A DNA stretch of 64,000 bases from Mustelus asterias. Lineage: Eukaryota. The stretch lies in contig NC_135815.1 of the NCBI RefSeq assembly GCF_964213995.1, forward strand, positions 73,594,001 through 73,658,000, read 5' to 3'. Shown piece by piece: positions 1 to 64,000 of the stretch. Under the pieces are notes generated by a model. That model did no database searches and was not told where the DNA came from. It saw only the letters and a list, made by a program, of their open reading frames with translations. The first letter of the stretch is position 1. The number at the start of each line of letters is the position of its first letter. A program made the position numbers and the translations under genes.

Positions 1-1958
1 CACGAAAATGGCTGGAATTGCGGATAGCGAAGAGCATTGTCGGGCAATACAGCAGGATATAGATAGGCTGGAAAATTGGGCGGAGAGGTGGCAGATGGAG
101 TTTAATCCGGATAAATGCGAAGTGATGCATTTTGGAAGAAATAATGTAAGGAGGAGTTATACAATAAATGGCAGAGTCATCAGGAGTATAGAAACACAGA
201 GGGACCTAGGTGTGCAAGTCCACAAATCCTTGAAGGTGGCAACACAGGTGGAGAAGGTGGTGAAGAAGGCATATGGTATGCTTGCCTTTATAGGACGGGG
301 TATAGAGTATAAAAGCTGGAGTTTGATGATGCAGCTGTATAGAACGCTGGTTAGGCCACATTTGGAGTACTGCGTCCAGTTCTGGTCGCCGCACTACCAG
401 AAGGACGTGGAGGCATTGGAGAGAGTGCAGAGAAGGTTTACCAGGATGTTGCCTGGTATGGAGGGTCTTAGCTATAAGACCATAAGACCATAAGACATAG
501 GAGCGGAAGTAAGGCCATTCGGCCCATCGAGTCCACTCCACCATTCAATCATGGTTGATTTCAACTCCATTTACCCGCTCTCTCCCCATAGCCCTTAATT
601 CCTCGAGAAATCAAGAATTTATCAATTTCTGTCTTGAAGACGCTCAACGTCTCGGCCTCCACAGCCCTCTGTGGCAATGAATTCCACAGACCCACCACTC
701 TCTGGCTGAAGAAATTTCTCCTCATCTCTGTTCTAAAGTGACTCCCTTTTATTCTAAGGCTGTGCCCCCGCGTCCTAGTCTCCCCTGTTAATGGAAACAA
801 CTTCCCTACGTCCATCCTATCTAAGCCGTTCATTATCTTGTAAGTTTCTATCAGATCTCCCCTCAACCTCCTAAACTCCAATGAATATAATCCCACGATC
901 CTCAGACGTTCATCGTATGTCAGGCCTACCATTCCTGGGATCATCCGTGTGAATCTCCGCTGGACCCGCTCCAGTGCCAGTATGTCCTTCCTGAGGTGTG
1001 GGGCCCAAAATTGCTCACAGTACTCCAAATGGGGCCTAACCAGTGCTTTATAAAGCCTCAGAAGTACATCCCTGCTTTTGTATTCCAAGCCTCTTGAGAT
1101 AAATGACAACATTACATTTGCTTTCTTAATTACGGACTCAACCTGCAAGTTTACCTTTAGAGAATCCTGGACTAGGACTCCCAAGTCCCTTTGCACTTTA
1201 GCATTATGAATTTTGTCACCGTTTAGAAAATAGTCCATGCCTCTATTCTTTTTTCCAAAGTGTACGACCTCGCACTTGCCCACGTTGAATTTCATCAGCC
1301 ACTTCTTGGACCACTCTCCTAAACTGTCTAAATCTTTCTGCAGCCTCCCCACCTCCTCAATACTACCTGCCCCTCCACCTATCTTTGTATCATCGGCAAA
1401 CTTGGCCAGAATGCTCCCAGTCCCGTCATCTAGATCGTTAATATATAAAGAGAACAGCTGTGGCCCCAACACTGAACCCTGCGGGACACCACTTGTCACC
1501 GGTTGCCATTCTGAGAAAGAACCTTTTATCCCAACTATGAGGAGAGATTGGGTAGACTGGGGTTGTTCTCCTTGGAAAGACGGAGAATGAGGGGAGATCT
1601 AATAGAGGTATACAAGATTATGAAGGGTATAGATAGGGTGAACAGTGGGAAGCTTTTTCCCAGGTCGGAGGTGACGATCACGAGGGGTCACGGGCTCAAG
1701 CTGAGAGGGGCGAAGTATAACTCAGACATCAGAGGGACGTTTTTTACACAGAGGGTGGTGGGGGCCTGGAATGCACTGCCAAGTAGGGTGGTGGAGGCAG
1801 GCACGCTGACATCGTTTAAGACTTACCTGGATAGTCACATGAGCAGCCTGGGAATGGAGGGATACAAACGATTGGTCTAGTTGGACCAAGGAGCAGCACA
1901 GGCTTGGAGGGCCGAAGGGCCTGTTTCCTGTGCTGTACTGTTCTTTGTTCTTTGTTCT
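1..1958 (+). mobile_element. CR1/HER1-type LINE, 3' portion (RT C-terminus plus 3' UTR), split by an antisense CR1 at 476-1534
   Basis: ORFs 8..493 and 1548..1880 join across the insertion (...GMEGLSY|EERLGRLGLFSLERRR...). CR1 motifs WQMEFNPDKC and LVRPHLEYCVQFWSP, 3' hairpin GGGCCGAAGGGCC and (TGTTCTT)n tail ending near 1958. Confidence 0.93.
476..1534 (-). mobile_element. 5'-truncated CR1 LINE (different subfamily) inserted antisense into another CR1
   Basis: Uninterrupted 312-aa RT frame 561..1499 (SGVPQGSVLGP, FADD). (TCTTATGG)n tail at 476-500. CTAT at both junctions (472-475, 1535-1538). Confidence 0.95.
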
Positions 1959-1959
1959 T

Positions 1960-2941
1960 CTGTTTTACTGGCGTTAAGGTCTAGGGGTCTTCCAGTCTCC
2001 CGTTGGCAAGAGGTACTTTCTGATGCGCTCCATTCAATCCGGTCCCTCCTGTGTACGGCAACCAACGCTACCCCACATGAGCGGATGTTTACCTTCTCTA
2101 GGAAGTCTTCCTCTGGGACCTCACTGCCGTCTTGGTTGACGTACTCAGGACCTGTCCTCCTGCGGCGGCATGTTAGGGCCCGCAAGTCCGACCCTTTGGT
2201 TGAACAGGTCCATCTCCTCCACGCCAACCCTCAATATGCCTATGTGGCATATCCTGACGGGCGAGAGGACACGGTCTCTATCAGAGATCTGGCGCCTGCA
2301 GGGGACCTGGAAACCCCCGTCACTCCCGCACCCCTGGTTAGGATTCCTTTGCCCATTCTCTCCCCTCCTGACACGGCGTGGGCAGCATCGGGACCTCAAC
2401 TTAATCCTCTTACTCCCGTGTACAGCTTGACTCAGGAGATTGTCGCCACCTCGAGGTCCACAGGCGTGTGAGGATCTGGAGGAGTCACTGGACACCACCT
2501 CGGAGAGACGGTCGTCACCACGGTCACCAGAACCGGCACTGGAGCCAGTGCTGCGGAGGTCGCAGAGACGGTGCGGACCTCCGATACGGCTGAACTTGTG
2601 AACATGTGGACAGTTCGTATTGTCTCCTTACCCCACCGGCCTTTGTTTTTAAAGGAGGGGTGAATGTGGTGAACCATAGATGGTTACCACTATGGGTACT
2701 TGTACATATGTTACTCTTGTTACTGTTGGGGTTAGGGTTGGGGTGTTCCACCTGTTAGCATTGTTCTGTGGTACACTCCGTTTGGCTCTGCCTTCTTACA
2801 GGAGTATAAAGGTCACTGCTACTTCCTAGAAGCCCTTAGTCTGAGATAGTATTGTTAAGCAGTATGCTCTATTCTTGTTGTGAATAAAAGCCTTTATTCC
2901 CGGGTACGTCCTAGCCTCCCGAGTGAATTAATCGCGCATCA
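1960..2941 (+). mobile_element. Gypsy/Ty3 LTR retrotransposon 3' end: integrase C-terminus, polypurine tract and 3' LTR
   Basis: WQEVLSDALHSIRSLLCTATNATPHERMF (integrase C-term). PPT AAAGGAGGGGTGAA 2651-2664. LTR TG...CA 2665-2941 with TATAAA (~2805) and AATAAA (2883-2888). Confidence 0.85.
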
Positions 2942-3233
2942 GTCAGTTAGTGTGTTTTTTTTTTGGCCTTTACTTTTGTAGTAGTATTTTTCTTAAGTTT
3001 AAAGTGAAAACCGGAAGTGGGCTGCTAAGGAGTCTGGGAAGGGTTTTTTAAGCGTGTGAAGTATAAAAGGTAGGCTGCAGTATACAGCGGGCAGCGTCGG
3101 GAGCGGGCAGTGGAGTGTGTGGGAAGCAGAGTGTGAGCTATAAGGGCTTTGGCTTAGGCAGAAACGGCGAGCATGGGTGAGTTTAATTCATTTTTGCTGT
3201 TTCTACCTGGTACTGGCAAGGTATCTAGAGGGG

Positions 3234-4160
3234 ATGGGTGTGCAGGCAGTGCTATGTTCCTCTTGCACTATGTTTGAGGTGAGGGACTCCGTCAGTGTCC
3301 CTGCTGATTACACCTGTGGGAAGTGCACCCATCTGCAGCTCCTCCAAAACCGTGTTAGGGAACTGGAGCTGGAATTGGATGAACTTAGGATCATTAGGGA
3401 CGCAGAGGTGGCCATAGACAGAAGCTTTAGGGATACAGTTACTCCGAGGAATGAAAATAGATGGGTGACGGTGAGAGGGGCTGGGAGGAAGCAGTCAGTG
3501 CAGGGATCCCCTGTGGTCGTTCCCCTTAGCAACAAGTATTCCGCTTTGGATACGGTTGAGGGGGACGACACACCAGTGGTGAGCCGCAGTGAGAGGATCT
3601 CCAGCACTGTGTCCGTCTCTGTGGCTCGGGAGGGTAAGGGGGAGAGCGGGAGGGCAATAGTTATTGGGGACTCGTTAGTTAGAGGGATAGATAGGAGGTT
3701 CTGTGGCAGCAAAAGAGACTCGAGGATGGTATGTTGCCTACCGGATGCCAGGATCCGTGATGTCTCGGAACGTGTTTTCCGGATTCTTAAGGGGGAGGGG
3801 AAACAGTCACAAGTCGTGGTACACATTGGTACCAACGACATAGGTAAGAGAAGGGACGGGGATTTAAAACAGGAATTTCGGGAGCTGGGCTGGAAGTTGA
3901 GAGCCAAGACAAAACATGTGGTCATCTCTGGTACGTTACCGGTGCCACGTGATAGCGAGTTGAGGAACAGGGAGAGAGTGCAGTTAAACATGTGGTTGCA
4001 GGGATGGTGTAGGAGGGAGGGTTTCAGATATGTGGATAATTGGAACACATTCTGGGGAAGGTGGGACCTGTACAAACAGGACAGGGTGCACCTGAACCAG
4101 AGGGGCACCAATATCCTGGGAGGGAAATTTGATACGGCTCTTCAGGGGGATTTAAACTAA
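3234..4160 (+). CDS. CR1 ORF1p: CxxC...CxxC zinc finger/leucine zipper plus SGNH esterase domain (308 aa from first ATG)
   Basis: CSSC...CGKC followed by heptad LQNRVRELELELDEL. SGNH blocks IVIGDSLVRG, VHIGTND and D-x-x-H (DRVHLN). The track start at 3177 is GTG; the first ATG is 3234. Confidence 0.92.
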   Translation: MGVQAVLCSSCTMFEVRDSVSVPADYTCGKCTHLQLLQNRVRELELELDELRIIRDAEVAIDRSFRDTVTPRNENRWVTVRGAGRKQSVQGSPVVVPLSNKYSALDTVEGDDTPVVSRSERISSTVSVSVAREGKGESGRAIVIGDSLVRGIDRRFCGSKRDSRMVCCLPDARIRDVSERVFRILKGEGKQSQVVVHIGTNDIGKRRDGDLKQEFRELGWKLRAKTKHVVISGTLPVPRDSELRNRERVQLNMWLQGWCRREGFRYVDNWNTFWGRWDLYKQDRVHLNQRGTNILGGKFDTALQGDLN

Positions 4161-7057
4161 TTTGTCAGGGGAGTAGGAAAAGGAGTTGTAGTCCAGATGT
4201 CAGTGTTGAGGGTGGTGAGGTATTGGGGAAGGTATCAAGGTCAAGGGTGGGTACCGGTAGACAGGAAGGTGGGTTGAAGTGTGGCTACTTCAATGCAAGG
4301 AGCATCCGGAACAAGGTAGATGAACTTGGGGCGTGGATTGGTACTTGGGACTACGATGTTGTGGCCATTACGGAGACGTGGGTAGAACAAGGACAGGAAT
4401 GGTTGTTGGACGTTCTGGGGTATAGATGTTTCACTAAGTGTAGGGAAGCTGGTAAAAGAGGTGGAGGAGTAGCATTGTTAATCAAGGATAGTTTAACGGC
4501 TGCGGAAAGGCACTTCGAGGGGGATCTGCACACTGAGGTAATATGGGCTGAGGTTAGAAATAGGAAAGGAGCGGTCACGTTGTTAGGAGTTTACTATAGG
4601 CCCCCAAATAGTAATAGAGATGTGGAGGAAGAAATTGCTAAGCAGATTATGGATATGTGTTGGGGTCACAGGGTAGTGGTCATGGGGGACTTTAACTTTC
4701 CAAATATTGATTGGAACCTTTGTAGGTCAAATAGTTCGGATGGGGCAGTTTTTGTGCAGTGTGTGCAGGAGGGTTTCCTGACACAATATGTGGATAGGCC
4801 GACAAGAGGTGAGGCCACATTGGATTTGGTACTGGGAAATGAACCGGGACAAGTGTTAGATTTGGTTGTGGGAGAGCACTTTGGAGATAGTGACCACAAT
4901 TCGGTGTCTTTTGTTATTGCAATGGAGAGGGATAGGGCCGTACGGCAGGGCAAGGTTTACAATTGGGGGAAAGGTAAATTTGATGTGATTAGGCAAGAAT
5001 TAGGGGGCATAAGATGGGAACAGAAACTGTCAGGGAAAGGCACTAATGAAAAGTGGAACTTTTTCAAGGAACAAATACTGGGTGTCCTTGATAGGTATGT
5101 CCCTGTCAGGCAGGGAGGAAATGGCCGAGTGAGGGAACCATGGTTCACGAAAGAGGTGGAATGTCTTGTGAAAAGGAAGAGGGAAGCTTATGTAGGGATG
5201 AGGAAACAAGGTTCAGATGGCTCGATTGAGGGTGACAAGTTAGCAAGGAATGAGCTGAAAAAGGGGCTTAGGAGAGCTAGAAGGGGACATGAGAAGTCCT
5301 TGGCGGGTCGGATCAGGGAAAACCCCAAGGCTTTTTACTCTTATGTGAGGAATAAAAGAATGACCAGGGTGAGGTTAGGGCTGGTCAAGGACAGTAGTGG
5401 GAACTTGTGTATGGAGTCAGTAGAGATAGGCGAGGTGATGAATGAATACTTTTCTTCAGTGTTCACCAAGGAGAGGGGCCATGTTTTTGAGGAAGAGAAG
5501 GTGTTACAGGCTAATAGGCTGGAGGAAATAGATGTTCGGAGGGAGGATGTCCTGGCAGTTTTGAATAAACTGAAGGTCGATAAGTCCCCTGGGCCTGATG
5601 AAATGTATCCTAGGATTCTTTGGGAGGCAAGGGATGAGATTGCAGAGCCTTTGGCTTTGATCTTTGGGTCCTCACTGTCCACGGGGATGGTGCCAGAGGA
5701 CTGGAGAGTGGCGAATGTTGTTCCTCAGTTTAAGAAAGGGAATAGAAATGACCCTGGTAATTATAGACCGGTTAGTCTTACTTCGATGGTTGGTAAATTG
5801 ATGGAAAAGGTCCTTAGGGATGGGATTTACGACCGTTTAGAAAGATGCGGATTAATCCGGGATAGTCAGCACGGATTCGTGAAGGGCAAGTCGTGCCTCA
5901 CAAATTTGATTGAATTTTTTGAGGAGGTAACTAAGTGTGTTGATGAAGGTAGGGCAGTTGATGTCATATACATGGATTTTAGTAAGGCCTTTGATAAGGT
6001 CCCCCATGGTCAGCTTATGATGAAAGTAAGGAGGTGTGGGATAGAGGGAAAGTTGGCAGATTGGATAGGTAACTGGCTATCTGATCGAAGACAGAGGGTG
6101 GTGGTGGATGGAAAATTTTCGGACTGGAGGCAGGTTGCTAGCGGAGTGCCACAGGGATCAGTGCTTGGTCCTCTGCTCTTTGTGATTTTTATTAATGACT
6201 TAGAGGAGGGGGCTGAAAGGTGGATCAGTAAATTTGCTGATGACACCAAGATTGGTGGAGTAGTGGATGTGGTGGAGGGCTGTTGTAGGCTGCAAAGAGA
6301 CATAGATAGGATGCAAAGCTGGGCTGAAAAATGGCAAATGGAATTTAACCCTGATAAATGTGAGGTGATTCATTTTGGTAGGACTAATTTAAATGTGGAT
6401 TACAGGGTCAAAGGTAGGGTTCTGAAGACTGTGGAGGAACAGAGAGATCTTGGGGTCCATATCCACAGATCTCTAAAGGTTGCCACTCAAGTGGATAGAG
6501 CTGTGAAGAAGGCCTATAGTGTGTTAGCTTTTATTAACAGGGGGTTGGAGTTTAAGAGCCGTGGAGTTATGCTGCAACTGTACAGGACCTTGGTGAGACC
6601 ACATTTGGAATATTGTGTGCAGTTCCGGTCACCTCACTATAAGAAGGATGTGGAAGCGCTGGAAAGAGTGCAGAGGAGATTTACCAGGATGCTGTCTGGT
6701 TTGGAGGGTAGGTCTTATGAGGAAAGGTTGAGGGAGCTAGGGCTGTTCTCTCTGGAGCGGAGGAGGCTGAGGGGAGACTTAATAGAGGTTTATAAAATAA
6801 TGAAGGGGATAGATAGAGTCAACGTTCAAAGACTATTTCCTCGGGTGGATGGAGCTATTACAAGGGGGCATAACTATAGGGTTCGTGGTGGGAGATATAG
6901 GGAGGATATCAGAGGTAGGTTTTTTACGCAGAGAGTGGTTGGGGTGTGGAATGGACTGCCTGCAGTAATAGTGGAGTCAGACACTTTAGGAACATTTAAG
7001 CGGTTATTGGATAGGCACATGGAGCATACCAGGATGATCGGGAGTGGGATAGCTTGA
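4151..7057 (+). CDS. CR1 ORF2p: APE endonuclease plus reverse transcriptase (frame open from 4133; no AUG until 4649)
   Basis: APE motifs YFNARS, ITET, YRPP, MGDFN, LDLV, SDH. RT motifs YRPVSL, DFSKAFDKV, GVPQGSVLGP, FADD. No internal stops. The track start at 4223 is TTG. Confidence 0.93.
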   Translation, partial: FKLICQGSRKRSCSPDVSVEGGEVLGKVSRSRVGTGRQEGGLKCGYFNARSIRNKVDELGAWIGTWDYDVVAITETWVEQGQEWLLDVLGYRCFTKCREAGKRGGGVALLIKDSLTAAERHFEGDLHTEVIWAEVRNRKGAVTLLGVYYRPPNSNRDVEEEIAKQIMDMCWGHRVVVMGDFNFPNIDWNLCRSNSSDGAVFVQCVQEGFLTQYVDRPTRGEATLDLVLGNEPGQVLDLVVGEHFGDSDHNSVSFVIAMERDRAVRQGKVYNWGKGKFDVIRQELGGIRWEQKLSGKGTNEKWNFFKEQILGVLDRYVPVRQGGNGRVREPWFTKEVECLVKRKREAYVGMRKQGSDGSIEGDKLARNELKKGLRRARRGHEKSLAGRIRENPKAFYSYVRNKRMTRVRLGLVKDSSGNLCMESVEIGEVMNEYFSSVFTKERGHVFEEEKVLQANRLEEIDVRREDVLAVLNKLKVDKSPGPDEMYPRILWEARDEIAEPLALIFGSSLSTGMVPEDWRVANVVPQFKKGNRNDPGNYRPVSLTSMVGKLMEKVLRDGIYDRLERCGLIRDSQHGFVKGKSCLTNLIEFFEEVTKCVDEGRAVDVIYMDFSKAFDKVPHGQLMMKVRRCGIEGKLADWIGNWLSDRRQRVVVDGKFSDWRQVASGVPQGSVLGPLLFVIFINDLEEGAERWISKFADDTKIGGVVDVVEGCCRLQRDIDRMQSWAEKWQMEFNPDKCEVIHFGRTNLNVDYRVKGRVLKTVEEQRDLGVHIHRSLKVATQVDRAVKKAYSVLAFINRGLEFKSRGVMLQLYRTLVRPHLEYCVQFRSPHYKKDVEALERVQRRFTRMLSGLEGRSYEERLRELGLFSLERRRLRGDLIEVYKIMKGIDRVNVQRLFPRVDGAITRGHNYRVRGGRYREDIRGRFFTQRVVGVWNGLPAVIVESDTLGTFKRLLDRHMEHTRMIGSGIA

Positions 7058-9161
7058 TCTTGGTTTCAGATAAAGCTCGGCACAACATCGTGGGCCAAAG
7101 GGCCTGTTCTGTGCTGTACTGTTCTATGTTCTAAAATAGATTTTACAAGTTGGCTCAGATGTCCACTCATGTTATTAATCTCAATCAAAAAGTCCTTCAA
7201 ACTCTGTCTTCTTCACAAAGAATTTCAGCTCCTCTCCTGCTAGGGTTTAGCCTGATCCTTAACCAATTACAACACACAACTAATTTGGGTTCCATGGACA
7301 TGCTCTTCACCAAAAATGGCAGGCATCTGCAGAACCTCCTCAACTCTGCTTACAATAGTCTTGATGGTCTCGATTCACCATTTTTATCAGCAACAACTAT
7401 GGCAGGGATTCTCCTAAAACAAAACTAAGTGCCCAATGGGAGAGAAAATGGGAGAATTTCCCACCCATTTTTTGGGTATACTTACCTGAATGAATCTCCG
7501 ACGCTCTGTGCAATGCAAAGTTCCATAGAAAGATTCACACTGAGAAGTGGGAGAGGGGACCTTATCCTGCTCGGGAGGCCGACAGCATGGTGCTGAGTGG
7601 GCCACTGCGAAAGCACCAATCTGTGAGTGAGGAGATCAGAGCATGCGCACTGGCCCCCCATCGCTGACCTCCTGATCGTTGGCCACCCTGATGTTTCTGA
7701 AAACTACCTCCCCCCCCCAATCACTCTCCTCTTGACACCACCAACCCCTCGATCGCTTGCCTTCTCGAAAACCCGCCCCCCAGTTGCTGGCTTACCGGAA
7801 CCCACCTCCCCAGCCAGCCACAACCTCTGCCCCTCAGCCCCAATCTACCCCCATGATGAGCCCCAACCCTCCTGATGACCAGCTCCAATTGCCCCCTCAC
7901 TCCCTCCCCCACCGATCCCACTTGCAGAGTGGCAGCAAGTACCCCCCACAATCAATCAGCCCTGCCCCCTTGGCACTGCCCGGTGCTGGGTGGGCAGTGC
8001 CAAGGTGCCTGGTGGCAGTGCCAGTGTGCCCCTTGGGCAGTGCCAGGGTGTGAGGCTGGCACAGCCCAAGGGGCAACCTCCTTGACTCCAACCTCTTGGG
8101 GGGGTGCCTCAATGGTTTCTGTCCCCACCAGCAGGGTGAGGACACCTGTTGCCTGTTAGTGGGGAGCAATTGTAAATCCTGTTGGTGGGAACCTCTCCCA
8201 GCTGGGTGGGAGACACTAGCGAGCCCAGTGACTACCGTCCCGAGCTCACTAATCATATTGAAAAAGCGATTTCAATATGATAATCAGCTCTGCACTGATT
8301 TCCGGCACGGAGCTTATTTGTGATGCTTGTGTACCTTTAAGAAAAGTTTTTTAAAAAATCATGTTTTTTCATTGTTGCCGGGCTGTCTAGTTAGAAGTCC
8401 TTTTGTTGCTGCTTCAATGGCTTAAATTAGGTTTTGTTTATTTTTACTCTGGACCTCAGGTACTGTCTGGGATTTTTTATGATCTTGCATTGTGAGAGGG
8501 AAGATTGACTGACAAGTCAAAGTCAAGTGGTTCCTCCCCAGAAAAATCTAAGGATTCATTTTCAGTTTTAGTTTAGAAGGGGGTGGACAGCAGACAGAAA
8601 AGCATTGTTTGTTTCTCCCTCCCTGGCATTGGAAATTCTGCTGGATAGCTGGAAGCAAGGCTTTTTTCCTTCCTGGAGTGCAAAAATCTGCTGTTGGTAG
8701 TTGGCTTGCCTCAGGTCTGTCTCTCCCTGGTGTTTTGGGGAGTTGTTCTGTAAATGCATCAAGAGAACTGCAACATTCGATCAAAGGTCTAAGTTTCAGC
8801 ATCACTTGAGCATTTGTATTTTCTGTGCTAAACTTATGGCCAAGGTTTTGTGTAAGGAAGTTTGTTTGATTGGAACATTTCTTATATTCATTAATGGATA
8901 TAAAATATCATGGCTGTTTTCTTTTGTTCATCGATGTCAGTGGTAGGGAAATTATTGGAGAGGATTCTTTAAGACAGGGTTTACTCCCAATTGGAAATAA
9001 GTGGACGTATTAGTGAGAGACAACATGGTTTTGTGAAGGGGAGGTTGTGCCTCACTAACTTGATCGAGTTTTTCAAGGAAGTGACGAAGATGATTGCTGA
9101 GGGTAGGGCAGTGGATGTTGCCTACATGGACTTCAATAAGGCCTTTAACAAGAATCCTCAT

Positions 9162-9404
9162 TAAGAAGTCTCACAACACCAGGTTAAAGTCCAACAGGTT
9201 TATTTGGTAGCACAAGCTTTCGGAGCATTGCCCCTTCATCAGGTGAGTGGGAGTTGTGTTCACACAACTGATGTTGTGTGAACTCCCACTCACCTGATGA
9301 AGGGGCAGTGCTCCAAAAGCTTGTGCTACCAAATAAACCTGTTGGATTTTAATCTGGTGTTGTGAGACTTCTTACTGTGCTTATCCCAGTCCAATGCCAG
9401 CATC
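9162..9404 (+). mobile_element. Penelope-like element end (pLTR) with inverted 5' copy (fold-back)
   Basis: Matches the 3' end of the Penelope at 22798. Inverted arms of ~105 bp. Imperfect 12-13 bp TSD (C)AAGAATCCTCAT / (C)AAGGTCCCTCAT in the host CR1. Confidence 0.85.
9211..9247 (-). ncRNA. Minimal type I hammerhead ribozyme core (Penelope-associated)
   Basis: Minus strand reads CTCAC-CTGATGA-AGGGGCAATGCTCC-GAAA-GCTT-GTG. The + strand twin (9289-9325) has GAAA mutated to AAAA. Confidence 0.6.
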
Positions 9405-11061
9405 AAGGTCCCTCATGGCAGACTGGTGCAGAAGGTGAAGTCGCTTGAGATCAGAAGTGAGCTGGCAAGGTGGATACAGAACTGACTCAGTCATAGAAGA
9501 CATGGGGTAGCAGTGGAAGGGTGCATTACTGAATGGAGGGCTGTGACAAGTGGGCGTTCCTCAGAGATCAGTGCTGGGACCTTTGCTGTTTGTAATATAT
9601 ATAAATGATTTGGAGGAATATGTAACTGGTTTGATTATTAAGTTTGCAGACGACACAAAGGTTGGAGGATTTGTGGATAGCGATGAGGACCATCAGAGGA
9701 TGTAGCAGGACATAGATCAGTTGGAGATTTGGGCGAAGAGATGGCAGATGGAGTTTAATCCAGACAAATGTGAGGTAATGCATTTGGAAGGTCTAATACA
9801 AATAGGAAATATACAGTAAATGGCAGAACCCTTAAGAGTATTGATAGGCAGAGGGATCTGGGTGTACAGGTACACAGGTCACTGAAAGTGGCAACGCAGG
9901 TGGAGAAGGTAGTCAAGAAGGCTTACAGCATGCTTGCCTTCATCGGCCGAAGCCGTGAGTTTAAAAATTGGCAAGTCATCATGCAGCTTTATAGAACCTT
10001 AGTTAGGCCGCACTTGGAATATAGTGTTCAATTCTGGTCACCACACTATCAGAAGGATGTGGAGGCTTTGGAGAGGATACAGAAAAGATTTACCAGGATG
10101 TTACCTGGTATGGAGGGCATTAGCTATGAGGAGAGGTTGGAGAAACTTGGTTTGTTCTCACTGGAACGATGGAGGTTGAGGGGCGACCTGATAGAAGTCT
10201 ACAAGATTATGAGGGGCATGGACAGAGTGGATAGTCAGAACCTTTTTCCCAGGGTGGAAGAGTCTAGTATGAGGGGGCATAGGTTTAAGGTGTGAGGGGC
10301 AAGGTTTAAAGGAGATGTATGAGGCATGTTTTTTACAGAGGGTGGTGGGTGCCTGAAACTCGTTGCCGGAGGAGGTAGTGGAAGCAGATACGATAGTGAC
10401 ATTTAAGGGACATCTTGACAAATACATGAATAGGATGGGAATAGAGGGATATGGTCCCTGGAAGGGTCGGGGGTTTTAGTTCACTCAGACAGCATGGTTG
10501 GTGCAGGGTTGGAGGGCCAAAGGGCCTATTCCTGTGCTGTAATTTTATTTGTTCTTTGTTCGTAATTGGTAAAAATTATTGCAAATTTTCTCTCTATACA
10601 TGTTAACTGTATTCTTAAATAAACTTTGTTTGATAAAATCTCCCTAGTGGGTCATTTGAATCATACTGAAGTGAAATAACTCATGCTCACCCTCGCCAAA
10701 TTCAAAGTGCAAAACCTCTGATCTGGACAAACTACATAAAACACTTTGGAATTTCTGACCTACATTATAACAGACTGCACTAAAAAAAAAGCACCTCAGA
10801 GATTCACGACTGGCCGGGCCTGGCTGTGAAAATCGCTAACAGCCCCTGCTGTTGTCTCTCAGCCTGCTGCGCTACTTGAGCAGCACAGCAGGCTGGGAGA
10901 ATCCCGGCCTATATCTTTACTTATTCTCAGCTTCTGGGTCTAGCCTCTATCTTCCTTACCCTTCCTATATTGCACCACTGGAATCATTAACTTCTGCTGA
11001 TCTTGAATGCCTCTGCATGCTTTTATATGTTTTAACCAGTATCAGTTTCCCCAGATGTCAT

Positions 11062-11985
11062 GGGGAGGAATTTTCCATTCTATGCACTGTGTCGCAGTGG
11101 ACATGGGGAACAATGTTTTCCCGCTGACCACAATGACAGGTTTCCATAGTGTATGCTCCCCAACTAATTAAATATGCATCCATGTGAAACCCACCAGATC
11201 ACTGGCGGGTGGGCACTGATTCAGTTGCCCCAATGTAATCTCACTGCTTCCTCAGCCCAGACACCATATCTAAAACACACCAGAGAACAGCCTCCTTCAT
11301 GTCTGCAGACCATGATTGCTCCAGATGAGAGATAACCCCAAAAAATGAAAACATCTGTGCCCAAATTTAGTGACGCCCCCCTGGGTTACCTGCTGTCCAC
11401 GGAGGAGGATCACCGAAATGTCCCCTACCCTTGTGAAGGTTGTAAGTCCAACCTCCTCACCACTCCAGCTTGGGAGGTGGTAGCAAAGGCAGGCAGTTCC
11501 AACTCTTCACACAAGAGTAGAGGAAGAGGATGAATGATATCATCTATGCTGCCGGGTAAGTCCATCATTTCATTTTCTTAACTCACGGATTCACCAGCTC
11601 AGCATAGTTTCACATTGACCTCACACACTGCCAGCTCAAAGAACATCATCACTTACTCTCACTCACACCTCCAACAGGCTGCATCTTCTCAAGCTCACAT
11701 CCTCATTCTGTCCATGGCTTCACTCGCCACATACACATGCCAGGCATCCTTACTATCTGCTGTGGTGTGTATCCTGCTCACATTCTTTCCATCTGTCTTT
11801 ATGCAGAACAAGTTTGCACATAACAACAGGGAGAGGTTCCAGATCAGAGGTGAAGGGGCTAATGTTTGGCTCCTCATTCCCTGTGAAGAGCTGGAGAGGA
11901 CGTTGACTGTGCATCTGGTAATGGGGAAGTGGGTGGCGCACACCCAAGTGAGGGTTCTCCACCAGCTCATCTGTCAGGAAACCGA
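11062..11985 (+). pseudogene. Decayed Harbinger-type element: left TIR plus spliced Myb/SANT-like (NAIF1/MSANTD-like) DNA-binding gene
   Basis: TIR-like GGGGAGGAATTTTCC at 11062. VPKFSDAPLGYLL...WEVVAKA...RKRMNDII, donor GTAAGT at 11556, acceptor TTTATGCAG at 11806, then NKFAHNNRER.. Frameshifted. Family recognised from memory, not aligned. Confidence 0.6.
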
Positions 11986-12397
11986 GATAATTTTAAGTAA
12001 TCAGTATTTATACGCATGGGTATTAGGAATAAGGTATATCTGTAAATAAGTTTCTTTTTCCGTATTTGAAAGGCTTAATGACTTCACTTTGGTTTAGATC
12101 CATGCATGGTAATGAGGGTTTGCAGAGTGAAAATAAACAGAGCTTAAATGAAAACTAGGTTGTTGCTTAGCAACCAGGGGCCACCCGAGGACAGAAATAA
12201 CTTTTGAGTTATTTATAAGCTAGAGCCAGGAAGGCTGGACACAAGGAAAGGAACTGCTGAAAGCAGATTTCCCAAACGAATAAAAGAAAATCTGTGGTAG
12301 ATGAATTTACATATCAGTACTTGAGTGAAGGAGTTCAATCATTGAATTTGAAGAGTACTGCAGCCAGATTGTTATTTGGCTTTTAATTTAAACAACT

Positions 12398-12517
12398 AGG
12401 GACGGGTGTGGTGCAGTGGCATTGTCACTGGACAAGTAATCTAGAGACCCAGGGTAATGCTCTGGGGACCCGGGTTCGAATCCCACCACGGAAGATGGCG
12501 AAATCTTATGGTCTAAC
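12398..12517 (+). mobile_element. tRNA-derived SINE head fragment
   Basis: A box TGGTGCAGTGG and B box GGTTCGAATCC. Absent from the homologous LTR copy at 17810. Confidence 0.75.
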
Positions 12518-13080
12518 TTGCAAGCATTTCAGTTTAATGAGACAAAAAAGAACATTAGTCGACTCTTAAATACAACATAAACAGTTGCATCTCATTAACT
12601 GTTTTACTTAACTTTAACTCTTCACTGAACATCAACTCTCAACTGAACTTTAACTCTTAACTGCATATTAACTTTAATTATTTAACTGAAAATAGATACT
12701 ACTGAGTTTAGGAAAATCCTTGGCCAAGAAATATCCCTGATGTAGAATCTATCTCCTTCTCTGAAGCATACTGCAGGATGCATATCTTGTGAAGGTTAGT
12801 CTCTATCGCTGGCAAACAAAGGACTACAGTGACTTTTATCCACAAATCCTCCACTTGCTCCAGAAGATTCTCTGTCATCTAGCCAACTGTGTAACCAGAA
12901 ACCGATCACATGGCTCAAACATCCAATGAAATTACTTGTGAACACATACTTCAAATTGCATGTTCCACACATAATATAATTCGAGGCCATGATGTCTGTT
13001 CGAGTGTAAACAACTTCCCTTATTTAGTCAACACGGGAAGCTTCAGATCACAATTCCCAGACCAGACCAGGTGGCACAGT

Positions 13081-13390
13081 GGGGCGGCACGGTGACACAG
13101 TGGTTAGCACTGCTGCCTCATAGCTCCAGGGACTCGGTTCGATTCCCGGCTTGGGTCACTGTGTGGAGTTTGCATGTTCTCCCCGTGTCTGCGTGGGTTT
13201 CCTTCGGGTGTTCCAGTTTCCTCCCACAATCTGAAAAATGTGCTCGTCAGGTGGATTGGCCATGCTAAATTCTCCCTCAGTGTACCTGAACAGGCGCCGG
13301 AGTGTGGCAACTAGGGGATTTTCACAGTAACTTCATTGCAGTGTTAATGTAAGCCCACTTGTGACAATAATAAATAAACTTTAAACTTTC
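13081..13390 (+). mobile_element. V-SINE (HE1-like head and V domain) with non-CR1 tail
   Basis: tRNA-like head (B box GGTTCGATTCC), V domain CCCCGTGTCTGCGTGGGTTTCC, tail ...CATTGCAGTGTTAATGTAAGCC...AATAAATAAACTTT. Confidence 0.88.
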
Positions 13391-14177
13391 AAGATCCTGA
13401 CTTAGAGCAACTTTACGACCTGCATCTGATTTTAATTATAAATTGACCAAAAATCCCAACATGCTTAAGCCTCACCCAGAATTGCCATGTTAAAGCCACT
13501 AATGCCATTATTGTTGTTAAATCATTATTGTAGCTGTTCTTTTGCCATCTACAGTCCCTTCTCTTGATCCTGGACCATAAAGCGAAATGGATCACAGACC
13601 ATAACCAAACTCTTTCCCAACAGGCAGTATCAAAATCCAGCCAAATTAACGATGAACATATTACAACTGTTATCTTTACAATTAACAGAATTTTGTTTTC
13701 ATAATAACATTTCAATATGCAACTGTTGTATTATTTCTTTTTTTCATCTTACAGACTGATCAGTAAACAGTATCAAATAAATTGAAGTGGACAATATAAT
13801 CAATCGTGCAATAGGGGACATCAGACAAACTAAAGGATGAATTAGTATATTTAGAACCCCAATTTCAGAAATCATCCCACCAATTTGTTTCCTTATATTC
13901 TGATCAATAGTTGAAGAGTTATCACTTGAATGAAAATGTGATAAGCAGTAGCTAAACGTGGTTTAATATATTCCAAATTTTAAACCATTTTAGGTCCAGA
14001 GTTAGGCACAGGATCATAATTTGTCATTGGTAGAGATGGAACAGGGAAACAAAATTTAAATTTGGATTTAGGAGGGTCATGTACCAAAAGATGCTGAAGG
14101 AGTAGGTTTAACTCTTATTTAATAATTAAAAATGATCCATATTTGCATAATAAAGGTGTTTGTCACAACTACCATAT

Positions 14178-15119
14178 GGGCCTGATTTTACCATTCGGTT
14201 GCGCCTATTTCCGGGCGCAATAACCTGGTGAAGTTGGGGGTGAGGCAAGTAACGTGATCCACGCCCATCTCTGCGCCAGTTCCCCCCTTTACCAAGGCCC
14301 GAAAACGGCTGCGATTGGGACCGCGCCCAAAACAGATGCGATGGCCATTTAAATGCATTTGCATGCATTTAAATTGACTTAATGGGAGGCACGCCCAACT
14401 TTACCAGCACTTGCCCCTTTACCACCTCGTTCGCCCACTCAGAATCGGCGCGAAACAGACATACTCCATAGAAATCCAATTTGGGCGCTCCAGTTAGTGA
14501 GGGGGTAGGTGCCGAGTGTCCGACGGCTCTCTGCTTGAGATCAGTGGGGGTGGGGGTCCGCTGCCATTCTGCTTGAGATTGGTGGGGGGGAGGGGGGTCC
14601 ATTGCCACTCTGCCTGCGATCAGTGAAGGGAAAGGGGGGTCCACTGCACTCTGCTTGAGATTGGTGAGGGTGAACGGGTCCACTGCCATTTTACCTGAGA
14701 TCGGTGGAGGGGGAGGGGGGTCCATTGTCATTCTGCCTGAGATCGGTGGGGGGGGGCCGTGATTGGTATGGGTGGTGGAGGGGGTGGGTGGATAACGGGG
14801 TCAGTAATATTGTGGGGGTGGGGCAATGTCTGTGGGAGCCAGGGGAAGGCATTATCCAGCCCAGGAGGGATGTGGCAGGGGAACAGCATTCTATCACTTC
14901 TTCTGCGCATGGGCAGTTGGAGGCATCAATCGGAGCTGCAGGGTTTCAGGCGTGTTAAACCCCGCCCACAGGCTTCTGCAGCGTGATTCAGAATTGCTGA
15001 TATTTTTTCAGGCAGAGTGCATATGGGGGCGCCTTAGAACTGGTCTTAAGGTCGGATTTGAAACACTCCCAGTTTTAAGTCCACCCAGCACTTAGAATTA
15101 AAATGGTAAAATAGGGCCC
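14178..15119. mobile_element. Harbinger-like MITE with internal ~40-bp tandem array
   Basis: TIRs GGGCCTGATTTTACCATT / AATGGTAAAATAGGGCCC. TAT TSD at 14175-14177 and 15120-15122. Confidence 0.85.
14529..14757 (+). repeat. Six ~38-42 bp tandem units: GGTCCACTGCCACTCTGCCTGAGATCGGTG plus G-rich linker
   Basis: Six recognisable copies of CTCTGCYTGAGATYRGTG separated by G-runs. Confidence 0.85.
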
Positions 15120-15633
15120 TATAAATCTGAACTTCCAACTATCACAGCTCAAAATGTATCTCCTATTAGCATACACATGCTATGTTCTTTTATGACTCTA
15201 TTAACCCGATGTATCCAATATACAAGCAAGAAGTAATTCAAGTGATTTTCTGCCAGTTGAACAAATTGTAGAGAAACTCTTCCATCATTGCCTCAGCTTT
15301 TGGCTTTTTATTTACGAATAATATGATCTGCACAAATTGTTTATTTGTTCCTCTCCTAAGAGTTTTGACTCCTGTAACCCCAGATAACTAAATAATAGGA
15401 AAACCTGTCATCTGTTGTAATGTCACTGACACTTTCCAGAGCCCTTACCTTTCACAGGAAATTAACTCCTAACTTATTAGCATTTAGGTACATTGAATCA
15501 AACAGATTTTACATGTCCACATATGCATTTCCTTAGATAATATTTACTCAACATAGGAAACACACAAAACAAACAGATATTACTTTGTAAAATGATTCCA
15601 GATTCAAATGGTGACATCATAAACTGATAATAT

Positions 15634-16711
15634 GGCCGCGATTCTCCCAAAAGTGTTGAATTGGTGGTATAACTGTTCTAAATCCTGACTGTTCTGTCAG
15701 TTCAGCTTCTCACCTGAATCTTCACACTCTGTGTAATGCAGAGGTCCCAGTCGTGAATCTCATTAAAAACCCAGGGGGGCGCCGTCTCTTCGCACCAGGG
15801 TCTGAAAGCTCTGGAACTCTGCGCATGTGCAGTGGCTCTGATCTGTCAGTCTCCCCATTTGTTGGCCGGCTCAATCGCTGGATCCCCACAGTGTTGCCCC
15901 TCCAACCCCCCGCCACGGCCCGATTGCAGCCCCCATAGCAATTCCCGAGCCAGCCCTGACACCCCCCCCTCCCCCCCTGCCCTGGAGCGCCCTGATGTAC
16001 AGCCCATCCCCCCCACCCCAGCAGTAGCGATCCCCCCACCACCCTTACCCCAGCAGACCTCCCTCCCGCTGACCTCCCCCTCCGAGGTCAGAACCCCCCC
16101 CCCCCCAAAGGGGCAGCCCTCCTCCCGGCAGACCACCCCCCCAGCCTGATCCTGTCTGCAGAGTGACAGCAGGACCCTCTACCCCCTAGCCTCTAGGCCC
16201 TGCCCACAAGTGGCCCCACCCCCTTGGCACTGTCCGATGCCCAGTGGGCAGTGCCAAGGTGCTCCCTGCATGGACACTTTGCCCCTTGGGCAGTGCCAGT
16301 GGGCACAGGCTGGCACTGCCAGGGTGCCCATGCCCAGGGGGCACCACCCTCCCACCGCCCGACCCCCTGGGGGGGCCAAGATTGCCCCCTCTTCAATCCG
16401 GCGGGGTCTCCTGCTAGTTTCCCGAACGTGGGGAGCTAGTCTGAACCCTGCCGGAATGAAGTACTCCTGGTGGGGTGGGAGATTCAATGGGATCTGAAAG
16501 GTCCTGATAATGAGCTAATAAACATATTTCAAATACATGCAAAAAGATTTAAATGACTTACCTGCCTTCCCGTCGGTTTCCAGCATGGTATCACTGGCTC
16601 TGGGAGATGGGCATGCATTCCCGACGCAAATCCCTGTTCAAGGCCGGAGATATGCGTCTCCCACCGTGACCCGACTGAAAGGTTGTGGGTCACAATGGAA
16701 GAATCATGGCC
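15634..16711. mobile_element. Harbinger-like MITE (same family as 26968-28115)
   Basis: TIRs GGCCGCGATTCTCCC / GGAAGAATCATGGCC. Flanks TAT/AAT. Colinear with the 27-kb copy. Confidence 0.82.
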
Positions 16712-17309
16712 AATATTTCAATTTATCCCTCTTCAGCAACAAATAAAAAGTTTATTTCCTCAAAACACAAGGCCCATACAGATTCTCTTTACATTACCCT
16801 TTATTTGTCAAAAATAATAATTTATTTATCCTTTTAGAATTTAGGTAACTTCCCATTTATATGAATTGGCTATTGCAAGCACTCAATTTATTTAATCAAT
16901 TAAATATTAGAAACCGTAATACTTAAGTATAGCCAATCACTTTAATTCAAAGATTAACAGTGAGAAAATCTGAATGAGACAAAACCTTCAGGTCTCAATT
17001 ATCACTAAGTTGTGATAAACAATATTGAAGTCTTGAAGCTGCTGGACTCGAATATTATCTGTAATTCACGATCCACCTGTTTAAAACTAAACACAAAAAA
17101 TACATTTGGCTTGGAGCCAAATGAGTTAATTTGGTAACATTTGGAGGGTAACATTTCTCACTACCCCTTTTTTGGAAGCAAAGGGCCCCTTGTGTTCTTT
17201 GTGATGTCAGTCAGAGTTTGAGTTTGTGCTCCTTACCCCACATGGTCTGTTTTAATGGGATTCATGAGCATAGCATTTTCTAATAGGATATAAAATGACA
17301 TCGTTCACC

Positions 17310-19200
17310 AGATACAGCAGGAACCTGCAGTCAGCAATGGCGCCAAAACCAAAGAAATAGCCACAAGGCGGAAATCGACTTGAGCCACTAATAGGACAAG
17401 AAGATTTAGAAAAGGTAAACAATCAACAAAGTTTGAAGTGGAATATTACTGATGTGGAGATAGACACTCCCCGAATCTTGGAGTCACAAGAAGGCTGAAT
17501 GTTTTTTATTGTCATAGGAGGGGCAACTTAAGGCATAGGTGCAGAGCCAAGTCAGGCCAACTGAGTAGCCGATTAAAAATACGACACCAGTAAACAATGT
17601 GGAATAGTCTAACACCAACAATTTAAATACTCACTCACTGTATAATATAAAAGCAGATGAGATAGCCTCTATTACTGTAATGTACTAGGTAAATGGGAAA
17701 CCTATTAAGATGAAAGTTGATACAGCGGCAGCAGTTATAGGTGAACATACATATTGGTACTTGAATGAAGGAGTTCAAAAATTGAATTTGAAGAGTACTG
17801 CAGCCAATTTGTTATTCGCCTTTTAATTAAACACCTTGCAAGCATTTCAGTTTAATGAGACAAACAAGAACATTACTCAACTCTTTAATTCATTCAACAG
17901 TTCCTTTATTTATTTTACACTTGCAGTACCAACTCAGACATAAACAGTTGCAACTCATTAACTCTTTTACTGAATTTTAACTCTTAACTGAACATCAACT
18001 CTCAACTGAACCTTAACTCTTAGTTGTACATTAACTGTAATTATTTAACTGAAAATAGATATTACTGAGTTTAGAAAAAACTTTGGCCAAGAAATATCCC
18101 CGCTGTAGAATCTATCTTCTTCTCTGAAGCATCCTTCAGGGTGCATGTCTTGAGATGGTTAATCTCTATAGAGTTGTCGCTAGCAGACAAAGGACAGCAG
18201 TGACTTTTATCCACAAATCCTCCACTTGCTTCCAGAAGATTCTCTGTCATCCAGCAAACTGTGTAACTAGAAACTGATTATATGGCTCAAACATCCAATG
18301 AAATTTCTTGTGAACAACGCCATTATGCTTACTTTAAACTGCATGTTCCACACTTAACAGCAATATAATTCGAGGCCACAGTGTCTGTTTGAATGTAAAC
18401 AACTTTTCCTTATTTAATCAACACAGGAAACATCAGATCACAGTTCCTGAGTCAGAGCAACTTTACAACCTGCATCTGGTCTTAGTTATAAGTTGACCAA
18501 AAATCCTAGCATGCCTATCTCATCCAGAATAGCCATTTTAAAGCCACTATTGCCATTATTGTTGTTAAATCATTGCTGTACCCTTTCTTTCTCCTACAAA
18601 TTTAACTTATGCTGGAGAAGCTGTAAAAAATAGTGGGCACTACAATGGCACATGTTAGTTATGGGCAACGGTCTGCCCAATTCCGAGTGTTCTTAGTGAC
18701 AGGCAGAGGACCAACTCTTCTCAGCTACGATCAGCTTAAGAAAATCAAGTTAAATTTTACCAGGAATTTCCAAGTGCGGGAAGGAGGACTTCTAGAAGAA
18801 ATATGACAGTGTCTTCAAGGATGAATCAGGCAAAATAAAAGGCCCGCAAGCAAAGATCTATGTGGACACAAATGCGATCCCTCAATTCTTTAGGGTGAGA
18901 CTAGTACCACATTCTTTTTGAGAGAAAGTACATACTGAATTAAAGTGATTGGAAGAACTGGGCATTATCCAGTCAATTCAGTTCTTGGAATAGACAGCAC
19001 CCATAATTTCCATATTGAAACTGGAGAAGACCGTCTGCAATTGTGGTGATTAACTCGAGCTGCCATGTTAGATAAATATCCAACCCCGAAGATTGAAGAC
19101 CTGTATGCAAAGCTGGCTGGAGGTCAATCATATACAAAGATGGATATGAGTCGTGCCTATTAACAACTCAAAATAAATGAGGTTATGTCACAATAATATC
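17310..19200 (+). mobile_element. Decayed Gypsy gag-pol fragment (zinc knuckles, protease, RT start), split by a solo LTR
   Basis: CFYCHRRG knuckle (~17500). VNGKPIKMKVDTAAA protease (~17690). STAAN|LTYAGE continuity across the LTR. DKYPTPKIEDLYAKLAGG...MDMSRAY RT start. Confidence 0.82.
17810..18598 (-). mobile_element. Solo LTR (family B, copy 2) with 4-bp TSD
   Basis: TGT...ACA ends. AATT at 17806-17809 and 18599-18602. Removing it restores the Gypsy protease frame. Confidence 0.85.
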
Positions 19201-19204
19201 ACAA

Positions 19205-19592
19205 TAATATCCCTCCAACACTGGTACATTGATTGCAGTATATGCCATCTGTAAGATGCACTGCAGAAATTTGTCAAGGCTTCTTCAACAACATCTCTAA
19301 AATCCATGACTTCCACCACATAGAAGGGCAGCAGGAACATAAGAATACCATCACTGCAAATTCTTCTCCAAGTCGCAAATTGTCCAGACTTGGAAAAATG
19401 TTACTCTTCCATTTTGGTGCTAGGTCAAAATCCTGGAACTCCCTGGCTAACAGCATGTGGATATACCTACACCCCCCATATAGACTGCAGCAGTTCATGT
19501 CAGTGGATTCCTACCACCTTTTCAGGGGCAATTGGGGATGGGCAATAAATGCTGGCTTTGTCACCAACATCCACATCACATGAATGAATTTT
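19205..19592 (+). mobile_element. 3' end of a CR1/L2-group LINE (tail GGCAATAAATGCTGG...CACATGAATGAAT)
   Basis: Decayed 'IYKMHC'-type RT C-terminus. The same tail occurs in reverse at ~28550-28700, ~29250-29470 and ~52145-52200. Confidence 0.65.
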
Positions 19593-21009
19593 AAGAAGTG
19601 CCTCAATGAAGTACAATTTGATGTGTTTCCACATTGAAAACATTATATAAATGCATGTTTTTATTGTGCTTAAACATAATTGCGGCATATTTTACATTCA
19701 CTCAAACAGCCTCATTACCTTACATCTCTGTTTAATGTTCTTATCTAAAAGGCAGCATCTCCAATGGTGTAGCACTTCCTTAGATGTGAACATGACCTGA
19801 AGTGGGGCTTGCTCAGTGACCCACAATAAACCTATTTTTTTACCTTCCACTCTTTTTGAGCTTGCAAGAACCCCATGCCTTTACGTACCATTATGCCCAT
19901 GTTTATTCCCGTATTTGTATTTGTCCTTTTGCCATCTACACCCTTTTTTGATCCTGAATCTATCTCTAGCTCTCTCTGTTATTGTTCCTCTTCCATCACC
20001 ACATTGAACATAAGAACATTGGCTCAAATATGGAATTTTCTGCCATATACTCCTATTAGTATCTGATAGATTTGCACTTTGAATATTTTGTTGAATTGTG
20101 GTCCTTGCCCATGACAAAGAATATCAAAACTCTGACCAAGGTGCAGAGAAAACAAACCAAGATTATGCTAAACCACAGAGCTCTGAGTTAGAAGGATATG
20201 ATCCAGTTAGGACAATTCTGTATGGAGAAACGCAGGCCAGAAGAAAATTTGAAGTTCAAGAAAGATTAGTGGGACACTGATTTATTTGAGATGGATACAG
20301 ATGGTGGGTCTGTCATATCTACTTAGTCCATAGTCAAAGAGTTAGGTTCAAATGTCAGGTAATATTTAATTTTACAGAGGGCCACCACCTTCTGGAACAA
20401 ACTGGAAAGACATTTGTCACCAATACTTTGAATAAGTTGCATTTATTAATGGTTATGAGAGGAATGTGAAACTGCTGTCTCCAAGAGCTAGCTTTGTTTT
20501 CTTGCAAATTTACCAGAGTTGTTCCTGAATTGACTCCATATTTAGTCTTTGGATTCTTGCCTCTCCCAGGAACTAGTGTATTTAGGGGCCGGTGGAGCTA
20601 ATGTTCAAAGTACAACAGATGAAAGTGGGCTGGAAACATTAGACATAAAAGCCAATAGCTGGAAATGTAAGTTGCAAGGCTTCCAAACAGCCTGAAAATA
20701 TGGGAGAGGTGTCATTTACAGCCTGGGTGAAATTTGATAATTAAAGCTAAACCTGTTTGCCTAACCAATATAGTTGAGGGAAACTTTGCGTCGCTCACCT
20801 TTAATGGAAAGAGTTTTTCAATAAAACAATTGATAATCTGAATAAAGAAATCACTGAATTCTCACTTGGCTGTTGGCCCTCACATGATGGAAGTTCTTCA
20901 AAGCATTCTGTCGCAAACATAGGAGGCAGCTTTAATAAGTGGGATTGTACATGACTTATGTTTGAAGAATTTCCAACATATCACGAATCATCAAGGCATT
21001 GCCTCCAGG

Positions 21010-22155
21010 ACTGTCATTGTCTTCGTCTCCTCAAGAAATCTTCTCTTGAAGCTCCAATCTCATAGTCCCCAGGTCCTAAAAAACTCACTTCTACCTCTTT
21101 CCCAAGATCCAAGACTTGTTGTTTCTGCCTTGCAAAATTGATTGCTTCCCAACTCTTTTTCTTTCTTGTCCAATCTCTTCAAACCTACATCCATGCCTTG
21201 GATCTTTCACTATTTTCATACAATTTCCTAATTGTACTCCCTCTGAACTCATCTTGGCCATGAGACATATCTCCTTGATCGTAATCTGACACCCCTTCCC
21301 CTGCTGGCCTCCATGTTAGTCAATGTTGTAAATGTTGTTTTAAGTGTTGTCCCTCTTTAAAACTGCCTTTATCATCCCTCTCGTCAGAAAACTAAGACTT
21401 GACCCCACATCCGAGCGAACTACTGTCCCATCTCTAATCTTTCCTCATGAAAGCTGTTGAATGTGATGTCGCCTCCCAAATCAATTTCCATCTTTCCAGG
21501 AACTCCATGTTTGAATCCCTCCAATGAGGTTTCTGCACCTACCACAGTTCTGAAACAGTTCTTATCAAAAGCCACAAATGATATTCTATGTGGCTGTGAC
21601 AAAGGTGAACTTTCCCTCCTCATTGTCCTCTACCCGTCTGTGGCCTTTGACACAGTTAACCACACCATTGTCCTCAAACACCTTTCCACAGTTGAATGGA
21701 ACTACTCTCATCAGGTTCCATTCTAAACTATCTAATTGTAGTTGACAATCACTTGAAATGGATTATCTTCCTGCTCCCTCGGCATTACCTCTGGTGACTC
21801 TCTCCTATTTCTCATTTATATCCTACCCCTCTGCGACATAATCTGAAGCAACAGTGTTAGTTTTCACATGTATACTGATGACAACCCCAGCTCAAGCTCA
21901 CCAGCTCTCTTGACTCCACTACTATTGCTAAATAATCAGACTGCTTATCTGACATCCAGTATTGAGTGAGCAGAAATTTCCAGCAATTAAATATTGGGAA
22001 AACTGAAGCCATTGTTTTTGGTCTCTGTTCCAAACTCCAATTCCTAACTATTGACTCACCCCTCTTCCTGGCAATAGTCTGAGTTTAAATCAGCCTATTT
22101 GCAACTTTTGTGTCTCATCTGGTCCTGAGATGAATTTCTGACCTCATATTTGTGC
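21010..22155 (+). mobile_element. Decayed L2-type LINE RT fragment
   Basis: ATNDILCGCDKGELSLLIVLYPSVAFDTVNH (L2 consensus TNDIL...LLDLSAAFDTVDH). YTDD at ~21871. Confidence 0.75.
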
Positions 22156-22430
22156 AAAGTAGCAAACCTGAAGATTGGGCACAGTTTAGAATTCTGCAAA
22201 GGAGGATCTAGTGATTGACTAAGAAGGAAGAAAATGGAGTACGAGAGAAAAACTTGCAAGGACTATAAATGTCTCGATAAGTACGTAAAAAGAAAACAAT
22301 TGTAGGTCCCTTATAGTCTGAAATGGGAGAATTTATAATAGAGAACAAGGAAATGGCAGAGCAATTAAACAGCGACTTTAGACAACTTTAGTTCTGTCTT
22401 TATGGAGGAAGGCACAAATAACTTCCCAGA

Positions 22431-22725
22431 GTTTATTTATTAGTGTCACAAGTAGGCTTACATCAACACTGCAATGAAATTACTGTGAAAATCCCCTAGT
22501 CGCCACACTCCAGTGCCTGTTCAGATACACTGAAGGAGAATTTAGGCCAATGTACCTAACCAGCCCATCTTTCTGACTGTGGGAGGAAACCGGAGCAACC
22601 GGATGAAACGCATTCAGACACGGGGAGAACTTGCAGACTCCACACAGACAATGATCCATTCAGGAATTGAACCCGGGTCCCTGGTACTGTGAGGCAGTAG
22701 TGCTAACAGTGTGTGCCACTGTGCC
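22431..22725 (-). mobile_element. V-SINE with the same non-CR1 tail as 13081-13390
   Basis: Reverse complement of the head, V domain and tail of the 13081 copy. Confidence 0.85.
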
Positions 22726-22797
22726 AAAATGCTAGGGAAGCAAGGCTGCAGTGAGATGGAGGAATTGAAGGAAATTAGTATTACTAAAAAAAAGTAA

Positions 22798-25215
22798 TGA
22801 TGTGGAGTTGCCGGCATTGGACTGGGGTAGGCACAGTAAGTAGTCTCACAACACCAGGTTAAAGTCCAACAGGTTTATTTGGTAGCACAAGCTTTCATCA
22901 GGTGAGTGAAGAGTTTGGTTCACAAACAGGGCATATATAGACGCAAACTCAATTACAAGATAATGGTTGGAATGTGAGTCTCAACAGGTAATCAACTCTT
23001 TACAGGTGCAGACAATGTGAGTGGAGAGAGGGTTAAGCACAGGTTAAAGAGATGTGTATTGTCTCCAGCCAGGACAGTTAGTGAGATTTTGCAAGCCCAG
23101 GCAAGTCGTGGGGTTACAGATAGTGTGACATGAACCCAAGATCCCGGTTGAGGGTGTCCTCATGTGTGCGGAACTTGGCTATCAGTTTCTGCTCAGCGAT
23201 TCTGCGTTGTCGTGTGTCGTAAAGGCCGCCTTGGAGAACGCTTATCTGAAAATCAGAGGCTGAATGCCTTTGACTGCTGAAGTGTTCCCCGAAAGAAAGG
23301 GAACACTCGTGCCTGGTGATTATCGAGCGGTGTCCATTCATCCGTTGTCGTAGCGTCTGCATGGTCTCCCCAATGTACCATGCCTCTGGACATCCTTTCC
23401 TGCAGCGTAACAGGTAGACAATGTTGGCCAAGTCAAAAGAGTATGTACCATGTACCTGGTGGATGATGTTCTCACGTGAGATGATGGCATCTATGTTGAT
23501 GATCTGGCATGTCTTGCAAAGGTTGCTGTGGCAGGGTTGTGTGGTGTTGTGGTCACTGTTCTCCTGAAGGCTGGGTAGTTTGCTGCGTACAATAGTCTGT
23601 TTGAGGTTGCGCGGTTGTTTGAAGGCACGTAGTGGAGGTGTGGGGAAGGCCTTGGCGAGATGTTCGTCGTCTTTGATGACATGCTGAAGGCCCAGAGAAG
23701 ATGTCGTAGCTTCTCCACTCGGGGGAAGTACTGGATGACGAAGGGTACTCTGTCCGCCGTGTCCCGTGTTTGTCTTCTAAGGAGGTCTGTGTGGTTTTTC
23801 ACTGGCGTGTCGAAAGTGTCGATCGATGAGTTGAGCGCCATATCCTGTTCTTATGAGGGTGTCTTTCAGCGTCTGCAGGTGTCTGTTGCGATCCTCCTCA
23901 TCTGAGCAGATCCTGTGTATACGGAGGGCTTGTCTGTAGGGGATGGCTTCTTTAACATGTTTAGGGTGGAAGCTGGAGAAGTGGAGCATCGTGAGGTTAT
24001 CCATGGGCTTGTGGTACAGTGAGTGATGAAGTGACCATCCTTGATGGAGATGCGTGTGTCCAAGAATGCAACCGATTCTGAAGAGTAGTCCAAGGTGAGT
24101 CTGATGGTGGGATGGAACTTGTTGATGTCATCATGTAGTTGTTTCAGTGATTGTTCACCATGAGTCCAAAGGAAGAAAATGTCATCGATGTATCTAGTGT
24201 ATAGCATCGGTTGAAGGTCCTGTGTGGTGAAGAAGTCTTGTTCGAACCTGTGCATGAAGATGTTGGCATATTGAGGTGTGAATTTGGTCCCCATGGCTGT
24301 TCCATGTGTCTGGATGAAGAACTGGTTGTTGAAGTTGAAGACATTGTGGTCCAGGATGAAGTGAATGAGTTGTAGAATTGCATCTGGAGATTGGCAGTTG
24401 TCGGCGTTGAGTACTGAGGCAGTTGCAGCAATGCCGTCGTTGTGGGGGATGCTGGTGTAGGGTGCCAAGACATCCATTGTGATGAGGAATGTTCCTGGTT
24501 CAGCTGCTCCATGGGTGCTGAGTTTCTGTAAGAAGTCTGTAGTGTCACAACAGAAGCTGGGGGTCCTTTGTACAATGGGTTTCAGGATGCCCTCAATGTA
24601 GCCAGAGAGATTCTCAGACAGGGTCCCATTGCCCGATACGATGGGACGGCCGGGTGTGTTTGCCTTGTGTATCTTTGGGAAACAGTAGAGATCTCCAACG
24701 CGAGGAATACGTGGGATGAGAGCACAGAGGGTGCTCTGAAGGTCCAGTTCAAAGGTCTTGATCAGTCTGTTGAGTTGACGGGTGTGTTCTTTCGTTGGAT
24801 CTGCAGGTAACTGTCTGTAATGTTCCTCGTTGTTCAGTTGTCGGTACACTTCTTTGCAGTAATCCGTTCTGTTCAGTATGACGGTGGCTCCTCCTCTGTC
24901 TGCTGGTTTGATGACAATGTTGCGGTTGGTCTTGCGAGCATGGATGACGTTGCGTTGTGCTTGGGTGACATTCGGGGCTGTCTTGTGAGTGCGGCTGATG
25001 AATCTGGCATTGACGCACCTCCTGACAGCTTGAGCATACATGTCGAGTCGAGGGCAGCGGCCTTCCGGAGGAATCCAATTTGACTCTTTCCTCTTTGGTC
25101 GCTGCACCGTAGATCTCTCTGTCATCAGTTCTGGTTCATTGGCTGTCTCATTGGGTTCGCTCTTGGCCTCTTGGGGTTTGTGGAAAAACTCCCAGAACCT
25201 CATTCACCTGATGCG
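22798..25215 (-). mobile_element. Penelope-like retroelement, 5'-truncated: RT, GIY-YIG endonuclease and pLTR; frameshifted
   Basis: PLE RT motifs IKPADRGG, PKIHK, GRPIVS, GTAMG, YTRYIDDIF (23866..25203). GIY-YIG NIVYLLRC...WYIGET...RQRMNGHR (23114..23431). The hammerhead in the pLTR has lost stem II. Confidence 0.93.
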
Positions 25216-25739
25216 AAAAAAAAATGCTGGAGAAATTAATGGGACTGAAAACCAATAAATCCCCAGGGCCTGACAATTTACATCCCTGGGTACTAAAGGA
25301 GGTGGCCATGGAAGTAAGGGATGTGTTGGTTGTCATCTTCAGAAATTCTGTAGATTCTGGAACAGTCCCCGCAGATTGGAAAGCGGCAAATGGAACCCCA
25401 CTGTTTAAAAACAGAGGGTGAGAGAAAAGAAGGAATTACAGACTGATTAGCCTAACATCAGTAATATGGAAAATGCTACAGTCTATCATAAAGGATGTGA
25501 TAACAGGACACTTAAAAAATATCAACAGGATTAGAAAAACTCAACATGGATTTACAAAAGTGAAATCATATTTAACAAACCTACTGAAGTTTTTTGAGGA
25601 TGTAACTAGCAGAAGTGTCTCCATCACATCATGGTGGTGATCTGTGGAAGAGGTGTCTTTCATTTGTAGAATTGGAGAGTTCTGGCAGTGCATCTAAGAT
25701 CCTATTCTCGATGGCAAAACCAATTCTTTGGACACAATA

Positions 25740-26065
25740 GTTGCTGCCATCTGGAATGGAATATTGGATGCACTGCCAAAACTCCCCAATTATATAAATG
25801 AAAGACTCATGACATTTCACCTACAGCATTGCTGGAACCAATATGCCACCATCATCAGCCCTAATGCCTTTAACTCCAATGAAGATGTTCAGGAAAAATT
25901 GTATTCTAATCTTGATGAAGTCCTCACTGCCATCCCAAAAGAAGAAAAGATCATCCTTCAGGGGGACTTTAATGCCAGGATTGGCCATGACTGATGTCTG
26001 GAGATGAACCATTGGGAAAATGGGGTGGGAAAGGCCAGTGTAAGTGGCATCCTCCTGTTGATGAT
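25740..26065 (+). mobile_element. RTE-type LINE endonuclease fragment
   Basis: INERLMT...ATIIS...EKLYSNLDEVLTAIPKEEKIILQGDFNARIGHD. Confidence 0.78.
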
Positions 26066-26422
26066 ACATCAGCTCGGGTGTGGAATGCTTCCATTCTATG
26101 AGTGTATCATTCAGCCCTAAAGGTCAGGAGTCTCCGGTCTTGTCAGTCTCATAATTGCGAGCAAGAACAGAAAACTTGAGATTCGAAATCAAAGCCACGA
26201 ACGAGGAGGAAGATTTTAGTCAATATCTCCCCTAATCAGTACTGGCACCCCAAATCCCTTTTTCCTTCCCTATCTTTTCTGAACACTTTATGTCCTTAAA
26301 TATTAAGTGCCCAGTTTTCAACATTTTTTAGTGACATTTCCATTATTGCCACTGCATCACAACATTTCCACACAGCTATTGTAGCTCCCAATCCTAAACA
26401 AAATATAGTGCAACCTTGAGCC

Positions 26423-26441
26423 TGGCCACTAGATGTCAGTA
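26423..26441 (+). promoter_or_regulatory. Candidate CTCF site
   Basis: TGGCCACTAGATGTCAGTA closely fits the CTCF core. Lies in apparently non-repetitive sequence. Confidence 0.4.
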
Positions 26442-26967
26442 TGTATTGGCATGCTTGGCCTTATTTGAAAATGTTGAAGTTATCGAGATATCACTTGTTT
26501 TGAAACATCCTAAGCATTGAACACGAGAATCTGTAAGAATAGATCAATTGACTTCTCTTATTTTGCTTATTTTGTGAAATGTAAACTAGACTGGAAATTA
26601 ATATTGAGTCAACAAAAATTGACTTTTTAAAAATACCATATGAAATAAGAGAAAAATTTTCTAATTAATGTAAACAAAATATCACAAAACAGAACTCATA
26701 TTCAAACTACATGTGTTTGAACAGAACAGTGTTGTTTGACTGCAAGTCAACCATTGTTCCAATAACTTTAAAGAAATGTGCTATTTGGTTCAGCCCATCA
26801 ATATGGCTTTTCTATTTTTGGAGTGATTACTTAGTCCAGTTTCTAAATCTACCTCCACTCCACCATGTAATCTTCCCTGTGGCTCAACAGCCAGAATCCT
26901 AGCTATATTTATGGCATACAATAAGCTTACACTCTGTCAACAATCTCTTCTTCATCCAACGGAACCT

Positions 26968-28115
26968 GGGAGGCCGATTCTCCCAGAAGTGCTGAATTGG
27001 TGGGAAAACTGTTCTAGATCACGACTGTTTTTTCAGTGAGGCTTCAGTCCTGAATCTCCGCACTCTGTGCACTGCAGAGGTCACAATCGTGAACATCATT
27101 AAAAACCCAGGGGGCAGGGCCTATTCGTGTCGGAGTCTGACAGTTCTGGAACTCTGCGCATGCGCAGTGGCCCTAATCTGTCAGTCTCCCAGTTTGCTGG
27201 CCGGCTCAATCGCTGGCCAGCCCAAGACTCCCACAGTGCTGCCCCTCCAGCACCCCCCCACGACCCAATCACGGCCCCCACAACAATTCCCAGGCCAGCC
27301 CTGACACCCCCCCCCCCCCCATTCCGGGGCACCCCGATGTCCAGCTCACCACTCCCCCCAGCAGTGAAGAGCCCCCCACCCCCTCACCCCAGCAGATTCC
27401 CCCCCCCACCTCCACTGAGCCCCCCCCGGAGTCAGACCCCCTCCCCCCCCTCCACTGAGCCCACCCCGGGGTCAGACCCCCCCTCGGGAGGCAGGCCCCC
27501 CCAGCCTGCCCGATTGCTGGCCTCCCTCCAGCCCAGACCGAGCCCAATGTAGAGTGGCAGCGGGACCCCCCCCACCCCCACTCATCGCCCCTAGGCCCCC
27601 TTGGCACTGCCCGATACCTGGTGGGCAGTGCCAAGGTGTCCCCTGGGCATGGGCACTTTGCACCTTGGGCAGTGCCAAGGGGCACAGGCTGGCATTGCCA
27701 GGGTGCCCATGCCCAGGGTGCACCACCCCCCCACTGCCCGACCTCCTGGGGGGCCTCAATTGCCTGCCTTCACTCTGGCGGGGTCTCCCTCTAGTTCCCC
27801 GAACATAGGGAGCTACTCTAAACCATGCCAGAATGAAGTACTCCTGGCGGGGTGGGAGATGCTATCGGGCCCAGCAAGTTCCGTGCCACGCCCAATAATG
27901 GCATTTAAAATACATTTAAAATATATGTTAAATATATTCAAATGACTTACCTCACTTCCTCCCGGACTTCTGCGCGTTCCTGGCGGCGCCATTTTCTTCC
28001 GGTTGGGAGATGGATGCGTGTCGTAAAAGCTCGCAGGGAGCCCGTCAAAATGGCCGACACACGCATCTCCTGACCTGACCCGCCAGAAAATTTGCGGGTC
28101 ACAATGGAAAAATTG
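26968..28115. mobile_element. Harbinger-like MITE (family of 15634-16711), right TIR damaged
   Basis: Left GGGAGGCCGATTCTCCC. Colinear with the 15.6-kb copy. C-tracts and TGGCACTGCCC palindromes. Confidence 0.8.
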
Positions 28116-30319
28116 GAAGATTGCTCAAATCTGCTGCAAGGCTCGTTAAAGGTTCACTTGTGGTCCCTCTAGTTCAAAGATGTTCTCAAGCATAATCCTG
28201 AGACTTAAGCCCTGATTTTAACTCTATTTGGGAATTGGGTAAGCAGCAAACTGACCTGTCCTTGGAAGCATAAACCTTCAGGAGATTTTAACTCTCAGGC
28301 CTCGTCTACATTCTCCCTCCTTCTCCTATTTTGTTACTTTCTGACCCAAAACCAGAGAGAAATACTAGCTGGCCATCAGGCAAGATAGTGATGTCAAGTG
28401 GCAGGAGGCCACCAGGGAGGGAAAGAATTGTCCCTGGCACTCTGATAGTTAGCACAGAGGATCACATTAACACCAATGCATTTGCTCTAGGCAGTGGGAC
28501 TTCACTGCAATAACAAGACAACATTACATGTAAGTAATGACAATTTTATTTATTCATGGGATGTGAACATCAGTGGCAAGGCCGGCATTTTCTGCCCATC
28601 CTTAATTGTCCCTAATGAACTGCTTTGAAACACTGTAGTCCTTGTGGTGTAAGTACAACTACAATGTAGGAATGGAGTTACAGGATTTGAATGAGTGACT
28701 TCAAAGGAAAGATCTAATTACAGCTAGGCTAGCTTCGTTGTCGTCACAAGTACTTAAAAGTTAACAGCATCAAGCCACTGCTTTAGAATTCAGTTTTGTT
28801 CTCTCCAGTCCAACAGGTGTCCCTCTGAGCTGAGGAAGGTCTGCTGTTTCAGAAATTCAAAAGCTGGGCAAAAGGTAATAGGACCTCCCTTCTTTGAACA
28901 AAGCAGTTTTTAGCTGGGAGAATACATTTGAATTTAGAATCAATCAATGCTTAGAATGTGCCTTCTTGGAGACTGAAATCAAATGGCTTTCAATGTGTGT
29001 GCAGAGGTAATAGACACTATGTAATAAACACTCCACAGATAGTAATGACCACGTATACTAAAAGCAACAAATGCAGTGAATTGAATTTGTAATCCAATGT
29101 TATTCAAGCACCTACTTCAGAACATTTTGGAAAATTAGGGTTGGTATATTTCTTTCAAGATTAGTTTTTTGCACTACTTTGTGTGTAAGTCCCATTGTAA
29201 CACCTTCTTTAATGCCGGAAATGAACAGTAATATGCGGGCAAAGTTTTTTTTATATTCATTCGTGGGATGTAGACGTCATTGTCTTGGCCAGCATTTATT
29301 TCTCATCCCTAATTGTCCTTGATAAGATGATGGTGATCTGCTTTCTTGAATTGCTGCAGTCCACCTTTTGTCAGAACACCAATGGTGCTGTTAGGGAGGG
29401 AGTTCCAGGACTTTGATCCAGCACCAGTGAAAGAATGGCAGTGTAGTTCAAAGTCAGAATGGTGTTTGTCATGGGGTCATCCAGTGTTTTAATTAGTCTG
29501 GTGCTGCAATGTTGTTTGATGTCTAGGGAACAAATTGACTAAAGCATGGAAAAAGGCATGAGAGACCTATCCTCAGGAGGAGAAGTATCAGTGGAGACCT
29601 ATGTCCAGAGGTTTGCTCCAAGAACATTGTGTTACATCCCCATGAAGGCCGATAACTTATTTAAATTCTCAGAGACAAATTGATGGAATTGCACAAGGTT
29701 TCAAGTTTTAACACTTTTAATGTGCCAAAAGAATTAAAAACAACATTGACTAAACATGACTAAGTAGGTAACTAGCTAAAAACAAACCATGGATTGCTAA
29801 TTAACTGTTAATACAAACAAAGCCCAATGCCACAGTTATATATTACACTGTCCTCTAAGATGACACTTCGTTCTTCAGGAAGCAGCCCAAAGTTATTTTC
29901 TTTCCAGCCAGGCAACTCTTCATCCCAGAAATGATTTGAGGTACCCTGGAGATTCCTTCCTCTAGTTAATCTTGGAAAATTTTCCAGCCTCCTTTAAATG
30001 CTCATGAACTTGATCTCTTCAATCTGAGCATGAGCTCGCACCCACATTCTGTGTGTTGACTAACAGAAGCAGCATTTTCTTTGCTAGTTACAGAACTGGC
30101 TGTTTCTGTCTCTGTTTTCTCTATCTCTTAGATCACAGAAGACTGCTTGTTTCTGTCTGTGAATTTTTGTAATCTCCTAACAGCTGCAACCCAATATCAC
30201 AATGACTATGAATCACATGGGCCTTGTATCCTGGTAGAAATGTTAATTATTTCTCTTCTAGGCTCCAGAACTATCCCATTTTGGAATTAGGTATACAGTT
30301 TAAAGTATAACTTGCGAAA

Positions 30320-30780
30320 ATTGCTGAAAAATGAGACATGTTGAAGCTTTTTGTCTTGCAGTCACCAGGACAAAAACAAGGATGCCAAATTTCAAATGAT
30401 CACAATTTATACTACTGGAGAAAAAGAAGCTGATTGGTTCTCATTGCCATGGAGAAAATAACAGGGAACCACAGGCAGGTAATCCAAAAAAGAACGTCTT
30501 CCTTTCATTTACAAATAATGGGTCCCTGCATATGAATGTAGGTTGCTTCTAGCAAACATGAATGAAGCACATTGAGCATGACTGACTATCTTAAATTGGT
30601 AGTTACTGAAACTTTTGGCATTTTCAGAATTGTTCAGCACATACTGTCCAATCGCGGAATCACATCTAACAGTAAATATTTTGTTTTGGGTTTTGCAAGA
30701 GTGGGCTAGTTGAGTACAGCCTGTACTCTGCCTATTATGAACTGAAGGAACATGTTGTTTGACTGTACTGCCTCTAATGT
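30320..30780 (-). mobile_element. 3' end of a second Penelope family (GIY-YIG C-terminus plus decayed hammerhead)
   Basis: KQHVP...CDSAIGQYVLNN...FKIVS. Minus strand GTCCTGGTGACTGCAAGACAAAAAGCTT resembles CTGATGA..GAAA. Confidence 0.6.
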
Positions 30781-32340
30781 AAGTATATCCATCCTTAAGT
30801 ATGGAAACCACATTACTCCATGTGTGGTCTCACTAAAGCCCTGCACAAATGTAACAACACTTCCTTATTCTTGTACTTCAATCCCTTTTCACTGAAGGCC
30901 AACATGCCACTTGCCTTCCTAATTGCTTGCCGTACCTGCGTGCTAACTTTCTGAATTCCTTGTACGAGTACACCAAATTCTCTGAACATCAACATGCTTT
31001 TCTATGACATTCTACGTGAACAACCTCATATTCCCCCATATTATACTCCTGCCATCTTGTTTCCCACTCACTTAATGACTCTGCATCTCATTGTAGCTTC
31101 TCTGTGTCCTCCTCACATTTCCACCTAGCTCTGTATGATCGGTAAAATTAGATACATTACTCTCTGTCTCTTTGTCTAAGTCATTAATATGCACAGATCC
31201 TGGTGGCACGCCAGTAGTCACAGGCTGCCAACATGAAATTGTCTCATATACTCTTTGCTTCCTGTCCATTAATCAATCCTTTATCCATACTAACATATTA
31301 TCACCAACTTCATTAGCTGTTTGCATATTATTATCATTTGTATATTAACATTTGGGTGAGATCTTCCTAAAAAAATTCAAAGTGCCGAACAACCAAGAAA
31401 ATGGGAAAGTTTCTGACCCGTTTCTTGAGTGAGTTTGAAAATGCACTCAGTCACTTTTTTGGACAGAAGTGCGATTCTCACCAGTAGCGGGGTGCTACTG
31501 TAAGCTCATCAATGAAGCTGGCTGCAGACTGCTTGGGGTGCCATTGGGCAGGTGTCCCAATCTCACAGTGCACTGTGAGATCTCCCGCCACCCCCTCCCC
31601 CTCCTCTGCTGATTGCTCCCTGGACTGGTTCCGCACCCCCCCCCCCCCCAATTGTTCCCTCTGCTTGGCCATGCCCCTGCCCACCCAGGGGCCTCCGAGC
31701 ACCCCCCAATATGGCCATCACATCTCATCCCCATTGGTGAGACCTCTCTGGCCTTGCCAGATGCGTTAATGACATGTTAAGCACGTCATTAATATTTAAA
31801 TTGGCTTTGTGCCCTTTTTGGGTGTGAAGCCGATCACACTGGCAAAACAGAGCCAGGAAGATAGCTTTTGAGGCGAAACTGGTTCGCGCCCGGCGCAAAA
31901 GCCTCTGTGCTATCTTCGATTGGCACAGCAGGCTGAAAGGCACTTATGTGGCATTTTATTGAATGTATTTTGAAAATCCTAGTATACTGCAATTATAAAT
32001 ACCTTTATCTATCCTACCGGCAACATGCTCAAAAACCTCTAATAAATTTGTCAAACATGATTTCCCTTTCGTCAAACCACGTTGACATGTCTGATCACAC
32101 AATACTATTTTAAGTGAATTGTTAAGACTTCCTTAATATTGGATTCCTGCAATTTTCTGATGACAGATGTCAGATGAACTAGCCTGTAGTTCCCTGGTTT
32201 CTCTCTCCATCTTTTGTTCAATAGCTGTGTTACAGTTGCTAACTTCCAATCTACTAGGACCATTTCAGAATCTAGGGCATTTTGGAAAATCATAGCCAAT
32301 GCATCAACCATCTCTGTAGGTATCTCTTTAGAACTGGAGA
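30781..32340 (-). mobile_element. Decayed CR1 fragments with an inserted MITE remnant (~31355-31945, related to the 7401 family)
   Basis: ALVRPHME, WQPVTTGVP and PGNYRLV remnants. The insert starts GGGTGAGATCTTCC and ends ...GCACAGCAGGCTG like the 7401-10909 element. Confidence 0.65.
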
Positions 32341-34421
32341 TACCCTGATAAGCAGATTGGCTGCCGGTTGCACAGAGGAGGGCAGCCAATTGACGTAATT
32401 AAGGCCTCAATAAGGGGTGATATTGTGGCCTTACCAATATTTTGCCTGTGGCAGAGTAACCGTCCCACTACACACAGAGACCATCACCTCAATGTAAGCA
32501 GTCTCCCTGGTGCAGGCTGACAACCCATCAGAGACAGAGGCTCCATGCCCCAAAGAGTGTGCTGCATTAATGAAAGGCAGCAGCCATGGAGCCAGCAAAT
32601 GGGATCTCCCTCCAGACAATCACCTGTCCAGATGACAGACATTTGTTGATTGATATGCAGGCCACTGAGAGCACCTCCTGGTTGAAATGCTCTTGGGATC
32701 ATGTGCCTATTTCAGCAATGCCTACCTTTCCTAAAGGGGCTGCCAAAGCTCTAGAGCTGGCAGTTCTCTAATTGGGCCAGCAGCATCAAGACCCCACCCA
32801 TCATCCTTAACAGAATGGCAATCTCAGAAGTGGCCAATTAAGAGGCTGCCTCCAGGAAGCTTGCTCCCCTGGTCTTGCTGCAGGCAACTGCAGGTTTGGG
32901 ATTCTTATTTGGTTCTGATGTAGTGTTCTGAAGCCGGCGGCAAAATCCAGCTTTTATTTTCCAAGATGTAAGTGGGCCCCTTATCCCTTCTACCAAAATG
33001 CACCACCTCACATTTATATATATTGAAATTAATTTGCCCATTCTAAAGTTTATTCATATTTTCTTGAATTTTATCACAATCTTCCTCAGTAATGTCTAGA
33101 ATGTGGAATTTTCTGCCATATGGGGCAGTTAAAGTGAATGGATTAGAAGCATTTAAGGGAAAGCAATATAAAACACATGGGAGACAAAGAAATATAGTGA
33201 TAGGTTATGATGACAGAGTTAGATGAATAAGGTGCCCATGGAGGTTCATGTAGAGCCAGATGAATTGAATGACTGTTTGTGTGCTGTACATTCTATGTAA
33301 TTTTGTAATTGTACCCTGAATGTATTGTTATACACCAGTATTGAAATCTGACTTCTAATTCCCAAGATCAAATAGTTTATTTAAGTGATAAACAAGGGCC
33401 CCAGCACAGATCCTTGTGGAATGCCATTTCCCACCTTCTGCTAGTCCAAGTCATTACGTATTTTCTATTTCCTACTTTCTGTTTTCTATTTTGTAGCCAA
33501 CTTGGTGTGAACTGTTATATTGTTGGAGAAGTTTTGAATGGAGCTGAACTCTACATAATGATCAATTATGCTGTATAATTGCTGTAACATTATGGCGGCA
33601 TGGTCACTGATGAAACAATTGAAGATAATTAGAGCAGTGGATCATATCCTGAGGCATTCATGCATGACGCGTCAACTAGAATCTTTGGGCCCTTTCAATG
33701 AGGAAAATGAATCAGAAATGCAGAGCAGTTTCAGTACTTTGTGCAAGCAAATAAAGTTGCAAACAAGATACTCATACCAGTTTTTCTCTGCACAATATTA
33801 AGTCTAACCTTTAATTTGCTCCAAAGCTTGGTTTATCCAGCACAGCCATGATAGAGATCCTTGAAGAACTCTCCAAAGGCACTGATCATTGGGGAATGGT
33901 TCAAGTTCCACTGAACAAATCAAGTGGAATGGTGAAAGTATTGCTCAGTTTGTGGTAACCTTAAAAATTCGGCACAACATTGTGAATTTGGTGTGATTAG
34001 CATATACTGCTTGAGATTGTCTAGTTTGTGGTCTCCAAAATGAGACTACCCAAAGAAGATTGCTTACCAAACATGCTTTGACCTGAAAGACAGCAGTAGA
34101 AATCACATTGTCAATGGAACTGGCTGCCAAAGAGGTTTCACAGTTTGGTGCAGGAATGAAGATCCACAATGTGGGAACTGCCTATAAGAAGTCAAAAAGC
34201 AATAAGCATTTCAGATTTCATTGGCAGAGGTGTCAAAATGGACCATTCAGCCAGTGAATGCTGGAGCAAGAATAGTCAATGAATTATTTGAATTATATGA
34301 AGAATTGTGGCAAAATGAGTCACATTGCAAAAGCTTGTTGGGCTAGACCAGCTTACCCTGAGAAGAAGAATCTGGGTACCTTCAAGAAAAAGAACAAGTT
34401 GCATTCTAAAAAATAATTTAC

Positions 34422-35633
34422 AACATAGAACAAAGAGAACAAAGAAAAGTACAGCACAGGAACAGGCCCTTCCGACATCCAAGCCTGTGCAGATCATAAT
34501 GCCTAACTAAACTAAACAGAAAAACCTTCTGCCCTCACTCGGTCCGTATCCCTCTTTTCCCTCCTTATTCATGTACTCATCCAGATGCCTCTTAAACATT
34601 GCTAATGTGCCTGCTTCCACCACCACCTCCATTCCAAGCACCCACCACTCTCTTCATGAAAAACTTCCCCGCACATCTCTCTCAAACTTTTCCCCTCTCA
34701 CCTTGAACCTGTGCTCCCTTGTAATTGACAATTCCACCCTTGGAAAAAGTCCCTGACTATCCACCCTATCGATGATTCTCATAATTTTGTAGGCCTCTAT
34801 CATGTCTCCCCTCAGCCTCCGTCTTTCCAGTGAAAACAATCCTAGTTTATTCAACTCCTCCTCATAGCCAACACCCTCGGGACTAGGCATCATCCTGGTG
34901 AACCACCTTTGCACTCTCTCCAAAACTTCCACGTCTTTCTGGTAGTGTGGTGACCAAAACTGCACACAATACTCCAAATGCGGCCTACCTAAGGTTTTAT
35001 ATAGCTGCAACATGATTTCCCAACTCTTGTACTCAATGCCCCAACTGATGAAGGCAAGCATGCCATATGCCTTCTTAATCACCTTGGTCACTTCTAGGGA
35101 ACTGTGGACCTGCATGCCCAGATCCCTCTAGATGTTTGGGTTCCTAAGGGTTTTGCCATTTACAGTATAACTCATACCTAAATTTGATCCTCCAAAATGC
35201 ATCACCTCACATTTGTCTGGATTAAACTCCATCTGCCATTGTTGTGCCCAAGTCTGCAATCTATCTATATCCTGTTGTACCCTCTGGCAATCAACAACTC
35301 CACCAATTTTCATGTCATCTGCAAACTTACAATCAGACCATCCACATTTTCCTCCAGATCATTTATATATACTGCAAAGAACAGAGATCCCAGCACTGAT
35401 CCCACTACTAGCTACAGATCTCCATTCTGGAAACCACCCTTCCACTGCTACTCTCTGTCTTCTATGACCAAGCCAGTTGTGTATCCATATAGCCAGTCCA
35501 CCCCGAATCCCATGTGATTTTAATTTTTGTACTAGTCTGCCATGTGGGGCCTTTTCAAATGCCTTATTAAAGTCCATATAAATTACATCCACAGCCCTTC
35601 CCTCATCAATAATCTTTGTCACCTCTTCAAAAA
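34422..35633 (-). mobile_element. 5'-truncated CR1 LINE
   Basis: ORFs 34654..35115, 35128..35313 and 35359..35622 are frameshifted CR1 RT. TGTTCT-type tail at 34422-34450. Confidence 0.92.
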
Positions 35634-37564
35634 CAAATGGAAGAAAAGAATTACGACTGTGAAGAAGAGAATATCCAGAAATATGATGAGGTGCTTCAGC
35701 TGAACATCTTCTTCATATAGGGTGAATCACGTAGATGTTGGATGATTCTGAAGTGAAGTGGACAACCTATTAGGATGGAAGTTGATATTGGTGCTGCTGT
35801 ATCTTTAATTGCTGAGATTACATACCAGCAAAAGCTGAAGCATCTTCCTTTAAAACCAGTTGATGTGATTTTAAGGTCATAGAAAGATGAGATCGTGCCA
35901 TTAAAATGTTACATCATGGCCAATGTAGCGTTGAGTGGACAAACAGTGGAATTACCTCTCCATGTGATCTGTGGTAATTTTCCAGATCTATTTGGGAAGT
36001 CATGGTTGGAGAAGATGATGCTTAATTGGACTGTTGACAACGGATTGGTCGATGCCAAAACAGACCTACAACACCTTTGTGGTGATTTTTGTGATCTTTA
36101 AAAGTATATTTGCAGATTAATGTAGTTGCTGAATCTCAACCATTGCTTACCACTGTTACTCAGAAAGGGATTTTTCATTATAAAAGTTTGCCTTTTGGAA
36201 TAACATCCACACCAGCCCTATTCCAAAGATTGATGTTTCAGATTTTAAGTGATCTCTCTGGTGTACAATGTTACCTGGATGATATTCTAATTACAGGCTC
36301 CAATGAACAAAAGCACTTGAATAATTTAGAAGCAACATTAGAACATCTTCAACCATATGTCATTGTATTAATAAAGAAAAGTGAGACTTTTTCCAGACAT
36401 CAGTCCAATATTTGGGTCACGTTATTGATAGTAAAAGTCTACATAAAATACCTAAAAATATTGGAGACCATTTTAGAAGCACCAGATCCGACGAATATGA
36501 AGCAATTGAGGTCCATTCTAGAGTTAATAAATTATGATGGCAAATTGGTTCCTAACATAACTACATTATTGAAGCCATTGCATAATTTACTACATATGAA
36601 GCAGTTATAGACTGGACAACAGAATGTGAGAAAGCATACAAGGATGTCAAAAATGCTTTGCAGAAGTCTTAAGTATTGGTTCATTTCAATCCGAAGCTTC
36701 CTTTACTGTTTGCTTGCGATGCTTCACCTTATGGAATAGGGGCAGTCACAGTGCAGCACACAGGCAAAGTGAGGCGGAATGTTGACATTTTGGTACTATG
36801 GCAATCATTTCACATATACCTTCAGGAGAACAACCAATAATGTTTGCTTCGTGTACGCTGACTAGTGCTGAATCTAACTTTGGTCAGCTAGAAAAAGAAT
36901 CATTGGGTATACTTTTAGGTGCACAAAAGTTTCATCATTATTTATATGGTCATCATTTCACATTATTGACTGACCCTTAACTACTATTTTTGGGTTGTAT
37001 AAAGACATACCATCATTAGCTGCTAGCCAATCGCAAAAATGGTCACTGATCTTATCTGCACACTCCTACAATATAAAGTATCGTCAATCAGAGTGTCATG
37101 CTAATGCTGATGCATTATCACACTTACCTTAACCTATTGAGCAGATGCCATCAAATAGTTTTGCTAATATTTTTATTTTTCGCTGGTAGATCATTCTCTT
37201 GCGCCACCTTCTCAACTTTGGAGACATACCGGAAATGATCCCATGATGGGAAAGGTAATGGATATGGTCTTGAAAGGAATGATAGCTAGAACATATTGTA
37301 CACATCCTGATTTGAAACCATATGTGTTAAGAAAGCTTGAGTTGACCGTGCAAGGTGGGTGTCTATTGTAGGGAATCCAAGTGATCATTCCACCTAGTCT
37401 GCATAGAAGAGTTCTTGAACAACTAAATGAAGGACATTTTGGTATAGTCTGGGTTAAGAAATTAGCACATAGTTATTTTTGGTGGCCAGCTCTGGATGCT
37501 CAGATTGAAGACAAAGTGGGACAGTGTCAATCCTGTGCACAAATAAGAAATACACCACCGTTAT

Positions 37565-38262
37565 ATGTGTATGGTGTATGTGTGCATAGATCCCTGAAAG
37601 TTGGGAATCAAGTAGATAAGGTTGTTAAGAAGGCATATGGTGTCTTGGCGTTTATTGGTAGGGGGATTGAATTTAGGAGTCGTAGCGTTATGTTGCAACT
37701 GTACACAACTCTGGTGCGGCCGCACTTGGAGTACTGTGTGCAGTTCTGGTCCCCACATTACAGGAAGGATGTGGAGGCTTTGGAGAGGGTGCAGAGGAGG
37801 TTTACCAGGATGTTGCCTGGTATGGAGGGGAGATCCTATGAGGAGAGGCTGAGGGATTTGGGATTGTTTTCGCTGGAAAGGCGGCGGCTAAGAGGGGATC
37901 TTATTGAAACATATAAGATGATTAGAGGTTTAGATAGGGTGGATAGTGATAGCCTTTTTCCTCTGATGGAGAAATCCAGCACGAGGGGGCATGGCTTTAA
38001 ATTGAGGGGGGGTAGTTATAGAACCGATGTCAGGGGTAGGTTCTTTACCCAGAGGGTGGTGAGGGATTGGAATGCCCTGCCAGCATCAGTTGTAAATGCG
38101 CCTAGTTTGGGGGCGTTTAAGAGATCCGTAGATAGGTTCATGGACGAAAAGAAATTGGTTTAGGTTGGAGGGTCACAGTTTTTTTTTTAACTGGTCGGTG
38201 CAACATCGTGGGCCGAAGGGCCTGTTCTGCGCTGTAATGTTCTATGTTCTATGTTCTATGTT
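37565..38262 (+). mobile_element. 5'-truncated CR1 LINE inserted in the Gypsy integrase
   Basis: Stop-free RT C-terminus to 38163. Hairpin and (TGTTCTA)3 tail. GTTAT at both junctions. Confidence 0.93.
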
Positions 38263-39994
38263 ATCCCTTTACACCTTTAGGAGTGGCCAAAAGTGCCATT
38301 CCAATGATTGCATGTAGATTTTGTTGGTCCCTGTTGGGTTACATGTTCTTAGTCATAATTGATGCACACTCAAAAGCGGCCAGACATTATCATGAGATCA
38401 ACTACATCTGAACAATCCATGGAGAAACTTGAAATCTTTGCAAGATTTGGCGAACTGGAACAGATTGTTAGCAATAATGGTTCACAGTTTACTTCACAAG
38501 AGTTTGAGGATTATTTCAAAGTAAATCCATGAATCAATGGATTAGCTGAAAGATTTGTAAAAGCCTTGAAACATTCTTTAAAGGCTTCAAAAGAGCAAGG
38601 TTCATTATCATGTCATGACAATAGCTTTTTGGCATCTTATAGAAACACAAGCGTGCAACTACCTGCATTGCTACTCAAGTTGCGAACTATGTTTGATCTG
38701 CTATTACCTCCAAAAACTTCAGAGATGATAGAGCATCAACAACAATCTCAAGTTGCTAGATGAGAAGGGCAGAACAACACTCATTTCAACAAGGAGATTG
38801 AGTGTTAGCATGTACTTATGCTACAAATGAAAAATGGATACCTGCCATAGTTTTGGCAAAAACAGGTGCAATTTCTTTTACAGTTCAAACTGAAGATGAA
38901 CTAGTTTGGTGATGCCATGCTGACTAATTGTTGTCATCTCGGAATGTTTTCTCTGGATTATCTCCAAAAGTACCAACATCTTTAGTCCCTAGTCTTGTGA
39001 ATACTACTACAGAAGACTTAGTTGAATCTGCATTGCCTGATGATTGTATGTTTGCTGGTAAACCACGTGAGAATTATGCAAAATTAGTTCCAAGAGAAGC
39101 AGTGTCTACCGCATTTTCAGATTAGTCTTCTAGGGTCAAGGACAGCCAAATTTCAGAACATCATATACAACCAAAGAGGAATACGTGTCCTGATTGACTT
39201 TCATATTGACCATGTATAGTGATTAATAGTGCATAGCACTGTGTCTAGAGAATCATTGATCCTATGTATAACATCATTGTAATTTGTTTCATGACCACAG
39301 AAATAAAGGGGGAGAGATGTTATATATTTAAATGGTTGCATGATTGCTTTCAGAGCTGATCACCTGATGTGATGGTGATGTAATTAGGGTGTTGCACAGG
39401 CTGCTGTTTTTGTTTCAGTTTGCATTCTATACAGGCAACACTTCTAGAATAAATCTGTTGTTGATAGTTTGAATCTACATTTGCAAACAATGTATTTTTC
39501 TTTTTATGTAAAACACACAACCCTTAATGTAGTTAGGACATTACAGTTAGTATCCTAATTCGAATAAGAGAGCAGCAAATTCTAGCCCACAGGTCTTAAA
39601 CACGACAACCATGAAGAATCCGGAGCCTTTGCTGCATTCAGCATACTCAGCTGTTTCCTAATATCAGAATGAACCAAATTAACTGAACAGTGACATTAAT
39701 GAGGCTGGAGACCTTGATAAGAGAGGCACAGTAAGATTATCTGTTTCTTCAAGTTGAAGATGCTTGCAAAAGGCCCCTTCCATTCACATGCATCACTAAA
39801 GTTTAACATGATGTTCACTGAACCGTCTCCTCCTCCTATTTGATAGTCCATTAGCATTCTGAAATGAATGTGGTAGGACCATAGAATTGTTGGCTATCAG
39901 ATCACTTAACACAAGCTGTAGCCTGCTCCTTTAGTGTGCCAATATCTCTGTACTGCAACTTCACTAGGTAGAGACCACTTTCTGTTTCAGAAAG

Positions 39995-40380
39995 AATAGA
40001 AAACTCATATATTATTTTAAATGGACAGAGATTGCAGAACTCAGTGGTACAGAGGGATCTGGGTGTCCTGGTCCGTGAATCACAAAAAGTTAGCATGCAG
40101 GTGATGAAGAAGGCAAATTGAATGTTGGCATATATTGCAAGGGTAATAGAATATAAAATAGAAAAGTTTTACTGTAGCTGTATCAGGCCTTAATTAGACT
40201 ACATCTGGAATACTGTATGCAGTTTTGGTTTCCTTATTTGAAAAAATATATAACTGTATTAGAAGTAGTTCTGAAAAGGTTCACTTGACTCATCCCTTGG
40301 ATGAAGAGTTTATCTTACGAAGAAAGGTTGAACAGCTTGGCCTATGCTCACTGGAGTTTAGAAGAATGAGATCTAATCTT
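39995..40380 (+). mobile_element. Decayed CR1 RT fragment
   Basis: LNGQRLQNSVVQRDLGVLV and LCSLEFRRMR remnants. Confidence 0.7.
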
Positions 40381-40552
40381 GCGATGGTAAAATCAGGCCA
40401 TTATGTCCATGTGAACTGTCTGATGGGACTTTATGTTGGGGACTGTGGTAGTTTGCAATGCTCTGCAAAAAAGTAGTCATTATATGTAAATATGTTCTTG
40501 TTTGTATATATGTTCTGAGTTGGGAAGGTTTGGACTAAGGGGGAAGGGTGTT

Positions 40553-41347
40553 CATAAGATATAGGAGCAGAATTAGGCCATTTGGCCCATCGAGTCCGCT
40601 CCGCCGTTCGATCATGGCTGATATGCTCCTCGTTCCCATTTTCCTGCCTTCTCCCCATAATCTTTAAACCCATTACCAATTAAAAATCTGTCTAACTCCA
40701 TCTTAAATTTACTCACTGTCCCAGCATCCACCGCACTTTGGGGTAGTGAATTCCACAGATTCACAATCCTTTGGGGGAAGTAGTTTCTCCTCAACTCCGT
40801 TTTAAATTTGCTACCCCTTATCCTAAGACTATGACCTCTCATCCTAGAATGCCCCACCAGTGGAAGCAGCCACTCCATGTCTACATTATCCATACCTTTT
40901 GTCATCTTGAATACCTCTATTTGATCTCCCCTCATTCTTCTAAATTCCAGAGAGTGTGGGCCTAAACTGCTCAATCTCTCTTCATACGACAAACCCTTCA
41001 TCTCTGGAATCAATCTAGTGAACCTCCTCTGAACTGCCTCCAATGCCACTACATCTTTCCTCAAAGATGGGGACCAAAACTGTGCACAATATTCCAGGTG
41101 CAGCCTCACCAATGCCTTGTACAGTTGGAACAATATTTCCTTACCTTTATATTCTATTCCTGTAGTTATAAATGCCAACATTCCATTCACTTTCTTTATT
41201 ATCTGCTGTACCTGCATGCTAGTTTTCTGTGACTCATGAACGAGATCACCCAGAGCCCTCTGCACCGGAGCACCCTGAAGTCCCTTCCCATTTAGATAAT
41301 AAGTCGCCTTCCCATTTTTGTGACCAAAATGCATGACCTCACACTTA
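40553..41347 (-). mobile_element. 5'-truncated CR1 LINE, apparently inserted just inside an LTR remnant (PPT-like AAGGGGGAAGGG then TGT at ~40548)
   Basis: ORF 40612..41412 CR1 RT C-terminus. Tail TCTTATG. LTR-like sequence resumes at ~41350. Confidence 0.88.
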
Positions 41348-41789
41348 TGTGTGATATATGTGTATATATTGTATGCCCCTTTAAGAGTGCAGGTCTGGTG
41401 ACCCCTGAGCAATTAGCTCCTCCCAGTGTGGGACCCTGTTGGGCAGTCTTGGACCTGACTGTGAATGCGTGCACACCTGAAACAAAGAACTCCCAATGTT
41501 CAAATTATCAAGCCTATCTCGTGATTCTTTATGCGCCCTTAGTCCATAGGGGCATACATAATGGAGGAGGCCAAATGCACCAAGTAAAGCTGGATAGACC
41601 ACATGACAAAGTCCCTTTGCCCACATATGTCAATGAAGTGCAACAGCAGACACATCACGCTTTATTCAGCATTACGTCAACATACAAAAAATAATTACTG
41701 TTGTGTATCTCTTTAGAGCCTAATTTCAAGTGCCCTTGCTTAGTCCATTGTTTCTACACAGTGCTACCCCTGTGGCTGCAGGGCTGGTG

Positions 41790-42200
41790 GAAGGCAGCTG
41801 ACATTCACTGGTGGAGACAACAGATGGTCTTGCAGCTGGCCTCAAGTAGCTCTGGGCCTTGAAAGCCTGGCTTCTGACTGCACCACCTTGGCATGGGCAG
41901 CAACAATCTGGTTTGACTGATTGAGAGGCAATAGGAAGGGCACTGGCAGAGTGGCAATGGTGAGAGGATGAATGCTGCCATCCTGAAGGGCAGTAGGTTT
42001 GTGTTCCACGGTGCCAGTGTCACTCCCATGAAGCAGTACCTCAGCAATCCTCATAATCTGCTGGAGCATAGGTTGCTGGATTGCTGTCAGAGACTGCATG
42101 TCCTGCACTGGAACCCCACCCATCAATTGTGGCAGTCTGAGACTCCTATGCAGTGTGAAGGAGGCACTGAGACATTAGACTGAGGCCAATCTACTCTCTC
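41790..42200 (-). mobile_element. Possible remnant of a Harbinger Myb-gene C-terminal exon
   Basis: ...VVQSEARLSRPRAT resembles the Pro/Arg-rich ends of these proteins. From recollection only. Confidence 0.3.
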
Positions 42201-42235
42201 ATGTAGATGAAAGTTACTCCATGGCATTATTTGGA

Positions 42236-42636
42236 GAAGTCTCACAACACCAGGTTAAAGTCCAACCTGGACTATTTGGTAGCACAAGCTTTTGGAGCGT
42301 TGTAACCCCCATGACTTGCCTGGGCTTGCAAAATCTCACTAACTGTCCTGGCTTAAGACAATTCACACCTCTTTGACCTGTGCTTAGCCCTCTCTCCACT
42401 CACATTGTCTGTACCTGTAAAGACTTGATTATCTGTAAAGACTCGCATTCCAACCATTATCTTGTAAATTGAGCCTGTATCTATGTATGCCCTGTTTGTG
42501 AACACAACTCTTCACTCCCCTGAAGAAGCAGCAACGCTCCAGAAGCTTGTGCTACCAAATAGACCGGTTGGACTTTAACCTGGTGTTGTGAGACTTCTTA
42601 CTGTGCTTACCCCAGTCCAACACCGCATCTCCACAT
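42236..42636 (+). mobile_element. Penelope 3' end with inverted 5' segment, inserted into a DeuSINE
   Basis: Reverse complement of 22798-23115. TSD CATTATTTGGA at 42225-42235 and 42637-42647. Confidence 0.88.
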
Positions 42637-43095
42637 CATTATTTGGAAGAACAGGGAATTCTTCAAAATGCTTTGGCCAATATTTGCTCTTTAAACAACA
42701 TTACTAAATTATCAGATAGTGGGACTTTGCTGTGCACTAATTGATTGTATGCATCTTACATTATAACAGTGACTCCATTTGAGTTTTGAGGTCATGAAAG
42801 GCTCTATATTCGTGGGTTCGTGGTGGGAGATACAGGAAGGATATCAGAGGTAGGTTCTTTACGCAGAGAGTGGTTGGGGTGTGGATGGACTGCCTGCGGT
42901 GATAGTGGAGTCAGACACTTTAGGAACATTTAAGCGGTTATTGGATAGGCACATGGAGCACACCAGGATGATAGGGAGTGGGATAGCTTGATCTTGGTTT
43001 CAGATAAAGCTCGGCACAACATCGTGGGCCGAAGGGCCTGTTCTGTGCTGTACTGTTCTATGTTCTATATAAATGTAGCTTATTTACTTAATTTC
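42637..43095 (+). mobile_element. DeuSINE 3' part with a 255-bp CR1 3' end inserted at 42811-43066
   Basis: DeuSINE-type GGGAATTCTTC...GTGGGACTTTGCTGTGCAC...GAGGTCATGAAAGGCTCTATAT|AAATG. The CR1 piece is nearly identical to 6879-7133. CTATAT is duplicated. Confidence 0.8.
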
Positions 43096-43876
43096 CTTCT
43101 GTGCTGACATATTCTTTATCACCTGTTTACTTGGTTGTGGTTTGCAGTGCTCTGTAAGAGCCAAGTAAAACATTACTTACTGTTCCAATTCTTAGTATTG
43201 GGCTCTTACAGAACCTACATCCGTAATAAATTGCACACCCAACAACCATCACCTTCATCGCCTTTTCTCTTTAACCTGTTCAGGATTCAGCAAATTAAGT
43301 TTTGCTACTTTTGAATCTTCTCAAATCCTCAGTTTTTTTAATTACTGGGGTTTTCAAAAGCTCATAATCCAATCAAAATTCAATGCATCCCCTCATGTAG
43401 CAATTCTGCTCAGATCTAAACAATTAAATAATTTGTTACATATTACATAAGCTATCTGCCCTGGAAGGTTTGAATCAATTGGTTGGTTAATTAAATTTGA
43501 CTTGTCATTATCATCTTTGCTGTCTGAAATCATTCTTCGATTTCTCAGAACTATTAACTATTTGCTTTATGTCAGTGCTTCACAAGGCTACTTATAACTG
43601 GTAACTGCGGGTTAAGCTGCACATTCCTCCTTTAGCTCAATTGCATTGACCAAACTTGAGGATATGTTCCAAACCATGACAGCTTCACAATTGATATTTG
43701 CGTGTTTATAATATGAAATGTAAACAACACAATTTAGTGAATAATCCCCGAGTTGGGCCTGCTGTGGTGTTGTGGACATAGTGCCTTTATGTTTGCTGTA
43801 ATGGTTTGCCTGCTGGTTTACTTTAAAAATTCATTTTCTTTCACAAATTTATTGCAAATTAATGCACAAAAACATT

Positions 43877-44480
43877 AGGTTGAATTTTCTCATTTTTGTC
43901 AGAGTGCCAGCTTGTATGGGAAAAGCAGTGGGTAGCCTGTTGACTGTACTGCTGGTTTTTCCCACTGAATTTTTAAAGACTGAAAAAAATCCTGAAAAAA
44001 AAGGAATCCCCACAGACACAGAACAGAACTCCTCCCCCGAGAACTCCCCCACCATGAAATTGAAACCCTCCCATCCCCCGCCACAGACACTCAACTGCTG
44101 GGCACCACAGGGGAAGTGCCAGGAGGTGGTGCTAGTGGGCAGTACCAGGGAGCAGTGCCAAGGTACTGCCTGGGTATAACCCTCTTCCCCATGGACATTA
44201 TACTAACCTGTGGGCCCCTGGTGGGTTCTTGTTCGCCAGTGAAATCACACTGCCAGGGTTGGGGAGGGGGGGATTTTCCAGTGGGGAGGCCCACTAATTA
44301 CATTTAAATGTATTACAATTGGGTTCCCATCATTGCATAGCAGGAACTCTGTTACTTCACTGGCAGGGGTGGAGACAATTGAGCGGGGAAATCCCACCAG
44401 TGTAAATGCTGTTTCAGAAGTCCTCCTGTGATTTTCCACCCCTTTGGCATTCATGACCACTGGAAGTGGGGGCAGAAAAT
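43877..44480. mobile_element. MITE remnant (Harbinger-like), right end cut by a CR1
   Basis: GGTTGAATTTTCT ... AGAAAATC termini. GGGCAGTACCAGG and GCAGTGCCAAGG motifs. Confidence 0.55.
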
Positions 44481-45503
44481 CAAAGAACAAAAAACAAAGA
44501 ACAATACAGCACAGGAACAGGCCCTTCGGCTCTCCAAGCCCGCGCCGCTCCCTGGTCCAAACTAGACCATTCTTTTGTATCCCTCCATTCCCACTCCATT
44601 CATGTGGCTATCTAGATAAGTCTTAAACGTTCCCAGTGTGTCCACCTCCACCACCTTGCCCGGCAGCGCATTCCAGGCTCCCATCACCCTCTGTGTAAAA
44701 TACGTCCTTCTGATATCCGTGTTAAACCTCCCCCCCCTCACCTTGAACCTATGACCCCTCGTGAACGTCACCACCGACCTGGGAAAAAGCTTCCCACAGT
44801 TCACCCTATCTATGCCTTTCATAATTTTATACACCTCTATTAGGTCACCTCTCATCCTCCGTCTTTCCAGTGAGAACAACCCCAGTTTACCCAATCTCTC
44901 CTCATAACTAAGCCCTTCCGTACCAGGCAACATCCTGGTAAACCTCCTCTGCACTCTCTCGAAAGCCTCCACATCCTTCTGGTAGTGTGGCGACCAGAAC
45001 TGGGCGCAGTATTCCAAATGCGGCCGAACCAACATCAGACCCCAACTTTTATACTCTATGCCCCATCCTATAAAGGCAAGCATGCCATATGCCTTATTCA
45101 CTACCTTCTCCATCTGTGACGTCACCTTCAAGGATCTGTGGACTTGCACACCCTTTATGGTTCTGCTATTTATCGTATAGCTCCCTCCTACGTTAGTTCT
45201 ACCAAAATGCATCACTTCGCATTTATCTGGATTGAACTCCATCTGCCATTTCTTTGCTCAAATTTCCAGCCTATCTATATCCTTCTGTAGCCTCTGACAA
45301 ATTTCCTCACTATCTGCAAGTCCAGCCATTTTCGTGTTGTCCGCAAACTTACTGATCACCCCAGTTACACCTTCTTTCAGATCGTTTATATAAATCACAA
45401 ACAGCAAAGGTCCCAATACAGAGCCCTGCGGAACACCACTAGTCACAGGCATCCAGCCGGAAAAAGACCCTTCCACTACCACCCTCTGTCTTCTGTGACC
45501 AAG

Positions 45504-45774
45504 ATGTGGAGATGCTGGCGTTGGACTGGGGTAAACACAGTAAGAAGTTTAACAACACCAGGTTAAAGTCCAACAGGTTTATTTGGTAGCAAAAGCCACA
45601 CAAGCTTTCGGAGCTGCAAGCCCCTTCTTCAGGTGAGTGGGGATTCTGTTCACAAACAGAGCATATAAAGACACAAACTCACCTGAAGAAGGGGCTTGCA
45701 GCTCCGAAAGCTTGTGTGGCTTTTGCTACCAAATAAACCTGTTGGACTTTAACCTGGTGTTGTTAAACTTCTTA
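45504..45774 (-). mobile_element. Penelope pLTR fold-back insertion with perfect 13-bp TSD
   Basis: TTCTGTGACCAAG at 45491-45503 and 45775-45787. Inverted arms 45541-45638 / 45677-45774. 37-nt unpaired tail 45504-45540. Confidence 0.92.
45678..45716 (+). ncRNA. Minimal type I hammerhead ribozyme core (identical twin on the minus strand at ~45599-45637)
   Basis: CTCAC-CTGAAGA-AGGGGCTTGCAGCTCC-GAAA-GCTT-GTG: CUGANGA and GAAA cores, stem II GGGGCT/AGCTCC, palindromic AGCT stem III. Confidence 0.65.
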
Positions 45775-48204
45775 TTCTGTGACCAAGCCAGTTCTCCACC
45801 CATCTATCCACCTCCCCCTTTATCCCATGAGATCCAACCTTTTGCACCAATCTACCATGAGGGACTTTGTCAAACGCTTTACTGAAGTCCATATAGACGA
45901 CATCCACGGCCCTTCCCTCGTCAACCATTCTAGTCACTTCTTCAAAAAACTCCTCCAGGTTAGTGAGGCATGACCTCCCTCTCACAAAACCATGCTGACT
46001 ATCGTTAATGAGTTTATTCCTTTCTAAATGCGCATACATCCTATCTCTAAGAATCCTCTCCAACAACTTCCCTACCATGGACGTCAAGCTCACCGGCCTA
46101 TAATTTCCCGGGTTATCCTTCCTACCCTTCTTAAATAATGGGACCACATTAGCTATCCTCCAATCCTCTGGGACCTCACCTGTGTCCAGTGACGAGACAA
46201 AGATTTGCATCAGAGGCCCAGCGATTTCATCTCTCGTCTCCCTGAGCAGCCTTGGATAGATTCCAGCAGGCCCTGGGGATTTGTCAGTCTTTATATTCCC
46301 TAAAAAACCTAACACTTCCTCCCTTGTAATGGTGATTTTCGCTAACGGGTCAACACTCCCCTCCGAGACACTCCCAGTCAACATATCCCTCTCCTTTGTG
46401 AATACCGATGCAAAGTATTCATTTAGGATCTCCCCTACTTCTTTGGGCTCCAAGCATAACTCCCCACTTTTGTCCCTGAGAGGTCCGATTTTTTCCCTGA
46501 CAACCCTTTTGTTCCTAACATATGAATAAAATGCCTTGGGATTCTCCTTAATCCTGTCTGCCAAGGATATTTCGTGACCCCTTTTTGCCCTTCTAATTCC
46601 TCGTTTGTGTTCTTTCCTACTCTCTTTGTATTCCTCTATTGGTCAGCATTTTTCCCTTATTTGTTTCCTATTAGTCTAAACAAAGCTGCACCGCTGTTTA
46701 ATGATTCAAATAATCACACCCTAATTGTAACTGTTCTTGGTGTTACAGTTCCTTTTTATCCTTTACCTCTTTGTGACCTACCACAGACAAACAGTAAACC
46801 AACTCCTTTCAATCAATTTTTCTTTACCTACTTACGAAAATAGTATTCCATCAGTAGTAGAATCCTTGATATCACCCATTGCAATATAATCACAAGTATC
46901 TACTTACATCTTTTATATATTTAAAATGTTGAGAAGATACAGTTGTGTGTGTTGATGGTGCTGTTAGGATAGCATTTGTGCAGATCATCTGGTCCCAACA
47001 GTGTCAATCACTGTGATGTTCGCTGCCATTGAGGGCTGCAATAGAATTATTGGGGATCTGACTCATGCTAGAATTCCAAATGTCTGGTATGCCAGAAATG
47101 GCTCGATGGGAGATTCCACTGATGGTCTCTTCAGGACCAGTCAGCTTGTAAACTTGGATGTTTTGCCTGGAGCTTTCCCAAATCTTTAACATTGTTTTTT
47201 TCAAACAGGGCTAAATAAAACATGAAACATTTAAATCAGGATGAGTAACTTGACACTCCAACACCACCCCCCCCCCACCCCCCGCCCCCCGTGTTGCTAA
47301 CTTCCATAACCATCACCCCTGACTTAGCCCCCAACTCGCATCCCGCTCACACCCTAACTCATCCCCCCAATCGTACCCTTGGCTCACTACCACAGGTGCA
47401 TCTGTGGTTGGTTCTCTCCCCTCCCCTCCACCAGTACCCCTGGTGCCATTCACCACCCATGCCCTACACTTCTGATGATGCTCTGACACTCTCCTTCCCA
47501 ATCCCCATCATTGCTCAACCCCAAATGGCACCATCAGCTCTGGTCCAACATCTACTAAGAAGCCGGGCAGGAAGGGTGGGCTGAGCCAGGGGTGCAAGGT
47601 GGGGGTAAATAGAACCAGTGGTGTGTGGGATGGAGGGAAGTGAGTACCACCAGGAATGCAGAAGGGTGCAGGCTGATGAGCAGAATCAGGATGTTGACAG
47701 TGTGGGATGGAGAGGGTGAGCCAGAATGAAAATTTCATTAAATAATATGTTTAAAATGCTTTTATACACCGCAAAGGGTGTGTCATTAGTTCATGATGAC
47801 TGCAATTATGCCTTACTACGAGGTCTTGTGTTTCTTCTTGTCCATTTTGTAGTGGAAGATGAAGTTCTCAGAACTGCCCTTAGTGAAAAAGGTGCAAATG
47901 CAATCTAAAATGCAGTCAGCAGCATAAGCCACAGCTTCACCACTGACAGGAAGATCGATGCCATTACATTAGGCTAAATCTACGCTAACTGCACTGTGGG
48001 TGTTCCTTGATTAGCTGTGTTTATTTACCTTTCTCTTCACACTTGAATGCATCTAAACTATCCCCCCCTCCCCACGCATTGTTCCTAACTGCAATGTTCA
48101 CAATGATTCTAAGCCCAATTGATAGCTGTGGTTTTTCAAAGGGAATAAGTGGTCTACAAAAGAGAGTGGTCTGCAAATTTAACCCCTTTGAAGAAACCAC
48201 AGCT

Positions 48205-48382
48205 ATTAGGTCAGGGTTAGGTTGATTGGCCATGTTAAAATTGCCCTTAGTGTCCTGAGATGCGTAGGTTAGAGGGACTAGTGGGTAAAATATATGGGGG
48301 TAGGGCCTGGGTGGGATTGTGGTCGGTGCAGACTCGATGGGCCGAATGGCCTCTTTCTGTGCTGTAGGGTTTCTATGATATG
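48205..48382 (+). mobile_element. 5'-truncated HE1-type V-SINE (CR1-derived tail)
   Basis: GTTAGGTTGATTGGCCATG..AAATTGCCC, then GCAGACTCGATGGGCCGAATGGCCT and a TTCTATGA tail. Confidence 0.82.
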
Positions 48383-49274
48383 ATTAGGAGCAATGGTGAT
48401 GGGGTGGGGCTACTTCAGATGTTTTCAACAATTAAGGGAAAGGTAAATAAACACAGCTGACTGGAGCCTGATTTGAAACCATTAAGCTGTCAATCAAATC
48501 CTATTTCAAAGCACTGCACTATGAAATTGAAAAAGATCAAAGGTTTTTCAATGGAATAGAGAGGGTTTCAAAGCATTTGAGTTTGCTAGGAAGGGTCAGA
48601 GACTTCAAATGAAAGCTGTATGAATAGATTCAGGCTGAGTGAGCAGCTGTGGAGAAGGGAAACCCTCCTCAGTAAAACTGACATCTCTTATCTGTTGAAG
48701 AGGTCTTCAAAGAGGTCTGCTCACACCTGCAGCTTCTGACAGAGAGAAAGGGAAATCCCTGCTGCAGGGGCATAGAAATTAAAGTGACCAGGCCACTTCA
48801 AAATTTTCATAGCTCACAGGCAGGAATGAAGATGTTGATCACAGAGCTGTCTGCAATCACCATGCCAAGTGTGATCTTCAGGTCTAGAAGGGGCAGACCA
48901 GCCACAGGACCCCATACCCAGGGGACAGTGCAGAGATCAACCCCTTGCCACCAGCCCGAGCCACCAAACCCCCCAGGACCTTTGGGGGACATTCTCTCTG
49001 CAGCCTGGCAGTGGCAGAAGGGCAAATGGCTATTGGACCTACGTCCTTGACTCCTTCAATGCCCAACATGCCAGGTCCACACTGGTCATTATCAGCAGAA
49101 AAGCCCATAATTTACAGTTCCCGGTGGGGTGGCGGATGAATGCTGGGAGGGCATGAATCAGGCTTCAAGTTCGCAAATGGGATTTACAACAGGGGTTTTG
49201 AATAATAACTGGGTTCCCACCCGCTTACATTTCCAACTAATTGTGTCTCATCAGCAAACTTAGATACAAAAATC

Positions 49275-49970
49275 TTGATCTCTTTGTCTAAGTCATTAAT
49301 CCATATTGTAAATAGCTGAAATCCTAACACTGATCCTTCTGGCACTCCATTACTCACGGACTACCAACTCAGAATTCCCCAATCCGTTTAAGCATGGTTG
49401 ACCAGGAGTCTCTCCCACTCTTACCACCTGCCACTGGCGTGTATTGGAGAAATTTTGCGGATTGATCAACCTGTTGGCCACACTATGGACACATTTTCCT
49501 TGACCATCAAATCTCGGGGTGAGACTCAAAAGCTGAGCTGCTGGCACAGAGCAAGAAAATAACCCACTGCAGCACAACACACCCCCTTTCTTGTACAATG
49601 GAATCATATTTGCTAATCTTCAATCTGGTCAGTCCATTCTAGAATCTAGTGAATTTTGGAAAACCACAACTAGCAGATCCACCAACTCTGCATTACTTCA
49701 TTTAGAACCCTGGAATGTAGACCATCGGGCCCTGGAGGTTTGTCAAGTTTTAGTCCCTTAAGTTATTAAAACAATTTTTCTTTGGAATTAATTACCTTAA
49801 GTTGCTCAGTCTTAATAGCCCCTTAGTTTCTGATATGCAATTTGTATCTTCGAGGTGAAGACACGCACAAATATTGATTGAATGTCTCAGCTACTTCCTA
49901 ATTCTCAATGATAATTTCTCCTGTCTGTGCCTCTACAGACCAAAGTTTACTCTGGCTACACACCTTTTTC
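49275..49970 (-). mobile_element. Decayed CR1 fragments with an embedded old tRNA-SINE-like piece (~49375-49578)
   Basis: Minus-strand INDLDKE and KPPGPDGLHSRVL remnants. Confidence 0.5.
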
Positions 49971-50292
49971 TATCCTTGTTGAAGCTCTTGCAAACTGGTT
50001 AGATTGTTGTGGACAGGTCAAACTGATTTCTTCTCACCACCTGTTCATAAGCAGAGTGTGTTTTGAATTATTTTTAAAGTATGCAGTGGCATCCCTCAGT
50101 TTGCATGATCCAATTTACCAATAATCCATGGCAAACTTGCATTACGAATTACTCAGAAGGTCAATTAACTTCACATTCAAAAACCTGGGAAAGGAGTTTT
50201 CATAACTTCCATATACTATACTCACATAGTAAAGGGTGGGATAGAAAAAGCAGTTTTACAGTATAAGAATTGTAGAAATGAATCCAAAAAAT

Positions 50293-50455
50293 GAGTCCAA
50301 AGATGTGCGGGTTAGGTGGACTGGCCATGCTAAATTGCCCCTTAGAATCAGGGGGACTAGCTAGGGGTTATGGCGATAGGGCCTGGGTGGGATTGTGGTT
50401 GGTGCATACTCAATGGACCGAATGGCCTCCTTCTGCACTGTAGGGATTCTGTGAA
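50293..50455 (+). mobile_element. 5'-truncated HE1-type V-SINE
   Basis: GTCCAAAGATGTGCGGGTTAGGTGGACTGGCCATGCTAAATTGCCC...GGACCGAATGGCCT. Confidence 0.82.
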
Positions 50456-50599
50456 TCAATTGCAGAATGTTAACTCATGCGCTTTTCAGAATTCAAAGTC
50501 AGAGTCCAATGAGGAATTCTTTCACATAGGATTTTGAAGTCAGCTGGTTGAAGACAGGAGTTGTAGGGTTCACTTCAGAATTAGTGTCAATACTGCAGA

Positions 50600-51560
50600 T
50601 GAAGTAGGTGCACAGAAATTGGGTCAGTTCTTTAGATGATGGTAGAAAATCTTTCAGCAGAGACAGATTTGGAGAAGCTGAGAGATGGTAACCAACTGCT
50701 TGCTCAGCTGGGCAGCTGGAGTTCTTTACAGTTGATGTTAAAACAGCAGGTTGAGGATTTCTCTCAGCAAGTCTGGTCTTTTATAGGGAAGATATGTCAA
50801 TGTTCAGCTTATCAAGTTCCATGTTGATCCCAGCTGTCTTGCCTTATTGGCCAACTGCAATTCGTCTGTCAATCTCATGCAAGTGGTTCTGATGTTCCAG
50901 CTTGTCAGTGAAGAGTAGCATCTACATCCTTTTCATTTGTTTTGTTTGCCCGGTGCAATGGATTTTGTTCTCTTGTTGAACAGAGACTCTAAGTTCCAAG
51001 CACCCATTGAAGCTGATGGTTCATCGGCGGGTTAGCACCTTACTAGTCAAGGGCACCCAACTTGAATGATAGGTGACTGACTATTAGAACATGATGGTCC
51101 CCTCCACTGTCGAAGACAGTCTGTGGCACATGCTCATTATGTCAATAGAGTTGGGCTTATCATTCCCCTGTGCTATGTCTCTCCAAGAAGACATAAACCT
51201 GAGCAAAACATGGGCTGCCCAAACTTCAGAGTTCCCCTCTTGACCATCCTGGTTGAATCCAAAGGAATGCAAAGCACTGTGTCCAGAACTGAATTGGTTG
51301 CAGGAGGTGCCAGGAAGATGACACATTTAGGCATTGGTCTGTCTTTGGGCCCCACCCCTGATTTTTTGTCAAAGTTTTATTCCTTTAGTTTTCAACTCTC
51401 CCAAGGTATCCAAAAGGCCAAAAGCTGGCAGTTTAGTTCATGAGTGCCAGTGCTTGTCCACACGCAGGTGTGCCTTCACACTGCATGTCTTGGGGCCAAA
51501 CCTCCCCCAAGTTCATCTGAAGCTTTAATGAGATACCCAGTTTCTACATGTTGCCATGAG
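50600..51560 (-). mobile_element. Decayed RTE-type LINE 5' region (endonuclease N-terminus)
   Basis: Minus strand gives TSWNIRT and KTAGINMELDKLNIDISSL*KTRLAE. Confidence 0.6.
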
Positions 51561-52498
51561 AACTTGCTAATGGAGAGGTTGTGCACTGACAGAGAGAGGC
51601 TTACACATTTGTCTCTCTTTTTCACACTACTGCCAGCTATCACTGTAGCCTGAAAAGACAAGCAACTAGAGCACAATAGTGGAAAACATGCTAACCTCTT
51701 CAACCACACATTAGTCACATCACGTCAACCTGACACAATGTACATATTAATGATCTGGACGGTGGGCTCACCGTGCTAGAAGGAGGCATTGTAAGTGAAA
51801 GATTAAATGTAAAATCCTGAGGACAGAGGGCAAGAGATATTTTATTGCAAAAGGCTTGTGATACTGCACAATGCATTACCAAAGTTAGCTATTGAAGCAG
51901 AGCTCCTATCAGCATCCAAGAACAGCTTAGGTAGGTATCAAAATGAAAGAGGGATGAAAGGATCGGAGACTATTGTTTGTATGAGAGCATAAAAATAACA
52001 TGAACACGGTGGGCCAAAAAATCATTTTCTGGGTTGTAATTTTATATATAATTAATAAAAAGAACATTATTAAACATGGCAAAATGAGACAGATGCAAAC
52101 CAAGCCCATGTGACAAGGAATGATTGTATTAAATGTCATTATTTTTTAAATTCACAATTGGGATGGGAGTGTCACTGGAATTTATTGCCCTTCCCTGTTT
52201 ATCCTAAATGCCTAATTTATATATCCATATTAAAATCTCATGTATAGTACATTCTTCCTGCATGTGTCATACTTACTTTCCTGTAACAATTTCCATTATA
52301 CTTAAAAATTGGCATTGTTAACCTTATTTCTTATACTTATCTCTAGCTAACATATATAAGTAGTAACACTTTTGTTTTGAGTTTATTAACTTACAATAAA
52401 ATCTTTGATTACAAACCTATCCATTTTATCCATAAGCAAGAAAGTGGTAAATCAATGTGTTGAGTACATATTGTGACTACAAAACTTTAGACAACTTC

Positions 52499-54821
52499 TG
52501 GAATGTCCGAACTATGTTAGGGGTTGTCACTCTGTGGTTTGCACATGTAGATTCAAACTAACAACAAGATTTATTCCAGGAGGTCTTGCCTGCACAAACC
52601 TGAAGAAAAACAGCAGCCTGTGCAATCAGCCTCATTACATCACCATCAAATCATGTGATCAGCTCTTAAAGCAACTATTTAAATATATAGTTTAAATAGT
52701 TGCTTTATGACAACAAATTACTAATTTTTTATACATAGGATCAATAATACTTGAGAAACAGTACTACGCATCATTAAGCATTATACACAGTCAATAAGAA
52801 AGTCGATCAGGAAAATATCTATTCCTTGTTGATTGTACACAATGTTCTGGAATTTGGCTGTCCTTAACCCTAGAAGTGTAATCTGGAAATTCAGTAGACA
52901 CTTCTTCTCTTGGAATTAATTCTGCATCATTCTCACATGGTATAGTAGCTAAAACACAATCATCAGGCAACTCAGATTCAACTAAATCTTCCATAGTGGC
53001 ATTCATGAGACTAGGGACTAAGGAAGTTCTGGAGATGATTCGGAGAAAACTAGTTAATCCTTGGTTTGAACAGTGTAAGAAATTGGACCGGTTTTGCTAG
53101 AATTTTAACTGGTACCCATTTCTCATTTGTGGCATAATTATGTGCTGATACTCCATCTCCTTGTTGAAATCAGTGTTGTTTTTCCCTCACTTCTCATTTA
53201 GAAACTTGAGATTGTTGTTGACAATTTACTATCTCTGAAGTTTGTGGAGGTAATAACGAATCAAACATAGTTCTCAACTTTCTCTTTAAGAGTAGTAATG
53301 CAGATGAACTTTGGGTAGTCACATGAGTTGTGTTTCTCTCAGATGCCAGAAAGCTATTCACATGACCTGATAATTAATCTTGCTCTCTTAAAGCTTTTAA
53401 AAAACATTTTAAGGATTGTCTGAATCTTTCAGCTAATCTATTGGCTGACGGATGATAAGATGTGGATTTTATGTGTTGAATATCTTTACTTTGAAATAAT
53501 CCTCAAACTCTTGTGACATAAATTGTCAATCCTTATCACTGACAATCTGTTCCAGTTTACCAAATCTTGCAAAAATTTCGTCAAGTTTTTCATTGGTTTG
53601 TTCAGTTGTAGTAGACCTCAGGATAACAACTTCTGGCCACTTTGTGTGCATCAATTAGGACTAAGAACATAAGATCCTCAAAGGGAACAGAAAAATCTAC
53701 ATGCAACCATTGCCATGTGTTTTAGGCTATTTGCAAGAGTGTAATGGAGACAATGATGGCGTTATTCTTATTCATGCACAGAATTGACACTGTCCCATTT
53801 TTTTCTTCAATCTGAACATCCAGAGTTGGCCACCAAAAATAACTGTGTGCTAATTCCTTCATCTGGACTATACCGGGATATCCTTCATGTAGTTGTTCAA
53901 TAGACTAAGAGAAATGATCATGCCGATTCCCCACAATAGACACCCACCTTGTATGGGCAACTCAAACTTTCTTCATATGATTTCAAATCAGGAAGAAAAT
54001 GATGCTTTTCAACTATCGTACCTTTCAATACCATATCCATCAGTTTCCCCATCAGGGAATAATTTCTGGTATGTTTATGAACTTGAGAAGCTGTCACAGG
54101 CAAATGATCTACTAGTGAAAAATTAAGACTATTAGCAAAACTAGTTGGTGGTATCTGCTCAATAGGTAAAAGTAAGAGTGATAATGCATCAGCATTAGTA
54201 TGACATTCTGACTGATGATACCTTATATCATAAGAGTGTGCAGATAAGATCAGTGAACATCTTGGCAATCAGCTAGAAGCTAATAATGGTACACTTTAAA
54301 ACGGTTGCAAAATAGTAGTTAAGGGTCAGTGATCAGTCAATAATGCGAAATGATGACCATATAGATAATGATGAAACTTTGAATGCCAGAAATTATACTC
54401 AATGCTCCTTTTTCTAGCAAAAAGCACACAGAGCATTTTTTTCTTATTCGGTTTTCCTGCACAGGCACTTAAATCTTTAAACTGTTGTTGCTTTTTCCCA
54501 GCCTTTTAATATTGGAAAGGACCCACAGTGTTTTTTCTTATACTTAGGATCTTTTCTTAATGTTCTTGCTGAAACAAAATCCCATCCTCATCGTCAATTT
54601 TCTCTTCGTAATGTCCTAACTATGTTAGGGTTTGTGTGTTTTAAACAAGTAAAAGATGTGGTTTGCACATATAGATTCAAACTAAAACTAATAGAGTTAT
54701 TCTAGGAGCTCAGAGTAGAATATAAAACTAAAAAGCAGCCTGTGAAACACCCTAATGACATCACCGTCAAACCATGTGACCAGCTCTTAAACCAATCATG
54801 CAACTACTTAAATATATAACA
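52499..54821 (-). mobile_element. Internally deleted Gypsy element (same family as 33660-39545) with both LTRs
   Basis: LTRs 52499-52690 and 54607-54821 match 39318-39545. PBS 54578-54596 (AATCCCATCCTCATCGTCA) matches the 3' end of tRNA-Ser(GCU) with 2 mismatches. RNase H end and integrase retained; gag, PR and RT deleted. Confidence 0.88.
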
Positions 54822-55585
54822 GGCCTCAACTTTTTACAATTCATATAAGGGGATGAAAGGACCAAATGTATGGTTGCTAAATTTGCTGATGAAATAGATG
54901 AGTAGGAAAATAAGTTTTGAAGAGGACATGGAATACAATATGGGAAAATGTGAAATTGCCCATTTTGGCACGAAGAATAAAAAAGCATATTATCTAAATG
55001 GTGAGAGATTGCAGAGCTCTGAGATGCAGAGGATCTGAATGTACTGGGGGTGCATGAATTGCAAAATGTTACTATACAGTACAGAAAGTAATTAGGAAAG
55101 CTAATTGAACGTTATTGTTTATTGCAAGGGGAATTGAATATAAAAGTAGGGAGGTTATGTTTCAGTTTTACAGGGCATTAGTGAGCCAATTCAGAGAAGC
55201 TTTCCTAGACTAATACATAAGGGTATTTCAGAAGGGAAGGTTGGGCATGGTTGATATGTATCCACTGGAGTATAAGGCAACTTGATAGAAATCTACAAGA
55301 TTCATGGTAGATGTGGAAAGGATGTTTTCCCTTGAGAAAGAATCTAGAACTAGGTGTCACAATTTAAGGGGTCACCAATTTAAGACAGAGCTGAGAGGAA
55401 ATTTCTCTGTGGGTTGAGAGTCTTTGGAATTCTTCCTCAAAAACTGGTGAAAGCAAGTAAGACAGTGAAAAATGCCGTTTGAGGTTAAAATCAGAAGAAC
55501 CAGGACCTTATAGAATGGAGGAGCAGGTTCAAGGGACCGAGTTGCCTACTTCTGCTCCTAATTTGTATGTTCATATGTATGTTCA
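54822..55585 (+). mobile_element. Decayed CR1 3' fragment
   Basis: KFADE and GKCEIAHFG remnants. TATGTTCA-type tail. Confidence 0.75.
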
Positions 55586-55639
55586 CATATCACACCACTA
55601 TTTGTTTTGGATGTAGCTGACTCTCCACAGGAGCAGCAG

Positions 55640-55880
55640 CGCAGGAGAGCCCCTCCACTCTCAGAACACTCTCCCCTGGCTGCTTTGCCCTCCACTCTGG
55701 CCAAACGCCCTCCTCTCTGGCCCCTCTGCTTGCTGAACACTCTCTACTGGTCCCTTTGCTCTCTGAACTATTGCTGCTGGCCTTTCTGCTCTCCAAACTC
55801 TTGCCACTGGCCCCTCCACTGGCTGAAGTCCCTCCGCTGACCTCCTCCACTCTCCCAACTCTCTGGCCCCTCGCTCTCCC
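55640..55880 (+). repeat. Degenerate ~29-30 bp C/T-rich minisatellite
   Basis: Repeated CTGGCCCCTCYRCTCTCYRAAC-like units, about 7-8 copies. Confidence 0.6.
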
Positions 55881-56451
55881 ACTACCTGCCATTGTCCTTG
55901 CGTAGCTTCTCTTATGGGCTTTTAGCCCTGTTGTTCTCATGAGGGGAAAGAAAGTTGAGAGGAGATTGGATAAAGGTGTTTAAAATCATGAAGGTTCTAG
56001 ACTGGGTAAACTGTAGTTTCCAGTGGTGGAAAGGTCAAAAACCAAAAAATCATGGATTTAAAATGATTGGCAAAAGAGCCAATGACACCAGAAGGAAAAC
56101 CCTTTGTGTTGAGTGAGTGGTTAGCAACCAGAAAGTACTACTTGAGAGCATGGTGGAAGCACAATCCAAGTTTTCAAAAACAATTTTGCTGGGCCCCTGA
56201 AGATAAAAATAATTGCCAAGATATGTAAGGTGGGGTTGGGAGTAGGGGAGTTGAACCAGCTGACTTGTTCTTGCAGAAAGATGCTATGGACACTATGGTC
56301 AATACCCTTATTCTTTGTCATTACTATTTTATGATTGTATAGTCATTGTATACCATTTAACTCTCCCTGCAACAGGCTATTCCCATCTCCCTCAAAAAAT
56401 ATACAATGTCTCCACTGTATGGCAAACTAGAAAGATCTACTTCATTCACAT

Positions 56452-56580
56452 AAAACAAGCACAACACTGTGGATGCTGGAATTTGAAACAAATACAGAGA
56501 ATGCTGGAAACCTCAGCAGATCTTGCGGCATCTGTAGGAAGAGAAAACAGAATTAATGTTTCAAATCCGTTTGACTCTTC
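56452..56580 (-). mobile_element. Penelope-type 3' end of a third family
   Basis: ACTGTGGATGCTGGAATTTGAAACAAATACAGAGAATGCTGGAAACCTCAGCAG. Minus-strand GAAGAGTC...GAAACATT half-hammerhead. Confidence 0.55.
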
Positions 56581-57019
56581 ACTCACATTGTGCAAGGAAA
56601 CATTGCCTGTGCCACAAATAAAAACACTGCTGGCTCTCTTGCACATTATGGTATTTGAATGACCGGAGCCTTACATAAAGCCTTATAATTGTAACTCTGC
56701 TGCCATAACTAGAAGTATAATGATGGTCTCCCCCACCCATACAAATCAATTTACAAATTACAGTTATTAATCTGGAATCTACATGAAGTTATTACATTGT
56801 TTTATGAACTTGCCAAATCTCCCCAGGACGCCTAATTTTCATGTTGGAAAACTGGGTAGCCTTTTTGTACAAGGTTTTTTCTGTTTTAAATTTAGAGAAT
56901 TTTTTTTTCGTTGGCGTGTTTCTCTCAAACAATCCCTCTGAATGAATATATTAGAGTAATTGTGCATGAGGTAAATCACATAATTAAAAATGAACTAATG
57001 CAGCCTAACAAGTGTACAC

Positions 57020-59100
57020 CTGAAGGTGGTGTATTCAGGCTCTGAGCCGCCTTGCTGCCCTCTGCCGGCCGCGCTCTCCCTCTGGCCGCAGCGGGTTGCC
57101 GTAGTTACCACATACCGGTCGCAAGATGGCCGCCCCGGCAGCAGAAAGGCGTTCGAGCGCTGGCTGAGGGCTCCGGTCTCTGCAGCTCGCAGGCGCCGGG
57201 CCGACTTCAGCATTTATTCTTTTTTTTAAAAAAAACAAAAAACCTCCAGCCCCCTCCCTTTCGACGACAACAAACGCAGCTATGCCGTGCACTTTGCACC
57301 AGTAAGAACCGACATGGAGCCGTCCGAGCTGCAGCCGCCTCGAATGCAAAGGTGAGAAATGGGAGACGAAAGGGTAAACGGAATGTACATATTATATGTT
57401 GATCATGCAGTGATGGACTTGCACGGTGGAGGAGGTTTCGACAGGAAAAGGGCTGCAGACTGGGCCTCTGGCACCTTCTGCCAAATAGTGGTCTCCCGCC
57501 GACAAACATTGGGGTTGCAGCCGCCGCGCCTGCGCACGGCTGTCCCCTCCGCTTCCTGCCACATAGTGCACAGAGGGAAGAAATGAATGCAGCTTCTAAT
57601 TTGCACTCTGAATGAGGGGAGGGGAGGGGACGCCAGTGCAACATTTTAACTTTTGCATTGCGCAGAAAAGTAAACGAGGTCAGCTATGCACACGCGTGTT
57701 TCGGCGTGAATTGCCTTTAACAGCAGGAAACGAACGAGTGAGTTTCATTTGCGACAATGCATCAACGAAAAATGTCAGGTTTTTGCAGCAAAAAAGGGGA
57801 GAAATGCATAAAAGATGCTGAGTGGCCGTGCTGCAGATAAAATAAATCTCTCTTTGGAGGCACTGAGCTGGGTGGTGCTGGCGATGATTCTTACAGAACC
57901 TATCACAGCCCACTGATACAAAGGAATTTGGCGAAAGGTGCGTCAGGTCACGCACAATGTGCCCAAAACTGCACGAATGCAGAATGAATTTTAAAACATC
58001 AAAGTGCTTGGGGCGCATCAATGTTCGAGTGTAAACGTTTGAAGAATTGCAACGAGTCCTGTTTGCAGAGTGAAGCTAAGATTCAATTTGCAGTTTCTTA
58101 ACTGTAGAAAGTCCAACAGATCCCTCCACCCAGTTCTCTCACGGACAACCATCTCTCGAAATGCGAAGCCATGCTAAATCCAAGAGCTTTCTGAACCAGA
58201 ACTCTCCTCTTTCCCTAACTCTGCCTGGTTCACATAAGACAAGGTGCGTGTAAAACATTTCTACATCGTCACCTCGAGTTAAAGCCTATACTGGTAACCT
58301 TGCAGCACATAACTTTTTTAAAATTTCACAAAGCTTTTGTTCAGCGTTCTCCCGTCCGGCTCTTTTGTTTACCAGAATTGTTCTGTGCAGCAGTCATCTA
58401 AACCGTTTTCCCTAGGGAGCACCTTCCAAGCGAGTAATATATCACCAATCTTTAGTTTGGCACATTTTTCTTTTAAAATTAAAACAAACTTCAGTGGAGA
58501 GCTGCACAAAAATAGCCAAGTCCCGGGGTATTTTACATCTACAGTGTGGTTTTGTGCAGGGAACTGGGGGGGTTTGCTGGAGGCAATGGATTTGAAACTA
58601 TGCGGGTTGTTGGGTAGCTTGTGGAGGTGGTGTGCGTTGTCCATTTATCGAGAAATCATCTACAGTAGTTGCAAAGTAAGTTATGGGAAGAAAGTTTTTA
58701 CGGTTAGAGTTTTTTGCGTGGGTGTTTGCGACAATGTGGCATTGCAGCCGGAACATAATTAAAACAACTTTTCACTGATTAGCTCGTGTTACCTCTATCC
58801 TTGTGTATCTACGAATTTGTACAGGACTTTTGAGAGGGGTTATGTCGGTCGGACAGTGGAATTTTTCAAGCTGTGCCTTTTTAAATACATATTAAAGGCA
58901 ACGCCGCATTTCCCGGAATATTTTATTTTCCTTGGGTGCGGCCGTGTCGTTTGCCATTTAGTGCGTGTAAGTTATCCTGGAATTCGGGATGGCAAAGCAG
59001 TTTGCGGTGCAGTGAGGCTTACGATTAGTATGATATAAAAGATGTTGGCGTTAATGCTTTATTCGTTAGGCATTTTTGAAAGATCCGCTTTTAGATATCG
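57020..59100. promoter_or_regulatory. CpG island / promoter region
   Basis: Sharp rise in CpG density in repeat-free sequence. X-box-like GTTGCCGTAGTTAC 57095-57108, YY1 CAAGATGGCCGCC 57122-57134, NRF1-like GCGCCTGCGCA 57526-57536. Confidence 0.78.
57314..57351 (+). CDS. Probable first coding exon of an unidentified host gene (MEPSELQPPRMQ + 2 nt, phase-2 intron)
   Basis: Strong Kozak GACATGG and donor AAG|GTGAGA at 57352, inside the CpG island. No second exon identified in the window. Confidence 0.55.
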
Positions 59101-59324
59101 GCATGCAAATGTCAAATGTTTTCTAATCGATTACATTTAGCAACAGTGCGATTTCTATGAGCAATGACAAATCTTTGGAGGAATTGTAATCCTCCATTTC
59201 TCCCCTCCCCCGAAACTAATTTCTGTTTCTGGCGAGTGAGATGGGTGTTATTTACTATTTGTAACATCTTGAGGTTTTTTTTGATGGCTGTTGAAACTTG
59301 TACTGCATGTCCGAATCTTGTTCG

Positions 59325-59545
59325 AATCATACAATCCCTCCGGTGCAAAAGAAAGCAATTCGGCCCATCAAGCCTGCACCGACGACAATCCCACCCAGGC
59401 CCGATCCCCGTAACCCCATGTATTTGCCCTGCTAATCCCCCTGACACTGAGGGGCAATTTAGCATGGCCAATACACCTAACCTGCACATTTTTGGACTGT
59501 GGGAGGAAACGCATGCAGACACGGGGAGAATGTGCAAAGTTACAA
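59325..59545 (-). mobile_element. 5'-truncated HE1-type V-SINE
   Basis: Reverse complement of the V domain and CR1-type tail. Confidence 0.85.
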
Positions 59546-59564
59546 GTATTTGGGAGACAAAAGT

Positions 59565-60625
59565 CATCCTCTTCAGCCCCTGTCACAAACTCTGTTCCCT
59601 GCTTGAGTCCATCTCTCTCTGGCATCTGTCTGAGGCTGAACCAGACCATTTACAGACTTGGTGTCTCATCTCATCCTATGACGAGCTTCAGAACTACACT
59701 TCAGCTCCCATTACCTCCAAGACCATTTAAGTTCATCTGCCTAACGTTGCCTGCCTCTCTCCTGACCTCTGCTCAGCTGAAACCCTCATCCATACCTTTG
59801 TCAGTATGAGATATGGCTGTTAAAATGCTTTCCTTGGTGGCCTCCCATTTTTATCCTCAAGCGCAAGGTCATCCAAAACGCACCTGCATCCTCAGTCGCA
59901 TTGAGTCCCATTCATCCATCATCCCTATGTTCGCTGACCTAAATTGACTTCCAGTCCAGCGAGGCCTCAATCTTAACTATTTTCTTCAGATTCCTCCATG
60001 GCCTTTACAACCTATTGCTTTCTATGCTTTTTAAGAGGTGACTTAATAGAGGCATACAAGATGATCAGAGGATTAGATAGGGTAGACAATGAGAGCCTTT
60101 TTCCTCGGATGGTGATGGCTAGCACGAGGGGACATAGCTTTAAATTGAGGGGTGATAGATATAGGACAGATGGCAGAGGTAGGTTCTTTACTCAGAGTAG
60201 TAAGGGCGTGGAAAGCCCTGCCTGCAACAGTAGTGGACTCATCAACTTTAAGGGCATTTAAAAGGTCATTGGATAAACATATGGAAGATATTGGAATAGT
60301 GTAGGTTAGATGGGCTTTAGATTGATTTCACAGGTCGGCGCAACATTGAGGGCCGAAGGGCCTGTACTGCACTGTAATGTTCTATGTTCTCTGCTTTCCT
60401 CTTATTTTTGGCCTTCTGCGAATCCCCTGTTTCAGCTGCTCCATCATTGGGTGTGCCTTCAGTTGCCCGGGCCTTGAGTTCTAGAATTATTTCCCTGAAT
60501 TTCTCCATCACTCTTCTTTAAGATGCTCTTTATAACTTATTTGCCCTATTATCTGTTTCAAATTTTGTTTGATAATACTCCCAAGAAATACCTTTCCTTC
60601 GTGAACGGTATTATACAAATTATTG
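59565..60625 (+). mobile_element. L2-type LINE 3' fragment with a CR1 3' end inserted at ~60030-60389
   Basis: L2 remnants (AETLIHTFV; SIIPMFADLN). CR1 LRGDLIEAYKMIRGLDRV, hairpin and TGTTCTA tail. Confidence 0.72.
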
Positions 60626-61199
60626 AGATTGGTATCAGGGAAATGTGATTTGAAGCAGGTGGACTTACTGTATTTCTGTTACAGTAAGACCAACCACACA
60701 GGATTACTGTGCTATGCTTTTTGAGCCACTTATTTTTAATATTAGAAAGTAGTTAAGATGTTTATTCTCTTGAAACATCATTTAAAAAATAATGAAAAGT
60801 TTTAGAAGATTCCAGATTGTTAGATGAATCGCTTGGGGTGCTTTTTGCCTTGGAATTAAAGCACACTAAATGTGGGGGCATTGCACCATTTACTACTATT
60901 AATGTGGTAGCCCATCCGGGTCCCACCACCTGAAACCACTTGCTGTCATTGTGAAAGTGGCAGCGCTTTTGTTTTACTTGCCCTTGTTTTCTTCTCTGCT
61001 TTTGGTTATTCAGCAGTTGAAAATGGTTTTCCCCCTTTAGACTTCTTCCAACGAAGCAGCAAAATAATTTATCATGATACAGTTGCCATGTAAATTCTTC
61101 ATTCCAGTGTTATGCTCCTAATGACACTCTGGTTCTGCTTCTAACAAATTATAGGGTAAATAGAACAAAAAGATCACAAATTTCAAAGAAAGGGCATGT

Positions 61200-61550
61200 A
61201 TTTCAAAAGTGCCCTTCACAACTTCATGATTCCCCAACGCTAATGTAGTTAGTACTTTTGAAGATTACTCGCCATAGGAAGTGTAATATAAGAAACACAG
61301 TGACTGATTTCTGCACAGCAAGACCCTTCAAACAGCAGGGAGATGCAATTTGTGACATTGGTTATGATAAATATTGGCCAGGGAAGAATTTCCCTGCTCT
61401 TCAAAATAGTCTTGTACAATCCTTTATGTTGCTTGAGAGGGCAGTTGCGCCCTTGGTTTGATACCTCTGACACTTGATGGTGTAGCACTCCCTCAGTACT
61501 GCATTGAAGTTTTGGCCTAGACAATGAGCCTGAACTTCTGCAGAGTGGCA
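61200..61550 (-). mobile_element. DeuSINE (SacSINE1/AmnSINE-like)
   Basis: Minus strand TGCAGTACTGAGGGAGTGCTACAC (Deu domain) followed by the L2-like tail. Confidence 0.72.
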
Positions 61551-61939
61551 ATCAGAGTTGGATGGCCACTTTCCTGTCTGAAAATATTTTGGATCCTACT
61601 TTGCCTGATGTTCTGACTTGAGTTGGATGAGATCCAAGCAGTGCAGCATGTCCCTCGGAGCTTGCATTGAAGATGCATCAGTTGGATGCAAGGAGGCCAT
61701 GCTCACTTTTTATGGCACTAATTGCCGTAAACCAAGTACGTTATTAAATTATAGGTCCTTGACTGACCAGGGAAAAGATAAATGTATAAATTGAGTGGGT
61801 AGGATCTTGTAATGGTCGGGTCAGGTCATTACAAAAGGGAGCGGTTGTGGCCTTGAAGGTCAGAATCAAGCTTTTGGTGGGAAGAGAAGGGATCGTGGCC
61901 GTAAAAATCTGAGTCGGGTCTTTTGGTGGGGGGGGCTCC

Positions 61940-62148
61940 CTATCCTGCCCTATCCCATCCTGTAACCCGGCACATTTATCATGGCTAATTCACCAAACCT
62001 ATACATCTTTGGACTGAAACCAGAGCACCTGGAGAAAACCCATGCAAACAGTGGGAGAACATGCAAACTCCACACAGTCAGCCAAGGCCGGAATTGAATA
62101 TGGGTCCCTGGTGCTGTGAGGCAGCAGTGCTAACCACTATGCTGCCCA
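61940..62148 (-). mobile_element. V-SINE inside a decayed TIR element (~61560-62454)
   Basis: tRNA-like head at 62090-62148 and V domain. The flanking element ends GACAGGAAGATCTTGCCC and its end resembles 47880-47962. Confidence 0.7.
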
Positions 62149-62894
62149 CGAATATTTCTAAGAAACTAATATTGAGTTAGGGCCAGTTTCTATGTCAGAC
62201 AATGTAACAAATCAAACAGTAGATTTTCTTTAGCCCTCTTTATTTAGAGTTGTTCCAAGCAAGCCTTAGTGCGGCACATCCTGCCATCTCCCCTCTGTAC
62301 CCTGTCTCCACTGCCCAAAAAAGCGCCTCAGCACTAAATCTTGCATTTGTCCTTGACTATCTACACTGAGCCAACAAAAAGTGCTAAAAATGCAATTTAT
62401 AATGCAGTCAACTGTGTAAGCCACAGCTTTGCTGTTGACAGGAAGATCTTGCCCACTGCATACGCTCTACAATTTCAGATGCAATGTGCATGTGTCTTGC
62501 AGTGATTGACGCTAGTTTACATTCATTCCTTACCTTTCACTATTTTTCACTTTACTTCAAAATCTTATCACCACAATAATAGATATTTTATTGTACCGCC
62601 TAATCCTCTTATTAATTGTCTGGAATGAAATCTTGCAATTGCGCAGTGCCTTTTAAAGTAGCAAAGCATCCCAATGTGTTTTACAAGAGTATAACAAGAC
62701 AAAATTTGACACCAACTTTGAAACAAATAGGAGATATTAGGACAAGTGATCAAAGTTCTGGGAACAACTTAGGTAGACTAGTGGATGGGTTGAGGGAGGC
62801 TGAAGGCAAAGGTGCTATTAGATCATAGTGGATGCGTAAGAGGCCATAATTTGAGAATTGCCGTTTTCAAAGGGATGTAGGTAGGGATGAAATG

Positions 62895-64000
62895 CGTTCT
62901 AGATCCTAAATGAATATTTCTCATCAGTATTTACTGTTGAGAAAGGCATGGATGTTAGGGAGCTTGGGAAATAAATAGTGATGTCTTGAGGAGTGTACAT
63001 ATAAGAGAATGAGGTGCATCATCATTAAAGCGCATCAAGACAGACAAGTTCCTGGGACCCGATGACGTGTATCCCAGGACGTTGTGGGAGGCTAGGAAGG
63101 AAATTGCGTGTCCCCTAGCAGAGATATTTGAGTCATTGACAGCCACAGGTGCGATGCCTGAAGATTGGAGGGTAGCAAATGTCGTGCCTTTGCTTAAAAA
63201 GAACTGCAGGGAAAAGCCTGGGGAACTACAGGCTGGTGAGCCTCACATCTGTAGTGGGTAAGTTGTTAGAGAGAGACAAGATCTACAGGCATTTAGAGGG
63301 GCAAGGGACAGTCAGCATGGCTTTGTGAGTGGAAAATCATGTCTCTCAAATTTGATTGAGTTTTTTGAAGGGTAACCAAGAAGGTAGATGAGGGCAGTGC
63401 AGTTGATGTTGTCTACATGGACTTTAGCAAGGCCTTTGACAAGGTACCGCATAGTAGGTTGTTGCAAAAGGTTAAATCTCTCAGGATCCAGGGTGAGGTA
63501 GCCAAATGGATACAAAATTGGCTGGATGACAGAAGACAGAGGGTGGTTGTAGAGGGTGGTTTTTCAAACTGGAGGCATGTGACCAGCAGTGCCTCAGGGA
63601 TCGGTGCTGGGTCCACTGTTATTTGTCATTTATATGAATGATTTGGATGAGAATTTAGGAGACCTGGTTAGTAAGTTTGTAGATGACATCATGGTTGGTG
63701 GCATAGTGGACAGTGAAGATGGTTATCGAGGATTGCAACGGGATCTTGGATCAATTGGGCCCGTGGGCTGACGAATGCTAGATGGAGTTTAATTTAGATA
63801 AATGCAAGGTGATGTATTTTGGTCGATCGAACCAGGGCAGGACTTAGTTAATGGTAGGGCGTTGGGGAGTGTTTTAGAACAAAGAGATCTAGGGGTACAG
63901 GTTCATAGCTCCTTGAAAGTAGAATCACAGGTGGACAGAGTAGTGAAGAAGGCATTCAGCATGCTTGATTTCATTGGTCAGAACATTGAATACAGGAGTT
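62895..64000 (+). mobile_element. Decayed CR1 RT fragment running off the window end
   Basis: PEDWRVANVVPL, MDFSKAFDKVPH, PQGSVLGP and FVDD in shifting frames. Confidence 0.92.

Follow-up and report, generated by a model that had tools for sequence, protein, structure and literature searches.

The window analysed here is a 64,000-nt stretch of Mustelus asterias DNA (GCF_964213995.1, NC_135815.1 positions 73,594,001-73,658,000, forward strand) and contains a near full-length shark-type CR1 LINE on the plus strand. The 5' UTR (2942..3233, 5' boundary approximate) follows an LTR-like segment whose last base is 2941 and runs up to the first ORF1 ATG at 3234. ORF1 (3234..4160) encodes a protein of 308 aa with a Cys-rich N-terminus, a coiled-coil-like stretch and an SGNH esterase. 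The zinc finger and coiled coil are by-eye readings of the sequence, and the esterase is recognised by Pfam (Lipase_GDSL_2, E 3.3e-12) and by its match to the ZfL2-1 ORF1 esterase (PDB 4C1B, E 7e-27). The nearest named ORF1 homologs come from sharks, rays and skates. Downstream, in the ORF2 frame, a poorly conserved linker (4160..4273) without ATG but with in-frame TTG (4223) and GTG (4247) is followed by the APE endonuclease domain (4274..4930; Pfam Exo_endo_phos, open-frame residues 52-255, E 2.9e-21) and the reverse transcriptase domain (5738..6457; Pfam RVT_1, residues 536-775, E 6.6e-32). The 3' UTR (7058..7134), read by eye, ends in short tandem repeats with no poly(A). The element thus has the CR1 traits of APE and RT in ORF2, an esterase-type ORF1 and a tandem-repeat 3' end lacking poly(A), and the end of its ORF1 is similar to that of consensus entries given as CR1 in the supplement of PMC13343379; its placement in a clade comes from an esterase tree rather than an RT tree. 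No target-site duplication of at least 6 nt was found around the element in the window sequence. A second copy of the CR1 3' end, 96% identical, is present at 42814-43067, and comparison of ORF junctions within the window is precluded because a single copy carries the junction.

ORF2 occupies the -1 frame relative to ORF1 and is open from 4133 to 7057, the preceding stop being TGA at 4130-4132, which gives an overlap of 28 nt (4133..4160). Inside this overlap the heptamer T_TTA_AAC (4151..4157) stands in ORF1 phase and abuts the ORF1 stop TAA (4158-4160), which itself shares its last base with an ORF2-frame AUU, a near-cognate codon (TAATT, 4158..4162). The first in-frame ATG of ORF2, at 4649, falls in the middle of the APE domain, after the motifs YFNARS (4286), ITET (4367) and YRPP (4595). 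Recomputation reproduced the preliminary description of this junction in its stop and heptamer positions, its -1 frame and overlap, its late ATG and its predicted fusion of about 1274 aa (308+966). The layout is that of a frameshift site, with an X_XXY_YYZ heptamer in phase, within the overlap, and the downstream ORF in -1; it is not the L1-type layout, in which a spacer separates the ORFs and ORF2 starts with AUG, nor does the shark copy carry the SART1-type AUG over the ORF1 stop. Canonical heptamers occur in ORF1 phase at 3 of 306 positions, and only TTTAAAC at 4151 lies beyond the last -1-frame stop (4130). Within the single copy the heptamer is modest evidence, and the case for frameshifting gains its weight from conservation in relatives.

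At the DNA level, TTTAAAC is found at 19 junctions in published consensus sequences of the CR1 group (sharks, rays, chimaera, coelacanth, bowfin, frog, lizard and crocodilians), a set with no full denominator because it was gathered by searching for the heptamer. Eight synonymous variants of the heptamer returned 46 matches, none at an ORF1 end (0/46), and junctions located by an upstream anchor carried the heptamer in 4/4 cases. The base before the Leu and Asn codons is fixed as T across six differing preceding codons, and the ORF1 stop varies (TAA, TAG, TGA) beside an invariant heptamer; given the codon usage of the element, chance coincidence of the three positions is about 2%. By these sequence comparisons the heptamer is conserved beyond what coding needs. 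The preliminary description had proposed such a comparison across vertebrates and had named free variation of the Leu and Asn codons as grounds for abandoning frameshifting; no such variation was seen. Two of three matches listed from the supplement of PMC4316615 (Suh 2015) both lie in the 3' part of ORF2. A tblastn search of the esterase against plasmids gave no match. A genome-contig scan with a shark ORF1 alignment produced 22 pattern matches, none of them confirmed.

The ends of ORF1 proteins carry a corresponding pattern. Close homologs end in LN in 25/33 cases and in IN, one base from LN, in one; the remaining seven stop short of the native end. Among a broader set of 181 homologs, the catalytic DxxH block lies 18-45 residues before the C-terminus in 128 (113 DxxHL and 15 DxxHP). 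A heptamer-compatible terminal dipeptide, LN or, in other branches, GN or KN, is present in 83/113 DxxHL-type esterases against a background of 5.5%, and in 2/15 of the DxxHP type; 15/113 DxxHL-type ends, including a 7-member clade, fit no heptamer. Where homologs end in Asn, it is preceded by L, G or K, the residues with XXA codons, in 84/90. The residue before the terminal dipeptide covaries as X_XXA_AAC requires: E, Q, K, M or W, which have no T-ending codon, precedes LN in 1/72 (15% nearby), and Q precedes GN in 8/10. P values for these comparisons are overstated, since the sequences are related (31 clusters at 60% identity, 10 at 50%). In a tree of the ORF1 esterases, made by a quick method, the clade holding the shark copy ends in LN in 54/59, and GN, KN and LN ends alternate among sister branches; look-alike clusters of the GN/KN branches are commonest in Chordata. 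These protein ends suggest G_GGA_AAC and A_AAA_AAC at the corresponding junctions, and searchable supplement text contained no DNA junctions with either (0/3, 0/2, 0/7 and, for GGGAAACTA, none among the two of four matches listed). The L2-like sister clade (DGxHP) has LN, GN or KN in 0/14 and, lacking these ends, probably expresses ORF2 in another way. Two shifted copies, P0031 and P0057, carry FKL in the ORF2 frame. Of 7998 scored in a search for longer, fused ORF1 proteins, one matched; it was no ORF1-APE fusion, and the result is weak evidence.

A terminal LN might instead be demanded by the protein, as the end of the last esterase helix, with ORF2 starting at an AUG or GUG in the linker that has perhaps been lost here (GTG 4247). 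Bacterial SGNH esterases can indeed have a terminal LN, spaced from DxxH as in CR1 (the search pattern required LN), but their genes use varied codons, and a codon-blind scan found the heptamer in 0/14 bacterial esterases and in 1/1 CR1-like contig. In CR1, moreover, synonymous positions are fixed while LN remains terminal on tails spanning 22 to 39 residues. GTG 4247 is in frame in good Kozak context (A at -3, G at +4), and P0182, the nearest relative by ORF2 (93%), has a Met called at this position; gene callers render GTG starts as Met. P0183, P0184 and P0031, however, have no Met there. In several relatives Met residues precede the NARS motif, but their distances from it are scattered, and no AUG before the endonuclease motif was seen to recur at one position; the preliminary description had named an in-frame family AUG upstream of YFNARS, lost from this copy, as grounds against frameshifting. 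Protein constraint with a linker start is quite improbable.

Termination-reinitiation at the ORF1 stop, which would yield a separate ORF2p, is somewhat less improbable but still unlikely. Restart could use a SART1-like UAAUG, a near-cognate AUU or, as in L1, no start codon, and excerpts of the literature describe this mechanism for SART1 and favour it for L1 (PMC10275272, PMC3894237, PMC5009743). TAATG, placing an ORF2-frame AUG over the stop, is present in 3/19 consensus junctions (ScyCan_CR1-1a, SquAca_CR1-17a and SquAca_CR1-6c), and the shark copy has TAATT. UGGGA is present 41 nt and 96 nt before the ORF1 stop, a short motif likely to arise by chance in G-rich DNA. The other 16/19 junctions nevertheless have different codons over the stop (GGT, GTT, AGC, GCT, GTG, GTA, GAA, GGG, GAT, AGG, ATT and others), and restart leaves unexplained the fixed heptamer, the preceding T and the L/G/K covariation. 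Reinitiation could operate alongside frameshifting in some shark families.

The region after the heptamer lacks a classical stimulator. Folding of 4158-4260 gave no stable structure (z = -0.30) and Rfam no match, in keeping with the earlier impression of a G-rich tract and no obvious pseudoknot. A stem scan after the heptamer of the shark copy found weak stems only, quadruplex-aware folding found no stimulator there, and a long-range duplex scan found no partner better than shuffled sequences; neither this aged copy nor L014 has a stem-loop or pseudoknot 5-9 nt downstream of the heptamer. In place of such a structure is a G-tract of conserved position: a run of at least 4 G starting 4-14 nt past the heptamer occurs in 15/19 consensus junctions (by eye) and in L014. 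The candidate tract of the shark copy (4168..4185), which starts 11 nt past the heptamer, is degenerate, with a G4Hunter score of 1.12 that 6% of the element's windows reach. An adjacent conserved G-tract with no structure found might suit a heptamer kept for reasons other than slippage, as an RNA-binding, splicing or transcriptional slippage signal or a DNA-level element. This is highly improbable: the motif is kept in codon phase at the only site from which the -1 frame is open, and its variants obey the tRNA re-pairing rule X_XXA_AAC.

Sequence comparison therefore argues that conserved -1 ribosomal frameshifting very probably produces an ORF1-ORF2 fusion in vertebrate CR1 LINEs. The preliminary description had proposed frameshifting as a Gag-Pol-like strategy in a non-LTR element; fixed codons, covariation and the lack of a shared AUG favour this reading, and a non-LTR precedent has been stated for TRE5-A and TRE3-A. 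Most ribosomes would end ORF1 at the stop after Leu-Asn. Some, with tRNA-Leu and tRNA-Asn on U_UUA_AAC, would shift one base backwards, pair anew on UUU_AAA and continue into a fusion, here of 1274 aa, comprising esterase, linker, APE and RT. The neighbouring stop codon and G-tract may act as stimulators of the shift. Slippage would keep the enzyme at a low and constant proportion to ORF1 protein, and by analogy with Gag-Pol and Gag the fusion might allow the enzyme to co-assemble with ORF1 multimers. The retention of a virus-style slip signal exactly at the CR1 overlap suggests that the enzyme is translated as part of a single fused protein.

The means by which LINEs translate ORF2 have long been in question, and excerpts of reviews offer as answers reinitiation, stop-start coupling, internal entry and 2A (PMC5009743, PMC3894237, PMC10275272). 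No earlier report of frameshifting in CR1 was found in the literature searched, whose scope lay outside the primary papers of 1997-2005. A more ambitious reading, tentative and at somewhat less than even chances, is that CR1 of jawed vertebrates carries an unreported -1 signal, with three heptamers swapped in other chordate branches, that the esterase-APE-RT fusion is the normal ORF2p, and that the adjacent stop and conserved G-tract, as a quadruplex or bound by protein, form a new, pseudoknot-free kind of stimulator. CR1-group elements are, according to PMC13343379, the dominant retrotransposons of most vertebrates; CR1 predominates among the mobile elements of sharks, reptiles and many other vertebrates. 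If frameshifting holds, the real CR1 enzyme is a fusion protein, the ORF2 starts given in CR1 annotations are artefacts, and ORF1 is tied to the enzyme in the manner of Gag and Pol, a link that would fit the Gag-like role at membranes that an excerpt of PMC3905857 proposes for the esterase. The heptamer would then mark intact CR1 copies, CR1 junctions would make up a large natural collection of frameshift signals, and CR1 expression would be retrovirus-like, through one fused protein, unlike the translation restart of human LINE-1.

Frameshifting by -1 at U_UUA_AAC, G_GGA_AAC and A_AAA_AAC is known from coronavirus 1a/1b, gag-pol of retroviruses and LTR elements, and PEG10. These three heptamers are among those at which mammalian ribosomes shift most readily, as stated in an excerpt of PMC5009743. 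CR1 resembles viral and LTR gag-pol in its heptamers, its upstream structural protein and its -1-frame enzyme without an AUG of its own; it differs in that the element is non-LTR and combines an esterase ORF1 with APE-RT, no protease domain was seen and no pseudoknot found, and the stop lies directly 3' of the heptamer, followed by a G-tract. Among non-LTR elements, Dictyostelium TRE5-A and TRE3-A need a -1 frameshift for ORF2, according to a figure legend in PMC5911963, a requirement they would share with CR1, from which they differ in clade and host. SART1, like CR1, has a -1-frame ORF2 right at the ORF1 stop, but its coupling requires AUG and downstream structure (excerpts of PMC10275272 and PMC3894237), whereas the shark copy and most of the CR1 junctions seen have no AUG and keep the heptamer. 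The esterase of zebrafish ZfL2-1, an L2 element, is homologous to CR1 ORF1, and the DGxHP clade to which it is similar differs from CR1 in its terminal residues. Human L1 has a spacer between its ORFs and initiates ORF2 independently of AUG (excerpt of PMC5009743); like CR1 it makes low levels of ORF2 from a bicistronic RNA, but in CR1 the two ORFs overlap.

The forward strand of the window carries a near full-length CR1-type LINE (about 2942-7134). ORF1 (3234-4160, 308 aa) includes an SGNH esterase (Pfam E 3.3e-12; PDB 4C1B E 7e-27), and its named close homologs are from sharks, rays and skates. The ORF2 frame is -1 relative to ORF1, is open at 4133-7057 and encodes the APE and RT domains recognized by Pfam. 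The last stop of this frame, TGA at 4130-4132, precedes an in-phase TTTAAAC heptamer (4151-4157) that abuts the ORF1 stop, TAA at 4158-4160; these coordinates, the phase and the frame are all as given in the preliminary description. Its statement that ORF2 has no AUG before the endonuclease motifs also holds, the first in-frame ATG (4649) lying 3' of YFNARS, ITET and YRPP, and the 1274 aa predicted for an ORF1-ORF2 fusion agrees with the length recomputed from the frames. An ORF2 AUG may have been lost in this copy's own family, but such a loss is not general. In several of 51 ORF2 homologs a Met does precede the NARS motif, its distance differing from protein to protein, and where this copy has GTG 4247 the homologous protein P0182 is annotated with Met; three other relatives, however, lack Met there, and GTG starts are recorded as Met by gene callers. 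Because this copy differs from P0182, a 93% relative, at residues on which the relatives agree, it is probably an aged insertion. Esterase block II has a Gly at residue 171 of ORF1 (3744-3746) that is nearly invariant in relatives; this copy and its two nearest relatives, P0001 and P0002, have Asp instead, possibly marking a subfamily with an altered oxyanion hole.

Several other elements lie in the window. Directly 5' of the CR1 element (1881-2941, forward strand) is a reading frame that looks integrase-like by eye and has no Pfam match; a purine tract (about 2651-2664) is followed by a TG...CA segment (2665-2941) resembling the 3' LTR of an LTR element, with no second copy within the window. 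A 5'-truncated CR1 copy of the same family (42814-43067, forward strand) is 96% identical to the element's 3' end, and about 20 more CR1-like RT fragments are present. Two long frames on the reverse strand (23114-25203), one with a weak RT match, are unmatched by the CR1 ORF2 query and belong to a different retroelement.

Canonical heptamers occupy 3 of 306 in-phase ORF1 positions, and TTTAAAC at 4151-4157 is the sole one past the final -1-frame stop. Taken alone, the heptamer of this copy could be of chance origin, and the 64-kb window holds no second ORF1/ORF2 junction. CR1 very probably produces an ORF1-ORF2 fusion by tandem -1 slippage, in which, on a minority of ribosomes, tRNA-Leu and tRNA-Asn would leave UUA_AAC together and re-pair with UUU_AAA, yielding an esterase-linker-APE-RT protein alongside abundant ORF1p. 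The stop codon and the G-tract beyond it may play some part.

A heptamer directly before the stop dictates the final residues of ORF1, so the C-termini of homologs can be used as a test. Among 33 close ORF1 homologs, 25 end in LN and one in IN, the native end not being reached in seven. The best 150 of 1933 matches from a library-wide ORF1 search were pooled with these to give 181 distinct proteins. In 128 of them the catalytic DxxH block lies 18-45 residues before the C-terminus; the other 53 were left out of the end count as partial or shifted. Where this block is DxxHL, a heptamer-compatible dipeptide is terminal in 83/113 (70 LN, 10 GN, 2 KN and 1 NL) versus 5.5% at nearby positions, among the best 150 and the close homologs, while 15/113 fit no heptamer; for DxxHP the count is 2/15. 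Asn is preceded by L, G or K, residues with XXA codons, in 84 of 90 Asn-terminal proteins, and the remaining six (EN, SN, IN, FN) are one base off. The heptamer further demands that the codon before LN end in T and that before GN in G. A residue without a T-ending codon precedes LN in 1/72 versus 15% nearby, and Gln precedes GN in 8/10 and never LN in the same set. LN stays terminal across tails of 22 to 39 residues. The LN/GN/KN set is non-independent (31 clusters at 60% identity, 10 at 50%), and significance from raw counts is overstated by kinship. Free variation of the Leu and Asn codons, which the preliminary description held would speak against frameshifting, is not found; the LN end and the preceding base are constrained in relatives.

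In an esterase tree of 126 rows (quick method, terminal residues excluded, 3 short domains dropped), the window's ORF1 falls in a clade of 59 rows (support 97), 54 of them ending in LN. Heptamer-type ends are absent from a 14-row, mostly DGxHP clade resembling ZfL2-1 (0/14) and from a separate 7-row clade. On another branch, with mostly chordate look-alike clusters, sister rows differ in whether they end in GN, KN or LN, the ends alternating (SGN next to AKN and SKN, support 97; QGN next to FLN, support 89). Proteins of the GN branch (P0073, P0104, P0134, P0098, P0090, P0124) include ends in FFH/FFR, or GF, LN or GN 1-4 residues before the stop, which may be further slippery-site variants. A 103-member Atlas cluster (486 aa) combines GDSL esterase and Exo_endo_phos domains; it might represent an in-frame fusion of esterase and endonuclease, or else an unrelated protein of bacterial origin.

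LN might be kept as a protein-level requirement, but such a need cannot fix synonymous bases. In the first 400 letters of each CR1-group consensus sequence in Supplementary Table 2 of PMC13343379, with matches judged by eye, TTTAAACTA has 23 matches, 17 at the ORF1 end and 6 elsewhere, and TTTAAACTG has 7, 2 of them at the ORF1 end. The 19 heptamer-bearing junctions in these partial rows come, by row name, from catshark, dogfish, sawfish, stingray, chimaera, coelacanth, bowfin, teleost, bullfrog, bearded dragon, alligator and crocodile; the pre-Leu codon is GCT, GGT, GAT, TAT, TGT or CTT, and the stop varies among TAA, TAG and TGA, one row being degraded there. Eight synonymous heptamer variants followed by TA gave 46 matches in the same rows, none at the ORF1 end, and TTTAAAC is thus conserved past the coding need for LN, as the preliminary description had proposed to ask. 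A heptamer-blind upstream anchor gave 8 matches in these rows, 4 at the esterase block, all four with the heptamer. The expected coincidence of TTA, AAC and a T-ending Gly codon is about 2% under this element's codon usage. A codon-blind scan of bacterial genome contigs found 15 loci; 14 are ordinary-looking bacterial esterase ends without the heptamer (0/14), and L014, a 257-nt contig, reads T_TTA_AAC_TAA followed by an open -1 frame, with 61% identity over 38 residues to the CR1-type protein P0179. CR1-like sequences in bacterial records, namely L014:1-257 (Jeotgalibacillus contig) and the Pseudomonas and Carnobacterium protein records P0008 and P0184, are most likely host contamination. In P0031 and P0057, two proteins that are naturally shifted, the ORF2 frame reads FKL. 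No DNA instance of G_GGA_AAC or A_AAA_AAC was found in the sequences searched. In the main retrotransposon of most vertebrates, the heptamer is a genuine recoding signal with deep conservation.

The RNA 3' of the heptamer folds no better than shuffles (z -0.30), and the junction yielded neither a pseudoknot or quadruplex fold nor a long-range partner or a match to an Rfam frameshift family, in keeping with the earlier remark that only a G-rich tract was evident. A run of at least 4 G begins 4-14 nt 3' of the heptamer, where a 3' stimulator would begin, in 15 of the 19 junctions from the partial consensus rows, in L014 and in this copy. As a stimulator this run is a lead only, because the sense strand is G-rich.

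The 1997 turtle CR1 paper reportedly noted a short ORF overlap, and frameshifting may well have been proposed earlier for CR1, either in that paper or in a Repbase entry. No paper on frameshifting in CR1, or combining CR1, slippery and retrotransposon, was found in the searchable literature surveyed, taken without Kojima 2005, Kapitonov and Jurka 2003, the 1997 chicken and turtle CR1 papers and bioRxiv supplements. CR1 is not mentioned in the first 300,000 of 449,034 characters of PMC5009743, 'frameshift' and 'slippery' are absent from the main text of PMC13343379, and 'frameshift' is absent from the portion of PMC3894237 covered; the survey also took in parts of PMC10275272, PMC1965478, PMC4700185, PMC11835228, PMC3905857, PMC4255032 and the supplement of PMC4316615.

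Reinitiation at the ORF1 stop could operate in some CR1 families in the manner of SART1, whose TAATG stop-start layout recurs in 3/19 of the junctions in the partial consensus rows, with AUU at the corresponding position in this copy; the overlapping AUG is nevertheless missing from 16/19, and reinitiation leaves the heptamer unexplained. Tandem -1 slippage belongs to a mechanism class already known; that CR1 uses it has apparently not been described in the literature searched. For Paramecium LINEs a +1 frameshift or reinitiation has been suggested (PMC5405496, in the part covered), and TRE5-A and TRE3-A are stated to require a -1 frameshift (PMC5911963, likewise in part).
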